From Candidatus Polarisedimenticolaceae bacterium (GTDB lineage: Bacteria > Acidobacteriota > Polarisedimenticolia > Polarisedimenticolales > DASRJG01), in assembly GCA_035649595.1 (NCBI GenBank), contig DASRJG010000082.1:10141-74140 (forward strand): DNA of 64,000 bases. Reading direction: 5' to 3'. Within the stretch, counting starts at the first letter, position 1. Every line of letters starts with the position of its first letter. Shown piece after piece: positions 1-64,000 of this stretch. A model generated the notes under the pieces. It was given only the letters and a program-made list of their open reading frames with translations. It was not told the DNA's origin and made no database searches. Both the position numbers and the translations under genes were made by a program.

Positions 1-101
1 CCAAGCCCTTCGGGGTGGACGAGCTGGTCCGGCGCGTCGGCCGGATCCTCCATCCCGGCGGCACGCTCGGTCCCGCGGTCCCCACCGCCTCCCCTCGGTG
101 A
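1..101 (+). CDS. Response regulator, C-terminal fragment (5' end outside window)
   Basis: Frame 3 reads KPFGVDELVRRVGRIL..., the typical end of a receiver domain (KPF..eL..rv). The TGA stop at 99-101 overlaps the next GTG (GTGA). Confidence 0.45.
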   Translation, partial: KPFGVDELVRRVGRILHPGGTLGPAVPTASPR

Positions 102-1420
102 GCCCCATGGACACGCGACGGCCCGACGACGCCCTCGACCACTTCCGCACCGGATACCTGAAGCTTCGCAGCGCGCTCCACGATCGCGCGACGCGCACCC
201 CCGCCTACCCGCTCCTGTTCGACGAGCTGCGGGCGCAGCTTGAGCGCCGGCGGAGGATCGGCGTCGTGCACGTCGAGCCCGCCAACATCGACCTCGTCGA
301 GTCGCTCTACGGATGGCAGGCGTTCGACCGGACGATGGCGGGACTCGCCGCCGTCGTCGGCACGCTCCGCGGCGAGGAGCTCCCCGAAGGCGCGCTCGTC
401 TCGGTGGGGAGCGTTCCCGCGGACCGATTCGTCCTGTTCGTCCCGGCCGGCCACGACGGCGAGGAGCTGACGCACGAGGCGCTCGCCGCGCTCGCCGCCG
501 CGGTGAAGGTCCGTCTCGAGTCGGCGTCGGACGACGAGCCGTTCGCGACGCTGACCCCCCGGCTCTCGGTCAAGGTCGGCTGGTCGTTCCTGTCGGAGGA
601 CCCGTTCTACCGCTTCGAGCGGCGCGTCCACGCCGCGGTCGAGGAGGCGCGGTCGCTTCCCGACCGCCGCGCGCAGGAGCGGGACCGCGTCTGGGGGGCC
701 GAGCTGAAGCAGATCATCACGGAGGCCCGGATCCGCACCCTGTGGCAGCCGGTCGTCGAGCTGGACTCGGGCTCGGTCTTCGGTTTCGAGGCGTTCTCCC
801 GGGGGCCGCGGGACAGCATGTTCGAGATGCCGCGGGCGATGTTCGCGCTGTCCGACCGGGTCGGCGCGGCGGGGGACCTCGACCGGCTCTGCCGGTCGGC
901 CGCGCTGAGGGAGGGGGCGGAGGTCGCCGCCCGGCGCAAGCTGTTCGTCAACGTCCTCCCGTCCACCCTCGGCGGATCGGAGTGGCAGTCGGGGGCGGTC
1001 CAGGACCTCCTCACGTCGTCGGGACGCGCCCCCGAGGACGTGGTGATCGAGGTCTCGGAGCGGGCGGTCGGCGCGGAGGCCGAGTCGCTCGCCGAACCGT
1101 CCGCGATGCTGCGGCTCCTGGGATTCGGACTCGCGCTGGACGACGTCGGCACCGGCCGCGACGGGGGAGAGGCGCTGGAGCGCCTGCGGCCCGACTACCT
1201 GAAGGTGGATCCGTCGGTGGTCCGCGGGATCGACGGGAACCTCGTCAAGCAGGAGATCTTCGCCACCCTCGCGCGACAGGGATCGGCGATCGGCGCCGCG
1301 ATGGTGGGCGTCGGCGTCGAATCGGTCGAGGAGGCGGAGACGCTCCGCCGCCTGGGCGCCCGGTACGCGCAGGGGTACCACTTCGCCGGCCCCGCGCCCC
1401 GCGAGCGGTGGACGTCGTGA
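98..1420 (+). CDS. Degenerate GGDEF-like / EAL domain protein (c-di-GMP phosphodiesterase type)
   Basis: EAL-type motifs: QPVVELDSGSVFGFEAFSRGP, LALDDVGTG, DYLKVD, AQGYHF. The N-terminal half has PADRFVLFV where GGDEF would sit. Confidence 0.8.
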   Translation: MSPMDTRRPDDALDHFRTGYLKLRSALHDRATRTPAYPLLFDELRAQLERRRRIGVVHVEPANIDLVESLYGWQAFDRTMAGLAAVVGTLRGEELPEGALVSVGSVPADRFVLFVPAGHDGEELTHEALAALAAAVKVRLESASDDEPFATLTPRLSVKVGWSFLSEDPFYRFERRVHAAVEEARSLPDRRAQERDRVWGAELKQIITEARIRTLWQPVVELDSGSVFGFEAFSRGPRDSMFEMPRAMFALSDRVGAAGDLDRLCRSAALREGAEVAARRKLFVNVLPSTLGGSEWQSGAVQDLLTSSGRAPEDVVIEVSERAVGAEAESLAEPSAMLRLLGFGLALDDVGTGRDGGEALERLRPDYLKVDPSVVRGIDGNLVKQEIFATLARQGSAIGAAMVGVGVESVEEAETLRRLGARYAQGYHFAGPAPRERWTS

Positions 1421-3834
1421 CCCTCGCCGCGGTGCTCGACGACCCCGCCGCGCTCGCCGCCGTCGCGCTCTCCGGGATCGTGCTCGTCGCGTTGATCGCG
1501 GCGGGGATCCTGATCGTGGTGGCGCGGCGGAGCCGGCGCAGGGAGGTCTTCGCGGTCGTCAAGCTGCTCGAGGAGATGCGCGCCGGCCGCCCGCGGAGCC
1601 GCCTCGACCTCGACCCGCGCTCGCCGTTCGCGACGATCGCGGAGTCGGCGAACCGGCTCGGCCAGGACCTCGCCGTCCGATGGTCGCGCGCCGAGTCGGC
1701 GGACGAGGGGTTCCACGCGCTCCAGGACGCCGCGCGCGGGTACGCCGTGATCACGACCGACACCGACGGCGACCTCCGCGGGTTCTCGGTCGGCGCCTCC
1801 GCCTTGTTCGGCTGGGAGGAAGATGCGGTCGTCGGCCGCAACGCGTCGATCCTCTTCGACGACGCCTCCTGGAAGGATCTCCTCCCGAAGCTCGCGCGGA
1901 AGAGCCTCCGGGAGCGCGGCGTCGAGACCCGGGCGCTGATGGCGCGCCGGGACGGGAGCACGTTCCACGCGCGGCTGACGGTCCGCCTGCTTCGCGGCAG
2001 CGGCGTGAACGACACCGGCTTCCTGATCATCGTGCAGGACGTCTCGGAGCAGGTCCGCGTCGAGGGGGAGCTGCGGGCCGCCGAGTCCCGCGCCCGGAGC
2101 ATGCTCGACGAGCTCCCCGGTGGGGTGGCGCTCGTCCAGGGAGGACGGATCGTCTACGCGAACCCCGCGCTGCGCGAGATGCTCGCGCTCGACGAGCGGG
2201 AGGCCGCGGGGCTGCTGCTGCGCGACCGGGTCGCGACGCGCGATCTCCTCGTCGTGCAGGAGGCGCTGACCCGGCTCGAGTCGGGAGCCGCCGGCGAGAC
2301 GGCGGAGGCGTCGATCACGCTGACCGGAACGGACGGCCGCGAGAGCCGGGACGTCCGGCTCGGGGGAACGGCGTTTACACTCGACGGCCGTCCCGCGGCC
2401 CTCGTGGTCCTGCGGGACGAGGGGCGCGAGCGCCGGCTCGCGCGCGACCTCGCGGCGGAGAACGGACGGCTCGACGCCGTGATCGAGTCATGGGAGGACG
2501 GCGTGGTCCTGATCGAGGGCGACCCCGACGCCGCCCGCGTGCGCCTGGTCAATCGCGCCTTCCTCGAGGCCTTCGGTCTCGATTCCGACGACGTCGCCGG
2601 CGTGACGGAGGGGGACCTCCTTCGCGCCCTGCGCAACCGCGGGGACGACGGCGCGGCGGCGGCCGCCTGCCTCGCGGCGGCCGGAGGCGGCCCCGCGCGG
2701 GACCTCGTCGAAGCCGGCGGGCGATCCCTCGCGTTCGCGGCCGCGCCCGTCGCCGCCGCCGACGGCGGGGCCGCCGGGCGGATGCTCGTCGTGCGGGACG
2801 TGTCCGAGATGCAGGCGACGGTCCGGGAGCGCACGGCCGAGGCGCTGCTCTGGAAGCGCCGCCACGAGGCGACGGAGGCCTCCCACGCGAAGCTCCGCAC
2901 GCTCCACCAGGAGCTGACCGCCCGCCGCGTCGAGGCGGAGCGGCTGAACCAGGAGCTGCGGACGCTCGACACGATGAAGTCCGACCTCCTCGCGAACGTC
3001 AGCCACGAGCTGCAGACGCCGCTCGTGTCGATCCGCGGCTACACCGAGATGATCGCCAAGGGGCGGCTCGGCCCCGTCAACGACGAGCAGAAGCGCGGCC
3101 TCGCCCTCTCGCTGAAGAACATCGACCGCCTGATCGCGATGATCGACAACCTGCTCGCCTTCGCGCGGATGGACCGCGAGACGCCGGGAATGAAGATCGG
3201 CACCTTCGCGCTGGTCGGCGTGGTGGACGAGGCGCTCGCCCTGCTGGGAGACCGGCTCGAGGCGAAGGGGATCACCGCCTCGCAGCGCTTCGAGGACCCG
3301 GCGCTCGCGATCCGCGGCGACCGGGACAAGATCCTGCAGGTCTTCCTCAACCTCCTCTCGAACGCGGTGAAGTTCAACCGCGAGCGCGGGACGATCCAGA
3401 TCGAAGCGCGCCGCGCGAAGCCAGGGTTCGCCCTGGTCAGCGTGACCGACTCGGGGCGGGGGATTCCGAGGGAGGACCTCGAGCGCGTGTTCGAGCGGTT
3501 CTACCAGACGGGGACCACGCGGGAGGAAGCCCCGGAGGGGACCGGCATCGGGCTCGCGATCGTCCGCAACATCCTCCGCCTCCACGGGTGCGTGATCCAC
3601 GCGACGAGCGAGGTCGGCCGCGGCTCGACCTTCTCGTTCACCCTCCCGCTCGCGGGAGAGCGGACCGAGGCGCGCGAAGCGCCCGCGCCGCCGGCTCCCG
3701 CGTCGCCGCCCCCGCCGCCCCCCGCTCGCGAGCCGCAAGCGGAGCGAGGGGCCGTGCGCGAGCGCCGACCGGAAGCCAAGCGCCCGCCCCAGGAAGACCG
3801 GCCGCGCCTCCGGATCATCCGCCGCGGAAGCTAG
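1417..3834 (+). CDS. PAS-domain sensor histidine kinase
   Basis: One N-terminal TM helix, several PAS-like segments and a coiled coil. H-box SHELQTPLVSIRGYTEM and HATPase motifs (NLLSNAVKF, DSGRGIP, GTGIGLAIV). The GTG at 1417 overlaps the EAL stop; the ORF-track extension back to 313 is a run-on. Confidence 0.9.
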   Translation: MTLAAVLDDPAALAAVALSGIVLVALIAAGILIVVARRSRRREVFAVVKLLEEMRAGRPRSRLDLDPRSPFATIAESANRLGQDLAVRWSRAESADEGFHALQDAARGYAVITTDTDGDLRGFSVGASALFGWEEDAVVGRNASILFDDASWKDLLPKLARKSLRERGVETRALMARRDGSTFHARLTVRLLRGSGVNDTGFLIIVQDVSEQVRVEGELRAAESRARSMLDELPGGVALVQGGRIVYANPALREMLALDEREAAGLLLRDRVATRDLLVVQEALTRLESGAAGETAEASITLTGTDGRESRDVRLGGTAFTLDGRPAALVVLRDEGRERRLARDLAAENGRLDAVIESWEDGVVLIEGDPDAARVRLVNRAFLEAFGLDSDDVAGVTEGDLLRALRNRGDDGAAAAACLAAAGGGPARDLVEAGGRSLAFAAAPVAAADGGAAGRMLVVRDVSEMQATVRERTAEALLWKRRHEATEASHAKLRTLHQELTARRVEAERLNQELRTLDTMKSDLLANVSHELQTPLVSIRGYTEMIAKGRLGPVNDEQKRGLALSLKNIDRLIAMIDNLLAFARMDRETPGMKIGTFALVGVVDEALALLGDRLEAKGITASQRFEDPALAIRGDRDKILQVFLNLLSNAVKFNRERGTIQIEARRAKPGFALVSVTDSGRGIPREDLERVFERFYQTGTTREEAPEGTGIGLAIVRNILRLHGCVIHATSEVGRGSTFSFTLPLAGERTEAREAPAPPAPASPPPPPPAREPQAERGAVRERRPEAKRPPQEDRPRLRIIRRGS

Positions 3835-4625
3835 CGGCGCTGTCGCGCCGCCTCGAACAAGAGCACCGCCCCCGCGGCGTTGACCGACAGGCTCTCCACC
3901 CTCTTCGCCATCGGAATCGCGACACGCGCCCCGATCCTCGCGACGGCCGAGCGCGGAAGCCCGGCCCCCTCTCCACCGAGCAGGAGGGCGACCGGCGGCC
4001 GCCAGTCGAAGGCGTCGTAGGCGACCCCGTCGCGCGGCGCGGCGCCCACGATCCTGATCTCCAGCCCTCCGATCCGGTCGAGCGCCTCGTTGAGGTCCGC
4101 CTCGGCGGCGCGAAGCCTGAAGATCGCTCCCATGCTCGCCCGGACGGCCCTGGGATGCGTCAGCGACACTCCCCCCGCGACGGCGAGGAACCCGGTCGCG
4201 CCGGCGGCGTCCGCGGAGCGGAGAAGGGCGCCGAGGTTTCCCGGATCCTGGACGCCGCAGGCGACCAGGCACAGCGCCGGCGCGCCTCCCCCCGGGACCA
4301 CCTCCCCCAGGGCCGGCGCGGCCCGCCGAACGATGACGGCAATCGGCTGCGGTGTCCGGGCGTCGGTCAGCGTCCGCAGCTCCTCGTCGGAGGTCTCGAG
4401 CGTGGCCACCCGGGCCGCCGCGATCCGCCGCGCCAGGTCCCGCCCCTCGATCGTCTCGAGCAGGCGGGGGGAGGCCACCGCCCCCTCGATCGCCGCGCCG
4501 GCGGCGAGCGCCTCCTGGGCGAGGTGGACCCCCTCCGCGACGAGCACCCCCTCGGCGTCGCGCAGGGCCCGGTCCCCCCGGAGGGCCTTGAGACGGCGCG
4601 CGAGCGGGTGGTTTCGCGAGGGCAC
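3831..4625 (-). CDS. TrmH/SpoU-family RNA 2'-O-methyltransferase
   Basis: N-terminal substrate-binding-like segment (NHPLARRLKALR) and SpoU-type motifs (VQDPGNLGALLRSADAAG, LLLGGEGAGLP, IPMAKRVESLSVNAAGAV). GTG start at 4625. Confidence 0.75.
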   Translation of the reverse strand: MPSRNHPLARRLKALRGDRALRDAEGVLVAEGVHLAQEALAAGAAIEGAVASPRLLETIEGRDLARRIAAARVATLETSDEELRTLTDARTPQPIAVIVRRAAPALGEVVPGGGAPALCLVACGVQDPGNLGALLRSADAAGATGFLAVAGGVSLTHPRAVRASMGAIFRLRAAEADLNEALDRIGGLEIRIVGAAPRDGVAYDAFDWRPPVALLLGGEGAGLPRSAVARIGARVAIPMAKRVESLSVNAAGAVLLFEAARQRR

Positions 4626-4661
4626 GCGCCATCATCTCAGACCGTCACCGTCCCCACGCCG

Positions 4662-4667
4662 TATAAT
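4662..4667 (+). promoter_or_regulatory. Putative -10 box (TATAAT) for rnpB
   Basis: Perfect TATAAT lies 7 nt upstream of the first nucleotide of the RNase P RNA P1 stem (4674). No convincing -35 box. Confidence 0.5.
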
Positions 4668-4673
4668 CCTTCG

Positions 4674-5097
<424 letters not shown>

Positions 5098-5145
5098 GCC
5101 CGTCTCCGCCGGACCTGGGTGGCCGGTTCCGGTGGAGTCGGATTT

Positions 5146-5345
5146 CCACGGTGGCCGCAAGCTTGTTGATGGTCGCGACCACCGGAATCCGGAAAAGCGT
5201 CGGGTCCTTATCGTTCGTGCCTCGCGCGGTGCAGGCGCCGAGCACGGCGGGAGCGACACCCGGCGCCAACGATGGATTGTTCACACCCGACGCTTTTCGA
5301 GCGCCGGAGCGCCCGGTTCCATCAACAAGCTTGCGGCCACCGTGG
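5146..5345. repeat. Perfect 27-bp inverted repeat enclosing a nested, rod-like 200-nt structure (candidate structured RNA or MITE-like element)
   Basis: 5146-5172 (ccacggtggccgcaagcttgttgatgg) is the exact reverse complement of 5319-5345. Inner complementary pairs are 5192-5205/5285-5298 (14 bp), 5210-5215/5268-5273, 5224-5231/5257-5266 and 5236-5240/5245-5249. Confidence 0.9.
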
Positions 5346-6265
5346 TGAGGGAGCTGCTGCGGCGAGGCGACCGCGTCGGGGTGGTCGCGCCGGGCTTCGC
5401 CCCCCAACCCGACGCGCTCGACGCCGGGCTCGCCGCCCTGAGGAAGCGGGGGTTTCAGGTCGAGGAGGGAACCCATCTCCGTGAGGTGGAGGGCTATCTC
5501 GCCGGGGACGATCGCGCTCGGGCGGCGGACCTGGACGCGGCGATCGCGAGCGAGAGCCTGAACGGGATCTGGTTCGCCCGCGGCGGCTACGGCACCGCGC
5601 GGCTCCTCGACCGGATCGATCTCCGGCGGCTCGCGCGGCGACCGAAGCTCCTGCTCGGCTACAGCGACGTGTCCGCGCTCGCCGCGGCGCTCCTCGCGCG
5701 CGCTCCCGCGCTGTGCCTCCATGCGCCGATGGTGACGGAGCTCTCGCGGCGGGAGGCGTTCCACGCCCCGTCGCTCGCCGCGATGCTCGCGGGGCGCACG
5801 GTCACGCGCAAGCTCGGCGCGCGGGACGTCCTGCGGAAGGGGCGGGCGCGCGGCCGCCTTATGGGCGGCAATCTCTGCGTGCTCACGCACCTCCTCGGAA
5901 CGCCGTTCATGCCGTCGCTCCGCGGCGCGGTCCTCTTCCTGGAGGATGCGGGGGAGGAGGCGTACCGCGTCGACCGCATGCTGCAGCACCTTCGGATGTC
6001 GGGCGCTCTTCGCGGCGTCGCGGCGGTTCTCGTCGGCCAGCTCCTCGTGCCGGAGACGCGCCGCGCCTACCCGGGAGACCGGGACGTCGCCGACGTGCTC
6101 CGAGAGCATCTCCTCCCGCTGGACGTCCCCGTCGTCACGGGGCTCCCCGTCGGGCACGGGGCGGGGAAGTGGACGATCCCGATCGGCGGGCGCGCGACCG
6201 TCGATACGTCGCGGCGGGCGATCGCCTTCGACCCCGTGCCTCAGCCCGTCCCCGCGCGGCGCTAG
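5342..6265 (+). CDS. ldcA: LD-carboxypeptidase (peptidase S66, muramoyltetrapeptide carboxypeptidase)
   Basis: GDRVGVVAPGF start, GYSDVSAL nucleophile motif, and PVVTGLPVGHG near the C-terminus. GTG start at 5342/5345 chosen; the ORF-track start at 5132 reads through the inverted repeat. Confidence 0.8.
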   Translation: MVRELLRRGDRVGVVAPGFAPQPDALDAGLAALRKRGFQVEEGTHLREVEGYLAGDDRARAADLDAAIASESLNGIWFARGGYGTARLLDRIDLRRLARRPKLLLGYSDVSALAAALLARAPALCLHAPMVTELSRREAFHAPSLAAMLAGRTVTRKLGARDVLRKGRARGRLMGGNLCVLTHLLGTPFMPSLRGAVLFLEDAGEEAYRVDRMLQHLRMSGALRGVAAVLVGQLLVPETRRAYPGDRDVADVLREHLLPLDVPVVTGLPVGHGAGKWTIPIGGRATVDTSRRAIAFDPVPQPVPARR

Positions 6266-6268
6266 TCC

Positions 6269-7066
6269 ATGGAGCGGCGCGTCCGCATCGATCTCGCGTA
6301 CGACGGCACCGCGTACGCGGGGTGGCAGGTCCAGCCCGGGCTCGCGACGGTCCAGGGAACGCTCGAGGGGGCCCTCGGCCGGCTCCACGGCGGCGCCGCC
6401 GTGCGCGCGCGCGGGGCGGGGCGGACCGATGCGGGGGTGCACGCTCGCGGACAGGCGGCCGACGCGGCCGTCGCGGTGCGCGCCGACGACGCCGCGCTGC
6501 TCGCCGCGCTGTCGGGCCTCCTCCCCGACGCGATCCGTCCGCGGCGCGTGCTCACGGTCGATCCGGGGTTCCACGCGCGGCGCCGGGCGCGCGCGAAGAC
6601 CTACCGCTACCTCGTGGACACGTCGCCGCACGGCGACCCGTGGCTCGCGCGATTCGCGCTCGCGTCCCCCGGCGCGATGGACGAAGGCGCCGTGGACGAG
6701 GCGCTCGCGAAGCTCCCCGGCCGGCGCGACTGGTCCGGGTTCACCGGAGCGGCGTGCGAGGTGACCGACCGGGTCCGCACGATGACCGAGGCGCGCCGCG
6801 TCGTGACCCGCCCCGGGCTCGTCGCGTTCGTCTTCTCCGCCGACGGGTTCCTCACCCACATGGTGCGTAACCTCGTCGGGACGCTCCTCGACATCGGGCG
6901 CGGACGGTTCGCCCCCGACCTGGTGGACGAGGTCCTCGCGAGCGGCGACCGGACGCGCGCCGGGGCGACCGCGCCCGCGAAGGGGCTCGCGCTCCTGCGC
7001 GTGGCGTACGACGACGCCGACGGCGGAGACAGCGGGGATCCCGGGGACTCCGGGGCGCTCTGGTAA
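6269..7066 (+). CDS. truA: tRNA pseudouridine(38-40) synthase
   Basis: RIDLAYDGTAYAGWQVQPG and the catalytic GRTDAGVHARGQ motif. Confidence 0.9.
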   Translation: MERRVRIDLAYDGTAYAGWQVQPGLATVQGTLEGALGRLHGGAAVRARGAGRTDAGVHARGQAADAAVAVRADDAALLAALSGLLPDAIRPRRVLTVDPGFHARRRARAKTYRYLVDTSPHGDPWLARFALASPGAMDEGAVDEALAKLPGRRDWSGFTGAACEVTDRVRTMTEARRVVTRPGLVAFVFSADGFLTHMVRNLVGTLLDIGRGRFAPDLVDEVLASGDRTRAGATAPAKGLALLRVAYDDADGGDSGDPGDSGALW

Positions 7067-7067
7067 C

Positions 7068-8075
7068 ATGCCGCCGATGGCACGCGTCCTCGTCACCGGC
7101 GGCGCCGGGTACGTCGGAAGCCACGTTGTCCGCCGGCTCGTCGAGACCGGAAGCGAGGTGCTCGTCCTCGACGACCTCTCGTTCGGGCATCGCTCGGCGG
7201 TCTCGCGGGACCCCTTCGTCGAAGGGGACTTCGGCGACGCCGCGGTCCTCGACGGGATCTTCACGGATCGGGGGGTCGACTCGGTCGTGCACATGGCGGG
7301 GAGCTGCCTCGTCGGCGAGTCGATGGCCGAGCCGGCGAACTACTACTCCAACAACGTGACGAAGACGCTCACCCTCCTCGACGCCATGCGGCGGCACGGC
7401 GTCCCGGTCATTGTGTTCTCGTCGAGCGCCGCGGTCTACGGCGAGCCGCAGGACGTGCCGATCCGCGAGGAGCATCCCTGCAACCCCTCGAACCCCTACG
7501 GCGAGACCAAGCTGGCCGTCGAGCGGATCCTCGGCTGGTATCGCCGCGCCTACGGGATCCGCTACGCCGCGCTCCGCTACTTCAACGCCGCCGGCGCGCA
7601 CGAGAGCGGGGAGATCGGGGAAGACCACGGCGCGCGCGAGTCGCACCTGATCCCGAGGCTCCTGCGCTCGATTCTCGACGGCGGGCCCCCGACGCCGATC
7701 ATGGGGGAGGACTATCCGACGAGCGACGGCACCTGCATCCGCGACTACGTGCACGTGATGGACCTCGCCGACGCGCACGTCGCCGCGCTCGGGTCGCTCG
7801 CGCGCGGCACGCTGGAGGCGGGCTCGTTCAACCTCGGGAACGGCGAGGGGTTCTCCGTGCGCGAGGTCGTCGCCACCGTCGCGAAGGTCACGGGGTCGAT
7901 GCCGCCGACCGAGCGCGCCCCGCGCCGGCCGGGGGACCCTCCGATTCTCGTCGCCTCGGCGGAGCGCGCCGTCCGCCGGCTGGACTGGACGCGCAAGCGG
8001 CCCTCTCTCGAGACGATCGTGCAGAGCGCATGGACCTGGCACAGCCGCCATCCGAAGGGGTACAAGGACCGCTAG
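7068..8075 (+). CDS. galE: UDP-glucose 4-epimerase
   Basis: VLVTGGAGYVGSH Rossmann motif, SSSAAVYG, and YGETK (YxxxK). Length about 330 aa. The alternative ATG at 7077 is equally possible. Confidence 0.9.
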   Translation: MPPMARVLVTGGAGYVGSHVVRRLVETGSEVLVLDDLSFGHRSAVSRDPFVEGDFGDAAVLDGIFTDRGVDSVVHMAGSCLVGESMAEPANYYSNNVTKTLTLLDAMRRHGVPVIVFSSSAAVYGEPQDVPIREEHPCNPSNPYGETKLAVERILGWYRRAYGIRYAALRYFNAAGAHESGEIGEDHGARESHLIPRLLRSILDGGPPTPIMGEDYPTSDGTCIRDYVHVMDLADAHVAALGSLARGTLEAGSFNLGNGEGFSVREVVATVAKVTGSMPPTERAPRRPGDPPILVASAERAVRRLDWTRKRPSLETIVQSAWTWHSRHPKGYKDR

Positions 8076-8153
8076 GAACGGCTGTTGCTCCCCCTCGGGA
8101 TCAGGCATTAAGATTCACCCGCGCTTCAACTTCTTTTTCCACGGCGAGGGCGG

Positions 8154-8957
8154 ATGGCGGACCCGGTTCGAACGACGTCGACCGGCAGCGAAGAAGCGGA
8201 CGAGCTGCACAAGCGGCTCGACCCCGAGCGAATCCCCCGCCACGTCGCCGTGATCATGGACGGGAACGGCCGCTGGGCGCGCAAGCGCCGGCTCCCGCGG
8301 GTCGCCGGGCATCGCGCGGGGATCGACGCGGTCCGCGAGCTGGTCGAGACCTGCGGGCGCCTCGACGTCTCCGTCCTCACCGTGTACGCGTTCTCCAAGG
8401 AGAACTGGAAGCGCCCCAAGGCCGAGATCGACTTCCTGATGGACCTCCTCCGGGAGTACATCCGGAAGGAGCTGGACGAGCTCCACGCCAACGGGGTGCG
8501 GGTCCAGGTCGTCGGGCGGGCCCACGAGCTGCCGCTGATCGTGCAGGACGAGCTGTCCCGCGCGATCGATGCGACCCGGGAGAACACCGGGCTCGTCTTC
8601 AACATCGCCCTCTCCTACGGCGGACGGGCCGAGATCGTGGACGCCTGCCGCGAGCTGATCCGGGACGGCGTGCGGCCGGAGGAGATCGACGAGGCGAGCT
8701 TCGCGCGCCGCCTCTACACGGCGGACCAGCCGGACCCCGATCTCGTCATCCGCACCGGCGGCGAGATGCGCGTGTCGAACTTCCTCCTGTGGCAGATCGC
8801 CTACGCCGAGCTCGTGGTCAGCGACGTGCTCTGGCCGGACTTCAGGAAACGCGATCTCTTCCGGGCGCTCCTGGAGTATCAGCGCCGTGAACGCCGCTTC
8901 GGCGGGTTGTCGCCGCGCGAAGCGGTCGAGGGCTCCCCCGCGCTCGTGCAGGGATGA
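8154..8957 (+). CDS. uppS: Isoprenyl transferase (undecaprenyl-diphosphate synthase)
   Basis: HVAVIMDGNGRWA, AFSKENWKRP and RTGGEMRVSNFLLWQ motifs. Confidence 0.93.
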   Translation: MADPVRTTSTGSEEADELHKRLDPERIPRHVAVIMDGNGRWARKRRLPRVAGHRAGIDAVRELVETCGRLDVSVLTVYAFSKENWKRPKAEIDFLMDLLREYIRKELDELHANGVRVQVVGRAHELPLIVQDELSRAIDATRENTGLVFNIALSYGGRAEIVDACRELIRDGVRPEEIDEASFARRLYTADQPDPDLVIRTGGEMRVSNFLLWQIAYAELVVSDVLWPDFRKRDLFRALLEYQRRERRFGGLSPREAVEGSPALVQG

Positions 8958-9766
8958 AGCGGATCGTCACCGCGGCGATCCTGGGCCTGCCCGCCTGGTA
9001 CGTCTGCAAGCGAGCGCCGTTCCCCCTGTTCGTGGTGGCGGTCCTCGTCGTCGCCTCGATGGCGGCCTGGGAGTGCGCCGGGATCCTCGAGCGGCGCGGC
9101 TGGCGTCCCTTCCCGCTCCTCGCCGTCGCGGGGTGCGTCGCGCTCGTCTGGGGGTTCGCGGGGCTGCCCCCCCGGCTCGGAGCGATCTCGGCCCTGACCG
9201 CGCTCGCGCTCGCCGCCCCGGCGCTCGCGATGCTGCGGCGCGACGAGCCCGCCGCGATGCTCGACGCCGCGGTCGGATCGACCTTCCCGGTCCTCTTCGT
9301 CGGCCTCCCGCTCGCGTTCACGGTCGCGCTCCGCGCCGTCCCGGGGGAGGACGGTCCCGATCTCCTCCTGCTCGCCCTCCTGTGCGTCGTGTTCGCGGAC
9401 ACGGCGGCCTATTACGTCGGCTCGGCGCTCGGGTCCCATCCGATGGCTCCGACGATCTCGCCGAAGAAGAGCTGGGAGGGGGCGGCCGGGGGGATCGGCG
9501 GCGGGATCGTCGCCGGGCTGCTCGCCCACTTCTGGTTCTTCCAGCGCCTCCCCCTCGTGCACGCGGTGGTGCTCGGCGCGGTCCTCGCCGTCGCCGGGAT
9601 GGCCGGGGACCTGGCGGAAAGCATGCTGAAGCGCGCCGGGAGCGTGAAGGACTCCTCGACTCTCCTACCGGGGCACGGCGGGCTGCTCGACCGGGTGGAC
9701 AGCCTGCTGGTCGCGGCCCCCATCCTCTACTATTACTGGCGGGTGCTCCTGGCCGGGACTTTATAG
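8954..9766 (+). CDS. cdsA: Phosphatidate cytidylyltransferase
   Basis: Multi-TM protein with the SPKKSWEGAAGG and KDSSTLLPGHGGLLDRVDS signature. Its ATG overlaps the uppS stop (ATGA). Confidence 0.85.
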   Translation: MKRIVTAAILGLPAWYVCKRAPFPLFVVAVLVVASMAAWECAGILERRGWRPFPLLAVAGCVALVWGFAGLPPRLGAISALTALALAAPALAMLRRDEPAAMLDAAVGSTFPVLFVGLPLAFTVALRAVPGEDGPDLLLLALLCVVFADTAAYYVGSALGSHPMAPTISPKKSWEGAAGGIGGGIVAGLLAHFWFFQRLPLVHAVVLGAVLAVAGMAGDLAESMLKRAGSVKDSSTLLPGHGGLLDRVDSLLVAAPILYYYWRVLLAGTL

Positions 9767-10927
9767 ATGAAGCGACTCTCCCTCCTCGGCTCGACCGGCT
9801 CGATCGGGAGATCGACCCTCGACGTGGTCGATGCCCATCCGGACGAGCTGCGCGTCGCGGCGCTGGCCGGCGGCCGGAACGTGGAACGGCTCGCCTCTCA
9901 GGCGGCGAAGCACCGGCCCGAGCTGGTCGCGGTCGCCGACGAGGCCGCGGGCCGCGCGCTCGCGCAGCGCGTGCCGAAGGGGACGCGCGTCGTCCACGGC
10001 CGCGACGGGTTGATCGAGGCCGCCCGCCTCGCCGGCGCCGACATGGTCGTGTGCGGCCTCGTCGGCGCGGTCGGAATCGAGCCGACCTACGCCGCGGTGG
10101 ACGCAGGCAAGGACATCGCGCTCGCCAACAAAGAGGCGCTCGTCGCGGCCGGTGCGTTCGTCATCCGCCGCGCCGCCGAGACCGGCGCCGCGATCCTCCC
10201 GGTCGACAGCGAGCACAACGCGCTGCACCAGTGCCTCCGAGGCGAGGACCCGGCCGAGGTCGCGGCGATCTGGCTCACCGCCTCCGGCGGGCCGTTCCGC
10301 ACCTGGTCGCGCGAGGCGATGGCGGCGGCGACCCCCGAGCAGGCGCTCGCGCATCCGACCTGGACGATGGGGCGGAAGATCACGATCGACTCCGCGACCC
10401 TGATGAACAAGGGGCTCGAGGTGATCGAGGCGCGATGGCTCTTCGGCGTCGGCCCCGACCGCATCCGGGTCGTCGTGCACCCCGGGAGCGTGGTGCACGC
10501 GCTCGTCGAGCTGGTCGACGGGTCGTGGAAGGCGCAGCTCGGAGCGGCGGACATGCGCCACCCGATCCAGTACGCGCTGACCTATCCCCGGCGCCTCCCC
10601 GCCCCGGTCGCTCGGTTCGACCCGGCGCGGGTCGCGCCGCTCGCGTTCGAGCCGGTGGACGCCGATCGCTTCCCGTGCGTCGGTCTCGCGTACGAGGCGC
10701 TGGAGCACGGCGGGGCGGCGCCGGCCGTCCTCAACGCCGCGAACGAGGTCGCGGTCGAGGCGTTCCTCGCGGGCCGCGCCGGCTTCTTCGACATCCCGGC
10801 CGCCGTCCGCGCGGCGCTCGACCGCCACGCCGGCCTGCCCGCGGGCACCCTGGACGATATCCTCGCCGCCGACAGGCTCGCGCGCGCCTCGGCGTCGGAG
10901 GCCCTCGCGATCGGAGTCAAGCCGTGA
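9767..10927 (+). CDS. dxr: 1-deoxy-D-xylulose-5-phosphate reductoisomerase
   Basis: LGSTGSIGRSTLDV, LANKEALV, DSEHNALHQC and NKGLEVIEA motifs. Confidence 0.93.
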   Translation: MKRLSLLGSTGSIGRSTLDVVDAHPDELRVAALAGGRNVERLASQAAKHRPELVAVADEAAGRALAQRVPKGTRVVHGRDGLIEAARLAGADMVVCGLVGAVGIEPTYAAVDAGKDIALANKEALVAAGAFVIRRAAETGAAILPVDSEHNALHQCLRGEDPAEVAAIWLTASGGPFRTWSREAMAAATPEQALAHPTWTMGRKITIDSATLMNKGLEVIEARWLFGVGPDRIRVVVHPGSVVHALVELVDGSWKAQLGAADMRHPIQYALTYPRRLPAPVARFDPARVAPLAFEPVDADRFPCVGLAYEALEHGGAAPAVLNAANEVAVEAFLAGRAGFFDIPAAVRAALDRHAGLPAGTLDDILAADRLARASASEALAIGVKP

Positions 10928-12252
10928 GTCAAGCGCTGCAGCTCATCGAGACGATCCTCTCGTTCATCGTCGTGCTCGGGATCCTCGTCTTCGTCCACGA
11001 GTTCGGCCACTTCATCATTGCGAAGGGGTTCCGGATCGGAGTCCCGGTCTTTTCGCTCGGGTTCGGCCCCAGGCTGTGGGGCTTCCGCCGCAGGGAGACC
11101 GACTACCGCGTGTCCGCGGTCCCGCTCGGCGGGTACGTGCGGATGGCGGGGGACGAGTCCGACGAGTCGCGGACCGGCGGGCCCGAGGAGTTCCTCTCGC
11201 GCCCGCGGTGGCAGCGGTTCCTGGTGTTCGTCGCGGGGGCGACGTTCAACATCATCCTCGCGATCGCGGTGATGACCGGCGTGTTCACGATCTGGGGGCG
11301 CGACGTCGTCGTCCGCCCCGAGACCTATCCGACGGTCGTGGACGTGGTCGAAGGGTCGGACGCCGCCGGGGCCGGCATCCGTGCGGGGGACCGGGTCGTC
11401 AGCATCGCGGGGCGCGACGCGCGCGACCAGGAGACCGAGGTCGACGAGATCGTGCTCTCGCCGGACCAGACCAAGCCGGTGTTGATCGAGCGTGAGGGTG
11501 TGCGGTCCACGCTGAGCATGAGGACCGGGCAAGATCCCGTCTACCACCTCGGCTCCCCCGGATGGAGGCTGGCGCAGGAGAACGGCCAGCCGCCGTCGGT
11601 GGACATGGTGCTCGGCGGCTCCCCGGCCGACGCGGCGGGGCTGAAGCGCGGAGACCGGATCGCGGCGATCGACGGCCACGCGCCGCAGGGGGAGCGCGAG
11701 CTCCGCGTGATGCTCGAGCAGAGCGCCGGGCGCGTCGTCACGCTGTCCGTGCTTCGCGAGGGGGTCGCGATGGCGATCCCGGTCACGCCGAAGGACGAGG
11801 GGGGACGCGGGAAGATCGGCGTCCTGTTCTCCGATGGGAACCGCGTGCACAAGGACCTGGCGTTCGGCGCCGCGCTGGCCGCGTCGCTCGATTACAACGC
11901 GGAGATCACGCGGAGCGTCTTCCAGACGCTGCAGCGCCTGATCCAGCGCAAGATCGGGATGCGCGCCTTCTCGGGCCCGATCGAGATCGCGCGGGTCTCG
12001 CGGGAAGCCGTGCGCGGCGCGGAGTCCTTCCTCACGTTCCTCGCGCTCATCAGCCTCCAGCTCGGGATCTTGAACCTCCTGCCGATCCCGGTGCTCGACG
12101 GCGGGCACATCCTGATCCTCGGTTTCGAGGGGCTCTTCCGGCGCGACTTCTCGGAGAAGCTGAAGGAGCGGGTCATGACCGCGGGGTTCGTGTTCCTGCT
12201 CGCGTTCTTCGCGGTGGTGATCTTCTACGACATCCTCAAGGCGAGGATGTAG
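10924..12252 (+). CDS. rseP: RIP metalloprotease (site-2 protease) RseP
   Basis: HEFGHFIIAK (HExxH) in TM1, two PDZ-like segments, and C-terminal NLLPIPVLDGGH. The GTG at 10924 overlaps the dxr stop (GTGA). Confidence 0.88.
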   Translation: MSQALQLIETILSFIVVLGILVFVHEFGHFIIAKGFRIGVPVFSLGFGPRLWGFRRRETDYRVSAVPLGGYVRMAGDESDESRTGGPEEFLSRPRWQRFLVFVAGATFNIILAIAVMTGVFTIWGRDVVVRPETYPTVVDVVEGSDAAGAGIRAGDRVVSIAGRDARDQETEVDEIVLSPDQTKPVLIEREGVRSTLSMRTGQDPVYHLGSPGWRLAQENGQPPSVDMVLGGSPADAAGLKRGDRIAAIDGHAPQGERELRVMLEQSAGRVVTLSVLREGVAMAIPVTPKDEGGRGKIGVLFSDGNRVHKDLAFGAALAASLDYNAEITRSVFQTLQRLIQRKIGMRAFSGPIEIARVSREAVRGAESFLTFLALISLQLGILNLLPIPVLDGGHILILGFEGLFRRDFSEKLKERVMTAGFVFLLAFFAVVIFYDILKARM

Positions 12253-12265
12253 CGGACGGGCCCTC

Positions 12266-13045
12266 GTGCGCGAGGTCCTCGAAGCGTTCCTCGACGAGAT
12301 CCGCGCCGGGCGGCGGGGCGTGCTCGCCACCATCGTCCGGGCCTCCGGCTCGACCCCGCGCACGGTCGGCGCCCGGATGCTCGTCCGGGCCGACGGGTCG
12401 GCCGAGGGAACGATCGGCGGCGGGGCGTTCGAGGCGATGGTCGCGGCCGACGCGCGCGCGATGCTGGCGAAGCCCGATCCGGCCCCCGAGGTCCGCCGCT
12501 ACGCCTTCACGGAGAGCGGCGATCACGCCCTCGGGATGGCCTGCGGGGGGACCGCCGAGGTGCTGCTCGAGGTCGGGGGCCGCGGCCCCCGGCTGATCGT
12601 CTTCGGCGCCGGGCACGTCGGCCTCGCGGTCGCGAGGCTCGCCGCCACGGTCGGGTTCGCCCCGGAGATCGTGGACGACCGTCCGGAGTTCTGCGCGGCC
12701 GCGCGCGAGGCGGGGGTCGGACGCGTCTTCGAGTGCGACGCCGAGCTCGCCTCGGGGCTTCCGCCGATCGACGCCGACTGCTACGTCGCTGTGCTCACGC
12801 GCTGCCATCGCACCGACCGGCTCGCGCTCGCACGCGTGATCGGCGTCCCTACCCGCTACCTCGGGCTGATCGGGAGCCGGAGGAAGCGCGCCGTGATCTT
12901 CCGCGAGCTCACGGAGCAGGGGGCCGCGACCGCCGCCGACCTCGAGCGCGTGCGCTGCCCGATCGGCCTTCCCCTCGGCGGCGAGACCCCCGAGGAGATC
13001 GCCGTGTCGATCGTCGCGGAGCTCCTCCAGATCCGGCACGCCTAG
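12266..13045 (+). CDS. XdhC/CoxI-family accessory protein
   Basis: N-terminal XdhC-like segment (VLATIVRASGSTPR) and Rossmann part (LIVFGAGHVGLAVARLA...IVDDRPEF). No xanthine dehydrogenase subunit genes nearby. Confidence 0.7.
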   Translation: MREVLEAFLDEIRAGRRGVLATIVRASGSTPRTVGARMLVRADGSAEGTIGGGAFEAMVAADARAMLAKPDPAPEVRRYAFTESGDHALGMACGGTAEVLLEVGGRGPRLIVFGAGHVGLAVARLAATVGFAPEIVDDRPEFCAAAREAGVGRVFECDAELASGLPPIDADCYVAVLTRCHRTDRLALARVIGVPTRYLGLIGSRRKRAVIFRELTEQGAATAADLERVRCPIGLPLGGETPEEIAVSIVAELLQIRHA

Positions 13046-13186
13046 CGGGCGTTCCGATCGGCGGACGATCGGACACCCCGCGGACGCCGAAACGGCGCCG
13101 GGACGCCCTCGCCTCGCGGGCACGCGTGTTGCCCTGGATCGCGGACGCCGCGCGCTCCTGCGCGGCCCAACATCCGGAGGGAACCC

Positions 13187-13510
13187 ATGCTCGTCCGCTC
13201 ACGACTCGTCGTCCCGCTCGCGCTCGCCGCGGCTCTCGTCCTCGCCGCGGCGCCTCCCGCGGCCGCCGCGCCGGCCTCCTCCTCCAAGCCCGCCTCCGCC
13301 GACGTCCGGCCGGTGGACATCAACGCGGCGGGGGCCGCCGAGCTCCAGTCGGTCCCCGGGATCGGCAAGGCGCTCGCCGAGCGCATCCTCGCCTTCCGCG
13401 AGAAGAACGGCGCGTTCGGGAGCGTGGACGATCTCCTGAAGGTCCAGGGGATCGGCGAGAAGTCGCTCCAGAAGCTCCGCCCCTACCTCACGGTCACCAA
13501 GGCGAAGTGA
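13187..13510 (+). CDS. ComEA-family helix-hairpin-helix DNA-binding protein
   Basis: Signal peptide followed by VDINAAGAAELQSVPGIGKALAERILAFREKNGAFGSVDDLLKVQGIGEKSL (tandem HhH). Confidence 0.75.
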   Translation: MLVRSRLVVPLALAAALVLAAAPPAAAAPASSSKPASADVRPVDINAAGAAELQSVPGIGKALAERILAFREKNGAFGSVDDLLKVQGIGEKSLQKLRPYLTVTKAK

Positions 13511-13517
13511 GCCTGCC

Positions 13518-14111
13518 GTGGCGGCGTCCAAGGGGTACACGCTCGTCGAGCTCCTGGCCGTGCTCGCGGTCGTGGCGATCGCCGTCGCGGTCGCGCTTCC
13601 GGCCGCGGCGACGCTCCGCGAGGCGGGGCGCGCCGCGGCCGGCGCGCGCACGATGGCGACGGTCCTGTCGGCGCAGCGGTGGAAGGGGATCGCCGGTCAC
13701 CGCACCCGCGGACTGCAGTTCCGGCGGACGGGCGCCGGCTGGAGCTGGCGCGAGGTCGCCGACGGGAACGGCAACGGGCTGCGCAGCGCTGAGATCGCCT
13801 CGGGCGTCGATGCGGTGCTCGGCCCCGACGCGCGGCTGGAGCAGCAGGTGGAGTTCGTGACGCTCGGCTTCCCGCCGGGCGGCCCGTTCCCGGAGGCGCC
13901 CCCCGGACGTCAGATGCTCGCGGCGGGGGACGACCCGGTGCGCTTCGGTCGCTCGAGCCTCATCTCGTTCAGCCCGGTCGGGAGCGCCTCGAGCGGCACG
14001 CTCTACGTCACCGACGGCCGCGCCGGTCTCTACGCCGTGGTCCTGTTCGGCCCGACGGCGCGGCTCAGGGTCTGGCGGTGGAGGCCCGAGGAGCGGCGAT
14101 GGACGCTGTAG
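13518..14111 (+). CDS. Prepilin-type N-terminal cleavage/methylation domain protein (GspH/FimT-like pseudopilin)
   Basis: N-terminus KGYTLVELLAVLAVVAIAVAVALP is a class III signal. No other pilus or T2SS genes in the window. Confidence 0.65.
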   Translation: MAASKGYTLVELLAVLAVVAIAVAVALPAAATLREAGRAAAGARTMATVLSAQRWKGIAGHRTRGLQFRRTGAGWSWREVADGNGNGLRSAEIASGVDAVLGPDARLEQQVEFVTLGFPPGGPFPEAPPGRQMLAAGDDPVRFGRSSLISFSPVGSASSGTLYVTDGRAGLYAVVLFGPTARLRVWRWRPEERRWTL

Positions 14112-14458
14112 GCGAGCAGGGCGCCCGCCGCGTCCGCGCCTTCCGCGCGACCGATCAGTTCGCGCTCGCCGTGTGGCAGGCGGTCCGCGGCTTCGCGCGT
14201 CCCGAAGGGGAGAGCCTCGCGCGCGAGATCCGGACCGCGATCGCGCGCAGCGGCGGCGCCCTCGTGGCGGCGGCCTCGGCCCCGGAGGGGGACGCCCGGG
14301 GGCGGCGCGCGCTCGAGGACGCGCACCAGGGCCTGCTCGAGATCCGCTACTTCCTGTACCTCGCGCGGCGCCTGGGCTGCCTCGATCTGAAGGCGTACAA
14401 GCAGCTCGCGGCGCTCCAGGAGGCGGCGCTCCGCGAGCTGGCCCAGCTCCTCGGCTAG
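14099..14458 (+). CDS. Four-helix-bundle protein (23S rRNA intervening-sequence protein / Avd-like family)
   Basis: Pattern FRATDQFALAVWQAV...LAREIRTAIARSGGALV...EIRYFLYLARRLG fits the TIGR02436-type helical bundle. Start uncertain (14078 or 14099). Confidence 0.6.
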   Translation: MDAVGEQGARRVRAFRATDQFALAVWQAVRGFARPEGESLAREIRTAIARSGGALVAAASAPEGDARGRRALEDAHQGLLEIRYFLYLARRLGCLDLKAYKQLAALQEAALRELAQLLG

Positions 14459-14477
14459 GTGGTAGCCTACGCGCCCT

Positions 14478-15266
14478 ATGGCGCGCGCTCTCCTCGCGGT
14501 CGCCTTGGCCGTACATCTCGTCGGAATCGCGCTCGCCGCCGTCGGCGAGCTGCGTCATCGAGAAGCCGTCGCGCGGGCGGGGGCGCTCGCGCTCGCGGCC
14601 GCGTGGCTGCTCGAGCTCGCGACGCTCACCGCGATCGGACTCGCCGCGTCGGCGTTTCCCCTCCGCACCGGGCCGGAGTACCTGCTCGTGCTCGGCTGGT
14701 TCGTCCTCACGCTGCACCTCGCGCTCTGGTACCGCTCGCGCGTGCGTGCCGCCGCCCTCGTTCTGCCGCCGGTCGCGGCGCTGATGGTCCTCGCCGGCTT
14801 CCTCCTCGCCGACCCTCCGTCGCGCACCTCGCCGCTGACGACCCAGGGATGGTTCGTCTTCCACACGTCGATCGCGACCGCGGGGGTCGCCGCGCTCGCG
14901 GTGTCGTTCGCGATGAGTCTGCTCTTCCTCGTCAAGGAGCGGGCGCTCAAGACCAAGCGGTCGCTCCGCGTGCTGACCGCGCTCCCGACGCTGGAGGCGC
15001 TCGACCGCATCGGGTTCCAGGCGCTCCTCTACGGCTTTCCGCTCCTGACGCTCGGCATCGCGACCGGGATGGTCTACAGCGCGACCGTGCACGACCACAT
15101 CTGGATCTGGGGGGCCAAGGAGATCTTCCCCGTCATCGCGTGGGCGGTGTTCGCGGGGCTGCTCTGGGCCCGATTCGCCCGCGGGGTCCGCGGCCGCCGC
15201 TCGGCGATCCTCGCCATCGCGGGGTTCGCCTTCGCGCTCCTGACCTTCGTCGGGATGGTCCGCTGA
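14478..15266 (+). CDS. CcsA/HemX-like cytochrome c assembly family membrane protein
   Basis: Eight predicted TM helices and a Trp-rich segment (HIWIWGAKEIFPVIAWAVFAGLLWARF). The position directly upstream of hemA matches Bacillus hemX. Confidence 0.6.
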   Translation: MARALLAVALAVHLVGIALAAVGELRHREAVARAGALALAAAWLLELATLTAIGLAASAFPLRTGPEYLLVLGWFVLTLHLALWYRSRVRAAALVLPPVAALMVLAGFLLADPPSRTSPLTTQGWFVFHTSIATAGVAALAVSFAMSLLFLVKERALKTKRSLRVLTALPTLEALDRIGFQALLYGFPLLTLGIATGMVYSATVHDHIWIWGAKEIFPVIAWAVFAGLLWARFARGVRGRRSAILAIAGFAFALLTFVGMVR

Positions 15267-16594
15267 TGCTCACGCTCGTCGGCATGAGCCACAAGAGCGC
15301 GCCCCTCGACCTCCGCGAGCGCGCCTGCTTCGCCGAGAACGCCGTCCCGGACGCCCTCGCGCGCCTGCTGGCCTCGACGACCGTCTCGGAGGCGATGATC
15401 CTCGCCACGTGCAACCGCGTGGAGATCCTCTGCCGGACCGCCGACGGCGGAGTCGCGGCCCCGGCCGTGACCGCGTTCCTCGCGCGGGAGCGCGGCATCG
15501 AGCTTCCGGTCCTCGAGCGGCACCTCTACGTGCGCGAGGGGCTCCACGCGGCGCGCCATCTGTACGCGGTGGCCTGCGGTCTCGACTCGATGATCCTCGG
15601 GGAGCCGCAGATCCTGGGACAGGTCAAGCGCGCGTACGCCGTCGCGCGGGGGTGCGGGGCGACCGGCGTCGTCCTCGACCGGCTGCTCCAGCACGGGATC
15701 GCCGCGGCCAAGCGCGTCCGCACCGCGACCGGGATCTCGCGACACGCCGTCTCGATCGCCTACGCCGCCGCCACGCTCGCGCGGACGATCTTCGACGACC
15801 TGAGCGGGCGCTCGGCGCTCGTGCTGGGCGCGGGGAAGATGACGGAGCTGGCCGCGCGGCATCTGGTCTCCCAGGGGGTCCGCGATCTCGTCGTGACCAA
15901 CCGCACGTACAGCCGCGCCCTCCAGCTGGCGGAGGCGCTCGGCGGGACGTCCGTGGCGTGGGACACCTTCGGCGAGGAGCTGGCGCGCGTGGACATCGTG
16001 GTGACCGGCACCGCCGCCGCGCATCCGGTCGTCACGAGGGCGCAGGTCCGCGAGGCGGTGCGCGCGCGGCGCGGCCGCCCGCTGTTCATCGTCGACATCG
16101 CGGTGCCCCGCGACGTCGAGCCGGCGGTGGGGGAGCTGGACGGCGTCTACCTGTACGACGTGGACGACCTCCAGGGGGCGGTGGACGCCGCGATGGACGA
16201 GCGGCGCCGCGCGGCGGAGGAGGCGTGGAGGATGCTCGACGTCGAGGTCGTCGCGTTCGATCGCTGGCGCCAATCGGTGGACCTGGGGCCGACGATCGCC
16301 GCCCTCTCCGGCCGGCTGCACGCGCTCGGTGAGGACGAGCTCCGCCGCTTCGCGCGGCGTCTCGCCGGCCTCTCCCCCGAGCAGCAGGCGGTCGTTCGCG
16401 ACCTGGCCCGCTCGCTGATCCAGAAGGTGCTCCACACCCCGATCGTCTCGCTGAAGTCCGCCGCGGTCCGCGGCGAAGCCTCGGCCCGCGCGGCGCTCTA
16501 CCGCGAGATCTTCGGGCTCGACGATCCCCGCCCGGACGCGGAGGGCTCGGGGACCGGGCCGACCCACGCGATCCAGGGCGGCAAGGACGACTGA
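15266..16594 (+). CDS. hemA: Glutamyl-tRNA reductase
   Basis: MLTLVGMSHKSAPLDLRE, ILATCNRVEI (catalytic Cys), LGAGKMTEL NADPH site and FIVDIAVPRD. The ATG shares one nucleotide with the upstream TGA. Confidence 0.92.
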   Translation: MLTLVGMSHKSAPLDLRERACFAENAVPDALARLLASTTVSEAMILATCNRVEILCRTADGGVAAPAVTAFLARERGIELPVLERHLYVREGLHAARHLYAVACGLDSMILGEPQILGQVKRAYAVARGCGATGVVLDRLLQHGIAAAKRVRTATGISRHAVSIAYAAATLARTIFDDLSGRSALVLGAGKMTELAARHLVSQGVRDLVVTNRTYSRALQLAEALGGTSVAWDTFGEELARVDIVVTGTAAAHPVVTRAQVREAVRARRGRPLFIVDIAVPRDVEPAVGELDGVYLYDVDDLQGAVDAAMDERRRAAEEAWRMLDVEVVAFDRWRQSVDLGPTIAALSGRLHALGEDELRRFARRLAGLSPEQQAVVRDLARSLIQKVLHTPIVSLKSAAVRGEASARAALYREIFGLDDPRPDAEGSGTGPTHAIQGGKDD

Positions 16595-16597
16595 CCC

Positions 16598-17491
16598 GTG
16601 AGGCTCCGTCTCGGATCGCGCGGCTCACCGCTCGCCCTCTGGCAATCGCGCCACGTCGCCGAGCGCCTCGAGACGCGCTGGCCCGGGCTTTCGATCGCGA
16701 TCGAGATCATCAAGACCGAAGGGGACATGCACCTCTCGCTCTCCCCGGCCGAGGGGGGCGGGAAGGGGATCTTCGTCAAGGAGATCGAGGACGCCCTGCT
16801 CGCCGGGAGGATCGACCTCGCGGTGCACAGCCTCAAGGATCTGCCGACCGCCTCCCCGGTCGGGCTCTCGATCGCCGCGATCCCCGTCCGCCACGACCCG
16901 CGGGACGCGCTCGTCTCGCCCGCGGCGCGCCGGGTCGAGGATCTCCCCGCCGCCGCCGTCGTGGCGACCGGGAGCCCGCGGCGCCGGTGCCAGGTCCTGC
17001 ACGTGCGTCCCGACCTCGCGTTCACGGCGGTGCGGGGGAACGTGGACACGCGACTGCGCAAGCTCTCCGAGGGGAGGTTCGACGCGCTCGTGCTCGCGGT
17101 CGCCGGCCTCGAGCGCCTCGGCCTCGACGCGCCGTACGCGCCGATCCCGACGGACGTCTGCCTGCCCGCGCCGGGGCAAGGGGCGCTCGCGATCCAGGCG
17201 CGCGCGGACGACGCCGCCACGCGCGCGAAGGTCGTGCCCCTCGACGATCCGAGCGCCTCCGCCGAGGTCGCCGCGGAGCGCGCCTTCCTCGCGGAGCTGG
17301 AGGCGGGATGCCTCGCGCCGGCGGCCGCGCTCGGCCGGACCGAGGGCGCGTCGCTCGCGCTCGAGGGGATGATCGGAGACCCCGACGGACGCTCGATCGT
17401 CCGCGGTCTCGAGCGCGGCGAGCGTCGCGAAGCCGAGACGCTCGGCCGGCGCCTCGCGCGGCGGCTGCTCGCGGAGGAAGGCCGGCGATGA
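16598..17491 (+). CDS. hemC: Hydroxymethylbilane synthase (porphobilinogen deaminase)
   Basis: LRLGSRGSPLALWQ, IKTEGD, AVHSLKDLP, RGNVDTRLRKL and the C-terminal dipyrromethane Cys region (LEAGCLAP). Confidence 0.92.
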   Translation: MRLRLGSRGSPLALWQSRHVAERLETRWPGLSIAIEIIKTEGDMHLSLSPAEGGGKGIFVKEIEDALLAGRIDLAVHSLKDLPTASPVGLSIAAIPVRHDPRDALVSPAARRVEDLPAAAVVATGSPRRRCQVLHVRPDLAFTAVRGNVDTRLRKLSEGRFDALVLAVAGLERLGLDAPYAPIPTDVCLPAPGQGALAIQARADDAATRAKVVPLDDPSASAEVAAERAFLAELEAGCLAPAAALGRTEGASLALEGMIGDPDGRSIVRGLERGERREAETLGRRLARRLLAEEGRR

Positions 17492-18255
17492 GGATCCTCG
17501 TCACCCGGCCGCCGGGCGCCTGGCCCGGGCTCGCCGCGCGCTTCCCGGAGTCCCGGGTCGCGATCACGATGGCCCCGACCACGATCCAGGTCGAGCCGCA
17601 GGACCCGGTCCCGGGGGACGAGGCGATCGCGCGGCTCGACAGCTACGACTGGCTGGTCGTCACGAGCGGGCAAGGGGTGCGCGCCCTGGTGCTCAAGCTC
17701 GCCGCGCGGGACCGCACGCGCCTCCCCGCGAGGATGCGCGTGGCCGCGGTCGGCTCCGCGACGGCGCGCGCACTCGAGGGGATGGGGGCGCACGTCGAGC
17801 TCACGGCGTCGGATCAGCGCGCGGAGGGGCTCGCGAGCGAGATGCGCGACCGCCTCCGCCCGGCCTCGCGCGTCGTGCTCGTGCGTCCCGAGGGGCCCGC
17901 CGGCCTGCTCGCGGCCTCCCTGCGCGCGGCGGGGGCGCACGTGGACGAGGCTCCTCTCTACCGCACCGTCGCCGCGCCGAACGCCCACGCGCTCGCGCGA
18001 GCCGTCCTCTCGGGGGCCTACGACGCGGTCGTCTTCACGGCTCCGTCCGCCCTGCAGCTCTGGCTGGAGGCCGCGGGCCCGGATCGCGCCGCGCTGGCGG
18101 AGGCGCTCGCGCGCATGGCGCGGGTCGCGATCGGGCCGACGACCGCGGCGCACCTCCAGGCCCACGGACTTTCCGCGGACGCGGTCGCGGCCGCTCCCAC
18201 GGAGGAGGCGGTGGGCGACGCGATCGCGCGCGTCCTCGCGCGCGCGACCTGGTAA
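17488..18255 (+). CDS. hemD: Uroporphyrinogen-III synthase
   Basis: MRILVTRP start, two-lobed HemD-like repeat (WLVVTSGQGVRAL / AVVFTAPSALQ), and position after hemC with an ATGA overlap. Confidence 0.75.
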   Translation: MRILVTRPPGAWPGLAARFPESRVAITMAPTTIQVEPQDPVPGDEAIARLDSYDWLVVTSGQGVRALVLKLAARDRTRLPARMRVAAVGSATARALEGMGAHVELTASDQRAEGLASEMRDRLRPASRVVLVRPEGPAGLLAASLRAAGAHVDEAPLYRTVAAPNAHALARAVLSGAYDAVVFTAPSALQLWLEAAGPDRAALAEALARMARVAIGPTTAAHLQAHGLSADAVAAAPTEEAVGDAIARVLARATW

Positions 18256-18282
18256 GATGCCGCGCTTCGCGAGGAGCCCCCG

Positions 18283-19386
18283 TTGGACGATCGCGCGCTC
18301 AAGACCACGCCCCTGAACCGCGCGCACCGCGCGGCCGGAGCGCGCATGGTGGCGTTCGCGGGCTGGGACATGCCGGTGCAGTACACCGGCGTGCTCGACG
18401 AGCACATGGCGGTCCGCACGCAAGCCGGGCTCTTCGACGTCAGCCACATGGGGGAGATCGAGGTGCGGGGAGCCGAGGCGGAGGCGCTCCTCCAGCACGT
18501 GACCTCGAACGACGTCTCGAGGCTCGCCTCCGGACGGATCCAGTACACGGCGCTCACGACACCGGAGGGGACCTTCGTCGACGACCTGCTCGTCTACGAG
18601 CGCGGGGACGCCGACTACCTCCTCGTCGTCAACGCCGGCAACGCCGCGAAGGACTTCGACTGGCTGCGCTACCACGCGAAGGGGTTCGAGGTCCGCGTCG
18701 AGAACGTGTCCGACGCGTACTTCCAGATCGCGCTCCAGGGACCGAAGGCGGAAGCGATCCTGAAGCCGTTGACGAAGGCGGCGCTCCCCGGGATCAAGTA
18801 CTACGCGTTCGAGCGGGCCGACGTCTCCGGAGTGCCGTGCCTCGTCTCCCGGACCGGGTACACCGGAGAGGACGGGTTCGAGATCTACGGACCGGCCGAG
18901 GCGGCGGAGAAGGTCTGGTACGCGCTCCTCGGGAGCGGCGCCCCGCACGGGCTCGTCCCCGCCGGCCTCGCGGCGCGGGACACGCTGCGCCTCGAGGCGA
19001 AGATGGCGCTCTACGGGAACGACATCGACGAGACGACGAGCGTGCTCGAGGCCGACCTCGGCTGGATCCTGAAGCTCGAGAAGGGGGAGTTCCTCGGGCG
19101 CGAGGCGCTCGTGCGCCAGAAGGGCGAGGGGCTCGCGCGCAAGCTCGTGGGGTTCGAGACAGAAGGGCGCGCGGTCGCGCGCCACGGGTACCCGGTCCTC
19201 CACGAGGGGAGCCCGGTCGGGAGCGTCACCAGCGGGACCTTCTCCCCGTACCTGAAGAAGAACATCGGGCTCGCCTATCTGCCGCTCGCCCTCGCGACGC
19301 CGGGGACGCGCTTCGCGATCGAGATCCGCGGACGCGCCGAGCCCGCGGTCGTCGTCCCGACGCCGTTCTACAAGCGCGCCCGCTAG
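18283..19386 (+). CDS. gcvT: Glycine cleavage system aminomethyltransferase T
   Basis: FAGWDMPVQY, GLFDVSHMGE and SRTGYTGEDGFEI motifs. TTG start with a GAGGAG RBS at 18271. Confidence 0.93.
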   Translation: MDDRALKTTPLNRAHRAAGARMVAFAGWDMPVQYTGVLDEHMAVRTQAGLFDVSHMGEIEVRGAEAEALLQHVTSNDVSRLASGRIQYTALTTPEGTFVDDLLVYERGDADYLLVVNAGNAAKDFDWLRYHAKGFEVRVENVSDAYFQIALQGPKAEAILKPLTKAALPGIKYYAFERADVSGVPCLVSRTGYTGEDGFEIYGPAEAAEKVWYALLGSGAPHGLVPAGLAARDTLRLEAKMALYGNDIDETTSVLEADLGWILKLEKGEFLGREALVRQKGEGLARKLVGFETEGRAVARHGYPVLHEGSPVGSVTSGTFSPYLKKNIGLAYLPLALATPGTRFAIEIRGRAEPAVVVPTPFYKRAR

Positions 19387-19399
19387 ACGGAGGCCCAGG

Positions 19400-19773
19400 A
19401 TGAGCCCGAGCGACCTGCGTTACACGAAGGAGCACGAGTGGGTGGCGGTGGACGGCGCCGCCGCGACGATCGGGATCACCGACTTCGCGCAGGCGGAGCT
19501 CGGGGACATCGTCTACGTCGAGCTCCCCGAGGTCGGGCGGAAGGTGGCCGCCGGCGACGTGCTCGGCACGATCGAGTCGGTCAAGGCGGTGTCGGAGATC
19601 TACGCGCCGGTGTCGGGCACCGTGTCCGAGATCAACGCGTCGCTCGCCCAGAAGCCGGAGACGATCAACACCGACGCGCAGGGGGCCGGGTGGATCTGCA
19701 AGATCGCGCTCGCCGATCCCCGCGAGGCGGCTTCGTTGATGGACGCCGCGGCCTACCGCGCCCTCACCGGGGG

Positions 19774-19777
<4 letters not shown>
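19400..19777 (+). CDS. gcvH: Glycine cleavage system H protein
   Basis: YTKEHEWV and the lipoyl-lysine motif [15 protein letters not shown]. Confidence 0.93.
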
Positions 19778-22623
<2,846 letters not shown>

Positions 22624-22638
22624 CGGCGCGTTAGCGTA

Positions 22639-23256
22639 TCACCCGCGTTCCGCCCCTTCCATGCGCGCGTAGAGATCGTCGCCGACGTCCCGGAAGAGCG
22701 CGGGGAGGGCTTCGAGCGGAAGCCCGACGACGTTGCTCCAGGATCCCTCGATCCCCTCCGAGAGGAAGACGCCGCGTCCCTGGATCCCGTAGGCGCCCGC
22801 CTTGTCCAGAGGCTCGCCCGTCGCCGCGTACCAGCTCGCGACCCGAGGGTCCCACCGCCGAAAGCGCACGCGCGTCTGCGTCACGCTCGCGGCGACGCGG
22901 CCGTCGTCGCCGCGGACGAGGCGGCACGCGGTGATCACCTCGTGCGTCGCGCCGGCGAGCCGCTTCAGCATCGCGAGCGCGTCGGCCCCGTCGCGGGGCT
23001 TCCCGAAGATCGTCCCGTCGAGCGCGACCACGGTGTCCGCCGCGAGCACGAGCGCCGCGATCCCCTCGTCGCGCAGCGCCGCGGCCGCGGCCGCGGCCTT
23101 CGCCGCGGCGAGGCGCACCGCGACCGAGGCCGGGGACTCCCCCTCGTGAGGCGACTCGTCGATCGCGACGGGGCGCACGCCGAAAGCGAGCCCGATCGCC
23201 TCCATCAGCTCCCGTCGCCGCGGGGAAGCGGAGGCGAGGTAGAGCGGGGGGGACAC
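22639..23256 (-). CDS. maf: Maf-like nucleoside triphosphate pyrophosphatase
   Basis: LYLASASPRRRELM, DTVVALDG, GKP, KAGAYGIQG and the length (about 200 aa). Confidence 0.88.
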   Translation of the reverse strand: MSPPLYLASASPRRRELMEAIGLAFGVRPVAIDESPHEGESPASVAVRLAAAKAAAAAAALRDEGIAALVLAADTVVALDGTIFGKPRDGADALAMLKRLAGATHEVITACRLVRGDDGRVAASVTQTRVRFRRWDPRVASWYAATGEPLDKAGAYGIQGRGVFLSEGIEGSWSNVVGLPLEALPALFRDVGDDLYARMEGAERG

Positions 23257-23281
23257 GGTGGCACCTCCGAGAAGGGCTCCT

Positions 23282-23287
23282 TATAAT
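23282..23287 (+). promoter_or_regulatory. Putative -10 box (TATAAT, TATAATCC context)
   Basis: Perfect TATAAT 35 nt upstream of the ATG at 23322. Same TATAATCC octamer as at 4662 and 32950. Confidence 0.35.
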
Positions 23288-23321
23288 CCCTCGATTCACC
23301 GCGCTGCAACGCGGTGGGAGG

Positions 23322-24398
23322 GTGCATCCGATGACAGCCAGCCTGCGCGGTTTCACGCGTCTCCTTCTCCTTCTGGCCGCGACCGGAGGCGCTCTCGCCG
23401 AGACGCACGCCCCGCCGCCGCCGCGCCTTCTCGAGGTCCCCCAGGGGGCGCTCGTCGCGCCGGGGAAGGCGGCCGAGCTCGAGCTGCTCTTCACCGGCGA
23501 CGTGATCGGCTACATCGAGGACTGCGGGTGCAAGCTCAACCCGGCCGGCGGTCTCGCGCGCCGCGCGTGGCTCCTCAACCAGATCAAGACCAACTACCCG
23601 TCCACCCCCGTCGTGCTCCTCGACTCCGGGAACTACACCGACAATCCCACGGAGGCGGGGGAGATCCGCACGGCGGCGCTGCTCGATGCGATGGTGAAGC
23701 TCGGCTACAAGGCGGCGAACGTCGGCGACCGCGACCTCACGCTCGGCTACGAGGAATTCCAGAAGAAGGTCAAGGGGCTCGACCTCGCGTTCGTCTCGAC
23801 GAACATCGTGAAGGAGGGGACGACCGAGACCGTCTTCCCGCCCTACACGATCGTCGAGGTCAAGGGGACCAGCGGGAAGCCGGTGCGGATCGGCGTGCTG
23901 GGGCTCCTCCGCTACAGCCCGGTCTGGCAGAAGGCCGGCCCGGCGGGGACGAACCTCGCGGTCGCGCAGCCCGCCGAGATGCTGCGGCGCGTGCTCCCCG
24001 AGGTGAGCGCGAAGTCGGACCTCGTCGTCGTGCTCGCCTCCCTCTCGAAGGAGGACGCGCACGAGCTCGCGAAGCAGTTCCAGGACATCGACCTCCTGCT
24101 CGGGACCTACGGGGGGATCTACAACACCGTCGAGGAGAACGAGGGGCGGGTCCGGATCTACTACTCGGGGAACCAGGGGAAGCGGATCGGCGAGAGCCGC
24201 ATCACCTTCGACGCCAAGCGGAACCTCGCCGACGTGACGACCTACATGCACTTCCTCACCGCGCGCTACCCGGACGACAAGGCGATGCACGAGACCGTCG
24301 CGGCCGTCAACGAGAAGCTGCCGAAGCCGCCCGAGCCGGAAAAGGCACAGGCGCCGCAGAAGCTCGCGATCGCGCCCCCGAGCCCGGGCGGGCAGTGA
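23322..24398 (+). CDS. Secreted metallophosphoesterase / 5'-nucleotidase-like protein (atypical N-terminal motif)
   Basis: Signal peptide, then LLFTGDVIGYIEDCGCKLNPAGGLARR where calcineurin-like enzymes have xxHTNDxHG. The later GNYTD and ANVGDRD motifs also resemble that fold. Assignment tentative. Confidence 0.4.
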   Translation: MHPMTASLRGFTRLLLLLAATGGALAETHAPPPPRLLEVPQGALVAPGKAAELELLFTGDVIGYIEDCGCKLNPAGGLARRAWLLNQIKTNYPSTPVVLLDSGNYTDNPTEAGEIRTAALLDAMVKLGYKAANVGDRDLTLGYEEFQKKVKGLDLAFVSTNIVKEGTTETVFPPYTIVEVKGTSGKPVRIGVLGLLRYSPVWQKAGPAGTNLAVAQPAEMLRRVLPEVSAKSDLVVVLASLSKEDAHELAKQFQDIDLLLGTYGGIYNTVEENEGRVRIYYSGNQGKRIGESRITFDAKRNLADVTTYMHFLTARYPDDKAMHETVAAVNEKLPKPPEPEKAQAPQKLAIAPPSPGGQ

Positions 24399-24841
24399 CC
24401 GACGGGCCCGGCCGCGTTCTCGCCCTCGATCTCGGGAGCGTCCGCGTCGGGCTCGCGCTGTCCGATCCCCTGCGGCTGACCGCGCAGCCGGCCGGATATC
24501 TGGCGCGGCGCGAGCTGCGCCGGAGCCTCGAGCCGGTCCTCACGATCATCCGCGCGCAGGAGGTCGGCACCGTGGTCGTCGGGCGGCCTCTCCTCCTGTC
24601 CGGGGAGGCCGGCGACGCCGCGCGCGACGCCGAGGCTTTCGCGGCGCGCCTCCGCGAGCGCGCCCCCTGTCCCGTCGCGCTCTGGGACGAGCGTCTGACG
24701 ACCGTTCAGGCCGAGCGCGCGCTGCTCGAGGGGGACGTCCGCCGCGCGAAGCGCCGCGAGGTGATCGACGCGGCCGCCGCCGCGATCCTGCTCCAGAGCT
24801 GGCTCGACCGCGAAGGTCAGCGGGTGTCGTCCTCGACGTAA
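24395..24841 (+). CDS. ruvX: Holliday-junction resolvase-like RuvX (YqgF)
   Basis: RVLALDLGSVRVGLALSD, GRPL...GEAG and DERLTTVQAER motifs. The GTG overlaps the upstream stop (GTGA). Confidence 0.85.
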   Translation: MTDGPGRVLALDLGSVRVGLALSDPLRLTAQPAGYLARRELRRSLEPVLTIIRAQEVGTVVVGRPLLLSGEAGDAARDAEAFAARLRERAPCPVALWDERLTTVQAERALLEGDVRRAKRREVIDAAAAAILLQSWLDREGQRVSSST

Positions 24842-25053
24842 ACCGGCTTCGGCGGGATGCCGTGGAAGTTGATCTCGCGCCGCCGGATCTGATCGGCGAG
24901 CAGCTCGTTGATCACGCCCCGCTCGTTGATCTCGCCCCGCTTGAGAGCGTCGTAGTGGAAGCGGCAGAACCCCTCGAGGTAGACCGGGTCCCGGCAGAAC
25001 TCCGATCCGCCGTTGCTCGTGCGGAAGCGGCAGTGACGTGCGGGCGTCGTCAT
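24817..25053 (-). CDS. Small Cys/His-rich hypothetical protein (78 aa)
   Basis: MTTPARHCRFRTSNGGSEFCRDPVYLEGFCRFHYDAL... with strongly G/C-biased third codon positions. An internal ATG was chosen because the longer ORF runs into the intergenic region. Its 3' end overlaps ruvX by 25 nt. Confidence 0.5.
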   Translation of the reverse strand: MTTPARHCRFRTSNGGSEFCRDPVYLEGFCRFHYDALKRGEINERGVINELLADQIRRREINFHGIPPKPVYVEDDTR

Positions 25054-25374
25054 CGCGGCGCGCAGTATAGCGGTCGCGGCCGTTACCCCGATGACCAAAC
25101 CGTCGAGCGCTCCGGCACGCGCGATCCCGACAACGCCGAAGGTCCGGACCGCGGTCGCGGAACCTCCGCGTCCCCGCGCGCTGGCCGCGTCCTTGCACTG
25201 CATTCGGCCGACCCCCAGCCCCGGCTACGTGCCGGGCACACCGAGGCGCCGACCGATCCGTCGCTTCGGGGCCGGGCCGGGACGTCGACGAGGTCCACCC
25301 CCCCTCCCGCGGAGGTTGCCCCCCTCCCGGCGGTCCTCGGAGGCGTTCCGGTCCGGCGTCTTTTTTTTTCCCGC

Positions 25375-25380
25375 TAGAAT
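25375..25380 (+). promoter_or_regulatory. Putative -10 box (TAGAAT), possible leaderless start
   Basis: TAGAAT ends 7 nt before the ATG at 25388 and is preceded by a T9 run (25361-25369). Confidence 0.3.
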
Positions 25381-25387
25381 GCGCCGG

Positions 25388-25699
25388 ATGGAGACGGAGC
25401 GTCGCGCGCGCGGGTTCGAGCGTCTGGGGATCGCGGGGGCGCGCTCGTTCGGGCTGTCCGCATCGCGCCGCCGGAGCCTCGAGATCGAATCCGCGTGGCG
25501 CCGCGTGGCCGGTCCGTCGATCGCGCGTCGCGTGCGCGTGACCGCGCTCGACCGGGGCGTGCTCGAAGTCCGCGTGGAGTCGGCCGACTGGCGTCGAGCG
25601 ATCGAGCGGCTGGCTCCGGAGCTCTCGGCGCGGCTCGCGCGGGAATTCCCGTCCCTCGGGATCGCGGACCTGCGCATCATTGACGCCCCTCCGCGCTGA
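25388..25699 (+). CDS. DUF721 (DciA-like) protein
   Basis: ESAWRRVAGPSIARRVRVTALDRGVLEVRVESADWRRAIERLAPELSARL fits the DUF721 pattern (W..vvG...a.h..p..l..g.L.v.v.s..w). An in-frame ATG at 25379 is also possible. Confidence 0.55.
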   Translation: METERRARGFERLGIAGARSFGLSASRRRSLEIESAWRRVAGPSIARRVRVTALDRGVLEVRVESADWRRAIERLAPELSARLAREFPSLGIADLRIIDAPPR

Positions 25700-25739
25700 C
25701 CGTATCCTTGGCGATCGTTTTGTCCGAAAGCGAGCAAGG

Positions 25740-26678
25740 ATGATTTCCGTCGATCGCCTCACGAAGGTCTACGGCGGCCGCGTGGCGGTCTGGCAGGTCT
25801 CCCTCGAGGTGCAGCCCGGCGAGATCCTCGGCTTCCTCGGCCCCAACGGCGCGGGGAAGACGACGACGATGCGGATGATCACCGGGTTCATCCCGCCGTC
25901 GTCGGGGACGGCGCGGATCGCCGGCCACGACATCCTCACGCAGCCCCTCGAGGCGAAGGCGAAGCTCGGCTATCTCTGCGAGACCCCTCCGGTCTACCGC
26001 GAGATGATCGTGAGGAGCTACCTCGGGTTCGTCGCCGACATCAAGCGGGTCCCGCGCGCGCGCCGCGCCGCGCTGATCGACCGCGCGATCGGCCAGTGCG
26101 GGCTGACCGAGGTCGCGCACCGCGTGATCGGGCACCTGTCGAAGGGGTACCGCCAGCGCGTGGGGCTCGCGCAGGCGATCCTGCACCAGCCCAAGGTGCT
26201 GATCCTCGACGAGCCGACCGTCGGGCTCGACCCGCGTCAGATCATCGAGATCCGCGAGGTCATCCGCGGGCTCGCGGGGGAGCAGACGGTCGTGCTGTCC
26301 ACGCACATCCTCCCCGAGGTGCAGATGACCTGCTCGCGCGTGGCGATCATCAACGAAGGCCAGGTCGTCGCGGAGGACTCGATCGACAACCTGACCGCGG
26401 GCCTCTCGCGGTTCCAGACCCTTCGCGTCCGGGTCGCCCGCGACGCCGACGGGCTCGCAGCGGGGTTCGCTTCGCTCCCGGGGGTGGCCGAGGCGATCGT
26501 CGAGGCGCCCGGGTCGTACGCGATCCGCGTGGAAGGGGGAGACCCGGCTCGGGAGCGGGTCGCCGCATTCGCGATCGCGTCGGGCGCCGGGCTGCTCGAG
26601 CTGTCGCGCCAGCGGGCGAGCCTCGAGGAGGTGTTCCTCAAGCTCGTGACCGAGGAGCGGGCGGAGGCGGCGGCGTGA
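25740..26678 (+). CDS. ABC transporter ATP-binding protein (ABC-2 / GldA-like)
   Basis: Walker A GPNGAGKTT, signature LSKGYRQRVGLA and Walker B LILDEPTVGLD. Confidence 0.9.
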   Translation: MISVDRLTKVYGGRVAVWQVSLEVQPGEILGFLGPNGAGKTTTMRMITGFIPPSSGTARIAGHDILTQPLEAKAKLGYLCETPPVYREMIVRSYLGFVADIKRVPRARRAALIDRAIGQCGLTEVAHRVIGHLSKGYRQRVGLAQAILHQPKVLILDEPTVGLDPRQIIEIREVIRGLAGEQTVVLSTHILPEVQMTCSRVAIINEGQVVAEDSIDNLTAGLSRFQTLRVRVARDADGLAAGFASLPGVAEAIVEAPGSYAIRVEGGDPARERVAAFAIASGAGLLELSRQRASLEEVFLKLVTEERAEAAA

Positions 26679-27439
26679 GCAGCGTCTGGGCGGTGATGCG
26701 CCGGGAGATCTCGGCCTATTTCGTCTCTCCGATCGCCTATGCGTTCATGGCGATGTTCCTCCTGATCGTGGCGGTCGGGTTCTCCGTCGGCGTCACGCGC
26801 TACGCGCTGACGCCGGCGTCGCGGATCGAGGCCCTCGGTCTTTCGCTGCGCACCCAGCTCGTCTCGGGGACCTGGGGGCTGATGACCTGGGGGATGTTCG
26901 CCTCGCTCGTCTCACTCCCCGGATTGTCGATGCGCCTGCTCTCCGAAGAGAAGAAGTCCGGCACGGCCGAGCTCCTGTTCACCTCGCCGGTGACCACGAT
27001 GCAGATCGTCGCGGGGAAGTACCTCGGCTCGGTGTCGCTCTTCGGCCTGATCCTCTTGCTCACGCTCCCGATGCCGATGTTCCTCGTCTGGCGCGCGCAG
27101 CCGGAGATCGCCGCGCTGGCCGCCGCCTACGCCGGGCTCTTCCTCTACGGCGCCGTGATCCTCGCGGTGGGGATCTTCGCCTCCTCGCTGACCGAGAACC
27201 AGTTCATCGCGCTCCTGCTGACGTACGCGGTCGTGATTCCGCTGCTGCTCGTCGAGTTCCTGGTTCCGTTCCTCCGGCCGCCGTTCGACGGGGTCGCAGC
27301 GGCGCTGTCGGTCGGGTACGCCCTGAAGGGCTCGGCTCTGGGGAGCCTCGATTCCGCGTACCTCATCCTGCACGCGGTCCTGGTGTCGACGTTCCTGTTC
27401 CTGTCGGTGCGGATCATCGACTCCAGCCGGTGGCGCTGA
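26675..27439 (+). CDS. ABC-2 type transporter permease (GldF-like)
   Basis: Six TM helices, N-terminal REISAYFVSPIAYAF and SEEKKSGTAELLFTSP, both typical of ABC-2 permeases. GTGA overlap with the ATPase gene. Confidence 0.75.
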   Translation: MSSVWAVMRREISAYFVSPIAYAFMAMFLLIVAVGFSVGVTRYALTPASRIEALGLSLRTQLVSGTWGLMTWGMFASLVSLPGLSMRLLSEEKKSGTAELLFTSPVTTMQIVAGKYLGSVSLFGLILLLTLPMPMFLVWRAQPEIAALAAAYAGLFLYGAVILAVGIFASSLTENQFIALLLTYAVVIPLLLVEFLVPFLRPPFDGVAAALSVGYALKGSALGSLDSAYLILHAVLVSTFLFLSVRIIDSSRWR

Positions 27440-28824
27440 CCGTGAGCGTCACCCCTCGCGACGAGCTCTCCGCGCGCGCGGGCGTCGATCTGTCGAGGCT
27501 CGCCCGGCAAGGGGCGGGATCGGCGGTCTACACCGCCCTCGTTCTCCTGTCGCTCGGGCTCGCCGTCGCGCTCGCGTTCAACTTCCGGGCGACCTGGGAC
27601 TTCAGCAAGCAGCGCGCGAACAGCCTCTCCCCCAAGACGCTCGAGGCGCTCGCGGGACTGGAGGCGCCCGTCGCCGTGCACGGCCTGCTCCGCGACGCCG
27701 ACCGGCGGCGCGACGGCTATTGGGACCTGCTGCAGCTCTACGGGCGCAAGAGCGATCGCGTCAGCGTCGAGATCTTCGATCCCAACAGCCGGCCGGCGGC
27801 GCTCGAGAAGCTCGGGCTCTCCGCGGAGGACCGGAACACGATCCGCGACGGGATCAGCGTCGCCACCTGCGGCGACCGGAAGGTGCTCTTCCGCGGCATG
27901 GGCGAGGAGGACGTGACCAACGCGATCCTCGAGGCGGGCTCGAGCCGGCCGCGCGTGATCGGCTTCATCCGCGGCTACGGCGAGCGGGACCCGAACTCGA
28001 CCGCGGACGCGGGGTTGAGCCGCTTCCGGGACGCGCTCCGCGGGGAGTACTACGAGATCGCCGACGTCCGGCTCGACGCGCCGATCCCGGAGGTCACCGC
28101 GCTGGTCGCGGCGGGGCCGGAGGCGCCGATCCCGCAGGCGGACCTCGACCGTCTCGGCGAGTGGCTCTCCCAGGGGGGACGCCTCCTCGCGCTGATCGAT
28201 CCGCGCTACGACAGCGGCCTCGGCACGGTCGTGGAGCGCTGGGGGCTCAAGGCCGACCCCGCGCAGGTCTTCGACCGCCGGTCGAACCTCCGCGGCCAGC
28301 CGGAGATCCCGCTCGGCACCGACTACTCGCAGCACGCCGCGGTACGCGGATTCTCGGCGGCCCTCCCCCTCGCGCTCCCGATCCCGGTGGCGGTGGAGGA
28401 CTTCGACGCGAGCGATCCGGCGCTGTTCCACGAGTTCCTGGTCAAGTCCTCCCGGAACTCGGAGGGGCTCACCCCCGAGGGCACGCGCACGCAGGGACCG
28501 TTCACGCTGGCCGCCGCCTCCTGGAGGCCGGTCGATCCGAAGGTCGCCGAGGGGAGCGAGACGCGCGTGCTCCTCGTCGGCAACGTCGCCTTCGCGACGA
28601 ACGGCTTCCTCGCGGAGGCCTCGAACCGCAACTTCCTCCTCAACGGCGTCGGCTGGCTCTCGCGGTCCCGCGCGATGATCGCGATCCGCCAGGATCCGCT
28701 CGGAGGGCAGGTGCTCAAGCTGCGGAAGGGAGACTTCAACGTCTTCCAGGCGCTGCTCGTGGGCCCGCTGCTCGCCGTGATCCTGTCGGGGATCGTGGTC
28801 TTCGTCCGGAGGCGCGGGCTGTAG
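27430..28824 (+). CDS. GldG-family ABC-transporter auxiliary protein
   Basis: N- and C-terminal TM anchors and the conserved segment TRVLLVGNVAFATNGFL...NRNFLLNGVGWLS. Confidence 0.75.
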   Translation: MALTVSVTPRDELSARAGVDLSRLARQGAGSAVYTALVLLSLGLAVALAFNFRATWDFSKQRANSLSPKTLEALAGLEAPVAVHGLLRDADRRRDGYWDLLQLYGRKSDRVSVEIFDPNSRPAALEKLGLSAEDRNTIRDGISVATCGDRKVLFRGMGEEDVTNAILEAGSSRPRVIGFIRGYGERDPNSTADAGLSRFRDALRGEYYEIADVRLDAPIPEVTALVAAGPEAPIPQADLDRLGEWLSQGGRLLALIDPRYDSGLGTVVERWGLKADPAQVFDRRSNLRGQPEIPLGTDYSQHAAVRGFSAALPLALPIPVAVEDFDASDPALFHEFLVKSSRNSEGLTPEGTRTQGPFTLAAASWRPVDPKVAEGSETRVLLVGNVAFATNGFLAEASNRNFLLNGVGWLSRSRAMIAIRQDPLGGQVLKLRKGDFNVFQALLVGPLLAVILSGIVVFVRRRGL

Positions 28825-30078
28825 ATGCTGCGCAGGATCGTCCTCGCGCTGGCCGCCGCCGGCCTGCTCGCGGCCGGATTCGCCCTCGTGCTGCGCGATC
28901 GGGACCGGTCGGCGCGCTCGGCGCGCGCCGACGCGAGGCTCCCCAGCTTCGACGACCGCCAGGTGACCGGCCTCACGCTCGCGACGCGGGAGGCGACCTG
29001 GCAGGTGACGCGCGACGGGGACCGCTGGCGGCTCGCCTCCCCGGTGGAGGACGCCGCCGACCCGAAGTCGGTGGAAGCGGTGATCGCGGCGGCGCGCCGC
29101 ACGCGCGTCGTTCAGGCGATCCAGGAGCCGGAGGCGCTGAGCGCGTACGGGCTCGATCCGCCGGTCGCGACGCTGACGCTCGCGGGGGTGACCGTGCCGG
29201 CGCTCTCGATCGGGCAGGTCGCGCCGACCGGGGAGGCGGTTTACGCCCGCGTGGCCGAGCGCGCGGGGGTGCTGCTGCTCGCGATGCCCGACGCAGCGCC
29301 GCTGGTCGCCGACCCGATCATGCTCCGCGACCGGACGATCGTCGATCTCGCGCGGAGCGAGATCGACGCGATCGAGATCGAGCCGGGGTCGCTGCGCATC
29401 GCGCGGAATCCCGGGGGATGGTGGATCGAGTCCCCGCGCCGCGCGCCGGCCTCGACCTCCCAGGTGGACAAGCTGCTCGGTGGCCTCTACGCGGCGAAGG
29501 TCGCGGAGTGGGACGACAGGGGCCGACCCTCCGATCCGCGATTCGGTCTCGGAGCGGGCGCGACGCGCGTCGTGCTCCGCTACGGCTCGGCGTCGTGCGC
29601 CGTGCTCCTCGGCGCCGACGCGGGGGGCGGCCGGCGCTTCGTCGCGGTCGAGGGGCGTAAGCCGATCCTCCTCGTGCAGCCCGCGCCGCTCGCGACCGGG
29701 ACGATCGATGCCGCGAGCCTTCGCGAAAGCCGCCTGACCAACGTCAACCGCTACGCGGTGACCCGCATGACCTACGAGGCGGGGGACGCGCGGCTCGTGG
29801 CGAACCGCGCCGACGAGGCGTCCTGGACGATGGAAGGCGGGAAGAGCGTCGCGGCGGAGACCGTGCTCGCCCTGCTGGTGAAGATCCTCGAGGCGCCGAC
29901 CAAGGGATGGAGCGACGGCGGCGCCGTGGGGAAGCCCACCGCGCAGCTGACCTATGCCGTCGAGGGAGGCGGAGAAGGGCGCGTGGCGTTCTACGGGAGC
30001 CGCGCGACCTGGGACGCGGTTCCCGGGGCGGTCGCCGAGCTCGTCGCGCCTCCGCCCGCCGTGCCCGCGCCTCAGTAG
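28825..30078 (+). CDS. DUF4340-like protein
   Basis: N-terminal anchor with repeated beta-rich modules. Sits immediately downstream of the GldG-type gene, as is typical for DUF4340. Assignment relies mainly on context. Confidence 0.5.
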   Translation: MLRRIVLALAAAGLLAAGFALVLRDRDRSARSARADARLPSFDDRQVTGLTLATREATWQVTRDGDRWRLASPVEDAADPKSVEAVIAAARRTRVVQAIQEPEALSAYGLDPPVATLTLAGVTVPALSIGQVAPTGEAVYARVAERAGVLLLAMPDAAPLVADPIMLRDRTIVDLARSEIDAIEIEPGSLRIARNPGGWWIESPRRAPASTSQVDKLLGGLYAAKVAEWDDRGRPSDPRFGLGAGATRVVLRYGSASCAVLLGADAGGGRRFVAVEGRKPILLVQPAPLATGTIDAASLRESRLTNVNRYAVTRMTYEAGDARLVANRADEASWTMEGGKSVAAETVLALLVKILEAPTKGWSDGGAVGKPTAQLTYAVEGGGEGRVAFYGSRATWDAVPGAVAELVAPPPAVPAPQ

Positions 30079-31463
30079 CGGAGGGTGGCGATCCCGAGCA
30101 GCACGCGGCGGTCGGCGGCGAACCATTGCTCGTCGTGGCGGGCCTCCACGCGCACCTCCCATCCCCGGGGAAGGAGGGCGCCCGCGGCGTAGGCGCTCCC
30201 GCCGACGTCCCCCCGCTCGAGCTCGGCCGAGACGAAGACGTGAGACGCGCCGATCGCGGGGGAGGCGAGCCGCAGGCCTCCGCGCGCCTGCCACCACGTG
30301 TCCTCGCCGAAGGCGCTGTCGATCAGCCACCCGGCGCGAGCGGAGAGGTCGAGCCAGCCCGCGCGGCCGAGCGCCCATCCGGGCTCGGCGCGGTTCCACC
30401 CCGCCGACTCGATCCCGGCCTCCAGGACGTTGAGGCTCGTCACGGTCGCGTTGTCCCCGTCGAGGACGTGGTTGGACCGGTGATGGAACCAGACTCCCGC
30501 GCGCCATCCGGAGAGCGCGCGCGCGAGCCCGGCGTCGTACAGGTAGAACAGGTCGTTCCGATCCTCCGCCGTGAGCACGTTCCCGTCCACCTCGATCGCG
30601 GCGTGGAGGCCGGCGAGGAACGGAGGCGTGGCGATGCGCAGGGCGAGACGGACGAACCCGCGTCCGTCCTCTCCTCCTCCGGCTCCGGCGAGGCCGCCGA
30701 TCTCCGGCGGCTCGGGGCGGGGCGCCGTCCCCGGCGGCCCCGCCGCGAAGTCGAACCCCCCGAGCACGCCGCTCTCGCCGATCCCGAGCGGGTTCTCCCC
30801 CGAGAGGTAGCGCGCGAAGAGGCCGAACCGGCGGTCGCCGCCGAGATCGAAGGCGAGGAGCGGACCGATCGAGAGGTCCGCGCCGCCGTCGGGGCCGAGC
30901 AGCGCGTCGGCCTCCGCCTCGAAGCCGATCGCCGCCGCGCGCGCGTCGCCGAAGGGATGGAGGTACCGGATCGATCCGGACACGGTCGCGCTCGCCTCGA
31001 CGCCGCGCTCCTCGAACACGCCCCCCGCCGCGACGCGCCCCGCCCAGCCGGCGGCGAACGGATCGTCGAGCGTCGACGACCGCCACCCAGCGCCGGCGAC
31101 CCTCACGCGGGCCCGCCCCGCGGCATCCACGAGCATCAGGCCGCGCTCCTCGACGAGCAGCTCGATCGCGCCGCGTCCCGGAAGCGGCCGCAGCGCCCCG
31201 ACGCCCCCGGCGTAGCTCACCTGATCGACCAGGAACGTGAAATCGGAGCGCGCCTTCTCGATCGCGGTGACGGCGGAGAGCGAGGCGAACACCTGCCAGG
31301 CTCCCGCCCGCGCGAGCGGGAGACGCGCCTCCATCGTTCCGACGAGGTCGAGGCGGTCGGAGGCGATCCACGCGAGCGACCCGCGGACGGTCAGCGCCTC
31401 CTCGGCCCGCGCCGCAGGCAGGGCGAGGGCGATCGCCAGGATCGCGACCGCGTGCCGCCTCAA
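30072..31463 (-). CDS. Outer-membrane beta-barrel protein, hypothetical
   Basis: Signal peptide (AILAIALALPAARAEE), alternating beta-strand pattern and a C-terminal ...GIATLRY aromatic terminus. The TTG start overlaps the upstream stop (TTGA). Confidence 0.5.
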   Translation of the reverse strand: MRRHAVAILAIALALPAARAEEALTVRGSLAWIASDRLDLVGTMEARLPLARAGAWQVFASLSAVTAIEKARSDFTFLVDQVSYAGGVGALRPLPGRGAIELLVEERGLMLVDAAGRARVRVAGAGWRSSTLDDPFAAGWAGRVAAGGVFEERGVEASATVSGSIRYLHPFGDARAAAIGFEAEADALLGPDGGADLSIGPLLAFDLGGDRRFGLFARYLSGENPLGIGESGVLGGFDFAAGPPGTAPRPEPPEIGGLAGAGGGEDGRGFVRLALRIATPPFLAGLHAAIEVDGNVLTAEDRNDLFYLYDAGLARALSGWRAGVWFHHRSNHVLDGDNATVTSLNVLEAGIESAGWNRAEPGWALGRAGWLDLSARAGWLIDSAFGEDTWWQARGGLRLASPAIGASHVFVSAELERGDVGGSAYAAGALLPRGWEVRVEARHDEQWFAADRRVLLGIATLRY

Positions 31464-32941
31464 GGCTCGACGGGAACGGGGGCGGGCACGTCGGGAGGGG
31501 GAGGCGCTCCGGGGGCGACGAGCGTCCATCCGATCGTCCGCTCGACGGCGCCTTCCGCGGCGTCGGAGACGCGGATGACGACGCGGTAGGCGCCGGCGGG
31601 CCAGGTCGCGGAGGTCGGAAGCGCGAACCCCTGTCCGAAGGCGTCGGCCTCCCGCTCCTGCGGCGGCCCCAGCGCGCGGAAGCGGCCGTCGTCCTCGCGC
31701 CCCTCGAGCTGATAGGCGATCCGGTACGGTGCGGTCCCCCCGTAGATCTCGTAGAAGAGCTGGAGCGGCTCCCCCGCGCGCACCTCCGTCGAGGCGCGCG
31801 GCGTGACGCGGAAGCCTCCGACGATGTACGGCGCATCGTAGCTCTGCTGCGTGGCGAACGGCAGCGGCTCCATCGCGCGCGCGAGCACGACGTCCGAGAG
31901 CCGGAGCCCGCTCGCGGGGAGCGGATCGATCCGGCCCTTGTAGATGCGGCTGATCCCGCTGTCCGGCGCGACCGCGAGCACGGTGACGTCCCACGGCATC
32001 CCGTCGAGCGCCACGCGCCCTTGCCCGACGCGCGCAGCCCCTTCGCCCTCGACCCGGAACGACCCCTCGCCGAGGATCTTCGGCTCCGCCCCCTTGCGGG
32101 AGAAGCGCGCGAGCAGCGCGGGGACCGGATCGGCCGGATCTCCGGCCGGGATCGAGACGGTGACCACCGCGAGCATTCCGGCCCCTTGCGGCGCGAAGCG
32201 GTCGATCGAGAGCGGCAGCGGCCGGTACGCGAACGTCTCGACCGTCTCGACCGAGTCCAGCAGCATCGCCTCCTGCGACGGGACCTCCTGCATCTTCCCG
32301 AGGTCGAGCATCACGCCGAGCGGATCGCGGCTGGTCGTCACCTCGGTCAGGAAGCGGCCGAGGCCGGCCGTGCGCGCGTCGTCCACCTTCGCCCAGTCGA
32401 AGAAGGGGCTCGCGAGGTGCGGGTCGTAGGAGACGCGGTAGGCCCCCGACGTGTCGCGCACGAAGGGGACGTACACGACCGGGTCCACGTCCCGGCGCCC
32501 TCCCGGCTTGAGGTAGACCCAGCGGATCAGGCCGGCTCCCTGCGACTCGTCGGTCCCGACACGCGCGTTGGGGTCCTCCTTGATCTCGTCGGGGGGGCCG
32601 TAGAGGATGTAGATCTTGCCGCGATCGGTCTGCCAGCCGGGGCTGGCGCTGTCGAGGAACTTCTCGTTCGTCTCGGCGACGCGCTTCCAGAACATCTGCC
32701 GGTACTCGTTGACGAGCGTCCCCGGAGTCGGGTCCCTGCGGCGCCAGAACCGCTCGACGAACGCGGCCCGGTCGGGATCGGTCTTCGCCGCCTTGAACTC
32801 CTTGATCTCGTCGTCGGTGATGAGGTAATGGACCGGTCCGTCCAGCCAGCGCTTCAGTGGATCCGTGCGCGCGAAAACCGGGATCGGAGAGACCAGAATC
32901 GTTATCGCGGTGACGAGGATCGCCAACGAGGCGGTGCGCAC
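31460..32941 (-). CDS. GWxTD domain-containing protein
   Basis: FWRRRDPTPGT...NEYRQMFWKRV...SPGWQTDRGKIYILYGPPDEI matches the GWxTD domain signature. GTG at 32941 gives a signal peptide; the ATG at 32986 is an alternative start. Confidence 0.75.
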   Translation of the reverse strand: MRTASLAILVTAITILVSPIPVFARTDPLKRWLDGPVHYLITDDEIKEFKAAKTDPDRAAFVERFWRRRDPTPGTLVNEYRQMFWKRVAETNEKFLDSASPGWQTDRGKIYILYGPPDEIKEDPNARVGTDESQGAGLIRWVYLKPGGRRDVDPVVYVPFVRDTSGAYRVSYDPHLASPFFDWAKVDDARTAGLGRFLTEVTTSRDPLGVMLDLGKMQEVPSQEAMLLDSVETVETFAYRPLPLSIDRFAPQGAGMLAVVTVSIPAGDPADPVPALLARFSRKGAEPKILGEGSFRVEGEGAARVGQGRVALDGMPWDVTVLAVAPDSGISRIYKGRIDPLPASGLRLSDVVLARAMEPLPFATQQSYDAPYIVGGFRVTPRASTEVRAGEPLQLFYEIYGGTAPYRIAYQLEGREDDGRFRALGPPQEREADAFGQGFALPTSATWPAGAYRVVIRVSDAAEGAVERTIGWTLVAPGAPPPPDVPAPVPVEP

Positions 32942-32949
32942 CCGTGGAG

Positions 32950-32955
32950 TATAAT
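32950..32955 (+). promoter_or_regulatory. Putative -10 box (TATAAT, TATAATCC context) in a divergent intergenic region
   Basis: Perfect TATAAT 30 nt upstream of the ATG at 32985. The complementary strand reads TATACT toward the GWxTD gene. Confidence 0.35.
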
Positions 32956-32984
32956 CCGCCGCTCGCGACGTCACCGGAGGCCGC

Positions 32985-34004
32985 ATGCGCGTCGAACGCG
33001 GGGTGCTCAGCGCCGGCATGGCCGTGCTCTTGCTAACCAATGCCTGCTCCGGCGGCAAGGGCGCGTTCAAGGAGCTCGCCGATTCCGACCCGACCGTGAG
33101 GTCCAACGCCGTCTTCAAGCTGGGGGAGAGCAAGTCGAAGGAGGCGGTGGACGCCTTGATCGGGATGCTCAACGACTCCGAGGAGACGGTCCGGGTCAAC
33201 GCGATCCGCGCGCTCGGGGAGATCGGCGAGAAGAAGGCGGTCCCGCCGCTGATCCCGCTCGCCACCGACCGGCTCTCGACCGTGCGGATGGCGAGCTTCC
33301 AGGCGCTCGGGGCGCTCGGCGACCCGCGTGGGGTTCCGGCGCTGGAGCGGGGCTTGTACGACGACGACGAGTCGCTCCGGATCGTCGCCGCGCGCTCGCT
33401 GGGGATCATCCCGGGGCCGGAGTCGCTCGACACGCTGATCCGCGTCGCCCTGCAGGACGAGAGCGACCGGATCCGCGGCCACGTCGTCAAGGTCGTCGGC
33501 GAGAGGCGCGCGCGCGAGGCGGTGCCGAAGCTCGAGAGCGCGCTCGCCGCGGAGTCGGAGTTGGTCCGCGCCAACGCGGCGCAGGTGCTCGGAGAGGTGG
33601 CCGACCGGTCGAGCGTCCCGGTGCTGACCCGCGCCCTCGACGATCCTTACTTCAAGGTCCGCTCCCTCGCGTCGCACTCGATCGCGAAGATCGCCCCCGA
33701 GGACACCGAGGCCCGCGGGGCGATCGTCCGGCGCCTCGCGACCGAGACGTCGCCGATGGCGCAGGTGGACCTCGCCTGGGCGGCGGGGAAGATGGGCGAT
33801 CGCTCGCATCTCGAGGTGGTGCGGACGCTCCTCTTCAAGGGAGAGCCCGAGGACGTGCGCGCCGAGGCGGCGCTCGCGCTCGGCGACCTCGGCGACCGAT
33901 CGGACCTCGCGCTCCTCGAGCGGGCGATGACCGACAGGAAAGGGATGGTCCGAAGCCGCGTCGCCGACGCGATCGACAAGATCAAGGGCGTGAAATCGTC
34001 GTAG
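32985..34004 (+). CDS. HEAT-repeat protein
   Basis: At least eight repeats of the D..VR..A...LG..g...Avp.L type (for example DPTVRSNAVFKLGESKSKEAVDAL, EETVRVNAIRALGEIGEKKAVPPL). Confidence 0.8.
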   Translation: MRVERGVLSAGMAVLLLTNACSGGKGAFKELADSDPTVRSNAVFKLGESKSKEAVDALIGMLNDSEETVRVNAIRALGEIGEKKAVPPLIPLATDRLSTVRMASFQALGALGDPRGVPALERGLYDDDESLRIVAARSLGIIPGPESLDTLIRVALQDESDRIRGHVVKVVGERRAREAVPKLESALAAESELVRANAAQVLGEVADRSSVPVLTRALDDPYFKVRSLASHSIAKIAPEDTEARGAIVRRLATETSPMAQVDLAWAAGKMGDRSHLEVVRTLLFKGEPEDVRAEAALALGDLGDRSDLALLERAMTDRKGMVRSRVADAIDKIKGVKSS

Positions 34005-34030
34005 CGCTCCGAAGGGCGCCAGGAGAGTCC

Positions 34031-34456
34031 ATGGACAAGATCGTGAACATCGGCCAGTCGATCCACATCAAGGGTGAGCTGACGGGGAACGAGGACCTGA
34101 CCATCGAGGGGAAGGTCGAGGGGAAGGTCCTGCTGAAGGACCACAACCTGACGATCGGCGCGAACGGCAAGCTCGTCGCCGAGATCCAGGCGAAGACCGT
34201 CATGGTCCTCGGTGAGGTGACGGGGAACATCACCGCGGACGACAAGGTCGAGGTGGCCGCGTCGGGCACGCTGCGCGGGGACATCGTCGCGCCGCGCGTG
34301 GTGCTCGCCGACGGCGCGAAGTTCAAGGGGGCGATCGACATGGACCGCAAGCCCGGCGCGAGCGCGTCGCCGTCGATCTCCACGTCCGCCTCGGGGTCGC
34401 GTCCGGTGATGGAGCCCGTCGGTGCCGGCGCGTCGTTGAAGGGCGCGAACCTCTAG
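34031..34456 (+). CDS. Bactofilin-family cytoskeletal protein
   Basis: IKGELTGNEDLTIEGKVEGKVLLKDHNLTIGANGKLVAEIQAKTVMVLGEVTGNITADDKVEV...GDIVAPRVVLADGAKFKGAIDM is the canonical bactofilin beta-helix repeat. AGGAGA RBS at 34021. Confidence 0.85.
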   Translation: MDKIVNIGQSIHIKGELTGNEDLTIEGKVEGKVLLKDHNLTIGANGKLVAEIQAKTVMVLGEVTGNITADDKVEVAASGTLRGDIVAPRVVLADGAKFKGAIDMDRKPGASASPSISTSASGSRPVMEPVGAGASLKGANL

Positions 34457-34459
34457 CAG

Positions 34460-35101
34460 ATGGCGTTTCGATCGCGTCCCCCCGAGCCGGGCCCCCGTCC
34501 GGCGGCGGGGGGCGCATCGCCCCAGGCCTCGGCCGGCCACCCGTGCGGCGCGCTCGGCCGCGCGGTCGCGCGCGCATTTCGCGGGGGGAAGCCCGAGATC
34601 CTGATCCTCGGCCCCCTGTGCGGCGAGAGCGTGGTCTACCTCGCCGGCCGCGGCGCCCGTGTCCACGTCGATCCGGTCGACATCCCGGAGCCGATCCCGC
34701 CGCGCGCGCAAGGGGAGACGCCGCCGGCGGCGAAGCCGTTCGCGCTCGATCACGGCACGGCCGCTTACGACCTGGTGCTCGCCTGGGAGATGCTCGATTT
34801 CGTCCCGCCGGACCGCCTCGTCGAGGTCGGCGCGGAGATCGTGCGGGTGCTGCGGGTGGGCGGGCAGCTCTTCGTCTTCGCGCACCAGAAGCCCCCGGAG
34901 GACCAGGCGGTCCCGCCGCGCTACCGGCTCCTTGCCGACGACCTGATCGTCCGGGAGGACTCCCCGGGGACGCCGCGACGGCGCTACGTCCACCCCAACC
35001 GCGACATCGAGCGCGCGCTCGCGGGCCTCGCGGTGCAGGGGATCCAGCTCCAGCGGAACCAGATGCGCGAGATCCTCGCCTCGAAGGCGGGGGTCGGCTG
35101 A
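34460..35101 (+). CDS. Probable class I SAM-dependent methyltransferase
   Basis: ILILGPLCGESVVYLAGRGARVHVD (degenerate motif I) and YDLVLAWEMLDF...VLRVGGQLFVF (motifs II/III). Moderate support only. Confidence 0.5.
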   Translation: MAFRSRPPEPGPRPAAGGASPQASAGHPCGALGRAVARAFRGGKPEILILGPLCGESVVYLAGRGARVHVDPVDIPEPIPPRAQGETPPAAKPFALDHGTAAYDLVLAWEMLDFVPPDRLVEVGAEIVRVLRVGGQLFVFAHQKPPEDQAVPPRYRLLADDLIVREDSPGTPRRRYVHPNRDIERALAGLAVQGIQLQRNQMREILASKAGVG

Positions 35102-36285
35102 TGCTCGCGGAGCGCATCGGCCGCATCGAGCTCTCGCCCACCTTCCGCATCAACGCGATCGCCCGCCGGATGCGGGCGGAGGGGATCGACGTCCTCGACT
35201 TCAGCGTCGGCGAGCCGGATTTCCCGACGCCCCCGAGCGCGAAGGAGGCGGGGAAGCGCGCGATCGACGCCGACTTCACGCGCTACACCGCGAACGAAGG
35301 GACGCTCACGCTGCGCCAGGCGATCGCGCGGAAGCTGCGCGAGGACAACGGGCTCGACTACGCGCCGGAGCAGATCCTGGTCTCCCCCGGGGCCAAGGCC
35401 TCGCTGTACTTCGCGGCCATGGCGCTGTTCTCGCCGGGAGACGAGGTGATCGTCCCGTCGCCGTACTGGGTGTCCTATCCGGAGCAGGTCCGCCTCGCGG
35501 GGGCCGAGCCGGTGGTCGTCGCCGCCCCCGAGTCGAACGGCTTCAAGCTCGTGCCGGAGGACCTCGAGCGGGCGATCGGCCCGAGAACGAAGGGGCTCTT
35601 CCTCAACTACCCGTGCAACCCGACCGGAGCCTGCTACGACCGGGACGAGCTCGCCGCGATCGCGAGGATCGCGGTCGCGCGCGGCCTCGTGGTCATCGCC
35701 GACGAGATCTACGAGAAGCTCCTCTACGACGGGCGCGCGTTCACGAGCATCGCGGCGCTCGGCGCCGGGATCGCGGAGCGCACGATCGTCGTCAACGGCA
35801 TGAGCAAGGCGTTCGCGATGACCGGCTGGCGCCTGGGGTACGCCGCCGGTCCGAAGGCGATCATCGACGCGATGGCGGCGGTCCAGAGCCACGCGACCTC
35901 GCACCCCGCGTCGATCGCGCAGGCGGCGGGGGAAGCGGCGCTCGCGGAGGCGAGGGAGGACGTCCGCGCGATGGCGAAGGCGTTCGCCGCGCGCCGCGAC
36001 CGGATCGTCGCCGCGCTCGCCGCGATCCCGGGGGTCTCCTGCGTTCCTCCCGCCGGAGCGTTCTACGTCTTCCCGAACGTGTCGAGATTGTTCGGCCGCT
36101 CGATCGGCGGCCGCGCCGTCGCCTGCGGCCAGGACCTGGCCGAGGCGCTCCTCGAGACCGCGCGCGTCGCGGTCGTGCCGGGCGAGGCCTTCGGCTCGCG
36201 CGACCACATCCGCATCTCGTACTCCTGCTCGCGCGAGACGATCGACGAGGGGATGAAGAGGATCGCGGAGGCGCTCTCGGGCTAG
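35101..36285 (+). CDS. Pyridoxal-phosphate-dependent aminotransferase (aspartate aminotransferase class I)
   Basis: DFSVGEPDFPTP, YPCNPTG and the PLP-lysine context NGMSKAFAMTGWRLGY. Confidence 0.9.
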   Translation: MLAERIGRIELSPTFRINAIARRMRAEGIDVLDFSVGEPDFPTPPSAKEAGKRAIDADFTRYTANEGTLTLRQAIARKLREDNGLDYAPEQILVSPGAKASLYFAAMALFSPGDEVIVPSPYWVSYPEQVRLAGAEPVVVAAPESNGFKLVPEDLERAIGPRTKGLFLNYPCNPTGACYDRDELAAIARIAVARGLVVIADEIYEKLLYDGRAFTSIAALGAGIAERTIVVNGMSKAFAMTGWRLGYAAGPKAIIDAMAAVQSHATSHPASIAQAAGEAALAEAREDVRAMAKAFAARRDRIVAALAAIPGVSCVPPAGAFYVFPNVSRLFGRSIGGRAVACGQDLAEALLETARVAVVPGEAFGSRDHIRISYSCSRETIDEGMKRIAEALSG

Positions 36286-36301
36286 CGCCTGGCTTCGCGC
36301 C

Positions 36302-37264
36302 TCACTGGATGTTCCCTCCGCCGTCGACGTTGCCGCTCCCGTCGCTGCGGATCCCGCCGGCACCGTTGTTGTGCACGACGTTGTTGCGGTAGACGTTGTT
36401 GTCGCCGCCGAGAACCACGCCGTACTGCGCGCTCCCCTCCACGCTGTTCCCTTCCACGACGTTGCGCGATCCGTTGATGGTGATCGCGCCCTGGCGGACC
36501 TTGTTCCCGATGACGCGGTTGCCGTCGGAGAAGAGGAGGATCCCGCGCGCGACGTTGTTCCGGATCTCGTTGTGGTCGCTCCCGTTGAAGGCGTCGGTGA
36601 TCACGCCGGCGACCGTGTTCCCCTCGACGAGGTTGTCCTGCCCGCCGACAAACCCCTCGGTCAGCCGCAGGTCGCCGCCGATGACGTTGCCGCGCACGAT
36701 GCCGCGCCGGAGCGCGCCCAGCTCGACGTCCCCCCGGATCGTGTTGTCCAGCAGGCGGCCGGCGAGCTGTCCGGTGTCGCCGATGAGCGTGACATCGCCG
36801 TCGATCCGGGAGGAGATCATCTCGACCTCCCAGCACGGATCGAAGGCGATCCCGCCCTGGTCCGTGATCACCAGGTTCTCGAAGCGGACGAGCGCGCGGC
36901 CGACCGCCGATTTTGGCGAGGTGCCGGGGAACCCGGCGGCGATCCCGCCGCCGGCGAGGCGGCCGTTCAGGACCGCGAGCCGCCGCTCGAACAGCTCGAG
37001 GCTGCTCAGCTCGATGACGGCGCCGCCGAGCCCGGAGCGCCGCAGCGTGTGCCCGTTGAGGTCGATGGTGACGTCGTTCGCCGCCACGCGGAACACGGGG
37101 GAGCCGAACGCCTCGATGTCGCGCGTGACCACGTAGTGGCCGGGGAACGTGATGGTGAGGACCTTCGTGAGCGGGATCCGCCCTTCGTCGGCGAGCGCGG
37201 CCGAGGGGGTGGCGATCGCCATCAGCAGCGCGACTTTCCATGCGCTCAGCATCGCCATGGTCAC
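36302..37264 (-). CDS. Secreted right-handed parallel beta-helix repeat protein (NosD/CASH-like)
   Basis: Signal peptide followed by runs of G-N-x-(I/V)-x-x-N turns (NTIRGD, RGNVIGGD, VEGNTVAG, IRNNVARG, IGNKVRQG, VEGNSVEG, YRNNVVHNN). Confidence 0.65.
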   Translation of the reverse strand: MTMAMLSAWKVALLMAIATPSAALADEGRIPLTKVLTITFPGHYVVTRDIEAFGSPVFRVAANDVTIDLNGHTLRRSGLGGAVIELSSLELFERRLAVLNGRLAGGGIAAGFPGTSPKSAVGRALVRFENLVITDQGGIAFDPCWEVEMISSRIDGDVTLIGDTGQLAGRLLDNTIRGDVELGALRRGIVRGNVIGGDLRLTEGFVGGQDNLVEGNTVAGVITDAFNGSDHNEIRNNVARGILLFSDGNRVIGNKVRQGAITINGSRNVVEGNSVEGSAQYGVVLGGDNNVYRNNVVHNNGAGGIRSDGSGNVDGGGNIQ

Positions 37265-37353
37265 CCTGCCTCCCCGCTGATGTCAGAGTACCGCACTCGT
37301 ACCGGCCCCGCTTCCCGATCGCGGTATCTTATCCGGCCGCTTGGGGAGGCCGG

Positions 37354-38454
37354 ATGGGGGTGCGACGGGTTCCGTGGACGTCGTGGGCCGCGCTCGCCGC
37401 GGCGCTCAGCATGCTCGTCGGCTGGGACTGGGACATCTCCTGGCATCGATCGATCGGGCGCGACACCGCGTGGACCCCCGCCCACGTGGCGATCTACATC
37501 TCCCTCGCCATCGCGTTCGTCGCGAACGCGCTCGTCGTGCTCGACAGCACGTTCGGCCGCAACAAATCGGCGCCGGGGGTCAAGGTCCTCGGTTTCCGGG
37601 GCCCGACGGGCGCCTTCGTGACGCTGTTCGCGGTCCTGATGCAGTTCGTCGGCATCCTGTTCGACGTCTGGTGGCATGCCGTCTACGGCGTGGATGCCGC
37701 GATGTTCACGACGCCGCACAGCCTGATCGCCCTCGGAATCTGGATCTTCTTCCTGGGCCAATTCCTGGTGACGGCGCGCGAGGTCAACCTGACGGCGCCC
37801 GAGAATCGCCCGTTGGTGGTCGTCGCGATCCTGATCATGTCGATGTTCATCGGGTACGTGATGATCGGGAACGATCCGACGTATGGGCCCCTCGGGGTGC
37901 GCTCGCAGGCGTTCATGATCTCCTGCGCGCTCCTGGTGCCCTTCCCGCTGCTCCTGATCCAGGAATTCCTCGATTGGAAGTGGGCGGGAGCCGTCTGCGC
38001 GGCCCTGTATTTCGCCATGGCCTTCGTCCTCGGCCAGGTGTTCCAGCTGTTCCCGGCGCATCCTCGATTCGGGCCGGTGTACCACCGGATCAACGTTTTC
38101 CTGCCGCCGGCGTTCCCGCTGCTCCTCGTCGTCCCCGCCGCCGTGATGGGCTGGATCGCGGCGCGCCGCACGGGCCGGCTCGTCACGTTCCTGTGGCTGG
38201 GGATCGCGTTCGTCGCCGTCTTCACCGCCACCAACTGGGCGACATCGGCCTTCCTCGCGAGCCCCGCGGCGCGCAATCGCTTCTTCTGGGGGCACCTTCC
38301 GGGGACGGTGTTCATGGAGGGGCTCCGCATCGTCCCGCCGATCCGCGCCAACGCCGAAGGCGCCCTGTTCGTCGCGCTCGCCGTCGCGATCGCCACGGTC
38401 TCCGCCTGGTCCGGGGCGCGGATCGGCCACTGGATGCGCGGGGTGGTTCGGTGA
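37354..38454 (+). CDS. Polytopic membrane protein with conserved Trp/His motifs, hypothetical
   Basis: About 10 TM helices with motifs WDWDISWH, TPAHV, FDVWWH and TTPH. GGGGAGG RBS at 37343. No family recognised. Confidence 0.55.
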   Translation: MGVRRVPWTSWAALAAALSMLVGWDWDISWHRSIGRDTAWTPAHVAIYISLAIAFVANALVVLDSTFGRNKSAPGVKVLGFRGPTGAFVTLFAVLMQFVGILFDVWWHAVYGVDAAMFTTPHSLIALGIWIFFLGQFLVTAREVNLTAPENRPLVVVAILIMSMFIGYVMIGNDPTYGPLGVRSQAFMISCALLVPFPLLLIQEFLDWKWAGAVCAALYFAMAFVLGQVFQLFPAHPRFGPVYHRINVFLPPAFPLLLVVPAAVMGWIAARRTGRLVTFLWLGIAFVAVFTATNWATSAFLASPAARNRFFWGHLPGTVFMEGLRIVPPIRANAEGALFVALAVAIATVSAWSGARIGHWMRGVVR

Positions 38455-39935
38455 CGCCGGCCGCGAGGACAGCGGCGGCGCTCGGCGCGATCCTCCTGTG
38501 GCGCGTCGATGCCGCGGCGCACGTCAACAGCCCCCACATCTACCTCGAGGAGAAGATCGGACCCTACGCCGCGATCGTCGTCGCGCACATGCCTCCGGCG
38601 ATGCCGGGGGAGGCCGAGGTCCAGGTGCGCCTCTCCGATCGCGCGGACGACGATCCGATCGAGGTGTGGGCGCGCGAGATCCCGCCGGCGGGAGATGCAA
38701 CGGCCCCGGAGTGGCGGCGCATGCGGTCCTCCGAGGCCGATCCCTCGTACTTCACGGCGCCGATCCCGTTCACTCTCTTCGGGCTCTGGCACGAGGAGAT
38801 ACGGGTCAAGGGGTCGCGCGGCGAGGGCGTGATGCGGTTCCCGATGCCGGCGCGCGTGCCGATGCCCTCGACGATGGCCCCCGCTCTCGCCGCGACGCTC
38901 ACGCTCCTCGTCGGCCTTCTCTACGTCTCCCAGTGGCAGCTCCTCACCGACATCGGACGCGATGCGACGCTGCCGCCGGGAGCTCGTCCCAGCCCGGCGG
39001 ACGCGCGCCGCGGCCGCACCTGCGCGATCACGGGGACCACGCTGCTGACGTTGTTCTTCGCGCTGACCGGCGTTTCGTGGACGCTGTACGACGCGCGGCA
39101 GCAGATGCTCGGAAGCCCGCGGTATCAAGCCGAGCTGTCGGCGGAGGGCGGGCCCGTGGCCGCGGGCCGGCCCGCGACGCTGAGGCTCGTCGTGCGCGAT
39201 CGGAGAGGGAACCCGCCGCAGGGGCTCATCCCCGACCACGGAAAGTTGATGCACCTCGTCATCACGAAGGACCCCGGTGCGGGCTTCTTCCTCCACGCCC
39301 ACCCGAGGCTCGTCGATGCCGGCCGCTTCGAGCTGACGTTCATGCCCCCCGAAGCGGGCACCTATCGGGTCTTCGGCGATCTCCTGTTCGACACCGGGGA
39401 GAGCACGACCATCACCGCCCGCATCGACGTGACGTCGGGGCACGCCCTGAACACCTACGCGCCGAAGCTCGATGACGAGGACGACTCGTGGGCCCGCCAG
39501 GCTCCGATCGGCACGGTCTCCATGGACGCGCGCTCAGCCGAGGTCGGCGACGGCTTGAGCATGCGATGGGTGGACGCGCCGTCCGGCTCGCTCTCGGCGG
39601 AGACGTTCCACAAGCTCGCGTTCGAGCTCGTCGGGCCCGACGGACAGCCCGTCGCATCGATCGAGCCCTACATGGGCATGGCCGGGCACCTCTTGATCGT
39701 GCGGGACGACATGGGCGTCTTCGTCCACGCGCACCCGACCGGCACGATCGGCGGACGCATGGCGATGCTGATGAGACAGGAGAGCGCGGGCATGGGCGCG
39801 ATGCATCAGGCGAGCTACGCGCCTCGCGTGACGTTCCCCTACGCGTTCCCGTATCCGGGACGGTATCGGATGTGGGCGCAGGTGAAATACGCGGGGGTGA
39901 TTCGCACCGGTGTGTTCGACGTGGACGTTCGCTAG
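38451..39935 (+). CDS. Membrane-anchored protein with a FixH/YtkA-like N-domain and two Ig-like H-x-H-P domains (putative metal binding)
   Basis: Signal peptide, AHVNSPHIYLE...GEAEVQVRL domain, two TM helices, then two repeats (KLMHLVITKDPGAGFFLHAHP...GTYRVFGDL and GMAGHLLIVRDDMGVFVHAHP...GRYRMWAQV). GTGA overlap with the upstream gene. Confidence 0.5.
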   Translation: MTPAARTAAALGAILLWRVDAAAHVNSPHIYLEEKIGPYAAIVVAHMPPAMPGEAEVQVRLSDRADDDPIEVWAREIPPAGDATAPEWRRMRSSEADPSYFTAPIPFTLFGLWHEEIRVKGSRGEGVMRFPMPARVPMPSTMAPALAATLTLLVGLLYVSQWQLLTDIGRDATLPPGARPSPADARRGRTCAITGTTLLTLFFALTGVSWTLYDARQQMLGSPRYQAELSAEGGPVAAGRPATLRLVVRDRRGNPPQGLIPDHGKLMHLVITKDPGAGFFLHAHPRLVDAGRFELTFMPPEAGTYRVFGDLLFDTGESTTITARIDVTSGHALNTYAPKLDDEDDSWARQAPIGTVSMDARSAEVGDGLSMRWVDAPSGSLSAETFHKLAFELVGPDGQPVASIEPYMGMAGHLLIVRDDMGVFVHAHPTGTIGGRMAMLMRQESAGMGAMHQASYAPRVTFPYAFPYPGRYRMWAQVKYAGVIRTGVFDVDVR

Positions 39936-40009
39936 AGGGAGGGAGCGCATGCCGGCCGCCCGCCACGCTCGACGGGCGACCGGCATGCGGCGGGATCAGC
40001 CGATAACGG

Positions 40010-40492
40010 TTACCAGCGGATCCCACCTGCGATCAAGAACTCGGAGTTGTCGGCGACGAGGGCCTTCCCCTGGACGAACGGACGGACCTTGCCGTGCTTC
40101 GCGCCGACGCCGGCGAGAAGATTCAGGCCGACGTCGTTGTCGTCGTCTTCACCGAACTCAGGGTCGTACGTCACGAAGGCGGGACCGGCGCCCAGCCAGG
40201 GCGACCACTTGCTCGCGGTCGCGAAGTCGTAGTGGACGTCGGCGTTCAAGGACAGGACGTCCGTCGTATCACCGGCCGTGTATTCGGCGTTCGGATTGAA
40301 GTACCAGGAGTGGGATCCCCCGATATTCGTCAGGATCCCGGCGCCGACGAACGGGCCTTCCGCGTCGGTGTTGACGCCGCCGCGAACGTCGATGTCGATC
40401 TCCGCCTTCGCGGGGACGAGCATCGCAGCCGCGACCGCGATCGCGACGCCTACGACGGCGTGCGCGACAGTGCTTCTGGTACGTGAGCTCAT
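40010..40492 (-). CDS. Small outer-membrane beta-barrel protein (OmpW/OprF-N-like porin family)
   Basis: Signal peptide (AIAVAAAMLVPAKAE), alternating strands and a C-terminal IAGGIRW. AGGAGG RBS. Confidence 0.6.
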   Translation of the reverse strand: MSSRTRSTVAHAVVGVAIAVAAAMLVPAKAEIDIDVRGGVNTDAEGPFVGAGILTNIGGSHSWYFNPNAEYTAGDTTDVLSLNADVHYDFATASKWSPWLGAGPAFVTYDPEFGEDDDNDVGLNLLAGVGAKHGKVRPFVQGKALVADNSEFLIAGGIRW

Positions 40493-40604
40493 GGTGCCTC
40501 CTTTCGGTTACCCAGTCAGTCGAATGCGGTCCAGAAGGGAGCAAGCTCCGTACCGGAAGAAATGCGCGGAAGCTCGGCAGAATACTGGAGTGTCGCTCGA
40601 GATC

Positions 40605-40635
40605 GTTTGTAATCCGTGCCGAACCGCTTACAAAC
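40605..40635. promoter_or_regulatory. A/T-rich palindrome GTTTGTAA-N15-TTACAAAC (possible operator or hairpin)
   Basis: An 8-bp perfect inverted repeat in the 166-nt gap between two minus-strand barrel genes. It stands out against the G+C-rich background. Confidence 0.3.
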
Positions 40636-40658
40636 ACCGTTACGAGCGAGGGTGGAAC

Positions 40659-41495
40659 TCAGAAGCGGAACACGGGCACGACCGCCACGTACCAGCCGCC
40701 GTTGAAGTCGGTGCCGGTGTCGAGTGCGAGGTCGATCCAGGGGCGCGGGGTGTAGGAGCCGCCGACGCCGAAGGTCCAGGGGTGCTCCGGTCCCTGGTCC
40801 ACCTCGAACGCGAGCGTTCCGCCGTCGGGATCGGCGACCGTTCCCGTCGCCTGCGCGAACGTGTCCCAATAGGTCCCGCTGATCCACGCGCGAATCGGAC
40901 GCGAGCCGGCCGTGCCGTGCCAGCCGCTGCGGAGCGAGGTCACGACCGCCTTGAACTCGTCGTCGAAGCCGAGGTCGGCGCGTGCGCCGTTGATGTCGGC
41001 CGCGAAGAAGAACGGACCGTAGCCGCCCGCGAGCGTGACGCCCAGGCCGCCCACGGTGCCGGTCATCTCGGTCGGAACGGCGAGCCGGCGCTGCCGCGGG
41101 CTCCCGCCCGGAAGCAGCGGCGGCAGCGTCACGTCGATGGTGGTCGTGGATTCGTTCCAGATGTAGCCCGCGATCGCGTACACGTTGAGGAACGGCAGGA
41201 GCCAGACGTCCGCCTTGAGATTGGCGTTGTCCACGCGCGAGGTCGAGCCGAGCTGAGCGAAGCCGCTCACGGACGAAGGGGTCGCGCCGTTGCGTCCGAC
41301 GCGGACGTCGCTGATCTCGATGGCGCGGTCGAGGTGGTAGTAGACGAGGCCGATCCCGAAAGGCGCGGGCAGCTCGATCCCGCGCTTGCGCGCTTCGTCG
41401 CCCAGGAACGGGAGCGTGCGCGACCCCGTCTCGTCGCCGGCGAGAGCGGGGGACGCGAGGGCGAGCAGCGCGGCCAGCACGATCGGGATCCGCAT
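40659..41495 (-). CDS. Outer-membrane beta-barrel protein, hypothetical
   Basis: Signal peptide MRIPIVLAALLALASPALA, beta-strand periodicity and a C-terminal VVPVFRF. The internal ATG at 41495 is preferred over the ORF-track start. Confidence 0.55.
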   Translation of the reverse strand: MRIPIVLAALLALASPALAGDETGSRTLPFLGDEARKRGIELPAPFGIGLVYYHLDRAIEISDVRVGRNGATPSSVSGFAQLGSTSRVDNANLKADVWLLPFLNVYAIAGYIWNESTTTIDVTLPPLLPGGSPRQRRLAVPTEMTGTVGGLGVTLAGGYGPFFFAADINGARADLGFDDEFKAVVTSLRSGWHGTAGSRPIRAWISGTYWDTFAQATGTVADPDGGTLAFEVDQGPEHPWTFGVGGSYTPRPWIDLALDTGTDFNGGWYVAVVPVFRF

Positions 41496-41568
41496 CGGGG
41501 CGGATGCTACACCGCGATCAGCCACCGACGTCGTTCGGAGCGGCGCGAGTGTGCGCTAATCTCGAGGA

Positions 41569-41931
41569 ATGAGCCCTTCCCCGACCCACCGCCGCATATG
41601 GACCGCACGCGGTCTCGCGGTGCTCGCCGACGTCGTTCAGATCGGCCTGGTCCCGCTGTTCGTCCAAGGCGGGCTCTCCGTCTTCGACGCGGTGCTCGAT
41701 GTCTTGATGGCGGGAATCCTCACAAGGTTGGTCGGCTGGCACTGGGCCTTCCTGCCGGCCTTCCTCGCCGAGCTCGTTCCCGGTCTCGACCTCGTTCCGT
41801 CGTGGACCGTCGCGGTTCTTCTCGCGACGCGCGGCCGGGCGGTGTCCGAACCGACGGTGGCCGAGGGTCGCGTGATCGACGTCGAGCCGGTGTTCGAGGA
41901 CCCCGACCAGCGCTCCACACGGAGTCCGTAA
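41569..41931 (+). CDS. Small membrane protein, hypothetical
   Basis: Three hydrophobic helices (LAVLADVVQIGLVPLF, VLDVLMAGILTRLVGW, AFLPAFLAELVP). No family recognised. Confidence 0.4.
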   Translation: MSPSPTHRRIWTARGLAVLADVVQIGLVPLFVQGGLSVFDAVLDVLMAGILTRLVGWHWAFLPAFLAELVPGLDLVPSWTVAVLLATRGRAVSEPTVAEGRVIDVEPVFEDPDQRSTRSP

Positions 41932-41942
41932 GCCGCGGTCTC

Positions 41943-42455
41943 TCAGTACTGGAAGCCGATGACGACCGGGATGAACGACGACTTCGGGTCCGTCTGGTAC
42001 TGCAGGTACATCGCCTCCAAGTAGACGCGCCTCTTGATCACGATGCCCGCGCCTCCCTGAAGGGTCCAGTCCCACTCCGAGGAGCGTACGAATGAGCCCG
42101 AGAGCGGCCCCGGACGGGTGAAGGTGGCGCGGCCGTAACCCGCGCCGGCGAAGACGTAGCCGAACGTCTCCCGTCTGCCGAACCGTGCGAGCCCCTCGAC
42201 GTCGAAGCCGAATGCCCGGCCGCCGTCGATCGCGCCGTGCGCCGTCGTGTCGCCGTAGTAGACCCCGGCCCGGCCCCCGAACACCTCTCTCGCGAACACG
42301 GTGCGCGCCTGGAGGTACCAGGACGTGTCGTTCGTGTCCTCGAGGTCGCCGCTCGGGATGAACGCGCCGACTCCAAGCCCCGACGCGCGTCCGTCGTAGG
42401 CGGCGGCTGCGGTCGACACGATCGCGCCGAGAGCCAGAGCGAGACGAGCTTTCAT
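41943..42455 (-). CDS. Small outer-membrane beta-barrel protein
   Basis: Signal peptide MKARLALALGAIVSTAAA, alternating strands and a C-terminal VVIGFQY. Confidence 0.6.
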   Translation of the reverse strand: MKARLALALGAIVSTAAAAYDGRASGLGVGAFIPSGDLEDTNDTSWYLQARTVFAREVFGGRAGVYYGDTTAHGAIDGGRAFGFDVEGLARFGRRETFGYVFAGAGYGRATFTRPGPLSGSFVRSSEWDWTLQGGAGIVIKRRVYLEAMYLQYQTDPKSSFIPVVIGFQY

Positions 42456-42492
42456 GGCGAACCCTCCTCGTGAGAGACAGAGCCTACGCCTG

Positions 42493-43227
42493 TCAGACGA
42501 TCTTCGTCGCTCTGCAGAACAGCATGCGCTGGTCGAACTTGTAGCTGTCGCGATTCCTCATCCCTTGCGGGAAGAACCTGTCGAACGGGGGAATCTCCAT
42601 GAGGGGACTGAAGAGTCCCGCGCCGTCCATCTCGTCGACCCGGAAGCCGTTGTCGCTCAAGAGCGATCGCATCTCCGCTTCGGTGAAGTGCTGGTGCCAG
42701 CTCTTTTCCTTTTCGACGTTGCCGACCAGGCCGTACGGGTTGTCGACGTAGCGATATCGGTACTCTTCGGCGGAATGCCGCATCCGGTAGAAGACCCGGT
42801 GCATCCTCGGGAATACGAACTTGAGGTTTCCGGCATCGAGAAAGGAGAGGATGTTCTTCTTCGGCGTCGAGACGATCAGAGTTCCGCCCGGCTTCAGCAC
42901 GCGATGGATCTCTCGAAGCACGGCCGATTGGTCGTGGATGTGCTCGAGCACTTCGAAGATGGTGGCGACGTCGAAGGAGTCGGCCTCGAAGGGTAGCCTT
43001 TCGCGTATCGGCTGTATCGAAAAGGGCTCGCCGTTCGCCTTCGTAAGGTCAGCGTCCTTGTCGACTCCGTGGTAGTCGACCTTCTTCCATCTCAGTAGGT
43101 TCTTGCCAAACCAACCGTCGCCACACCCGTAGTCGAGCAACCGGACGCCCTCGTGGATGTGTTCGAACCCGAAGGCAAACCGCGGAATGTCGTAGAACGG
43201 GTTCGTCTTCTCGATGACACGACGCAT
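42493..43227 (-). CDS. Class I SAM-dependent methyltransferase
   Basis: Motif I LLDYGCGDGWFG, FDVATIFEVLEHI and VLKPGGTLIVSTP. The gene is visibly less G+C-rich than the core genes. Confidence 0.75.
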   Translation of the reverse strand: MRRVIEKTNPFYDIPRFAFGFEHIHEGVRLLDYGCGDGWFGKNLLRWKKVDYHGVDKDADLTKANGEPFSIQPIRERLPFEADSFDVATIFEVLEHIHDQSAVLREIHRVLKPGGTLIVSTPKKNILSFLDAGNLKFVFPRMHRVFYRMRHSAEEYRYRYVDNPYGLVGNVEKEKSWHQHFTEAEMRSLLSDNGFRVDEMDGAGLFSPLMEIPPFDRFFPQGMRNRDSYKFDQRMLFCRATKIV

Positions 43228-43404
43228 GTCATTTCTCCGCGCGGCCGAGTAATGCCCATGATCTCCCCAGTTTATTGGCGTCGCATTCTATCCCTTTCAC
43301 TCACATGAGCGGCCCCTGAACGCGATGGCCCCTTCCCGACCTCGCGCTCATTCGTCGCTTGACAGGCTTTCCGGTCAACTGACCGATCTATACTCGAGGG
43401 CTCC

Positions 43405-44343
43405 ATGAGAGCCCTTCCCCTGATCGCGGTCTTGCTCTTCGCGACGTCCGCCTGGGCGCACCCCGGCGTCGGCATCGTCGAGGACTCGAAGGGGAACGTC
43501 TTTTACACCGACCTGAAGCAGGTGTGGAGGATCGCCCCGGACGGGACCAAGTCGGTCGCGGTCCCCGACGTGCACACGCACGAGCTCTGCCTCGACGCCG
43601 AGGACACGCTGTACGGCGAGCACCTCTGGTACGAGGGGGACGCGACCAAGAAATGGGGGCACCGGGTCTGGAGCCGCACGCGCGAAGGCGTGATCCGCGA
43701 CGTGATCCCGGCGCGCGAAGGGTTCCTCGACGACTACAGCTTCGTGCGCGACGGGACGGGGACGATGTACTGGGCCGACCGCGGCGCGACGGCGGTGATC
43801 CGCAAGCGCGCGCCGGGGGGCGCGATCGGGGTCCACTCGACGGGGCCTTTTCGCGACGTCAGATGGATGACCGCGAGCGCCGACGGGATCGTCTACCTCG
43901 TGGACGGGACGCGCCTCGTCAAGATCCAGCCCGATGGGAAGGCGGCCACGCTTCTCGCATCGGTAACGAAGAAGGCGTTGGGAGCGTCGGAGCATTTCCA
44001 GGGCGGGCTCTGGACGGGACCCGGCGGCTCGGTCTACGTCGCGGTGCCGGAGGACCGGGTCGTGCTCGAGGTGAAGCCCGACGGATCGACCCGGGTCGCC
44101 GCGCGCAGCCCGATGCTCTGGGCGGCCTACGGTGGGATGATCGACCGCCGCGGCAACCTGTGGCTGCTCGAGACTTCGATCGTCAACGCCGTCCGCGTGC
44201 GTCGGATCGGCAAGGACGGGAAAGAGGAGACGGTGGCATGGCGGAACAGAAGACCAAGGCGACCGGCGCCTCCGTGGACGAGTTCATCGGCGGCATCGCC
44301 GACGAGGGCCGCCGGGAGGACTGCAAGACCCTCGTCAAGCTGA
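43405..44343 (+). CDS. Secreted beta-propeller-like protein (NHL/SMP-30-like repeats)
   Basis: Signal peptide, then repeats of the type GNVFYTDLKQVWRIAPDGT, GTMYWADRG and GIVYLVDGTRLVKIQPDG. The last roughly 35 codons overlap the next gene, so the true 3' end is uncertain. Confidence 0.5.
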   Translation: MRALPLIAVLLFATSAWAHPGVGIVEDSKGNVFYTDLKQVWRIAPDGTKSVAVPDVHTHELCLDAEDTLYGEHLWYEGDATKKWGHRVWSRTREGVIRDVIPAREGFLDDYSFVRDGTGTMYWADRGATAVIRKRAPGGAIGVHSTGPFRDVRWMTASADGIVYLVDGTRLVKIQPDGKAATLLASVTKKALGASEHFQGGLWTGPGGSVYVAVPEDRVVLEVKPDGSTRVAARSPMLWAAYGGMIDRRGNLWLLETSIVNAVRVRRIGKDGKEETVAWRNRRPRRPAPPWTSSSAASPTRAAGRTARPSSS

Positions 44344-44651
44344 TGAAGAAGGCGACCGGCGCCAAGCCGGCGATGTGGGGGCCGTCGATCGTCGGCTTCG
44401 GCAGCTACCACTACAAGTACGCCAGCGGGCACGAGGGGGATTCCTGCCTCGTCGGCTTCGCCCCGCGCAAGAACGAGCTGAGCATCTACATCATGAGCGG
44501 CTTCGACGGCCATGCGGCGCTGCTGAAGAAGCTGGGGAAGCACAAAACGGCGAAGGCTTGCCTTTACGTCAAGAAGCTCGACGACGTCGACCTCGGCGTG
44601 CTCGAGGAGCTGGTCCGCCGCTCGGTCGCCCACGTCAAGACGAAGCACTAA
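44238..44651 (+). CDS. DUF1801 (YdhG-like) domain protein
   Basis: SVDEFIGGIADEGRREDCKTLVKLMKKATGAKPAMWGPSIVGFGSYHYKY fits the DUF1801 pattern. AGGAGA RBS at 44224. Confidence 0.75.
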   Translation: MAEQKTKATGASVDEFIGGIADEGRREDCKTLVKLMKKATGAKPAMWGPSIVGFGSYHYKYASGHEGDSCLVGFAPRKNELSIYIMSGFDGHAALLKKLGKHKTAKACLYVKKLDDVDLGVLEELVRRSVAHVKTKH

Positions 44652-44672
44652 CTCGAAAACCGTCCGCGAGCG

Positions 44673-44710
44673 CCACACGATTCGCTCCATCGTGAATCGC
44701 CGTACATTCC
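44673..44710 (+). repeat. Leader repeat R, copy 0 (5'-truncated)
   Basis: ccacacgattcgctccatcgtgaatcgccgtacattcc is near-identical to the cores at 46043-46080 and 47681-47718. Confidence 0.8.
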
Positions 44711-44743
44711 GCGCCGGCTCACCGTTCGGTGCCCGCGAACTAG
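44711..44743 (+). pseudogene. Internally deleted remnant of the propeller-like module gene (leader joined to the last codons ...VPAN*)
   Basis: After repeat R the sequence jumps to gtgcccgcgaacTAG, identical to the last 15 nt of gene B (48875-48889). A similar spacer and the tRNA tail follow. Confidence 0.5.
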
Positions 44744-44755
44744 ATCGGTACCGCG

Positions 44756-44798
44756 TGGTGCCGAAGGGGGGACTCGAACCCTTGCGCCCACGAGATCC
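44756..44798 (-). repeat. tRNA-Leu(CAG) 3'-fragment 1 (att-like direct repeat, decayed)
   Basis: tggtgccgaaggggggactcgaaccc/ttgcgcccacGagatcc matches the tRNA 3' end from CCA into the anticodon loop, with an 8-nt variable-arm deletion and one substitution. Confidence 0.85.
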
Positions 44799-44810
44799 CC
44801 GCGGCCGGTG

Positions 44811-45275
44811 TCAGCGCGTGAGCGGAATCGTCTTCGCGAGCTCGAAGTTGATGATCGCGTCCAGCTTGTTCTCGAGCTGGAAGAAGCGGGTGACCTTCGG
44901 GGCGGGAAGAAGGTTCCGGAACACGCCGGCGTACTTCTTCTTGACCGCGACGTCCTTGGCCTTGATGTCCAAGTACTCGGTCAGGAGCCGGTTTGCCTGC
45001 TCATCGCTCAGCGTCCCGCCGGCGGAGGTGAACTCCGTGACGACCTTGACGAGCCGGTCTCCGAGACGGGCCATGTCCAGCCGGTAGTCCCGGTACGCCG
45101 GCCAGAACGCCAGGCTCTCGTCTTCGGTCAGCTTCATGGCGTCGGCGATGATCGTTTGCCGCGCCGTCTGGACCTTGGCACGCGTCAGCTCGATGTCCGT
45201 GCCCGTCTGGCCGAGTGCGGGAGCCGCGGACCCGACCAGGAGCAGCAAGGCGAGAGAGCAACCAGCGATCTTCAA
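44811..45275 (-). CDS. Secreted alpha-helical hypothetical protein
   Basis: Signal peptide (LALLLLVGSAAPALGQ) followed by helix-prone sequence (FWPAYRDYRLDMARL...KKKYAGVFRNLL...FFQLENKLDAI). No family recognised. Confidence 0.5.
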   Translation of the reverse strand: MKIAGCSLALLLLVGSAAPALGQTGTDIELTRAKVQTARQTIIADAMKLTEDESLAFWPAYRDYRLDMARLGDRLVKVVTEFTSAGGTLSDEQANRLLTEYLDIKAKDVAVKKKYAGVFRNLLPAPKVTRFFQLENKLDAIINFELAKTIPLTR

Positions 45276-45296
45276 GATGATGGCTCTCCCTTCGAC

Positions 45297-45671
45297 CTAT
45301 TCCGTTCCACAGACGACGCAGCGGGCAACCTTGAAGCTCGTGTCCACGAGCGTGCTGTCGCGGGCGATGCGAAGGTTCACCTTGTGAGTGCTCGCGTGGT
45401 TTGAGACCTTGCGCGATCCCCGGCGCGTCGACCGGATCTCCTCGCCGTTGAAGAGCCTCTCGGTGATGGTGGCATCGACGTAGACCGTGGCGCAGGCCTC
45501 GTGAGTGTCCACCTCGACGAGGAAGACCTTCGTCACGACTTCGTCCGTGATCTGATCGACCCCCGGCGTCGCTCGCACGTCCGCGTTGCATGTGGTGGCC
45601 CGAGCGGATGGGGCGAGCGTCCAGATCGCCGCGACGATGGCGAGCGCGCGAACGATCCGAGGCACTTTCAT
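45297..45671 (-). CDS. Small secreted Cys-containing hypothetical protein
   Basis: Signal peptide MKVPRIVRALAIVAAIWTLAPSARA and four Cys residues, including a C-terminal CVVCG. No family recognised. Confidence 0.5.
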   Translation of the reverse strand: MKVPRIVRALAIVAAIWTLAPSARATTCNADVRATPGVDQITDEVVTKVFLVEVDTHEACATVYVDATITERLFNGEEIRSTRRGSRKVSNHASTHKVNLRIARDSTLVDTSFKVARCVVCGTE

Positions 45672-45912
45672 TGCATCCTCCGTCGCGAATCAGGTCGTCA
45701 CGCCGGAATCTAGGCGGGAACGGCGGCAAGAGCAAGGACGGAGCAAGGCGTCATCCGCGGGAGCCCGCGGCGGACTCCACGGGCATACCCATTCGCACCC
45801 TCGCCATGGTGTTCAAGCGCACCTCACGAACGCGGTCAACGTGCTTGCGGCGACTCTCAATCGACCCGCCAAGCAGTAACGACGACGTAGACGGCGATGA
45901 AGCTGAGTTCAG

Positions 45913-45969
45913 TGGTGCCGAAGGGGGGACTCGAACCCCCGCGGGCTTGCGCCCACTAGATCCTGAATC
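45913..45969 (-). repeat. tRNA-Leu(CAG) 3'-fragment 2 (57-nt exact att-like direct repeat)
   Basis: Identical to 48907-48963, running from the CCA end through the T arm and variable arm into the anticodon loop. Identity ends 2 nt into the 5' strand of the anticodon stem. Confidence 0.95.
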
Positions 45970-46009
45970 GCCCGAAAACTGAGAAACGACGCTGTTTCAA
46001 CAGCAGAAT

Positions 46010-46080
46010 GACACCATGACACGGCGTTCCACCACACTTCCACCACACGATTCGCTCCATCGTGAATCGAGGTACATTCC
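46010..46080 (+). repeat. Leader repeat R, copy 1 (contains tandem 11-mer ttccaccacac x2)
   Basis: gacaccatgacacGgcgttccaccacac[ttccaccacac]gAttcgctccatcgtgaatcgAggtacattcc, compared with copy 2 at 47659-47718. TACATT -10-like hexamer at 46073-46078. Confidence 0.85.
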
Positions 46081-46117
46081 ACGGCAGATCACGGTTGGTC
46101 TCGAAGGGGAGGGGCTC

Positions 46118-47257
46118 ATGCAGAGACTCGCCATCATTCTTGCCTCGCTGTTTTCCTTCCTTCTCACCCTCAGCGCCGCGTCGGCCGCTGATCCGACCCC
46201 GATCGCGCTCGGGTACGTCGGGCTCGTCGACATTGCACCGACCGCGACAGGTTACGCCGCCGTGTATGTCGATTTCGCCAACGGCGACATTCTGTTCCGG
46301 CGTCTGGACGCGACCGGCCGGCCGGGGCCGGAGGTCGTGCTCGGCCCCCTCTTCGAGTACCCCTATCCCTTCGAGCTCGCGATCGTGCCGGAGGGCAAGG
46401 GGTTCGTCGTGTACGCGTCCGGCCGGGCACGCACGATCAGAGCGCTTCCGATCGATGCCAACGGCCAGCCGAGGGGCACGGTGAAGGAGCTGGCGAGATA
46501 CGACACCGATTGGGACGTCGTCGATGCCGGAGGCTCGCACCTGCTCGTCTACAACACCTTTCGTACCGGGTTCCATGTCTTCTCCCAGGTGGTTCGGCTC
46601 GACGGCTCGCCCGCGGGCGATCCGAACCCGCTCGCCGTGTCGCCGGACATCGGCTTCATCACTTCCGGATTCATGGACGACGTGGGGGTCGCGTTGACCG
46701 ACCGGGGGTTCCTCGCCGCGTGGTCGGTGTATACCCTCCGCACCGTGAACTCGCGCCCTCTGCGGAGCAACGGGCGCGGCGACGGTCCCGGCCCCGAGAC
46801 CGTCGCCGCGGGCGATTGCTCGCGGGGAGCCGTGACCTACGGCGGCACGGGTGACGGCGCGGTCATCTACGCGACCTGCGCGTCGCCGCAGCTGGCCCTT
46901 CGACTGCACGGCCCGAGTGAGTACGCCGATCCCATCCCGCTCGACATCGACGGCCGCACCGTTTTCACGGGCTTTTTCGAGATCGACCTCGCCGCGGACG
47001 GACCGCGGGACGAGGTCGGTGTCCTGGTGGCCACGATGCCGCCCGAATCGGATCCGGACGATCCGATCTGGGTGTTCGGTCGATACGACGCCGGGGGCAA
47101 GAGGCTCTCGCCGCTGCTCGACCTGAGCGCCGCCTACGGCGTGTTCGGCTCCGGCGTGCACGTGAGGTGGGACGCCCGGCGATCGACCTACGTCCTGTCG
47201 TGGACGGGCACGGGCCCGCAGGGAGATGGGGTCTACACCCTGAGGGTGCCGCGCTGA
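46118..47257 (+). CDS. Secreted repeat (about 7-bladed, propeller-like) protein, paralog A
   Basis: Signal peptide MQRLAIILASLFSFLLTLSAASA and about seven repeats of the form ...GF.VVY/AAW...(L/I)D..G.P.G... GGGGAGGGG RBS. Paralogous to 47753-48889. Confidence 0.7.
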   Translation: MQRLAIILASLFSFLLTLSAASAADPTPIALGYVGLVDIAPTATGYAAVYVDFANGDILFRRLDATGRPGPEVVLGPLFEYPYPFELAIVPEGKGFVVYASGRARTIRALPIDANGQPRGTVKELARYDTDWDVVDAGGSHLLVYNTFRTGFHVFSQVVRLDGSPAGDPNPLAVSPDIGFITSGFMDDVGVALTDRGFLAAWSVYTLRTVNSRPLRSNGRGDGPGPETVAAGDCSRGAVTYGGTGDGAVIYATCASPQLALRLHGPSEYADPIPLDIDGRTVFTGFFEIDLAADGPRDEVGVLVATMPPESDPDDPIWVFGRYDAGGKRLSPLLDLSAAYGVFGSGVHVRWDARRSTYVLSWTGTGPQGDGVYTLRVPR

Positions 47258-47601
47258 GCGTCGGGGTTTCGACTTGGTGGTGCCGAAGGGGGGACTCCAA
47301 TTACCCGGAACGCGAGGTCGCTCCCGCACGCGCCGTTGGCGCCTGAAATCCCGAGAGCTCTGGGCCGCGGTGTCTTGCAGTAACCGAGGCAATCCCTGTC
47401 ACCACGGCGTGGGTTGCATTGGTCGCCGGGGACGTCGACGCAGACGAAGCCCGCCGGACAGGCATCGCCACCCGGCTCCCCTCCGCAGTACACGCGCGGT
47501 GGCGGATCGGCCGTGACCGTCGGCGCCAGCAGGCTCATCGCGCCGAGCGTCCCGGTGGCCAGCGCGACCGCGATCATCAACGATCGACCGATCTTCCTCA
47601 T
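47233..47601 (-). CDS. Small secreted 6-Cys protein with a junction-derived C-terminus
   Basis: Signal peptide MRKIGRSLMIAVALATGTLGA and motif CGGEPGGDACPAGFVCVDVPGDQCNPRRGDRDCLGYC. The ORF then reads through tRNA fragment 3 (GVPPSAP) and into the antisense of gene A before its stop. Confidence 0.45.
   Translation of the reverse strand: MRKIGRSLMIAVALATGTLGAMSLLAPTVTADPPPRVYCGGEPGGDACPAGFVCVDVPGDQCNPRRGDRDCLGYCKTPRPRALGISGANGACGSDLAFRVIGVPPSAPPSRNPDAQRGTLRV
47278..47297 (-). repeat. tRNA-Leu(CAG) 3'-fragment 3 (20 nt, acceptor plus 3' T-stem)
   Basis: tggtgccgaaggggggactc is identical to 48907-48926. Similarity stops in the T loop. Confidence 0.8.
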
Positions 47602-47658
47602 GGCGACTCGTCCTTCACCTCGTTCGCCCGTGTCCTCGGCCGCGCGGACCCATGCCGG

Positions 47659-47718
47659 GACACCATGACACAGCGTTCCACCACACGGTTCGCTCCATCG
47701 TGAATCGCGGTACATTCC
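47659..47718 (+). repeat. Leader repeat R, copy 2
   Basis: gacaccatgacacAgcgttccaccacacgGttcgctccatcgtgaatcgCggtacattcc. TACATT at 47711-47716, 37 nt before the ATG at 47753. Confidence 0.85.
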
Positions 47719-47752
47719 ACCGCAGTTCGCGGATCGCTCCGATGGAGGGGAT

Positions 47753-48889
47753 ATGCACAGACCGACCGTCATCCTCTTTTCTTTGCTTCTCGCGTTCGGG
47801 ACTGCACCCGCTGCGGATCCGATTCCCATCAAGATCTCTTCCGAGATCAAGTCCTTCGACGTCGTGCCGACCGCGACGGGCTACGCCGCCGTCTTCCTCC
47901 AGGGTCAAATCGTCGCGTTCCAGATTCTCGATGCGACCGGCCAGCCCACCGGAGGGGAGATCGAGCTGGGGAATCTCGGGGTGCAAGACCCAACCAAGGT
48001 GGCACTCGTCCAGGCGGGGAATGGATTCGTGGTGTACCTGAGCGGGAACGCCGGGCAAGGGGGGCTGAACGCGCTCACGGTCGGTCCTGACGGCGCGGAG
48101 ATCGGCACGATGAAGCAGGTCGTCACGAACGATATCCACGAGGTCCTCGGGGACTGGGACGTCACCGATGCGGGAAGCACGCACCTGCTCGTGTACAGCA
48201 AGGTCGGATCGCTCTTCGGTGGGTGGCCGATCTCCCGTCTCTTCGCCCAGATGGTGGGCCTCGACGGCGCCCCATCGGGCGATCCGCATGCGCTCAGCTA
48301 CGGACAATACTTGATGGGATCCGTGAACCTTTCCGCGACGAGCACAGGATTCCTCGCAGCCTGGCACGAGTTCGATGAGGGCGTGCGGACGCGCCCTGTC
48401 CTGAGCGACGGTCGCGCCGGCCCTCCCGGCCCGGAGAGAATCCCAGGGAGCAGGTGCTCGGGGTCGGTGGCGGCCTACGGCGGCACCGGTCGGGGGGCGA
48501 TCGTCTATATCGGGGACTGCGCGTCGCGGAAACCGGTGTTGCGCCTGCGCGTGGGCAACGAGTACACGGATCCGATCCCGCTCGACATCGACGACCGCAA
48601 ACGCTACCGCGATTCGTTCGATGCGGACGGCCCGCGGGACGACGTTGGTGTCGCAATGGAACTGCAGCCGCTCCTTCCGGGCCCGGGTTTCTGGGGGACC
48701 TGGCTGTTCGGTCAGTACGACACCGGGGGAAACCGTCGGGGACCGTTTCTCGACTTGGGCGCCTACGGGGTGACGAGCTACAAAGTGCAGGTCCTGTGGG
48801 ACGCGGCGCGCGCGACCTACCTGCTCCATTGGTTGGGCGGTGGGCCTCAAGGCCAAGGCGCGTACACGCTGCGCGTGCCCGCGAACTAG
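47753..48889 (+). CDS. Secreted repeat (propeller-like) protein, paralog B
   Basis: Signal peptide MHRPTVILFSLLLAFGTAPA. Blocks shared with paralog A include PTATGYAAV, LDATGQP, GFVVY, HLLVY, GFLAAW, YGGTG, DPIPLDID, ADGPRD and YTLRVP. The stop lies 17 nt from the tRNA 3' end. Confidence 0.7.
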   Translation: MHRPTVILFSLLLAFGTAPAADPIPIKISSEIKSFDVVPTATGYAAVFLQGQIVAFQILDATGQPTGGEIELGNLGVQDPTKVALVQAGNGFVVYLSGNAGQGGLNALTVGPDGAEIGTMKQVVTNDIHEVLGDWDVTDAGSTHLLVYSKVGSLFGGWPISRLFAQMVGLDGAPSGDPHALSYGQYLMGSVNLSATSTGFLAAWHEFDEGVRTRPVLSDGRAGPPGPERIPGSRCSGSVAAYGGTGRGAIVYIGDCASRKPVLRLRVGNEYTDPIPLDIDDRKRYRDSFDADGPRDDVGVAMELQPLLPGPGFWGTWLFGQYDTGGNRRGPFLDLGAYGVTSYKVQVLWDAARATYLLHWLGGGPQGQGAYTLRVPAN

Positions 48890-48906
48890 ACCGGCGTTCG
48901 ATTCGT

Positions 48907-48993
48907 TGGTGCCGAAGGGGGGACTCGAACCCCCGCGGGCTTGCGCCCACTAGATCCTGAATCTAGCGCGTCTACCAATTCCGCCACTTCGGC
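48907..48993 (-). tRNA. tRNA-Leu (anticodon CAG), class II with long variable arm, CCA encoded
   Basis: Reverse complement reads GCCGAAGTGGCGGAATTGGTAGACGCGCTAGATTCAGGATCTAGTGGGCGCAAGCCCGCGGGGGTTCGAGTCCCCCCTTCGGCACCA. Acceptor 7 bp, anticodon loop TTCAGGA, T arm GGGGG/CCCCC. Closely resembles E. coli tRNA-Leu(CAG). Confidence 0.95.
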
Positions 48994-49007
48994 AAGAAGG
49001 CCGCGTT

Positions 49008-49037
49008 ACACTAGCAACCGCTTCCGCGCAGTGTCAA
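49008..49037 (-). promoter_or_regulatory. Putative sigma70-type promoter of tRNA-Leu
   Basis: The minus strand reads TTGACA (49037-49032), an 18-nt spacer, then TAGTGT (49013-49008). The -10 ends 14 nt upstream of the tRNA 5' end. Confidence 0.5.
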
Positions 49038-49053
49038 GAATCCAGGGGTCAGT

Positions 49054-50937
49054 ATGCGTCGAGCGAAGACGGCGAGGCCGCGCCGGCCTCAGAGCCGTCG
49101 AGGCGGACGGCCGTCCGCATTGTCCGCGGCGATCGAGAGGCGGCCGGCGCGCGCGGAGCGCGAGCGGCCGGTTCCCAAGGACGTGGTGATCGGGATCTTC
49201 CAGCGCGGAGGTCTCGTTGTGCCGTTCGACCCTGCGGACGGACCGGCGCTCGCGGTGTCGCCTTCGGCGCGCTCGGGCGCGCAGCCGGGGGATGCGGTCG
49301 TCGCGACGATCGTGCGCGGGGGCAGGGGAGGCTCGGAGCTGCGCATCACCGAGGTGCTGGGGCCGGTCGAGGCGCCGGGAATCGACGTGCAGGTGGTCGC
49401 GCGGCGTCACGCGCTTCGCCGCGAGTTCCCCGAAGAGGTGCGCATCGCCGCCGCACGCATGCCGCGGAAGATCCCGCCGAAGGAGATCGCGGCACGCGAG
49501 CGTTTCGACGACCCGGCGGCGGTGACGATCGACGGCGAGACCGCGCGGGACTTCGATGACGCCGTCGCGGTCGGGGATCTTCCGGGCGGGGGATTCCGGC
49601 TGTTCGTCCACGTCGCGGACGTCTCGTACTACGTCAAGCCGGGGGACGTGATCGATGCGGAAGCCCGCGCGCGCGGGACGAGCGTCTACTTCCCCAACCG
49701 CGTCTATCCGATGATGCCGGAGAGGCTGGCCGACGACCTCTGCTCGCTGCGGCCCGGGGAGGACCGGCTGGTCCAGTCCGTGATCGTCGACTACGACCGG
49801 AAGGGCGAGGTCGTCGGGACCCGCTTCGCCGACGGCGTGATCCGCTCCGCGGCGCGCCTGACCTACACGCAGGTCGCGGGGCTCATCGAGGGGAGCGAAA
49901 GCCGGGCTCCGCTCCCGGCCGAGATCGCGGCGATGCTGCGGCGCGCCGAGGCGCTGCGCGACCTGCTGGAGACGCGCCGCCATGCGCGCGGGAGCATCGA
50001 CTTCGACCTCCCGGCGCCGATGATCCTGCTGGACGTCGAGGGGGCGATGACGGGGATCCGGATCGAGCCCCGCAATCGCGCGCACCGGATGATCGAGGAG
50101 TTCATGCTCGCCGCGAACGAATCGGTCGCGGGCTGGCTCTCGGCGCGGAAGGTCCCCTGCCTGTTCCGAGTCCACGAGAATCCGGACCCGCTCAAGATCG
50201 AGGGGCTCGAGGCGTTCGCGCGGTCGCTGTCGCTGACCTTGAAGTCGGGGCGCGACGGGGTGCGGCCGAAGGACATCCAGAAGCTGCTCGACGACGCGGA
50301 GGGGATGCCGGCGTATCCGGTGGTGACGCAGCTCGCGCTTCGCTCGATGAAGCAGGCGCGGTACAGCCCGGAGGACTCGGGGCACTTCGGGCTCGCCGCC
50401 CCTCACTACCTGCACTTCACCTCGCCGATCCGCCGGTATCCGGACCTGGTCGCGCACCGCGCGCTGCGGGCGGCGCGACACCGCGCGAAGCCGGCGGTAC
50501 GCGGCGATCTGGAGCCCCTGGCCGACGCGTGCTCGAAGCTGGAGCGCGAGGCGGAGGCCGCGGAGCGGGAGCTGCTCGACTGGAAGAAGGTCAAGTTCCT
50601 GCGCGGACGGGAGGGGGAGGTCTTCGACGGGATCGTCACCGGCGTCGCGAGGTTCGGCGTCTTCGTGCAGCTCGACGGCGGGATCGCCGAGGGCTTGATC
50701 CGTGTCGAGCGGCTCGGCCCCGAATGGATCGAGTTCGATCCGGTGCGACACGAATTGCGCGGATCGTCGAGCGGACGGGTCTGGAGGCTCGGCGATCCGC
50801 TCCGCGTGCGCGTCGAGCGGGTGGACGCCGTCCTGCGCCGCGTCGATCTGCTCCTCGTCGAGGAGCGTCCCGCGGCTCGCGAGGCCTCCCTATCACGGAA
50901 CCGGCCTCGCAAACGGGACAATCGAGGTCGGCGCTAG
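49054..50937 (+). CDS. rnr: Ribonuclease R
   Basis: RNB-domain motifs (DGETARDFDDAV, HVADVSYYV, VYFPNRVYPMMPERL, HFGLAAPHYLHFTSPIRRYPDL), a C-terminal S1 domain (GVFVQLD) and a basic tail. Confidence 0.92.
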   Translation: MRRAKTARPRRPQSRRGGRPSALSAAIERRPARAERERPVPKDVVIGIFQRGGLVVPFDPADGPALAVSPSARSGAQPGDAVVATIVRGGRGGSELRITEVLGPVEAPGIDVQVVARRHALRREFPEEVRIAAARMPRKIPPKEIAARERFDDPAAVTIDGETARDFDDAVAVGDLPGGGFRLFVHVADVSYYVKPGDVIDAEARARGTSVYFPNRVYPMMPERLADDLCSLRPGEDRLVQSVIVDYDRKGEVVGTRFADGVIRSAARLTYTQVAGLIEGSESRAPLPAEIAAMLRRAEALRDLLETRRHARGSIDFDLPAPMILLDVEGAMTGIRIEPRNRAHRMIEEFMLAANESVAGWLSARKVPCLFRVHENPDPLKIEGLEAFARSLSLTLKSGRDGVRPKDIQKLLDDAEGMPAYPVVTQLALRSMKQARYSPEDSGHFGLAAPHYLHFTSPIRRYPDLVAHRALRAARHRAKPAVRGDLEPLADACSKLEREAEAAERELLDWKKVKFLRGREGEVFDGIVTGVARFGVFVQLDGGIAEGLIRVERLGPEWIEFDPVRHELRGSSSGRVWRLGDPLRVRVERVDAVLRRVDLLLVEERPAAREASLSRNRPRKRDNRGRR

Positions 50938-50994
50938 CCCCCCGGCGGGTGTACTCTCCGCTCCACGGGTCTCTCGATCGCAAAGGAGCGCGCC

Positions 50995-51498
50995 ATGGGC
51001 TACGTCGCGGCCGACATCATGTCGAAGGAGGTCCTGTGCGTCACCAAGGACGCCGATCTCCGCGATCTGGCCAAGCTGTTCCTGGCCAAGCGGATAACGG
51101 GAGCGCCCGTGCTCGACCGAAACGGCGACCTGTGCGGCGTGATCTCGCAGACCGACCTGCTCTTCTACCAGCTCTCCCGCGACGACGAGCTGGTCGTCAC
51201 CTCGGACTTCTACCAGAGCGCGCGGGTCGAGGGGCGGTCGATCGGGAAGGGGTTCCAGATCGAGGACGTCAACACCGCCAAGGTGGAAGAAGTGATGACC
51301 CCGGTCGTCCACGCCGTCCTGCAGACGACCCCCGTCGAGGCGATCGCGCGCCTGATGATCCGGCGGCACATCCACCGCGTCATCGTCCGCCGCGGCAAGA
51401 AGGTCGTCGGCATCATCTCCGCCCTCGACGTGCTCCGCGTGTTCGGCGGGCACAAGGCGAGGAAGAAGGCCGCCAAGCGCCGCGCCCGCGCAGCCTGA
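50995..51498 (+). CDS. CBS-pair domain protein
   Basis: Two CBS motifs (ADIMSKEVLCV...ITGAPVLD..GDLCGVISQTDL and VMTPVVHAV...IHRVIVRRGKKVVGIISALDV). Confidence 0.8.
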   Translation: MGYVAADIMSKEVLCVTKDADLRDLAKLFLAKRITGAPVLDRNGDLCGVISQTDLLFYQLSRDDELVVTSDFYQSARVEGRSIGKGFQIEDVNTAKVEEVMTPVVHAVLQTTPVEAIARLMIRRHIHRVIVRRGKKVVGIISALDVLRVFGGHKARKKAAKRRARAA

Positions 51499-51565
51499 TC
51501 GGCGCGTCTTTGCCCGCGGGCTCGAGCGCCATTAGACTTTCCGCCGGTCCGATTCGAAGGAGGCG

Positions 51566-52234
51566 GTGTTTATGGATCGCTGGTGGCCCGACGGCACCGA
51601 GACGGGGTCCAGACTCTGGCAGGGTGTGCTCCTGATCGTCGCGACGGGATCGCTCCTCGGCATCGCGCAGAACGCGCTCGTCCAGCGCGGGGCGCCGAAG
51701 GAGGCGCTCGCGTGGCGGTACACGCCGCCGACGCTCGACGTCCTCCCGGACGCGCCGGCCGACGGCGTCGCCAACGGCGGCACCGCCCCGTCGTCGCCCA
51801 GCGCTCCCGGGACGGGGGGCGACATGAACGATCCCCTCGGCCTCGGCGGCGAGGGGACCGGCTTCGACATCCCCGACGTCGCCCGTCCGCTCCAGATCCA
51901 GATCACGCGCGTCAAGCAGTTCTTCGATGCCAAGAAGGCGACCATCATCGACGCCCGCGATCCCGAGGAGTACGCCGCGGGGCACATCCCCGGCGCGATC
52001 AACCTCCCGCACGATCAGGTGGCGCTCGACCCCGACCGCCTCGAGAAGTTCGATCCGCAGGGGAAGCCGATCATCGTCTACTGCGGCGGCGGGACCTGCG
52101 AGGCCTCGATGAACCTCGGCTTCGCGCTGGTCGCGGCCGGCAAGCACAAGGTGCTCGTCTTCATGGGGGGCTGGCCCGAGTGGGTGACCAAGGGCTACCC
52201 CGTCGCGAAGGGCCCGACGCCGGAGGGGGCGTGA
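51566..52234 (+). CDS. Membrane-anchored rhodanese-like sulfurtransferase domain protein
   Basis: N-terminal TM helix, IIDARDPEEYAAGHIPGAINLP and an active-site loop IIVYCGGGTCEAS. Confidence 0.8.
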   Translation: MFMDRWWPDGTETGSRLWQGVLLIVATGSLLGIAQNALVQRGAPKEALAWRYTPPTLDVLPDAPADGVANGGTAPSSPSAPGTGGDMNDPLGLGGEGTGFDIPDVARPLQIQITRVKQFFDAKKATIIDARDPEEYAAGHIPGAINLPHDQVALDPDRLEKFDPQGKPIIVYCGGGTCEASMNLGFALVAAGKHKVLVFMGGWPEWVTKGYPVAKGPTPEGA

Positions 52235-52671
52235 TGGGCGTGATCCGGGGCTTCTTCGCACACCCCACGGTCCGGCGCGGCGCGCAGCTGATCGCCGGGG
52301 CGATCTTCCTCGCCGCGGCGCTCCCGAAGATCGCCGATCTCTCCGCGTTCGCGACGAGCGTGCACAACTTCCGTCTGGAGCCGGTCATCCCGATCGTCGC
52401 GACGAACCTGCTCGCGATGACGATCCCCTGGACCGAGCTGGTCGCAGGCTTGGCGCTCGTCGCCGGCGTGCGTCCGCGGGCCGGCGCGCTCGTCTACACG
52501 ATCCTCCTCGGCGCGTTCACGATCGGCGTGATCGCCGCGATGGCGCGCGGGCTGTCGTTCGAGTGCGGCTGCTTCGGGAAGGCCAGCGCCGGGACCGTCG
52601 GCGCGAAGAAGCTGATGGAGAACCTCGCGATGCTCGCCGTGGGCGTGGTCGCGAGCGTCGAGAGGCGCTAG
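52234..52671 (+). CDS. MauE/DoxX-family membrane protein
   Basis: Four TM helices, PKIADLSAFATSVHNF, CGCFG motif and the common pairing with a rhodanese gene. Confidence 0.65.
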   Translation: MGVIRGFFAHPTVRRGAQLIAGAIFLAAALPKIADLSAFATSVHNFRLEPVIPIVATNLLAMTIPWTELVAGLALVAGVRPRAGALVYTILLGAFTIGVIAAMARGLSFECGCFGKASAGTVGAKKLMENLAMLAVGVVASVERR

Positions 52672-52940
52672 GCCGGCTTCGCGATCCGGGCGACGGCGTG
52701 AGCCAGGCGCGACTTCGTGCGCGACGCCGCGTTCTTGTGGATGACGCCGTGCTTGGCGGTCCGGTCCACCAGCGCGACCGTCTCCCGCATGATCCCCGCC
52801 GCCGCCTTCGCGTCGCCGCCCTCCAGCGCCTGCTTCATCTTCTTGAGCTGCGTGCGCAGCTTCCCCGCGTGGGCGCGGTTCCGCAGCCGGCGCTTCTGGT
52901 CCTGGCGGTTCTTCTTCAAGGCCGACGCGTGGGACGCCAT
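52668..52940 (-). CDS. rpsT: 30S ribosomal protein S20
   Basis: MASHASALKKNRQDQKRRLRNRAHAGKLRTQLKK...HKNAASRTKSRL. ATG at 52940 chosen. Confidence 0.9.
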   Translation of the reverse strand: MASHASALKKNRQDQKRRLRNRAHAGKLRTQLKKMKQALEGGDAKAAAGIMRETVALVDRTAKHGVIHKNAASRTKSRLAHAVARIAKPA

Positions 52941-53015
52941 GCGGGAATCCTCCGAAAGCCGCGGGATTCTAGAGGCCCCGCGCGGCGCCGTCAAGGCCGC
53001 CGGCCGGGGCTCTCC

Positions 53016-53846
53016 TCAAGGCTTCCCGAGCGTCGCCAGGCGGTCCTTCGCGATCCGCGCCTCGTCGGTCCCCGGGTAGGTCGCCGCCACGTACCGGAGC
53101 TGCTCGACCCCCTGGCCGATCTGATTGAGCTGGACGAAGGCCAGCGCCTTCTTGAGGTTCGCCGCGGCGGCCTTGTCGCTCTTCGGGTACTTGTCCAGCA
53201 TCGCGTCGAACGCCGCGATCGCCGTCTTGAACGCCCCCTGGCTGAAGTGGCACTCGCCGATCCAGTACATCGCGTTGTCGGCGAGCTCCGCCTCCGGGAA
53301 GCGCTCCGCGTACTCCTCGAACCCCTGGATCGCGAGGGCGTAGTTCCCCTTCGAGAAGTCCGAGTACGCGGAGGTGTAGAGCGCGTTCGGGTTCGGCGCC
53401 GCGCCCGAGGCCCCCGGCGTCGGCACGGGAACAGGCACCGGAACGGCCCCACCGCCGGCGTCCGGCGCCGGAACGGACGGCGGCGGGCTGGCGGCCGCAC
53501 CTCGCCGCTGGGCCTCGCGCGCCGCCTGGACGTCCTGGGAGAGCCGGTCCACGCGGCTGTTGACCTGGTCGATCTTGTCGGTGGTCGCCATCGACTGCGC
53601 GACGATCTCGTCCAGGCGAGCCCTGAAGTCGGCGATCTCGGAGCGCTTGACCGTCTCGCCGGAGCCGACCTGCGTCTCGAGCGCGGAGACCTTCTGCGAG
53701 AGGTCCGCCTGCGTCTTGGAGACCCCGGCGAGGGTCTGCTGGACGTCGGCGACGTCCTTCTGGAGCTGCCCGAACTGGTTCGGCATCACGCACCCCGCGC
53801 ACACGAGCAGCGCGGGGAGCGCGGCCGCAAGCGCGAGCCGGCTCAC
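53016..53846 (-). CDS. cpoB: Tol-Pal system protein CpoB/YbgF (coiled coil plus TPR)
   Basis: Lipoprotein-like signal, N-terminal coiled coil and C-terminal TPR (YTSAYSDFSKGNYALAIQGFEEY...AMYWIGECHF). Sits directly after pal with a GTGA overlap. Confidence 0.8.
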   Translation of the reverse strand: MSRLALAAALPALLVCAGCVMPNQFGQLQKDVADVQQTLAGVSKTQADLSQKVSALETQVGSGETVKRSEIADFRARLDEIVAQSMATTDKIDQVNSRVDRLSQDVQAAREAQRRGAAASPPPSVPAPDAGGGAVPVPVPVPTPGASGAAPNPNALYTSAYSDFSKGNYALAIQGFEEYAERFPEAELADNAMYWIGECHFSQGAFKTAIAAFDAMLDKYPKSDKAAAANLKKALAFVQLNQIGQGVEQLRYVAATYPGTDEARIAKDRLATLGKP

Positions 53847-54412
53847 GGCTTGATCAGGAACTCGGCGCGCCGGTTCTTCGCCCACGCCGTCTCGTCGTGG
53901 CCGGTATCGGCCGGCTTCTCCTCGCCGTAGGAGATCGCCACGAGCTTGCCCGCGTTGGCGCCCAGGCTCGCCAGGTAGCTCTTCACGGCGGTCGCGCGCC
54001 GATCCCCCAGCGCCACGTTGTAGCCGATCGAGCCGCGCTCGTCGCAGTGGCCGCCGATCTCGACCGTGTACTTCGCGTGCGATTGGATCCACGCCGCGTT
54101 CCCCTGCAGGATCGTCTTCGCGGTGTCGTCGATCGAGTCGTTGTTGTAGGCGAAGTAGACGGTCTTCAGGACTCCCGACCGGTTGAGGTCGTCGATGGAG
54201 GATTCGACCGGGGCCTTGTCCACTTGCGTCTTCGGGAAGGGCTCCGCGACCGGCGTCGGCGCCGTCTCGGCGGTGGTGGTGGGGGCGGTCTCGACGGGAG
54301 CGGTCGCGGTCTCGGGGGTGGTGGTCGTCTTGGCCTTGCTCGAGCATCCGGAAGCGAGGAGGCCGGCCCCGATCGCGACGGTGGCCAGCCAGACACACGT
54401 ACGGTTCGACAT
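53843..54412 (-). CDS. pal: Peptidoglycan-associated lipoprotein Pal (OmpA-C domain)
   Basis: Lipobox LLASGCSS and OmpA-like motifs (VYFAYNNDSI, IGGHCDERGSIGYNVALGDRRA, NRRAEF). AGGAGA RBS. Confidence 0.88.
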   Translation of the reverse strand: MSNRTCVWLATVAIGAGLLASGCSSKAKTTTTPETATAPVETAPTTTAETAPTPVAEPFPKTQVDKAPVESSIDDLNRSGVLKTVYFAYNNDSIDDTAKTILQGNAAWIQSHAKYTVEIGGHCDERGSIGYNVALGDRRATAVKSYLASLGANAGKLVAISYGEEKPADTGHDETAWAKNRRAEFLIKP

Positions 54413-54486
54413 GCCTCTCCTTTGTTCAGGCCGCGTCGGGAGTCTAACGAGCGGACGGCACGGCCGCAACACGATTCGCGGCGGGA

Positions 54487-55788
54487 TTACGGCGTCCGGT
54501 GCGACCAATCCGGCGTGATGCAATCCCCCCCGCGCGTGAGCCGGCGCACGTCGGTGCCGTCGGCGCGCATCGTGTAGAGGTCGTACGCCCCCGCGCGGTT
54601 GGAGGAGAACACCAGGTGGCGTCCGTCGGGGGACCAGCGCGGGTTCTCGTTGCTCCCCTCTCCGTGCGTGAGGGACGTCACCGCTCCGGATTGGATCTCG
54701 ATCACGACGATGTCGAACCGGCCGCCGCGGCGCGAGACGTAGGCGACCCGGTCCCCCTTGGGCGACCAGGCCGCGGCGTCGGCGTAATCGTCCCCGGAGC
54801 TCAGGCGCCGGACGTTGAGCCCCTCGGCGTCCATCACGTAGATCTGCGGCGACCCCGAGCGGTCCGAGGTGAAGGCGATCTCACGCCCGTTCGGCGCGAA
54901 CGACGGGCTCGCGTCGATCGCCGGCGAGCTCGTCAGCCGGCTGCTCCGCCCCGACGCCAGGTCCAGGATGTGGACGTCGCAGTTCCCCGAGGCGTTCGAG
55001 GCATAGACGATCCGGCGTCCATCGGGGGACCAGTCCGGGGAGATGTTCATGGTCCCGCCGGCGGTCTGCGCGCGCGTGATCTTCCCGTCGCTCTCGAGCA
55101 CGTCGATCGAGGGCGCGCCCGTGCGCCAGGACATGTAGGCGAGCCTCTGCGCGACCGGCGACCAGGTCGGCATCAGGTTGATCGATCCCGTGGACGTGAT
55201 CCGGCGCACGCGCTGGCCGTCGTAGTCCATCATGTAGATCTCTTTCCCCTTGCCGTGCTTCCCGACGAAGGCGATCCAGGTCATCGCGATCCCCGGCTGG
55301 CCGGTCAGCTGCTGGACGATGTCGTCCGCGTACTGGTGCGCGACGCGCCGCACCAGATCGGACGGGCCGCCGTAGCGGCGCTCGAACAGCGTCGTCGCGG
55401 GCGACGCGTTGACCAGCTTCCCCCGAAAGTCGATCCGGCCGCTCCCGGGGGCGAGCTTCCCGGACGCCACGGCCGCGGCGCCGATGCTCGCCCACTTGTC
55501 GGTCGCCGTCGTCTCCTTCGAGGTGGCGGCGAGCGGGTAGAGGGCGGGGTCGATCACCTCGAAGTAGCCGGAGTACGCGAGGTCGTCCCGGACGGTCGCG
55601 GCGATCTCCGCCGCGATCCCCCGGAGCGTCGGGTCTCCCTCCGGCTCCGGGACCGCGATCTTGATCCTGGTGAAGCCGGTCCCCGTGATGACGCCGGTGA
55701 CCCCGCCGGGCGGAGGGGGCGGCTCCCCTTGGCTTCCGGCCGGTCCCGCCGCGAGCGCCGCGGCGACGAGCAGGATCGCGCGCCGCAT
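54487..55788 (-). CDS. tolB: Tol-Pal system beta-propeller protein TolB
   Basis: Signal peptide, TolB N-domain and repeated P.WSPDG..iaf/y motifs (PTWSPVAQRLAY, PDWSPDGRRIVY, PSFAPNGREIAF, AAWSPKGDRVAY, PRWSPDGRHLVF). Confidence 0.9.
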   Translation of the reverse strand: MRRAILLVAAALAAGPAGSQGEPPPPPGGVTGVITGTGFTRIKIAVPEPEGDPTLRGIAAEIAATVRDDLAYSGYFEVIDPALYPLAATSKETTATDKWASIGAAAVASGKLAPGSGRIDFRGKLVNASPATTLFERRYGGPSDLVRRVAHQYADDIVQQLTGQPGIAMTWIAFVGKHGKGKEIYMMDYDGQRVRRITSTGSINLMPTWSPVAQRLAYMSWRTGAPSIDVLESDGKITRAQTAGGTMNISPDWSPDGRRIVYASNASGNCDVHILDLASGRSSRLTSSPAIDASPSFAPNGREIAFTSDRSGSPQIYVMDAEGLNVRRLSSGDDYADAAAWSPKGDRVAYVSRRGGRFDIVVIEIQSGAVTSLTHGEGSNENPRWSPDGRHLVFSSNRAGAYDLYTMRADGTDVRRLTRGGDCITPDWSHRTP

Positions 55789-55789
55789 C

Positions 55790-56569
55790 TCAGCGGCCGT
55801 CGGGGGTGAGGTCGAAGCGCATGGTGGCGGGGAGCGTGTCGCCGTCCCAACTCGGCGGAACGGCGGGGAGCGGCGACGCCTCGATCACCGCGCGCTGCGC
55901 GGAGCGGTCGAGGCTCGGGATCCCGCTCGACTGGATGATGCGGAGGTTCCGCGTCGAGCCGTCCCGCGCGATGTCGAAGGCGATGACCACGGAGTGCGTC
56001 TCCCTGTCGTCCTCGAGGAACGGTTTGGCCCAGGCCGCCTCCAGCGCCGCCTTCACCGCGGCGCCGTACCAGCCCAGTGTGCTGTCTCCTCCCCCCACGG
56101 TCGCGGTCACGCCGGTCGGCGCCCCCGCGGCACCGCTCCCCGCGCCGTGCGCCGCGCCCCCCCCGGGGGTTTCGGCCGGCGGGCGCGCGTCCGTCGCCGG
56201 GGGCGCGGACGGCGCGGGGGGCGTCGCGGGCTGCGGGCGCGGCTTCGGCTTGGACTTCTCGGTCGGGACCTCGCGCACGGTGTGCGCCTCCTTTGGAGGC
56301 GGTGGCGTCGGGCGGGGCGCGGGGGCGGCCGGCTCCGGAGCGCGGGGGCTCGCCGGCGCCGGCGCGGCGGCCGGTGCGCTCGGGACCGACCCCGCGAGCG
56401 CGACCGTCATCGAGTCCTGGATCGGCGCGATGCGGCGGTGCGTGGTCGGGATCACGACGAGCGCGGCCACGAGGATGCCGTGGACGGCGACCGATCCCCC
56501 GAGGAACCGGGCGAGACGGCCGCGCGCCGCGCGCACCCGCACCACGACCCTCAAGCGACGCCTGCTCAT
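55790..56569 (-). CDS. TonB/TolA-family energy-transducer protein
   Basis: N-terminal anchor, Pro/Ala-rich linker and a TonB-C-like domain (SGIPSLDRSAQRAVIEASPLPAVP). Its position in the tol cluster suggests TolA. Confidence 0.7.
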   Translation of the reverse strand: MSRRRLRVVVRVRAARGRLARFLGGSVAVHGILVAALVVIPTTHRRIAPIQDSMTVALAGSVPSAPAAAPAPASPRAPEPAAPAPRPTPPPPKEAHTVREVPTEKSKPKPRPQPATPPAPSAPPATDARPPAETPGGGAAHGAGSGAAGAPTGVTATVGGGDSTLGWYGAAVKAALEAAWAKPFLEDDRETHSVVIAFDIARDGSTRNLRIIQSSGIPSLDRSAQRAVIEASPLPAVPPSWDGDTLPATMRFDLTPDGR

Positions 56570-57009
56570 CGCGGCGGCGCTCCCTCGGTCCCGAGCGGGA
56601 CCGTCACGAGCGCGATCCGGGTGACGCCCGCCTTGCGAATCCGGTCCATCACGAGGAGGACCTCGCCGTAGGGGATGAGCTTGTCGGCGCGGAGGAAGAC
56701 GGTCTCTCCCGGGCTCCCCGCCGCGAGCGTCTTCATGCGCCGCTCGAGCAGGTCCACGTGAACCGGCTGGTCGTTGATGCGCAGCCGCCCGTCGCGGTCG
56801 AGCGAGACGACCGTGCGCGGATCGCGGATGTCCTGGGCCGTCTCGGTCGCCGGAAGCTCGAGCGGGATCCCCTTCTGGAGCATGGGCGCCGCCAGCATGG
56901 AGATGATGAGGAGCACGAGCATCACGTCCACGAGCGGCGTGATGTTGATCTCCGCCAGCGCCCGGTGGCGTCCCGACCGGCCTCCGCCGTTCCCGACCGA
57001 GAGGGCCAC
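56566..57009 (-). CDS. tolR: ExbD/TolR biopolymer transport protein
   Basis: INITPLVDVMLVLLIIFM-type motif (EINITPLVDVMLVLLIISM) and size about 147 aa. Confidence 0.85.
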   Translation of the reverse strand: MALSVGNGGGRSGRHRALAEINITPLVDVMLVLLIISMLAAPMLQKGIPLELPATETAQDIRDPRTVVSLDRDGRLRINDQPVHVDLLERRMKTLAAGSPGETVFLRADKLIPYGEVLLVMDRIRKAGVTRIALVTVPLGTEGAPPR

Positions 57010-57013
57010 GGCA

Positions 57014-57700
57014 CTAGCTCCGGCGACCGAGCACCCGGTGGACCATGTCGGCGCTGAACTCGTCCATGCCGGCCTCGAACAGGCGGAGCTTCCTCATGAA
57101 GTGGTTGTAGCCGATCAATGCCGGGATCGCAGCGGCGAGCCCCGCCGCGGTCGCCACGAGCGCCTCGGCGATCCCCGGGGCGTAGGCGGCCAGCGACGCC
57201 GTCCCCGTCACGCCGATCCCGTGGAAGGCGTTCATGATCCCCCACACCGTGCCGAAGAGGCCGATGAACGGCGTCGCCCCCGCCGTCGTCGCGAGGAACG
57301 AGAGGCTCCGCTCCAGCTCGGTGATCTGGACCGAGGCGCTCTTGCGGAGCACGCGGTCCAGAGCCTCGATCGTCGTCGGGTCGGCGCCGGAGGGCGGGGG
57401 AGGGTTGAGCGAGATCTCGCGGAACGCCGCCCGGAACAGGTGGGCGAGCGGGCTCGCGCCGAGCGACGCGGTCGCGTCCTGGATCGCGGCCAGTCCGCCG
57501 CCCTTCCGAAAGCGCTCGAGGAAGGTCTCCGACTCGCGCGCGGCGCGGGAGAACGCGCGCCATCGCTCGGCGATCACCGCCCAGGAGACGACCGAGAAGG
57601 CGACGAGGACGAACAGGACGAACTTCGCCATGGCGCTGGAGTCCATGACGAGCCGCCATACATCGAGTCCGCTCTGCGACGCGGCCGGGGTCGGCAACAC
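57014..57700 (-). CDS. tolQ: MotA/TolQ/ExbB proton-channel protein
   Basis: Three TM helices and conserved LATTAGATPFIGLFGTVWGIM...AEALVATAAGLAAAIPAL. Confidence 0.88.
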   Translation of the reverse strand: MLPTPAASQSGLDVWRLVMDSSAMAKFVLFVLVAFSVVSWAVIAERWRAFSRAARESETFLERFRKGGGLAAIQDATASLGASPLAHLFRAAFREISLNPPPPSGADPTTIEALDRVLRKSASVQITELERSLSFLATTAGATPFIGLFGTVWGIMNAFHGIGVTGTASLAAYAPGIAEALVATAAGLAAAIPALIGYNHFMRKLRLFEAGMDEFSADMVHRVLGRRS

Positions 57701-57786
57701 CCGGCGATGCTACTCGACGGCTCCGCGTGCGACAAGCGCGCCGTGCTATTCTCGCGGTCCCCACGACGGCCTCCCGCGAGCACCCC

Positions 57787-59463
57787 ATGCTCAAGACCCT
57801 TCGCATCCGCAACCTGGCGACCATCGAAGACCTGCGCGTGGAGCTCGGAGAGGGCCTCAACGTGCTCACCGGCGAGACCGGCGCAGGGAAGTCGATCCTC
57901 GTCGAGGCGTTGGGGCTCGTCTGCGGCGAGCGCGCCGACAGCGCGCTCCTCCGCGCGGGCGCCGACCGGGCGGTGATCGAAGCGGCGTTCGATCCGGCGG
58001 GCGCACTCGCCGGATTCTGCGAGGAGCGCGGGCTCGAGCCGTGCGATCCGGAGCTGATCGTCCGCCGCGAGATCGCGCCGAGCGGCTCCGGGCGTGTCTG
58101 GATCAACGGCTCGCCCTCGACGGTCGCCCTGCTGCGCGAGCTGTGCGAGCAGCTCCTCGATCGTCACGCGCAGCACGAGGCCCGCGGCCTTCTCTCGCCC
58201 GAGCGTCAGCTGGCGCACCTGGACGCCTTCGGCGGGCACGCGGCCGCGCTCGAGGCGGTCGGCGCGGCCGCCAGGGACGGGACGGCCGCGGAGGAACGCG
58301 TCGCGCGCCTTCGCGACCTCGCCTCCGCCGGGCGCGAGCGGGCCGAGGCCCTCGCCGCGACGATCCGCGAGATCCGCGGGATCGACCCGAAGGACGGCGA
58401 GCTCGATGCCCTCACCCGCGAGCGCGCGATCCTCCAGAACGGCTCGCGGGTCGCCTTCCTCCTCGACGAGGCGGTCGGCGCGCTGGACGACGACGAGCGC
58501 GGTGCGGTGGCGGGGGCGCACGCCGCCGAGCGGCGCCTGATGGAGCTCGCGGCGATCGATCCCTCCCTCGACGACCTGGCGTCGCGGACGGCTTCGGCGA
58601 GGCTCGAGCTCGCCGACGTCCGCGACACGCTCGACGCCTACCGGCGCCGGATCGACTTCGACCCGTCGCGCCTCGATGCGCTGGAGTCCCGCCGCGCGGC
58701 GCTCGCGCGGCTGCTCTCGAAGTGGGGTCCCGCCGAGGGGGACGCGCGCCTCGCCGCGGAACAGGCCGAGCGCGAGCTCGCGACGCTCGCCGATCTGGAC
58801 GGCGAGACGGCGAGGGCCGAGGAGGCGCGGGAGCGCGCGCGCGCGGCGTACGCTGCGGCGGCGCGGCGGTTGACGGCGCTCCGCGCGGAGGCCGCCGCCC
58901 GCCTCGGGGAAGCGGTCGCCGCGGAGCTGCGCCCGCTCGCGATGGGGCGCGCACGCTTCGACGTCGTGCTCGAGCCGCGCGGAGAGGGACCGGCGCTCCA
59001 CCCGCGAGGGGCGGAGCGCGCCGTGTTCCACATCGCGGCGAACCCGGGGGAGCCGGCCCGTCCTCTCGCGCGCGCCGCGTCGGGGGGGGAGCTGTCGCGG
59101 ATCATGCTCGCGCTGCACGTCGTGCTGGACGGGTCGGAGGCCGGCCGGGTCCTGGTGTTCGACGAGGTGGACGCGGGCGTGTCGGGGCCCGTGGCCGCGG
59201 CGGTCGGGGCGCGTCTCGCGCGGCTGGCCCGGCGGCAGCAGGTCCTGTGCGTCACCCACCTCCCCCAGGTCGCGGCCCACGCGGACGGCCACTACCATGT
59301 GTCGAAGCGCGTGGCGGGAGGACGGACCCGGACCGAGATCACGCCGCTCTCCGGCGACGCGCGCGTGGACGAGCTGGCGCGGATGCTCGGCGGCCGGAAG
59401 GCGACCGAGGCCTCGCGGGGGAACGCCGCGGCGCTGCTGGTCGAGGCGAAGAGGATGCCATGA
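57787..59463 (+). CDS. recN: DNA repair protein RecN
   Basis: MLKTLRIRNLATIEDL, Walker A GETGAGKSI, long coiled coil, and C-terminal SGGELSRIMLAL / FDEVDAGV. Confidence 0.93.
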   Translation: MLKTLRIRNLATIEDLRVELGEGLNVLTGETGAGKSILVEALGLVCGERADSALLRAGADRAVIEAAFDPAGALAGFCEERGLEPCDPELIVRREIAPSGSGRVWINGSPSTVALLRELCEQLLDRHAQHEARGLLSPERQLAHLDAFGGHAAALEAVGAAARDGTAAEERVARLRDLASAGRERAEALAATIREIRGIDPKDGELDALTRERAILQNGSRVAFLLDEAVGALDDDERGAVAGAHAAERRLMELAAIDPSLDDLASRTASARLELADVRDTLDAYRRRIDFDPSRLDALESRRAALARLLSKWGPAEGDARLAAEQAERELATLADLDGETARAEEARERARAAYAAAARRLTALRAEAAARLGEAVAAELRPLAMGRARFDVVLEPRGEGPALHPRGAERAVFHIAANPGEPARPLARAASGGELSRIMLALHVVLDGSEAGRVLVFDEVDAGVSGPVAAAVGARLARLARRQQVLCVTHLPQVAAHADGHYHVSKRVAGGRTRTEITPLSGDARVDELARMLGGRKATEASRGNAAALLVEAKRMP

Positions 59464-59951
59464 GGATCGCGGTCTACCCCGGGACGTTCGATCCGGTGAC
59501 CTACGGCCACCTCGACCTGGTCGAGCGCGCCTCCAAGCACGTGGACCGGCTGATCGTCGCGATCCTGCGCAACGAGGACAAGCAGCCGCTGTTCTCCGTC
59601 GACGCCCGCGCCGCCTTCCTGCGCGAGGCCGCGGCCGCCTTTCCGAACGTGGCCATCGACAGCTTCGACGGACTTCTGGTGGACTACGCCAAGCGCACCG
59701 GCGCGACGCTGATCCTCCGCGGCCTGCGCGCGATCTCGGACTTCGAGTACGAGCTGCAGATGGCGATGATGAACCGCCGTCTCGCCCCGGACCTCGAGAC
59801 CGCGTTCCTGATGCCGAACGAGGCGTTCTCCTACGTCTCCAGCCGGCTCGTGCGCGAGGTCGCGCGTCTCGGGGGGGACGTCGAGGGGCTCGTGCCCCCC
59901 GCCGTCGCGCGCGCGCTCGCCGAGAAGTTCGGTCGCGGCAGCCGGCGTTGA
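59460..59951 (+). CDS. coaD: Phosphopantetheine adenylyltransferase
   Basis: AVYPGTFDPVTYGHLDL, RGLRAISDFEYE and SSRLVREV motifs. ATGA overlap with recN. Confidence 0.93.
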   Translation: MRIAVYPGTFDPVTYGHLDLVERASKHVDRLIVAILRNEDKQPLFSVDARAAFLREAAAAFPNVAIDSFDGLLVDYAKRTGATLILRGLRAISDFEYELQMAMMNRRLAPDLETAFLMPNEAFSYVSSRLVREVARLGGDVEGLVPPAVARALAEKFGRGSRR

Positions 59952-62185
59952 GCGGACGGATCGCGCGCCGGGCCGCGGCGCTGCTCCTCGCCGCGGCCTG
60001 CGGCTGCGGGCGCTCGATCCCCCCCTCCGAGCGATCGGTCGTCCTCGTCACGCTCGACACGACGCGCGCGGACCGGATCGGAGCGTTCGGCGGCCGCGCC
60101 GTCCCGACCCCCGTGCTCGACCGGATCGCGCGCGAGGGGACGATCGCGGCCGAGGCGACGAGCCAGGTCCCGCTGACGCTGCCGTCGCACGCCACCATCC
60201 TGACCGGGCGCTACCCGTCCTCCCACGGCACCCGGCACAACGGGATCTACCGGCTGCGTCCGGAGGAGGAAACCCTTGCCGAGAGGCTCTCCGCGGCGGG
60301 GCTCGCGACCGGCGCCTTCGTCGGCGCTTACGTCCTCAACCGCGGGTTCGGGACCGAGCAGGGATTCGCGACCTACGACGACGTCGCGGTGGACCGGTTC
60401 GAAGGGGGACGGGACCAGATCTTCGAGGCGCAGCGCACGGCGGACGACGTCAACGCGCGGGTCTTCCCCTGGATCGACGCGCATGCGGGGAAACGGTTCT
60501 TCCTGTGGGTGCACTACTACGACCCGCACGATCCCTACGCCCCACCCGAGAAGCCGGGGAGGACGCTGGCGGGATCCGGCTACGACCGTGAGATCTCCTA
60601 CGTGGACGCCTGCCTCGGCGACCTCCTCGCCAAGCTCCGCGCGGCGGGTGTGTACGACCGGACGCTCCTCGTCGTCGCAGGCGATCACGGCGAGAGCTTG
60701 GGGGAGCACGGCGAGAAGACCCACGGCCTCTTCCTTTATCAAGGGGCGCTCCACGTGCCGCTCCTGCTGCGGGCGCCGGGGAGCGTCCCCGCCGGCCGGG
60801 TCGTCTCCGGTCCGGTCGAGCTGACCGACGTCGCGCCCACGATCCTCGACTACCTCGGGCTTCCGGCGCTTCCGCGCGCGCAGGGAAAGAGCCTGCGTCC
60901 GCGGATCGAGGGGAGGGACGACGGGCGCGCGGCGCTCGCCCACGCGGAGACCTTGATGCCGCGCCTGGAGTTCGGCTGGAGCGAGCTAAGCATGGTGCGG
61001 GACGGACGGTTCAAGTACATCCGCGCCCCCCGGCCCGAGCTGTACGACCTGCGGGCGGACCCCGGGGAGAGGAGCGACCTCGCCGCCGTCGAGTCCGAGC
61101 GCGTGGGGGAGCTGGCCGCCTCGCTCGACGGCTGGATCGCCGGGACCGCCGACGAGAGCGCGGACACCGCGTCGCGCCGCACGCTCGACCCGGACGAGGA
61201 GGCGCGGCTGCGGTCGCTCGGGTATCTGGGGGGGGACGCGGTGCACGGAGCGGTGAGCCGCGCGGGCACGATCGATCCGAAGGACGGGATCCGGGAGGTG
61301 CGCGCGCTGGACGCCGCGCGGGACAAGCTCGCGGCCGGGGACGCCGCAGGGGCGCTCGCCGGCGTCCGCGAGCTCCTCGCCTCCAATCCGCGGAACCATC
61401 AGGCCCGGATCACCGAGATCCTCGCGCTGATCGAGCTTCCGGATCTCCCGCGGGCCGAGGACGCCGCGCTCGCCGCGCTCGCGGCGGTCGCCCCCGAGGA
61501 GGACGCTCGAGGAGTCCTGGCCGACAAGGCGCGCGGGCTGCTCGCGAGCGTGTTCCGGCTCGAGGGGAAGAACGCGGAGGCGGAGGCCCTCTATCGGAAG
61601 CTGCTCGCGCACGATCCCATGGACGACGGCGTCGCCGTCGATCTCGTGCGCCTGCTGACCGACACCGGGCGTCTCGACGAGGCGGACCGGATCCTCGGGA
61701 CCGTCCTCGCGCGCTCGCCGCAGAACGGCATGGCGCTCGCGGCCCGCTTCTGGCTCGAGACCCGCCGCGGGGATGCGACCGCCCGGGCCGCGACCGCCGC
61801 GGCGCTCGCCGACGCGCGCGCCGGCGATCCTCCGACGCTCGTGGAGGCGGCGAAGGTGCTGGCGCACGCGGGGGACCACGCCCGGGAGGCCGCCTGTTAC
61901 GAGCTCGTGCTGGCGCAGACCCCCCGGCCGGATCCCGAGATCGTCGGGGCGCTCGGGCTCGCGCGGATGCGGGGCGGAGAGCTCGACGCCGCCGAGCGCG
62001 CGTTCACGACGCTCGCCGAGATGCGCCCGACCGATCCGCGTCCCGTGTTCTTCCTCGGGACGATCGCGCGCAAGCGCGGCGACGCGGCCTCCGCGCGGGC
62101 CCGGTTCGCGCGGTCGCTCTCCCTCGACCCGACGTTCGCGAAGGCGGCCGAGGCGCTTCGCGAGCTCGACGGCGCGCATCCTTGA
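59948..62185 (+). CDS. Sulfatase-like (alkaline-phosphatase superfamily) hydrolase/transferase fused to C-terminal TPR repeats
   Basis: Lipoprotein-like signal (LLLAAACGC), VVLVTLDTTRADR, GDHGESLGEHGE and WVHYYDPHDPY. The nucleophile region reads TLPSHATILTG rather than C/S-x-P-x-R. TPR-like helices fill the last roughly 330 aa. TTGA overlap with coaD. Confidence 0.75.
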   Translation: MSGRIARRAAALLLAAACGCGRSIPPSERSVVLVTLDTTRADRIGAFGGRAVPTPVLDRIAREGTIAAEATSQVPLTLPSHATILTGRYPSSHGTRHNGIYRLRPEEETLAERLSAAGLATGAFVGAYVLNRGFGTEQGFATYDDVAVDRFEGGRDQIFEAQRTADDVNARVFPWIDAHAGKRFFLWVHYYDPHDPYAPPEKPGRTLAGSGYDREISYVDACLGDLLAKLRAAGVYDRTLLVVAGDHGESLGEHGEKTHGLFLYQGALHVPLLLRAPGSVPAGRVVSGPVELTDVAPTILDYLGLPALPRAQGKSLRPRIEGRDDGRAALAHAETLMPRLEFGWSELSMVRDGRFKYIRAPRPELYDLRADPGERSDLAAVESERVGELAASLDGWIAGTADESADTASRRTLDPDEEARLRSLGYLGGDAVHGAVSRAGTIDPKDGIREVRALDAARDKLAAGDAAGALAGVRELLASNPRNHQARITEILALIELPDLPRAEDAALAALAAVAPEEDARGVLADKARGLLASVFRLEGKNAEAEALYRKLLAHDPMDDGVAVDLVRLLTDTGRLDEADRILGTVLARSPQNGMALAARFWLETRRGDATARAATAAALADARAGDPPTLVEAAKVLAHAGDHAREAACYELVLAQTPRPDPEIVGALGLARMRGGELDAAERAFTTLAEMRPTDPRPVFFLGTIARKRGDAASARARFARSLSLDPTFAKAAEALRELDGAHP

Positions 62186-62205
62186 CCCTGTTCGCGCCGG
62201 GCCCC

Positions 62206-62211
62206 TATACT
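62206..62211 (+). promoter_or_regulatory. Putative -10 box (TATACT), possible leaderless nfeD transcript
   Basis: TATACT ends 8 nt before the ATG at 62220. No Shine-Dalgarno sequence lies in between. Confidence 0.3.
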
Positions 62212-62219
62212 CGCCCCGC

Positions 62220-63524
62220 ATGTCCCGCCTGGTCAGTATCTTCCTGGCGGTCTGCGTCGCCGCCGCCGCGCGGGCCGAGGGACCCGCGGTCCGCCTGGTG
62301 CGCTTCGAGACCGACATCAACACGGCCTCGATCAAGCGGGTGCTCGACGCGATCGACGAGGCCGACGCGGCGCGCGACGCGCTTGTCGTCATCGAGCTCG
62401 ACACCCCGGGCGGGTCCGTGGACGCCACCGAGACCCTCGTCAAGAAGATGCTCGCGGCCAAGACGCCGATCGCGGTCTGGGTGTCCCCGTCGGGCGCGCG
62501 GGCGGCCTCCGGCGGCTTCTACGTCCTGATCGCGGCGGACGTCGCCGCGATGGCCCCCGGGACGCGAACCGGCGCCGCGGCGGTCGTGTTCGGCATGGGG
62601 AAGAGCGAGGACGGCGACATCCTCCTCAAGAAGGCGACGAGCGATCTCGCGGCCCTCGCGCGATCGATCGCCGAGCACCGCGGGCGTAACGTCGCGTCGT
62701 GCGAGCGCGCGGTGACCTCCGCGGAGTCGTTCACCGACGGGGCCGCCACGAAGGCCGGGATCGTGGACCTGATCGCGAAGGACCGCGAGGAGCTGCTGCG
62801 CCTGCTCGACGGCCGCGTCGTCAAGCGCTTCGACGGCCGCGCGACGACGCTCGCGCTCGCGGGGGCGACGGTGGTCGAGCCGGTGCGGACCCGCTCGCAG
62901 AAGATCGAGGAGAAGGTCGGCGGGTTCCTCTCGAGCCCGACCGTCGTCTACCTGCTGTTCCTGATCGGCCTCGCGGGGCTCTACGCGGAGTTCAACCATC
63001 CCGGCGCCTGGGTCCCCGGCATCGTCGGGGGGATCGCGCTCATCCTCTTCGCGTTCGCGGCGCAGCAGCTCCCGGTCTCGGCGATCGGGCTGCTGCTCGT
63101 GCTCCTCGGTCTGGTCCTGTTCGTGCTCGAGGTGAAGATCGTCTCCCACGGGCTGCTGACTCTCGGAGGGACGATCGCGGTCGTCGCGGGGTCGGTCCTG
63201 CTCTTCCCCGGGTCGGGGCGCGACCTGCGCCCGCCGCTCGCGGTCGTGCTCCCGGGGAGCCTGACGCTCGCGGCGCTGTGCGCCGCCGCGGCGCGTCTGG
63301 GCGTCATCGCCCAGCGTGTCCGGGTCCAGACCGGCGTCGAAGGGCTTCGGGGGGAGATCGGAGTCGTGGAGAATGTGCTGGACCCGGAGGGAACGGTGTT
63401 CGTCCACGGCGAGCTGTGGCGCGCCGTGGCGGCCGCGGGCCCCGTGCCGCCCGGGACTCCCGTCCGCGTGTTGCGGGTGAGGGACCTCGTCGTCGACGTC
63501 GAGCGCGTCGACACGAGGGGATGA
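62220..63524 (+). CDS. NfeD-family membrane-bound serine protease (ClpP-class)
   Basis: Signal peptide, ClpP-like domain ([13 protein letters not shown]...[15 protein letters not shown]), four TM helices and a C-terminal OB-like NfeD domain ([13 protein letters not shown]). Confidence 0.8.
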
Positions 63525-63547
63525 TCCGCGCTCGACGCGAGGTTCGG

Positions 63548-64000
63548 ATGCCCGGGATACAGAGTTTTGCCGGTCTGATCGTCGCGCTGGTCGTCCTGCT
63601 GTTCGTGCTGGTGAACGCGATCAAGATCCTTCCGGAGTACGAGCGCGGCGTCGTGTTCCGTCTCGGCCGGCTCCGGCCGGTGGACTACGGGCCGGGGATC
63701 TTCTTCCTCTGGCCGATCGTCGATCGCATGGTGCGGGTGTCGCTCCGGACGGTGGTCCACGACGTGCCGCCGCAGGACATCATCACGCGCGACAACGTCT
63801 CGGTGAAGGTCAACGCGGTCGTCTACTACCGGGTCATGAACCCGAGGCGCGCCGTGGTGGACGTCGAGAACTTCCACTACGCGACGAGCCAGCTCTCGCA
63901 GACGACGCTCCGCTCGGTCCTGGGGCAGGTCGAGCTCGACACGCTCCTCTCGGAGCGCGAGAAGCTCAACCACCAGCTCCAGACGATCCTCGACAAGCAC
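63548..64000 (+). CDS. SPFH/band-7 (stomatin-like) protein, 3' end outside window
   Basis: N-terminal TM helix, then [15 protein letters not shown]...[28 protein letters not shown]. The classical NfeD-stomatin gene pair. Open to the window edge. Confidence 0.85.

Follow-up and report, generated by a model that had tools for sequence, protein, structure and literature searches.

The genes for RNase P RNA (rnpB) and an LD-carboxypeptidase (ldcA) are neighbors in the window, the 64,000-nt (64-kb) stretch of DNA that was analysed here. They belong to a gene order comprising a histidine kinase, a SpoU methylase, rnpB, ldcA, truA, an epimerase gene, uppS, and cdsA, which is shared with the orthologous loci described below. 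The spacer between the two genes contains a conserved GC-rich hairpin followed by a 200-bp unit that is bounded by a perfect inverted repeat. The features of this region, given by their positions in the window, are the following.

4680-5095, plus strand: rnpB, RNase P RNA class A (RF00010, 281.9 bits), the upstream neighbor, outside the element
5103-5139, plus strand: conserved GC-rich hairpin in the rnpB-ldcA spacer (16 pairs in the consensus fold of 6 orthologous loci)
5146-5345, no strand assigned: probable MITE unit of 200 bp, bounded by the perfect inverted repeat
5147-5344: the element proper, CACGG...CCGTG, 198 bp, delimited on the basis of family conservation
5146-5172, plus strand: left terminal inverted repeat, CCACGGTGGCCGCAAGCTTGTTGATGG, 27 nt
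5147-5170, plus strand: family core of the left repeat, CACGGTGGCCGCAAGCTTGTTGA[T/C], the consensus of 146 instances
5190-5205, plus strand: inner inverted motif CGGAAAAGCGTCGGGT, left copy, which defines the MITE subfamily of the window
5285-5300, minus strand: inner inverted motif (ACCCGACGCTTTTCGA), right copy
5319-5345, minus strand: right terminal inverted repeat, 27 nt, with an in-frame GTG at 5342 inside it
5345-6265, plus strand: ldcA, LD-carboxypeptidase (Peptidase_S66), the downstream neighbor, starting at GTG 5345 or GTG 5342

The original prediction described the outer arms of the unit (5146-5172 and 5319-5345) as exact reverse complements over 27 bp, and this proved to be the case. 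The arm 27-mer occurs in the 64-kb window at these two sites only, even with three mismatches allowed, and 100 shuffles yielded 0 matches to it. The inner architecture was also accurately described. It consists of a perfect 14-bp helix (5192-5205/5285-5298), a 6-bp helix (5210-5215/5268-5273), an 8-bp helix interrupted by a bulge of 2 nt, an internal loop (19 and 20 nt), and the apical hairpin CGCCG-AGCA-CGGCG, with its 5-bp stem and AGCA loop. The distance between the left arm and the 3' end of rnpB, previously given as 48 nt, needed correction to 50 nt, as rnpB ends at 5095. At the opposite side of the unit, the final base of the right arm coincides with the initial G of GTG 5345. The ldcA reading frame is intact and contains GTG codons at both 5342 and 5345, and an independent gene call for a 99%-identical protein (P0001, 307 aa, from a second assembly, L099) uses the start codon equivalent to 5342. 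The unit is short and devoid of a transposase gene; the one open reading frame that crosses it belongs to ldcA, as an upstream extension of that gene's frame. This extension is open across the whole MITE (5132-5344) to a GTG at 5132 and would add 70 codons, which is probably a mere consequence of GC-rich composition.

Comparison with orthologous loci, chosen for LdcA proteins 73-83% identical to that of the window and for the same gene order, revealed that the unit is an addition to the spacer. The host's nearest relatives with a name are Candidatus Polarisedimenticolaceae. Five syntenic loci (L100, L106, L107, L101, and L103) are empty of the 200 bp and align on both flanks, the alignment extending up to ...GGA(T/C)TT and resuming at the start codon. 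The site is filled in the second assembly, L099, which carries an identical unit and is 99.94% identical to the window over 5,009 bp; three SNPs separate the two, with 0 in the unit. The empty sites in relatives, together with the identical copy in L099, indicate a lineage-specific insertion and not an assembly artefact or a conserved gene. In the relatives, the ldcA start codon (TTG, GTG, or ATG) lies from a few to ~30 nt past the conserved hairpin, the 3' half of which carries a GGAG sequence (5134-5137 in the window). The rnpB and ldcA genes are tightly packed in this clade and are possibly co-transcribed.

The exact insertion point became apparent when 5147-5344 was deleted in silico. This operation restored GGAG-TCGGATTTC-GTG, in which the spacing is 9 nt, and therefore places the element directly against the 5' side of the ldcA start codon. 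The earlier statement that the translation-initiation region of ldcA falls within the right arm was thus correct and can be sharpened, since the insertion immediately abuts the start codon. The ancestral GGAG has been displaced by the insertion to 198-200 nt from the ldcA start, so that, should transcription from rnpB read through the unit, expression of ldcA, including its translation, is probably altered. No purine-rich motif precedes GTG 5342/5345 in the right arm, and no consensus match to a sigma-70-like promoter, including one directed outward, was found in or around the unit. The neighboring truA and epimerase genes have no clear Shine-Dalgarno sequence. In a folded model of the region, taken as transcribed from rnpB, the conserved hairpin and the rod formed by the unit are both retained.

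The arms of the unit are transposon ends. A scan of a genome collection with a 21-mer from the arm identified a second Acidobacteriota MAG (L002), in which the window's 27-mer and a near-identical inverted copy bound a unit of 168 bp. The interior of this unit is unrelated to that of the window, and its gene context is different, with a short-chain dehydrogenase gene beginning ~15 nt downstream of it. The 21-mer included the GATGG end and was too specific, returning this one true copy and one chance match. The latter (L001 2163-2183, in an Acutalibacteraceae MAG, a Firmicute) was rejected, being situated inside coding sequence without an inverted partner; the coding motif at this site, ...GTVGRKLVDGE..., is one that we take to be from a beta-CASP/metallo-beta-lactamase RNase-like protein. 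A 20-mer from the arm was found in 96 contigs of soil, rhizosphere, and sediment metagenomes. When the arms were paired, 49 bounded elements were obtained, consisting of 31 short elements (168-439 bp) and 18 long elements (1,281-1,377 bp, most often 1,365-1,367 bp). Among the unpaired arms, 40/48 reach the end of their contig within 1.4 kb, the expected sign of a repeated element that breaks assemblies. DNA and protein searches of viral contigs and plasmid records returned no match.

Alignment of 146 instances of the ends defined a conserved 24-bp core, CACGGTGGCCGCAAGCTTGTTGA[T/C], preceded by a variable base that is mostly C or G. Two full-length copies (L020 and L090) end in 27-mers identical to those of the window. 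The dispersed copies that the original prediction named as the mark of a mobile repeat exist for the arms, which occur in differing contexts in the 96 contigs and in one MAG. They do not exist for the 200-bp unit as a whole, which is present as one copy in the 64-kb window and has its only near-identical counterpart at the same locus in L099. The interiors of the short elements form at least 14 subfamilies that have the ends alone in common. The MITE subfamily of the window also includes the elements of L022, L098, L049, and L011, which share a second inverted motif, CGGAAAAGCGTYGGGT, and in these four the pair of inner motifs bounds a constant module of ~111 bp, measured end to end. An origin of the MITE by internal deletion of a full-length element is not supported, as no similarity was found between the interiors.

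Two further elements of the family deserve mention. A 439-bp element, found at L006 3574-4012 and L047 12278-12716, carries a third, internal terminal repeat and is either two abutting MITEs or a MITE and a solo end. A full-length element in another Ca. Polarisedimenticolaceae MAG (GCA_036376135.1; L105 2875-4215) has GGCCTCGAGCTTGTTGA instead of GGCCGCAAGCTTGTTGA at both of its ends, which have evolved together within one element lineage.

Target-site duplications were sought in 45 non-redundant copies, with the boundary of the element allowed to shift. Directly outside CACGG...CCGTG, 9-bp duplications were perfect in 5/45 copies and matched at 8/9 positions in 2/45 and at 7/9 positions in 4/45, relative to a chance expectation of ~0.4 copies at ≥7/9, as estimated from shuffled flank pairs. 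These duplications were seen in both short and long elements. A 7-bp duplication adjoining 27-bp ends had also been considered and was replaced by 9 bp, with ends starting from CACGG, once the boundary was shifted. The outermost base of the 9-bp duplication, just outside CACGG, is C or G in 91% of 146 instances (L002-L098), a bias that points to S-N7-S as the preferred target. IS1 has a similar target preference.

The copy in the window was earlier remarked to have no target-site duplication, and this remark was correct. The family as a whole makes 9-bp duplications; the flanks of the window copy, TCGGATTTC and GTGAGGGAG, match at 1/9 positions, and no duplication of 3 to 10 bp appeared when the boundaries were shifted. 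Among the copies of the family in metagenome contigs, approximately three in four are likewise without a duplication. Insertion into a break, later loss, or, for the other copies, chimeric metagenome assembly are possible reasons for the missing duplications. The direct repeats of MITEs are known to fade with time (PMC10969869). Nevertheless, the perfect terminal and inner repeats of the window copy look young despite the missing duplication.

The long elements of the family (L054:949-2157, L079:843-2078, L090:699-2064, and others) each contain one open reading frame of ~379 aa. The protein family to which this product belongs is large; clustering at 90% identity yields at least 2,345 groups, and at 50% identity at least 1,361 representative clusters (E up to 0.001). 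Most of its members are unnamed in their sources, the others being called "hypothetical protein" or "transposase-like protein," with one distant member named "IS1 family transposase." The family as a whole has no Pfam domain and scores under every NCBIfam cut-off, and the window-type transposase (P0131) gives neither a Pfam nor an NCBIfam match. The 379-aa protein exhibits a conserved Cys/His zinc ribbon and a helix-turn-helix, and residues D139, D222, R279, and R287 are invariant in members down to 24% identity. AlphaFold modeling with a shallow alignment gave a pLDDT of 52.7, while a deeper alignment raised this value to 89.8 (pTM 0.90). In the resulting confident model, a sheet of three strands carries D139 on its first strand, and D222 comes immediately after a fourth strand, a predicted placement that would be compatible with an RNase H-like core. 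A PDB sequence search with both profiles returned zinc-finger noise only. A tblastn search of the 64-kb window with the family transposase found no homolog. A cluster of GTCCG/CGGAC(A/G) repeats, some of them palindromic, is situated 35-95 nt inside the end that lies upstream of the open reading frame (e.g., L090 2035-1975, minus strand) and may serve as promoter or operator, or as an additional binding site.

The relationship of the long elements to IS1 was assessed by profile comparison and from the ends. Of 53 aligned members of the protein family, 43 match the IS1 family model NF033558, all below its cut-off and the best at 44.6 bits vs. 100, while the window-type subfamily (P0131) gave no match to this model. 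The HTH_Tnp_IS1 model was matched by 2 members, and the Pfam IS1 DDE domain (DDE_Tnp_IS1) by none in the family. Comparison with E. coli IS1A InsAB' using hhalign gave a probability of 93.5% (E 2e-7, 188 columns); the IS1A sequence used was checked and is 100% identical to database records. This signal derives mainly from the zinc-finger/helix-turn-helix region. The catalytic half alone gave a probability of 1.7%, which is not significant; the close subfamily alone gave 7.8%. The ends, GGTG..GC.GC.A.CTT..TGAT, resemble the terminal repeats of IS1A (shuffle p ~0.006-0.015).

The elements thus resemble IS1 in the N-terminal zinc finger and helix-turn-helix of the partner protein, which putatively bind the ends, and in a 9-bp duplication that falls within the 8-9 bp made by IS1 (PMC12428005). 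They differ from IS1 in their length of ~1,366 bp vs. 768 bp, in the possession of a single uninterrupted 379-aa open reading frame in place of insA/insB with its -1 frameshift, and in four extra outer bases (CACG...) beyond the IS1-like part of the ends. Because all curated thresholds were missed, the profile signal is mainly N-terminal, and the length and single open reading frame are atypical, the elements are best described as IS1-like and not as members of the IS1 family. They may constitute an undescribed and widespread sister group of IS1, for which there is no Pfam model.

With a probability of roughly 0.9, the 200-bp unit is a non-autonomous MITE of this IS1-like Acidobacteriota insertion sequence (~1,366 bp, 379-aa putative transposase). 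A MITE had been offered as the alternative to a structured RNA in the original prediction. That alternative has been borne out by ends that are common to dispersed elements and to a 1.37-kb insertion sequence and by the empty orthologous sites. The features that identify it are perfect 27-bp terminal inverted repeats with a 24-bp family core, ends held in common with 18 elements of 1.28-1.38 kb that encode the 379-aa protein, and presence/absence polymorphism at the insertion site (five empty loci, L099 filled). As the shared ends suggest, the putative transposase would be supplied in trans by a full-length copy elsewhere in the genome. It would bind both terminal repeats and move the unit, normally leaving a 9-bp duplication. 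In the lineage of the window, the unit entered the short spacer past the conserved hairpin and came to lie directly against the ldcA start. If the unit were read through from rnpB, its 27-bp perfect duplex should be a good substrate for RNase III and would be cleaved, by analogy with the Correia elements of Neisseria, in which RNase III cuts at the terminal repeats (PMC10969869).

The unit has several properties in common with the Correia elements and with QMITE2 of Coxiella. All are ~100-400 bp in length and non-coding, with terminal repeats of ~25 bp; they are intergenic and located near gene starts, are predicted to yield long-hairpin transcripts, and have ends like those of an insertion sequence (PMC10969869). 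Unlike Correia and QMITE2, the elements described here belong to another sequence family, are GC-rich (65-67%) rather than AT-rich, and comprise at least 14 subfamilies with only their ends in common; in addition, the window copy is without a target duplication.

A MITE at this position could have acquired a function, and two versions of this idea were considered. In the first, which is improbable, the element has been co-opted as a 3' extension of rnpB, with its stem serving as the RNase III site that separates RNase P RNA from the ldcA message and with its compact rod bringing back the ancestral GGAG-N9-start geometry across the 198 nt, so that the ribosome-binding site is split. Selection for such a stem and split ribosome-binding site would account for pairing that is complete down to the terminal base pair. 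In the second, judged quite improbable, rnpB and the element are co-transcribed, the outer stem serves for processing by RNase III or for termination, and the rod returns the GGAG to the ldcA start; this return of the GGAG is speculation. Such exaptation would fit an insertion with the GGAG-N9 spacer precisely on one side and the start codon on the other, a stem without a single mismatch, an ldcA open reading frame that is still intact, and the documented cutting of Correia terminal repeats by RNase III (PMC10969869). However, perfect arms are frequent in the family, e.g., in L081 and L073, and the insertion is restricted to one lineage. Furthermore, since truA and the epimerase gene have no clear Shine-Dalgarno sequence, the dependence of ldcA on the GGAG is doubtful.

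A dedicated structured noncoding RNA gene between rnpB and ldcA, whether 6S-like or novel, was the leading suggestion of the original prediction and is now very unlikely. The unit is intergenic and adjoins another RNA gene, and its rod-like fold is highly stable on both strands, with MFE values of -120.5 kcal/mol on the plus strand (z = -7.65) and -126.7 kcal/mol on the minus strand (z = -9.57), both relative to dinucleotide shuffles. Folding of the 200-bp unit as DNA gave a similarly extreme z of -9.37 by the same measure. Like 6S RNA (RF00013), it forms an extended and irregular hairpin, ~200 nt in length, that is interrupted by an internal loop. Unlike 6S RNA, the unit has no covariance-model match and is not conserved at the orthologous locus, and its loop consists of facing non-homologous subterminal transposon segments. 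The Rfam model RF00013 gave no match on either strand, whether the gathering threshold or a permissive limit of E up to 10 was applied. At the gathering thresholds of Rfam 15, rnpB and one tRNA were the only matches in the 64-kb window. A permissive scan of 5050-5450 returned one match, to a plant miRNA-precursor family, at 38 bits vs. a gathering score of 268; this match is generic, because the same score was obtained on both strands, as any long hairpin would give. Rfam searches of 12 other loci with such elements found no match. The spacers of the five orthologous loci are without the unit, no promoter-like site was found, and the arms are transposon ends that surround unrelated interiors elsewhere.

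Other short members of the family fold at -0.45 to -0.63 kcal/mol per nt, and the window unit at -0.60. Because these members fold about equally well, the rod is a generic property and provides no evidence of a dedicated RNA. It is a by-product of the layout of the element, in which the terminal repeats enclose a subfamily-specific inner inverted motif, and the large internal loop is formed where two non-homologous subterminal transposon segments face each other. Within the subfamily of the window, changes in the inner motif look compensatory (TCGGGT/ACCCGA vs. TTGGGT/ACCCAA). Such changes cannot distinguish an RNA from a transposon, since both ends of a transposon must keep the same protein-binding sequence.

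An inverton, in which a recombinase flips the 146-bp segment between the repeats to control ldcA, would account for perfect inverted repeats around ~150 bp directly upstream of a gene and for the recurrence of the same repeats ahead of a different gene in a second genome (L002), but is extremely unlikely, as the repeats also bound 1.3-kb elements with a transposase-like protein and 9-bp duplications, no recombinase is found among the called neighbors (histidine kinase, SpoU methylase, LdcA, TruA, epimerase, UppS, and CdsA), the segment has no promoter-like hexamers, and its orientation is identical in both assemblies.

Identification of the unit as a probable MITE removes a spurious entry from the candidate structured RNAs and exposes a general trap, in which a MITE in a GC-rich genome mimics both the folding z-score and the apparent compensatory changes of a real RNA. 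The locus is also a clean natural example in which a hairpin of 198 nt separates a Shine-Dalgarno-like motif from a start codon. The element is ordinary in kind and new as a member, and the transposon family from which it derives is abundant in Acidobacteriota of soil, rhizosphere, and sediment and is apparently unannotated. A protein model for the 379-aa family would improve annotation and would explain many contig breaks.

Follow-up and report, generated by a model that had tools for sequence, protein, structure and literature searches.

A stack of very small secreted-protein gene units adjoins tRNA-Leu(CAG) in an uncultured soil Acidobacterium, and the units are separated by leftover 3'-end copies of that same tRNA gene. 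Within the 64-kb window (the whole stretch of DNA analysed here), one intact tRNA-Leu(CAG) and three co-oriented 3'-end copies (51 nt with an internal deletion, 57 nt and 20 nt) alternate with three modules, each made up of a leader (R), a propeller gene (M) and a spacer, one of the three lacking its coding region. The first-pass annotation had given the order as DUF1801, M0 (deleted), frag1, two secreted-protein genes, frag2, M1, frag3, a 6-Cys gene, M2 and tRNA, and had described a repeated unit of leader R, M gene, spacer and tRNA tail; the order is correct and the repeated unit is real. Positions below are counted from the first nucleotide of the window.

41526-48906: lineage-variable region, from the start of the OMP288 gene to the tRNA 3' end
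41569-44651: older accessory block within the variable region
44668-44743, plus strand: R0 and M0 remnant, in which R0 runs straight into the final four codons and stop codon of M0, followed by a 12-nt spacer
44756-44798, minus strand: frag1, a copy of the final 51 nt of the tRNA that lacks 7-8 internal nt and carries one mismatch
44811-45671, minus strand: geneB-geneA pair, small signal-peptide proteins, between frag1 and frag2
44811-45275, minus strand: geneA
45297-45671, minus strand: geneB
45913-45969, minus strand: frag2, a 57/57-nt match to tRNA nt 31-87 (BLAST) and the left boundary of the M1 unit
45970-46009, plus strand: A+T-rich 40-nt linker between frag2 and R1
46010-46117, plus strand: R1, conserved upstream/leader region of M1
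46118-47257, plus strand: M1, predicted secreted beta-propeller protein, 379 aa
47233-47601, minus strand: 6-Cys small secreted protein gene (conserved part 47368-47601)
47278-47297, minus strand: frag3, a 20/20-nt match to the tRNA 3' 20 nt (BLAST), with its endpoint in the T loop
47659-47752, plus strand: R2, leader of M2
47753-48889, plus strand: M2, predicted secreted beta-propeller protein, 378 aa
47689-49037: recent homologous-recombination tract that the window shares with the L083 lineage, running from the 3' part of R2 through M2, spacer and tRNA to 44 nt past the tRNA 5' end
48907-48993, minus strand: intact tRNA-Leu(CAG) (ARAGORN, single call; Rfam tRNA, 60 bits)
49054-50937, plus strand: RNase R gene, beyond tRNA-Leu(CAG) and away from the array

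An assembly artefact can be ruled out, since the order is identical in independent contigs from three samples and in an NCBI genome. Indeed, it recurs in the independent assemblies L002 and L087 (one sample), L089 and L091 (two further samples), and M1 and M2 carry adjacent locus tags in an NCBI metagenome-assembled genome.

tRNA fragments, leaders and cargo

The intact tRNA-Leu(CAG) is the conserved anchor of the array; its sequence is identical in the two other lineages compared (L001 and L083), and its synteny with RNase R is kept across Acidobacteriota. The 3'-terminal 20-mer of the tRNA, TGGTGCCGAAGGGGGGACTC, has four exact copies, at 44756, 45913, 47278 and 48907, all on one strand (start-to-start spacings of 1157, 1365 and 1629 nt), and was recovered in none of 100 shuffled sequences. 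Each fragment has the same orientation as the tRNA and starts precisely at the CCA end, though the abutting DNA differs from one to the next. Their other endpoints lie at tRNA nt 31, 37 and 68: frag2 takes in the entire anticodon loop and reaches 2 nt into the 5' anticodon stem, while frag1, aligned by BLAST as 26 exact nt, a 7-8-nt deletion and then 18 nt with one mismatch, has its endpoint in the anticodon. We estimate a chance of ~1% for three endpoints placed in this way if breakpoints were uniform along the 87 nt. No further decayed tRNA fragment was significant at the left border of the variable region or beside DUF1801.

Three copies of the R core are present, where chance alone would give none. 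R1 and R2 align over ~108 nt, and R1 holds two copies each of TGACAC and TTCCACCACAC as well as overlapping palindromes. R0 (44673-44726) is 87% identical to R1, and the adjoining 44729-44798 is 78% identical to the end of M2, its spacer and the tRNA, the coding region of M0 having been deleted down to its last four codons and stop codon. M1 and M2 are paralogues (45% identical; 63% at the nucleotide level), followed after 20 and 17 nt of spacer, respectively, by a tRNA tail. Although M1 matches nothing in Pfam, a family model predicts a beta-propeller fold for it, and the AlphaFold model of M2 has a mean pLDDT of 89 with propellers as its best fold matches. The M family diverges fast and has very few relatives among 1.8 billion representative proteins; an NHL-like propeller at 43405 in the same window was rejected as an M paralogue (hhalign probability 0.9%). 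Across all 94 loci examined, every R lies upstream of an M gene, Rfam contains no match to it, and no significant fold was predicted for it as a structured leader. M itself does not always sit beside a tRNA: in the nearest outgroup homologue, P0011, judged on its downstream side, the next gene follows after 46 nt, leaving no room there for one.

Besides the propellers, the cargo consists of small signal-peptide proteins, namely the 6-Cys peptide, whose ORF runs on through frag3, and the geneB-geneA pair. The latter is a conserved operon at ordinary non-tRNA loci in all three contexts recovered (L092, L093 and L094), and its homology reaches as far as the stop codon of geneA on one side and ~50 nt before geneB on the other. 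G+C is 0.59-0.69, mostly 0.64-0.67, in sampling windows wholly inside the variable region versus 0.69-0.73 in the core flanks; this lower G+C, together with the occurrence of geneB-geneA at ordinary loci without tRNA fragments, makes the cargo look foreign. Self-comparison shows no paralogue in the array for either the geneB-geneA or the 6-Cys unit, both of which have flanking fragments. R is absent from both, and no shared arm-like motif was found linking the M, geneB-geneA and 6-Cys units; the one marginal candidate, a 19-nt match, was equalled in 21 of 500 shuffles before multiple-test correction and was rejected. A 135-nt deletion in the window between the 6-Cys gene and R2 was likewise considered; it is at most a possibility, the 34 nt left there showing no significant similarity to the L083 sequence.

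Array contents in three lineages and a shared recombination tract

Our comparison spans three lineages, all represented by metagenome contigs, which carry three different contents rather than one fixed arrangement: OMP288, M3 and tRNA as a single module with no fragment in L001; a decayed fragment, the 6-Cys gene, the 57-mer, M2 and tRNA in L083; and five units in the window. Within each lineage the arrangement is fixed (three samples plus the NCBI genome for the window type, four contigs for the L083 type). The variable region always lies between the outer-membrane-protein gene OMP288 and the tRNA, its left border falling 11-18 nt upstream of the OMP288 ATG in all three lineages, and the decayed L083 fragment directly adjoins the OMP288 start, so that an ancestral empty site can be inferred. 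That decayed fragment, left of the 6-Cys gene, is the counterpart of frag3; it is at least 29 nt long with an ambiguous endpoint class, and since the window has only a 20-mer at this place, the T-loop endpoint of frag3 may be secondary. An orthologous 56/57 copy of the 57-mer lies upstream of R-M2 in L083-L086. The 57-nt direct repeats thus flank the M1-to-M2 block in the window and M2 alone in L083, where the linker has equal length (40 nt) and a strongly diverged sequence.

Against this background of divergence, the tract from the 3' part of R2 to 44 nt past the tRNA 5' end is ~99% identical between the window and the L083 lineage, while the flanks are only 75-85% identical. M2 differs at 14 of 1137 nt (98.8% identical), the spacer, tRNA and next 44 nt show no differences, and the only departures of the L083 copy of R from R2 are an 11-nt repeat unit and a single base; outside the tract, identity falls to 84.9% for RNase R, 74.7% for the 6-Cys gene and 78% for the left flank. 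As judged from these alignments, the R2-M2-tRNA block was imported recently as a foreign allele by homologous recombination, and the M0 coding region was deleted. Because the tract reaches past the tRNA 5' end, the transfer of M2 is homologous and not site-specific, and homologous recombination is the only movement demonstrable at the array from the available contigs. We further infer that the unit of 57-mer, 40-nt linker, R, M and spacer has been multiplied or exchanged.

These comparisons bear on whether the array could have grown by purely local tandem duplication, with R, M, spacer and tRNA copied in place by unequal crossing-over at a breakpoint in the tRNA, and the copies later diverging and being partly deleted. 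M0, M1 and M2 are indeed paralogous, with homologous leaders and tRNA-tail spacers, and a 57-nt repeat, once in place, would add further copies of the unit through unequal exchange with the tRNA. However, two fragment-flanked units, geneB-geneA and 6-Cys, are paralogous to nothing in the array, the 57-mer is perfect though M1 and M2 have diverged to 63% nucleotide identity, M1-M2 divergence exceeds that between lineages while M2 itself was imported recently, and P0011 has no tRNA on its downstream side. Self-comparison shows homology of M, R and the tRNA tail only, which is not the pattern of a tandem segmental duplication, nor can the fragments be parts of a single ancient one, given that the geneB-geneA and 6-Cys units have no paralogous flanks. 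Local duplication is highly improbable as an account of the array, and as its sole mechanism it is contradicted.

Recombinase search and origin of the fragments

No recombinase, integrase, excisionase or transposase domain was detected by Pfam in any of 48 ORFs scanned across the window, comprising nearly every called ORF of at least 200 aa plus the small array genes, and the tyrosine-recombinase box II/Tyr motif is absent from all six frames. None of the ORFs called within 6 kb of the tRNA in nine relatives resembled an integrase over its first 60 residues, and neither the tRNA 40-mer nor R has a match among viral contigs in IMG/VR, where a phage or provirus attP was sought. The first-pass annotation, which had suggested small elements mobilised in trans or a recombination-driven cassette locus, is upheld in part. 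Its repeated unit, its recombinase-free array (0/48 ORFs, with no integrase-bearing island appearing once neighbouring DNA is counted) and its placement of the endpoints at the two classical att positions all stand, the 51-nt copy ending in the anticodon loop, the 57-nt copy 2 nt beyond it and the 20-nt copy in the T loop. Mobilisation in trans is not borne out, as no integrase, no circle junction and no arm motif common to the unit types was found.

In our view there is an even chance that the fragments record ancient site-specific insertions at the anticodon-loop and T-loop positions, whose scars have become inert and been reshuffled by homologous recombination. The DNA between OMP288 and tRNA-Leu(CAG) would then be an accretion region, into which short accessory segments were inserted successively within the 3' half of the tRNA gene; each insert would have brought its own tRNA 3' part, restoring the gene and leaving the earlier 3' part farther out as a direct-repeat scar. 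At the outset, insertion would most likely have been site-specific, the work of a tyrosine integrase encoded elsewhere acting on att sites of anticodon-loop and possibly T-loop type. The present array, recombinase-free and apparently inert within each lineage, would now evolve by ordinary recombination between the conserved ends that its parts carry with them (R leader, tRNA tails and tRNA). Co-oriented fragments starting at the CCA end and their loop endpoints argue for tRNA-targeted integration, and the differing contents of L001, L083 and the window argue for accretion. Several observations argue against site-specific scars: fragment lengths of 57, 51, 20 and, in L083, at least 29 nt, whereas a single integrase would be expected to leave copies of uniform length; the lack of any recombinase domain or motif in the window; units that, at 0.4-1.6 kb, fall far short of the usual island size and have intact genes, next to the tRNA tails, at the usual place of an integrase gene; the absence of an arm-like motif common to the unit types; and a single traceable transfer that passes the tRNA 5' end and is thus homologous.

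The main rival is an integrase-free sequential displacement, which we consider rather unlikely. Here, DNA from a related strain would bring in a tRNA-neighbour gene together with the tRNA itself, pairing homologously on the conserved tRNA/RNase R side. It would be joined to the resident tRNA at a point inside the gene, through homology-facilitated illegitimate recombination or, for a fragment that had become circular, through Campbell-type RecA insertion, and every event would strand the old tRNA 3' part with its neighbours, a course of events already put forward for orphan Rhs tips and T6SS immunity arrays. This would accommodate the variable fragment lengths (57, 51, 20 and at least 29 nt) and the lack of a recombinase in the ORFs or six frames scanned, and import by homology on the tRNA side is directly seen in the tract ending 44 nt beyond the tRNA 5' end. 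The homologous M1 and M2 spacers are also as expected if M were the native tRNA neighbour in the donor, as it is in L001, and a similar array topology in Vibrio cholerae T6SS and Rhs loci has been ascribed to the same mechanism (PMC5361080). Random joins, however, would not predict that all three window endpoints fall in the anticodon and T loops, nor that every fragment begins exactly at the CCA end, and a tRNA-anchored heteroduplex should span the whole identical tRNA instead of stopping within it. Furthermore, no donor with geneB-geneA or the 6-Cys gene beside a tRNA was found among the recovered contexts, the three geneB-geneA contexts being non-tRNA, and such recombination has been described in the literature as orders of magnitude rarer than homologous recombination.

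Alternatively, the unit of 57-mer, 40-nt linker, R, M and spacer, and perhaps others, could consist of active cis-mobilizable or integron-like cassettes served by a recombinase from elsewhere in the genome or from a helper, the tRNA tail acting as recombination site and R or the A+T-rich linker as arm; we consider this improbable. It is in keeping with the perfect or near-perfect 57-nt direct repeats around a 1.3-kb one-gene unit in two lineages, with unit ends (the 5' part of R and the tRNA tail) far more conserved than the 40-nt linker or coding region, with an M2 that is 98.8% identical between lineages 15-25% diverged elsewhere, and with R direct repeats that resemble arm-type sites. Yet no recombinase was found, the arrangement is invariant across the three samples and NCBI genome of the window type and the four L083-type contigs, the M2 tract passes beyond the tRNA as expected of homologous and not of site-specific exchange, the 6-Cys and geneB-geneA units lack R, and R lies solely upstream of M in 94 loci, as a promoter or leader would. 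It would be a long shot to regard this unit as an undescribed miniature recombinase-less cassette multiplying and moving between Polarisedimenticolaceae lineages via its tRNA 3' segment with a recombinase encoded elsewhere, and we give equally little credence to the tRNA-Leu locus as an integron-like capture platform for small secreted-protein genes. If the units were in fact mobilised actively in trans, no smaller tRNA-targeted integrative unit would be on record. A tRNA-primed reverse transcription of M mRNA, for which the tail complementary to the tRNA 3' end would resemble a primer-binding site, was also considered and set aside: there is no reverse transcriptase, geneB-geneA and the 6-Cys gene have the opposite orientation, and the transcript would need to include all of R.

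Relation to known arrays

The array is a miniature, recombinase-free version of the known pile-up of islands at tRNA genes. As in Islander-type islands, an intact tDNA is accompanied by co-oriented 3' fragments that run from the CCA end and mark the far end, with anticodon-centred or T-arm endpoints (anticodon-centred and T-stem att sites are tabulated by Islander; PMC4383910) and accessory, lineage-variable cargo of lower G+C. Unlike those islands, it has no tyrosine integrase in or near any unit (48 ORFs and a six-frame motif scan), and its 0.4-1.6-kb units hold one or two genes, with a cargo gene at the usual integrase place. In this respect it approaches the cis-mobilizable elements (CIMEs) and tandem accretion (defined in PMC5704250) seen in ICESt1-related elements and in the integrase-less ssrA islands of Dehalococcoides, about half of which lack an integration module and were suggested to be CIMEs (PMC3146451): there too, att-like repeats flank units stacked at one t(m)RNA gene without integration and transfer genes. 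The array differs from CIMEs in that its lineage has no known cognate integrative conjugative or mobilizable element or integrase, its fragments are unequal in length and its units are an order of magnitude smaller.

Partial tRNAs are likewise scattered beside a full tRNA in the tycheposon-built islands of Prochlorococcus (10.1101/2020.12.28.424599), where they are read as older integrations and where most of the island lacks an integrase; the present array, in contrast, has no tycheposon-like element (tyrosine recombinase plus replication module), belongs to another phylum and is far smaller. In topology it resembles the orphan arrays of Rhs and T6SS loci, in which each new module is added beside a one-sided constant anchor, displacing older modules that retain a piece of the constant region, and the anchor-proximal module is replaced homologously. 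Here, however, a tRNA gene takes the place of the protein-coding core as anchor, the breakpoints fall at tRNA loops, and no toxin-immunity logic is evident. Integrons share small, mostly single-gene cassettes stacked at a fixed site with repeats in one orientation, but the array has no intI, attI or attC-type imperfect palindromes, its repeats are tRNA 3' segments, and its cassettes carry their own leader with genes in both orientations.

A tRNA gene may thus keep serving as a landing site for accessory genes over long periods, even once every recombinase is lost. Its leftover tails, together with a conserved leader, would provide portable homology by which ordinary recombination exchanges, multiplies and removes individual genes across lineages that differ by 15-25%. 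Standard island finders depend on an integrase gene and a minimum size and would overlook such arrays. The fast divergence of the secreted propeller family and the scarcity of its relatives point to a strain-variable surface or secreted function.

Tail fragments of a tRNA-Leu(CAG) gene

The window is core chromosome and carries dxr-uppS-cdsA-rseP, hemCD, gcvTHP, RNase R, Tol-Pal and recN; the pairing of tRNA-Leu(CAG) with RNase R is kept in the other Acidobacteriota loci that we recovered and in a few other loci. The 3'-terminal 20-mer of this tRNA occurs at exactly four places in the window (44756, 45913, 47278 and 48907), on one strand throughout, and gave no match in 100 shuffles. A BLAST search of the window with the tRNA as query, plus local alignments, set the extents of its three partial copies:

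tRNA-Leu(CAG) and its 3' fragments in the window
48907-48993, minus strand: intact tRNA-Leu(CAG), called by ARAGORN, the sole tRNA of the window
44756-44798, tRNA strand: frag1, 26 nt matched exactly, 7-8 nt missing internally, and a further 18 nt with a single mismatch
45913-45969, tRNA strand: frag2, 57/57 nt (tRNA nt 31-87), spanning the full anticodon loop and two 5' anticodon-stem bases
47278-47297, tRNA strand: frag3, 20/20 nt, ending within the T loop

Frag1 represents the 3' 51 nt of the tRNA, its end falling on the third anticodon base; no additional fragments were detectable from 40 to 49 kb. The fragments are co-oriented, each starts exactly at the CCA end, and unrelated cargo follows. 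The first-pass annotation had described these fragments as interleaved with gene modules, and ARAGORN, BLAST and local alignment bear it out: the finding is real and the order it gave is correct. Nor is this order an assembly artefact; it is identical in independent assemblies, two of them (L002 and L087) from one sample and two (L089 and L091) from two others. An NCBI metagenome-assembled genome ('Candidatus Polarisedimenticolaceae bacterium'), which contains locus tags VFB67_05330 and VFB67_05335, gives the genes of modules M1 and M2 neighbouring tags.

Leaders, modules and cargo

A leader, R, is present in three copies against none expected by chance, each copy (R0 to R2) heading a propeller-gene module (M0 to M2):

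Leaders, modules and the 6-Cys gene
46010-46117: R1, leader of M1
46118-47257: M1, ending 20 nt before a tRNA tail
47659-47752: R2, leader of M2
47753-48889: M2, ending 17 nt before a tRNA tail
L083 5054-5158: R of a relative's locus
47233-47601, minus strand: 6-Cys ORF, 122 aa, reading through frag3 into the M1 3' end
L083 4622-4864: 6-Cys orthologue, 80 aa

R1 and R2 can be aligned over ~108 nt, as far as the start codons, and M1 and M2 are 45% identical; in M0, R0 is joined directly to the final four codons with their stop, and a 12-nt spacer follows. Across all 94 loci fetched, R stands only upstream of M genes, and by this placement it behaves as a putative promoter or leader. It matched nothing in Rfam and gave no significant predicted structure. 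TGACAC occurs twice within R, TTCCACCACAC is found in two copies in R1 and in the L083 leader and in one copy in R2, and two palindromes overlap (CACGAT..ATCGTG and CGATTC..GAATCG); these internal repeats and palindromes suggest a predicted regulator binding region.

The M proteins belong to no Pfam family and form just 3 clusters at 90% among 5.8 billion proteins; a profile search of 1.8 billion returned 26 representatives with E below 1e-10, most of them 375-410 aa long. The earlier label 'propeller-like' holds, since M2, modelled with 22 homologues (mean pLDDT 89), comes out all-beta and is matched best in the PDB by beta-propellers. Another gene lies 46 nt downstream of the closest outgroup M homologue, so that no tRNA can fit on that one side.

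The M, geneA, geneB and 6-Cys proteins all have signal-peptide-like N termini, as judged by eye from the sequences rather than with a predictor. Five clusters make up the tiny 6-Cys family. Homology between the window and L083 6-Cys genes ends ~7 nt short of the L083 stop codon, so the native stop was apparently lost at the window junction. The NCBI annotation apparently has no gene call between M1 and M2. The geneA family (~155 aa) is well conserved, with 184 matches at 60-90% identity; some sources label geneA a phasin. In relatives, geneB-geneA is a conserved two-gene operon, found in three loci (L092 7447-8468, L093 2450-3306 and L094 906-1765) in ordinary contexts with no tRNA or fragment, L094 and L092 sharing a locus linked to pgl (6-phosphogluconolactonase). 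Their homology to the window reaches from ~50 nt upstream of geneB as far as the geneA stop codon, so that an operon-sized piece lies between two tRNA tails in the window lineage. Pure tandem duplication, which we consider very unlikely, would leave the geneB-geneA and 6-Cys units unexplained.

Three arrangements and an exchanged tract

Three lineages, all represented by metagenome contigs and ~82-87% identical in RNase R at the nucleotide level, have three different arrangements, which begin with OMP288, an outer-membrane-protein gene:

Arrangements at the tRNA-Leu(CAG) locus
L001: OMP288, 40 nt, truncated R, M3, 44-nt spacer, tRNA; no fragment
L083-L086: OMP288 remnant, decayed tRNA fragment, 6-Cys (80 aa), 56/57 copy of the 57-mer (the tRNA 3' 57 nt), 40-nt linker, R, M2, tRNA
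Window lineage: OMP288, 3.1-kb accessory block, R0 and M0 remnant, frag1, geneA-geneB, frag2, 40-nt linker, R1-M1, frag3, 6-Cys, R2-M2, tRNA

M3 shares 42-47% identity with M1 and M2. The variable region runs, in each of the three lineages, from a point 11-18 nt upstream of the OMP288 start codon to the tRNA, and its G+C is 0.59-0.69, mostly 0.64-0.67, against 0.69-0.73 in the core flanks. The decayed L083 fragment (25/29 matches; its score is 38, and none of 500 shuffles exceeded 24) sits right at this shared left border, which implies a probable ancestral empty site with OMP288 adjoining the tRNA. No tRNA fragments occur in L005-L007, the three among the nearest GTDB relatives that have usable DNA on that side. 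OMP288 is intact in the window (40659-41525) and in L001, and a ~90-120-nt remnant of it (L083 4414-4536) is found in 4/4 L083-type contigs.

The L001 and L083 lineages lack the accessory block (41569-44651), whose left border shows no detectable tRNA fragment. Its genes are for a small membrane protein, an OMP beta-barrel, a methyltransferase, a secreted NHL-like propeller and a DUF1801 protein; the methyltransferase gene falls where G+C is lowest (0.59 for 42500-43499). The propeller (43405-44343) and DUF1801 (44238-44651) ORFs overlap by ~100 nt as listed; the DUF1801 start is ambiguous, and gene callers on L002 place it later, for 102 aa.

Between the window and L083, M2 differs at 14 of 1137 positions, and the spacer, the tRNA and the first 44 nt past the tRNA 5' end do not differ at all; L001 has ~ten differing positions in those 44 nt. 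Elsewhere the window and L083 are 84.9% (RNase R), 74.7% (6-Cys gene) and 78% (left flank) identical. The left edge of near-identity falls inside R, where L083 R and R2 differ by one 11-nt repeat unit and one base. This R-M2-tRNA stretch is a recombination tract of ~1.35 kb, and since its right end lies beyond the tRNA, its source was homologous and not site-specific recombination. Small elements mobilised in trans and a recombination-driven cassette locus had both been offered as explanations of the array; both are possible, and this tract gives direct support to recombination-driven exchange alone.

Origin of the array and its likeness to known loci

The array has the topology of repeated insertions into a tRNA gene's 3' half: its fragments are co-oriented and start exactly at CCA, the cargo is unrelated, one end carries an intact tRNA, and an empty site can be inferred. 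The three window endpoints all fall within the anticodon stem-loop or T loop, for which we estimate a chance of roughly 1% under uniform breakpoints, and these are attachment positions tabulated for tRNA islands (PMC4383910). This favours site-specific integration, which would have been followed by long residence without a recombinase, an origin to which we give an even chance. Its main rival is a sequential displacement that needs no integrase and takes homology on the tRNA and RNase R side as its anchor, a process also put forward for Rhs and T6SS orphan arrays (PMC5361080). Homologous import is demonstrated here, the fragments vary in length (51, 57 and 20 nt; at least 29 in L083), and in L001 M natively adjoins the tRNA; but the endpoints are loop-centred and no donor was found with geneB-geneA beside the tRNA, and we hold this account to be unlikely, if worth serious consideration.

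No recombinase or transposase domain was found in the array ORFs or the other window ORFs scanned (48 in all; the seven without any Pfam match were tested at E up to 1e-5), nor was a tyrosine-recombinase box II/Tyr motif in a heuristic check of the six frames of the window. Among the ORFs called up to 6 kb from the tRNA in nine relatives, inspection of the first 60 residues alone gave none that was integrase-like; IMG/VR contigs contained neither the tRNA 40-mer nor R, and the M, geneB-geneA and 6-Cys units have no flanking motif in common. Active mobilisation in trans, for which the anatomy of the array is the one argument, appears improbable.

Under the favoured integration origin, the array resembles several known cases: Dehalococcoides, where the integration module is missing from roughly half of the ssrA-stacked islands (PMC3146451), CIME and accretion arrays (reviewed in PMC5704250), and Prochlorococcus islands with partial tRNAs scattered throughout (10.1101/2020.12.28.424599). 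What is unusual is that the units are very small and five in number in the window, and that intact cargo genes lie directly against tRNA tails; a unit of 57-mer, A+T-rich 40-nt linker, R, M and spacer also recurs as strongly diverged alleles with conserved ends. We regard the array as a miniature, recombinase-free form of a known kind of locus, and this form as new. Another small insertion at this tRNA-Leu(CAG) locus is seen in a Thermoanaerobaculia genome (L065 7745-8247), where two small ORFs, one YoeB-type toxin-like and the other Phd/YefM-type antitoxin-like, lie between the tRNA and the RNase R gene.
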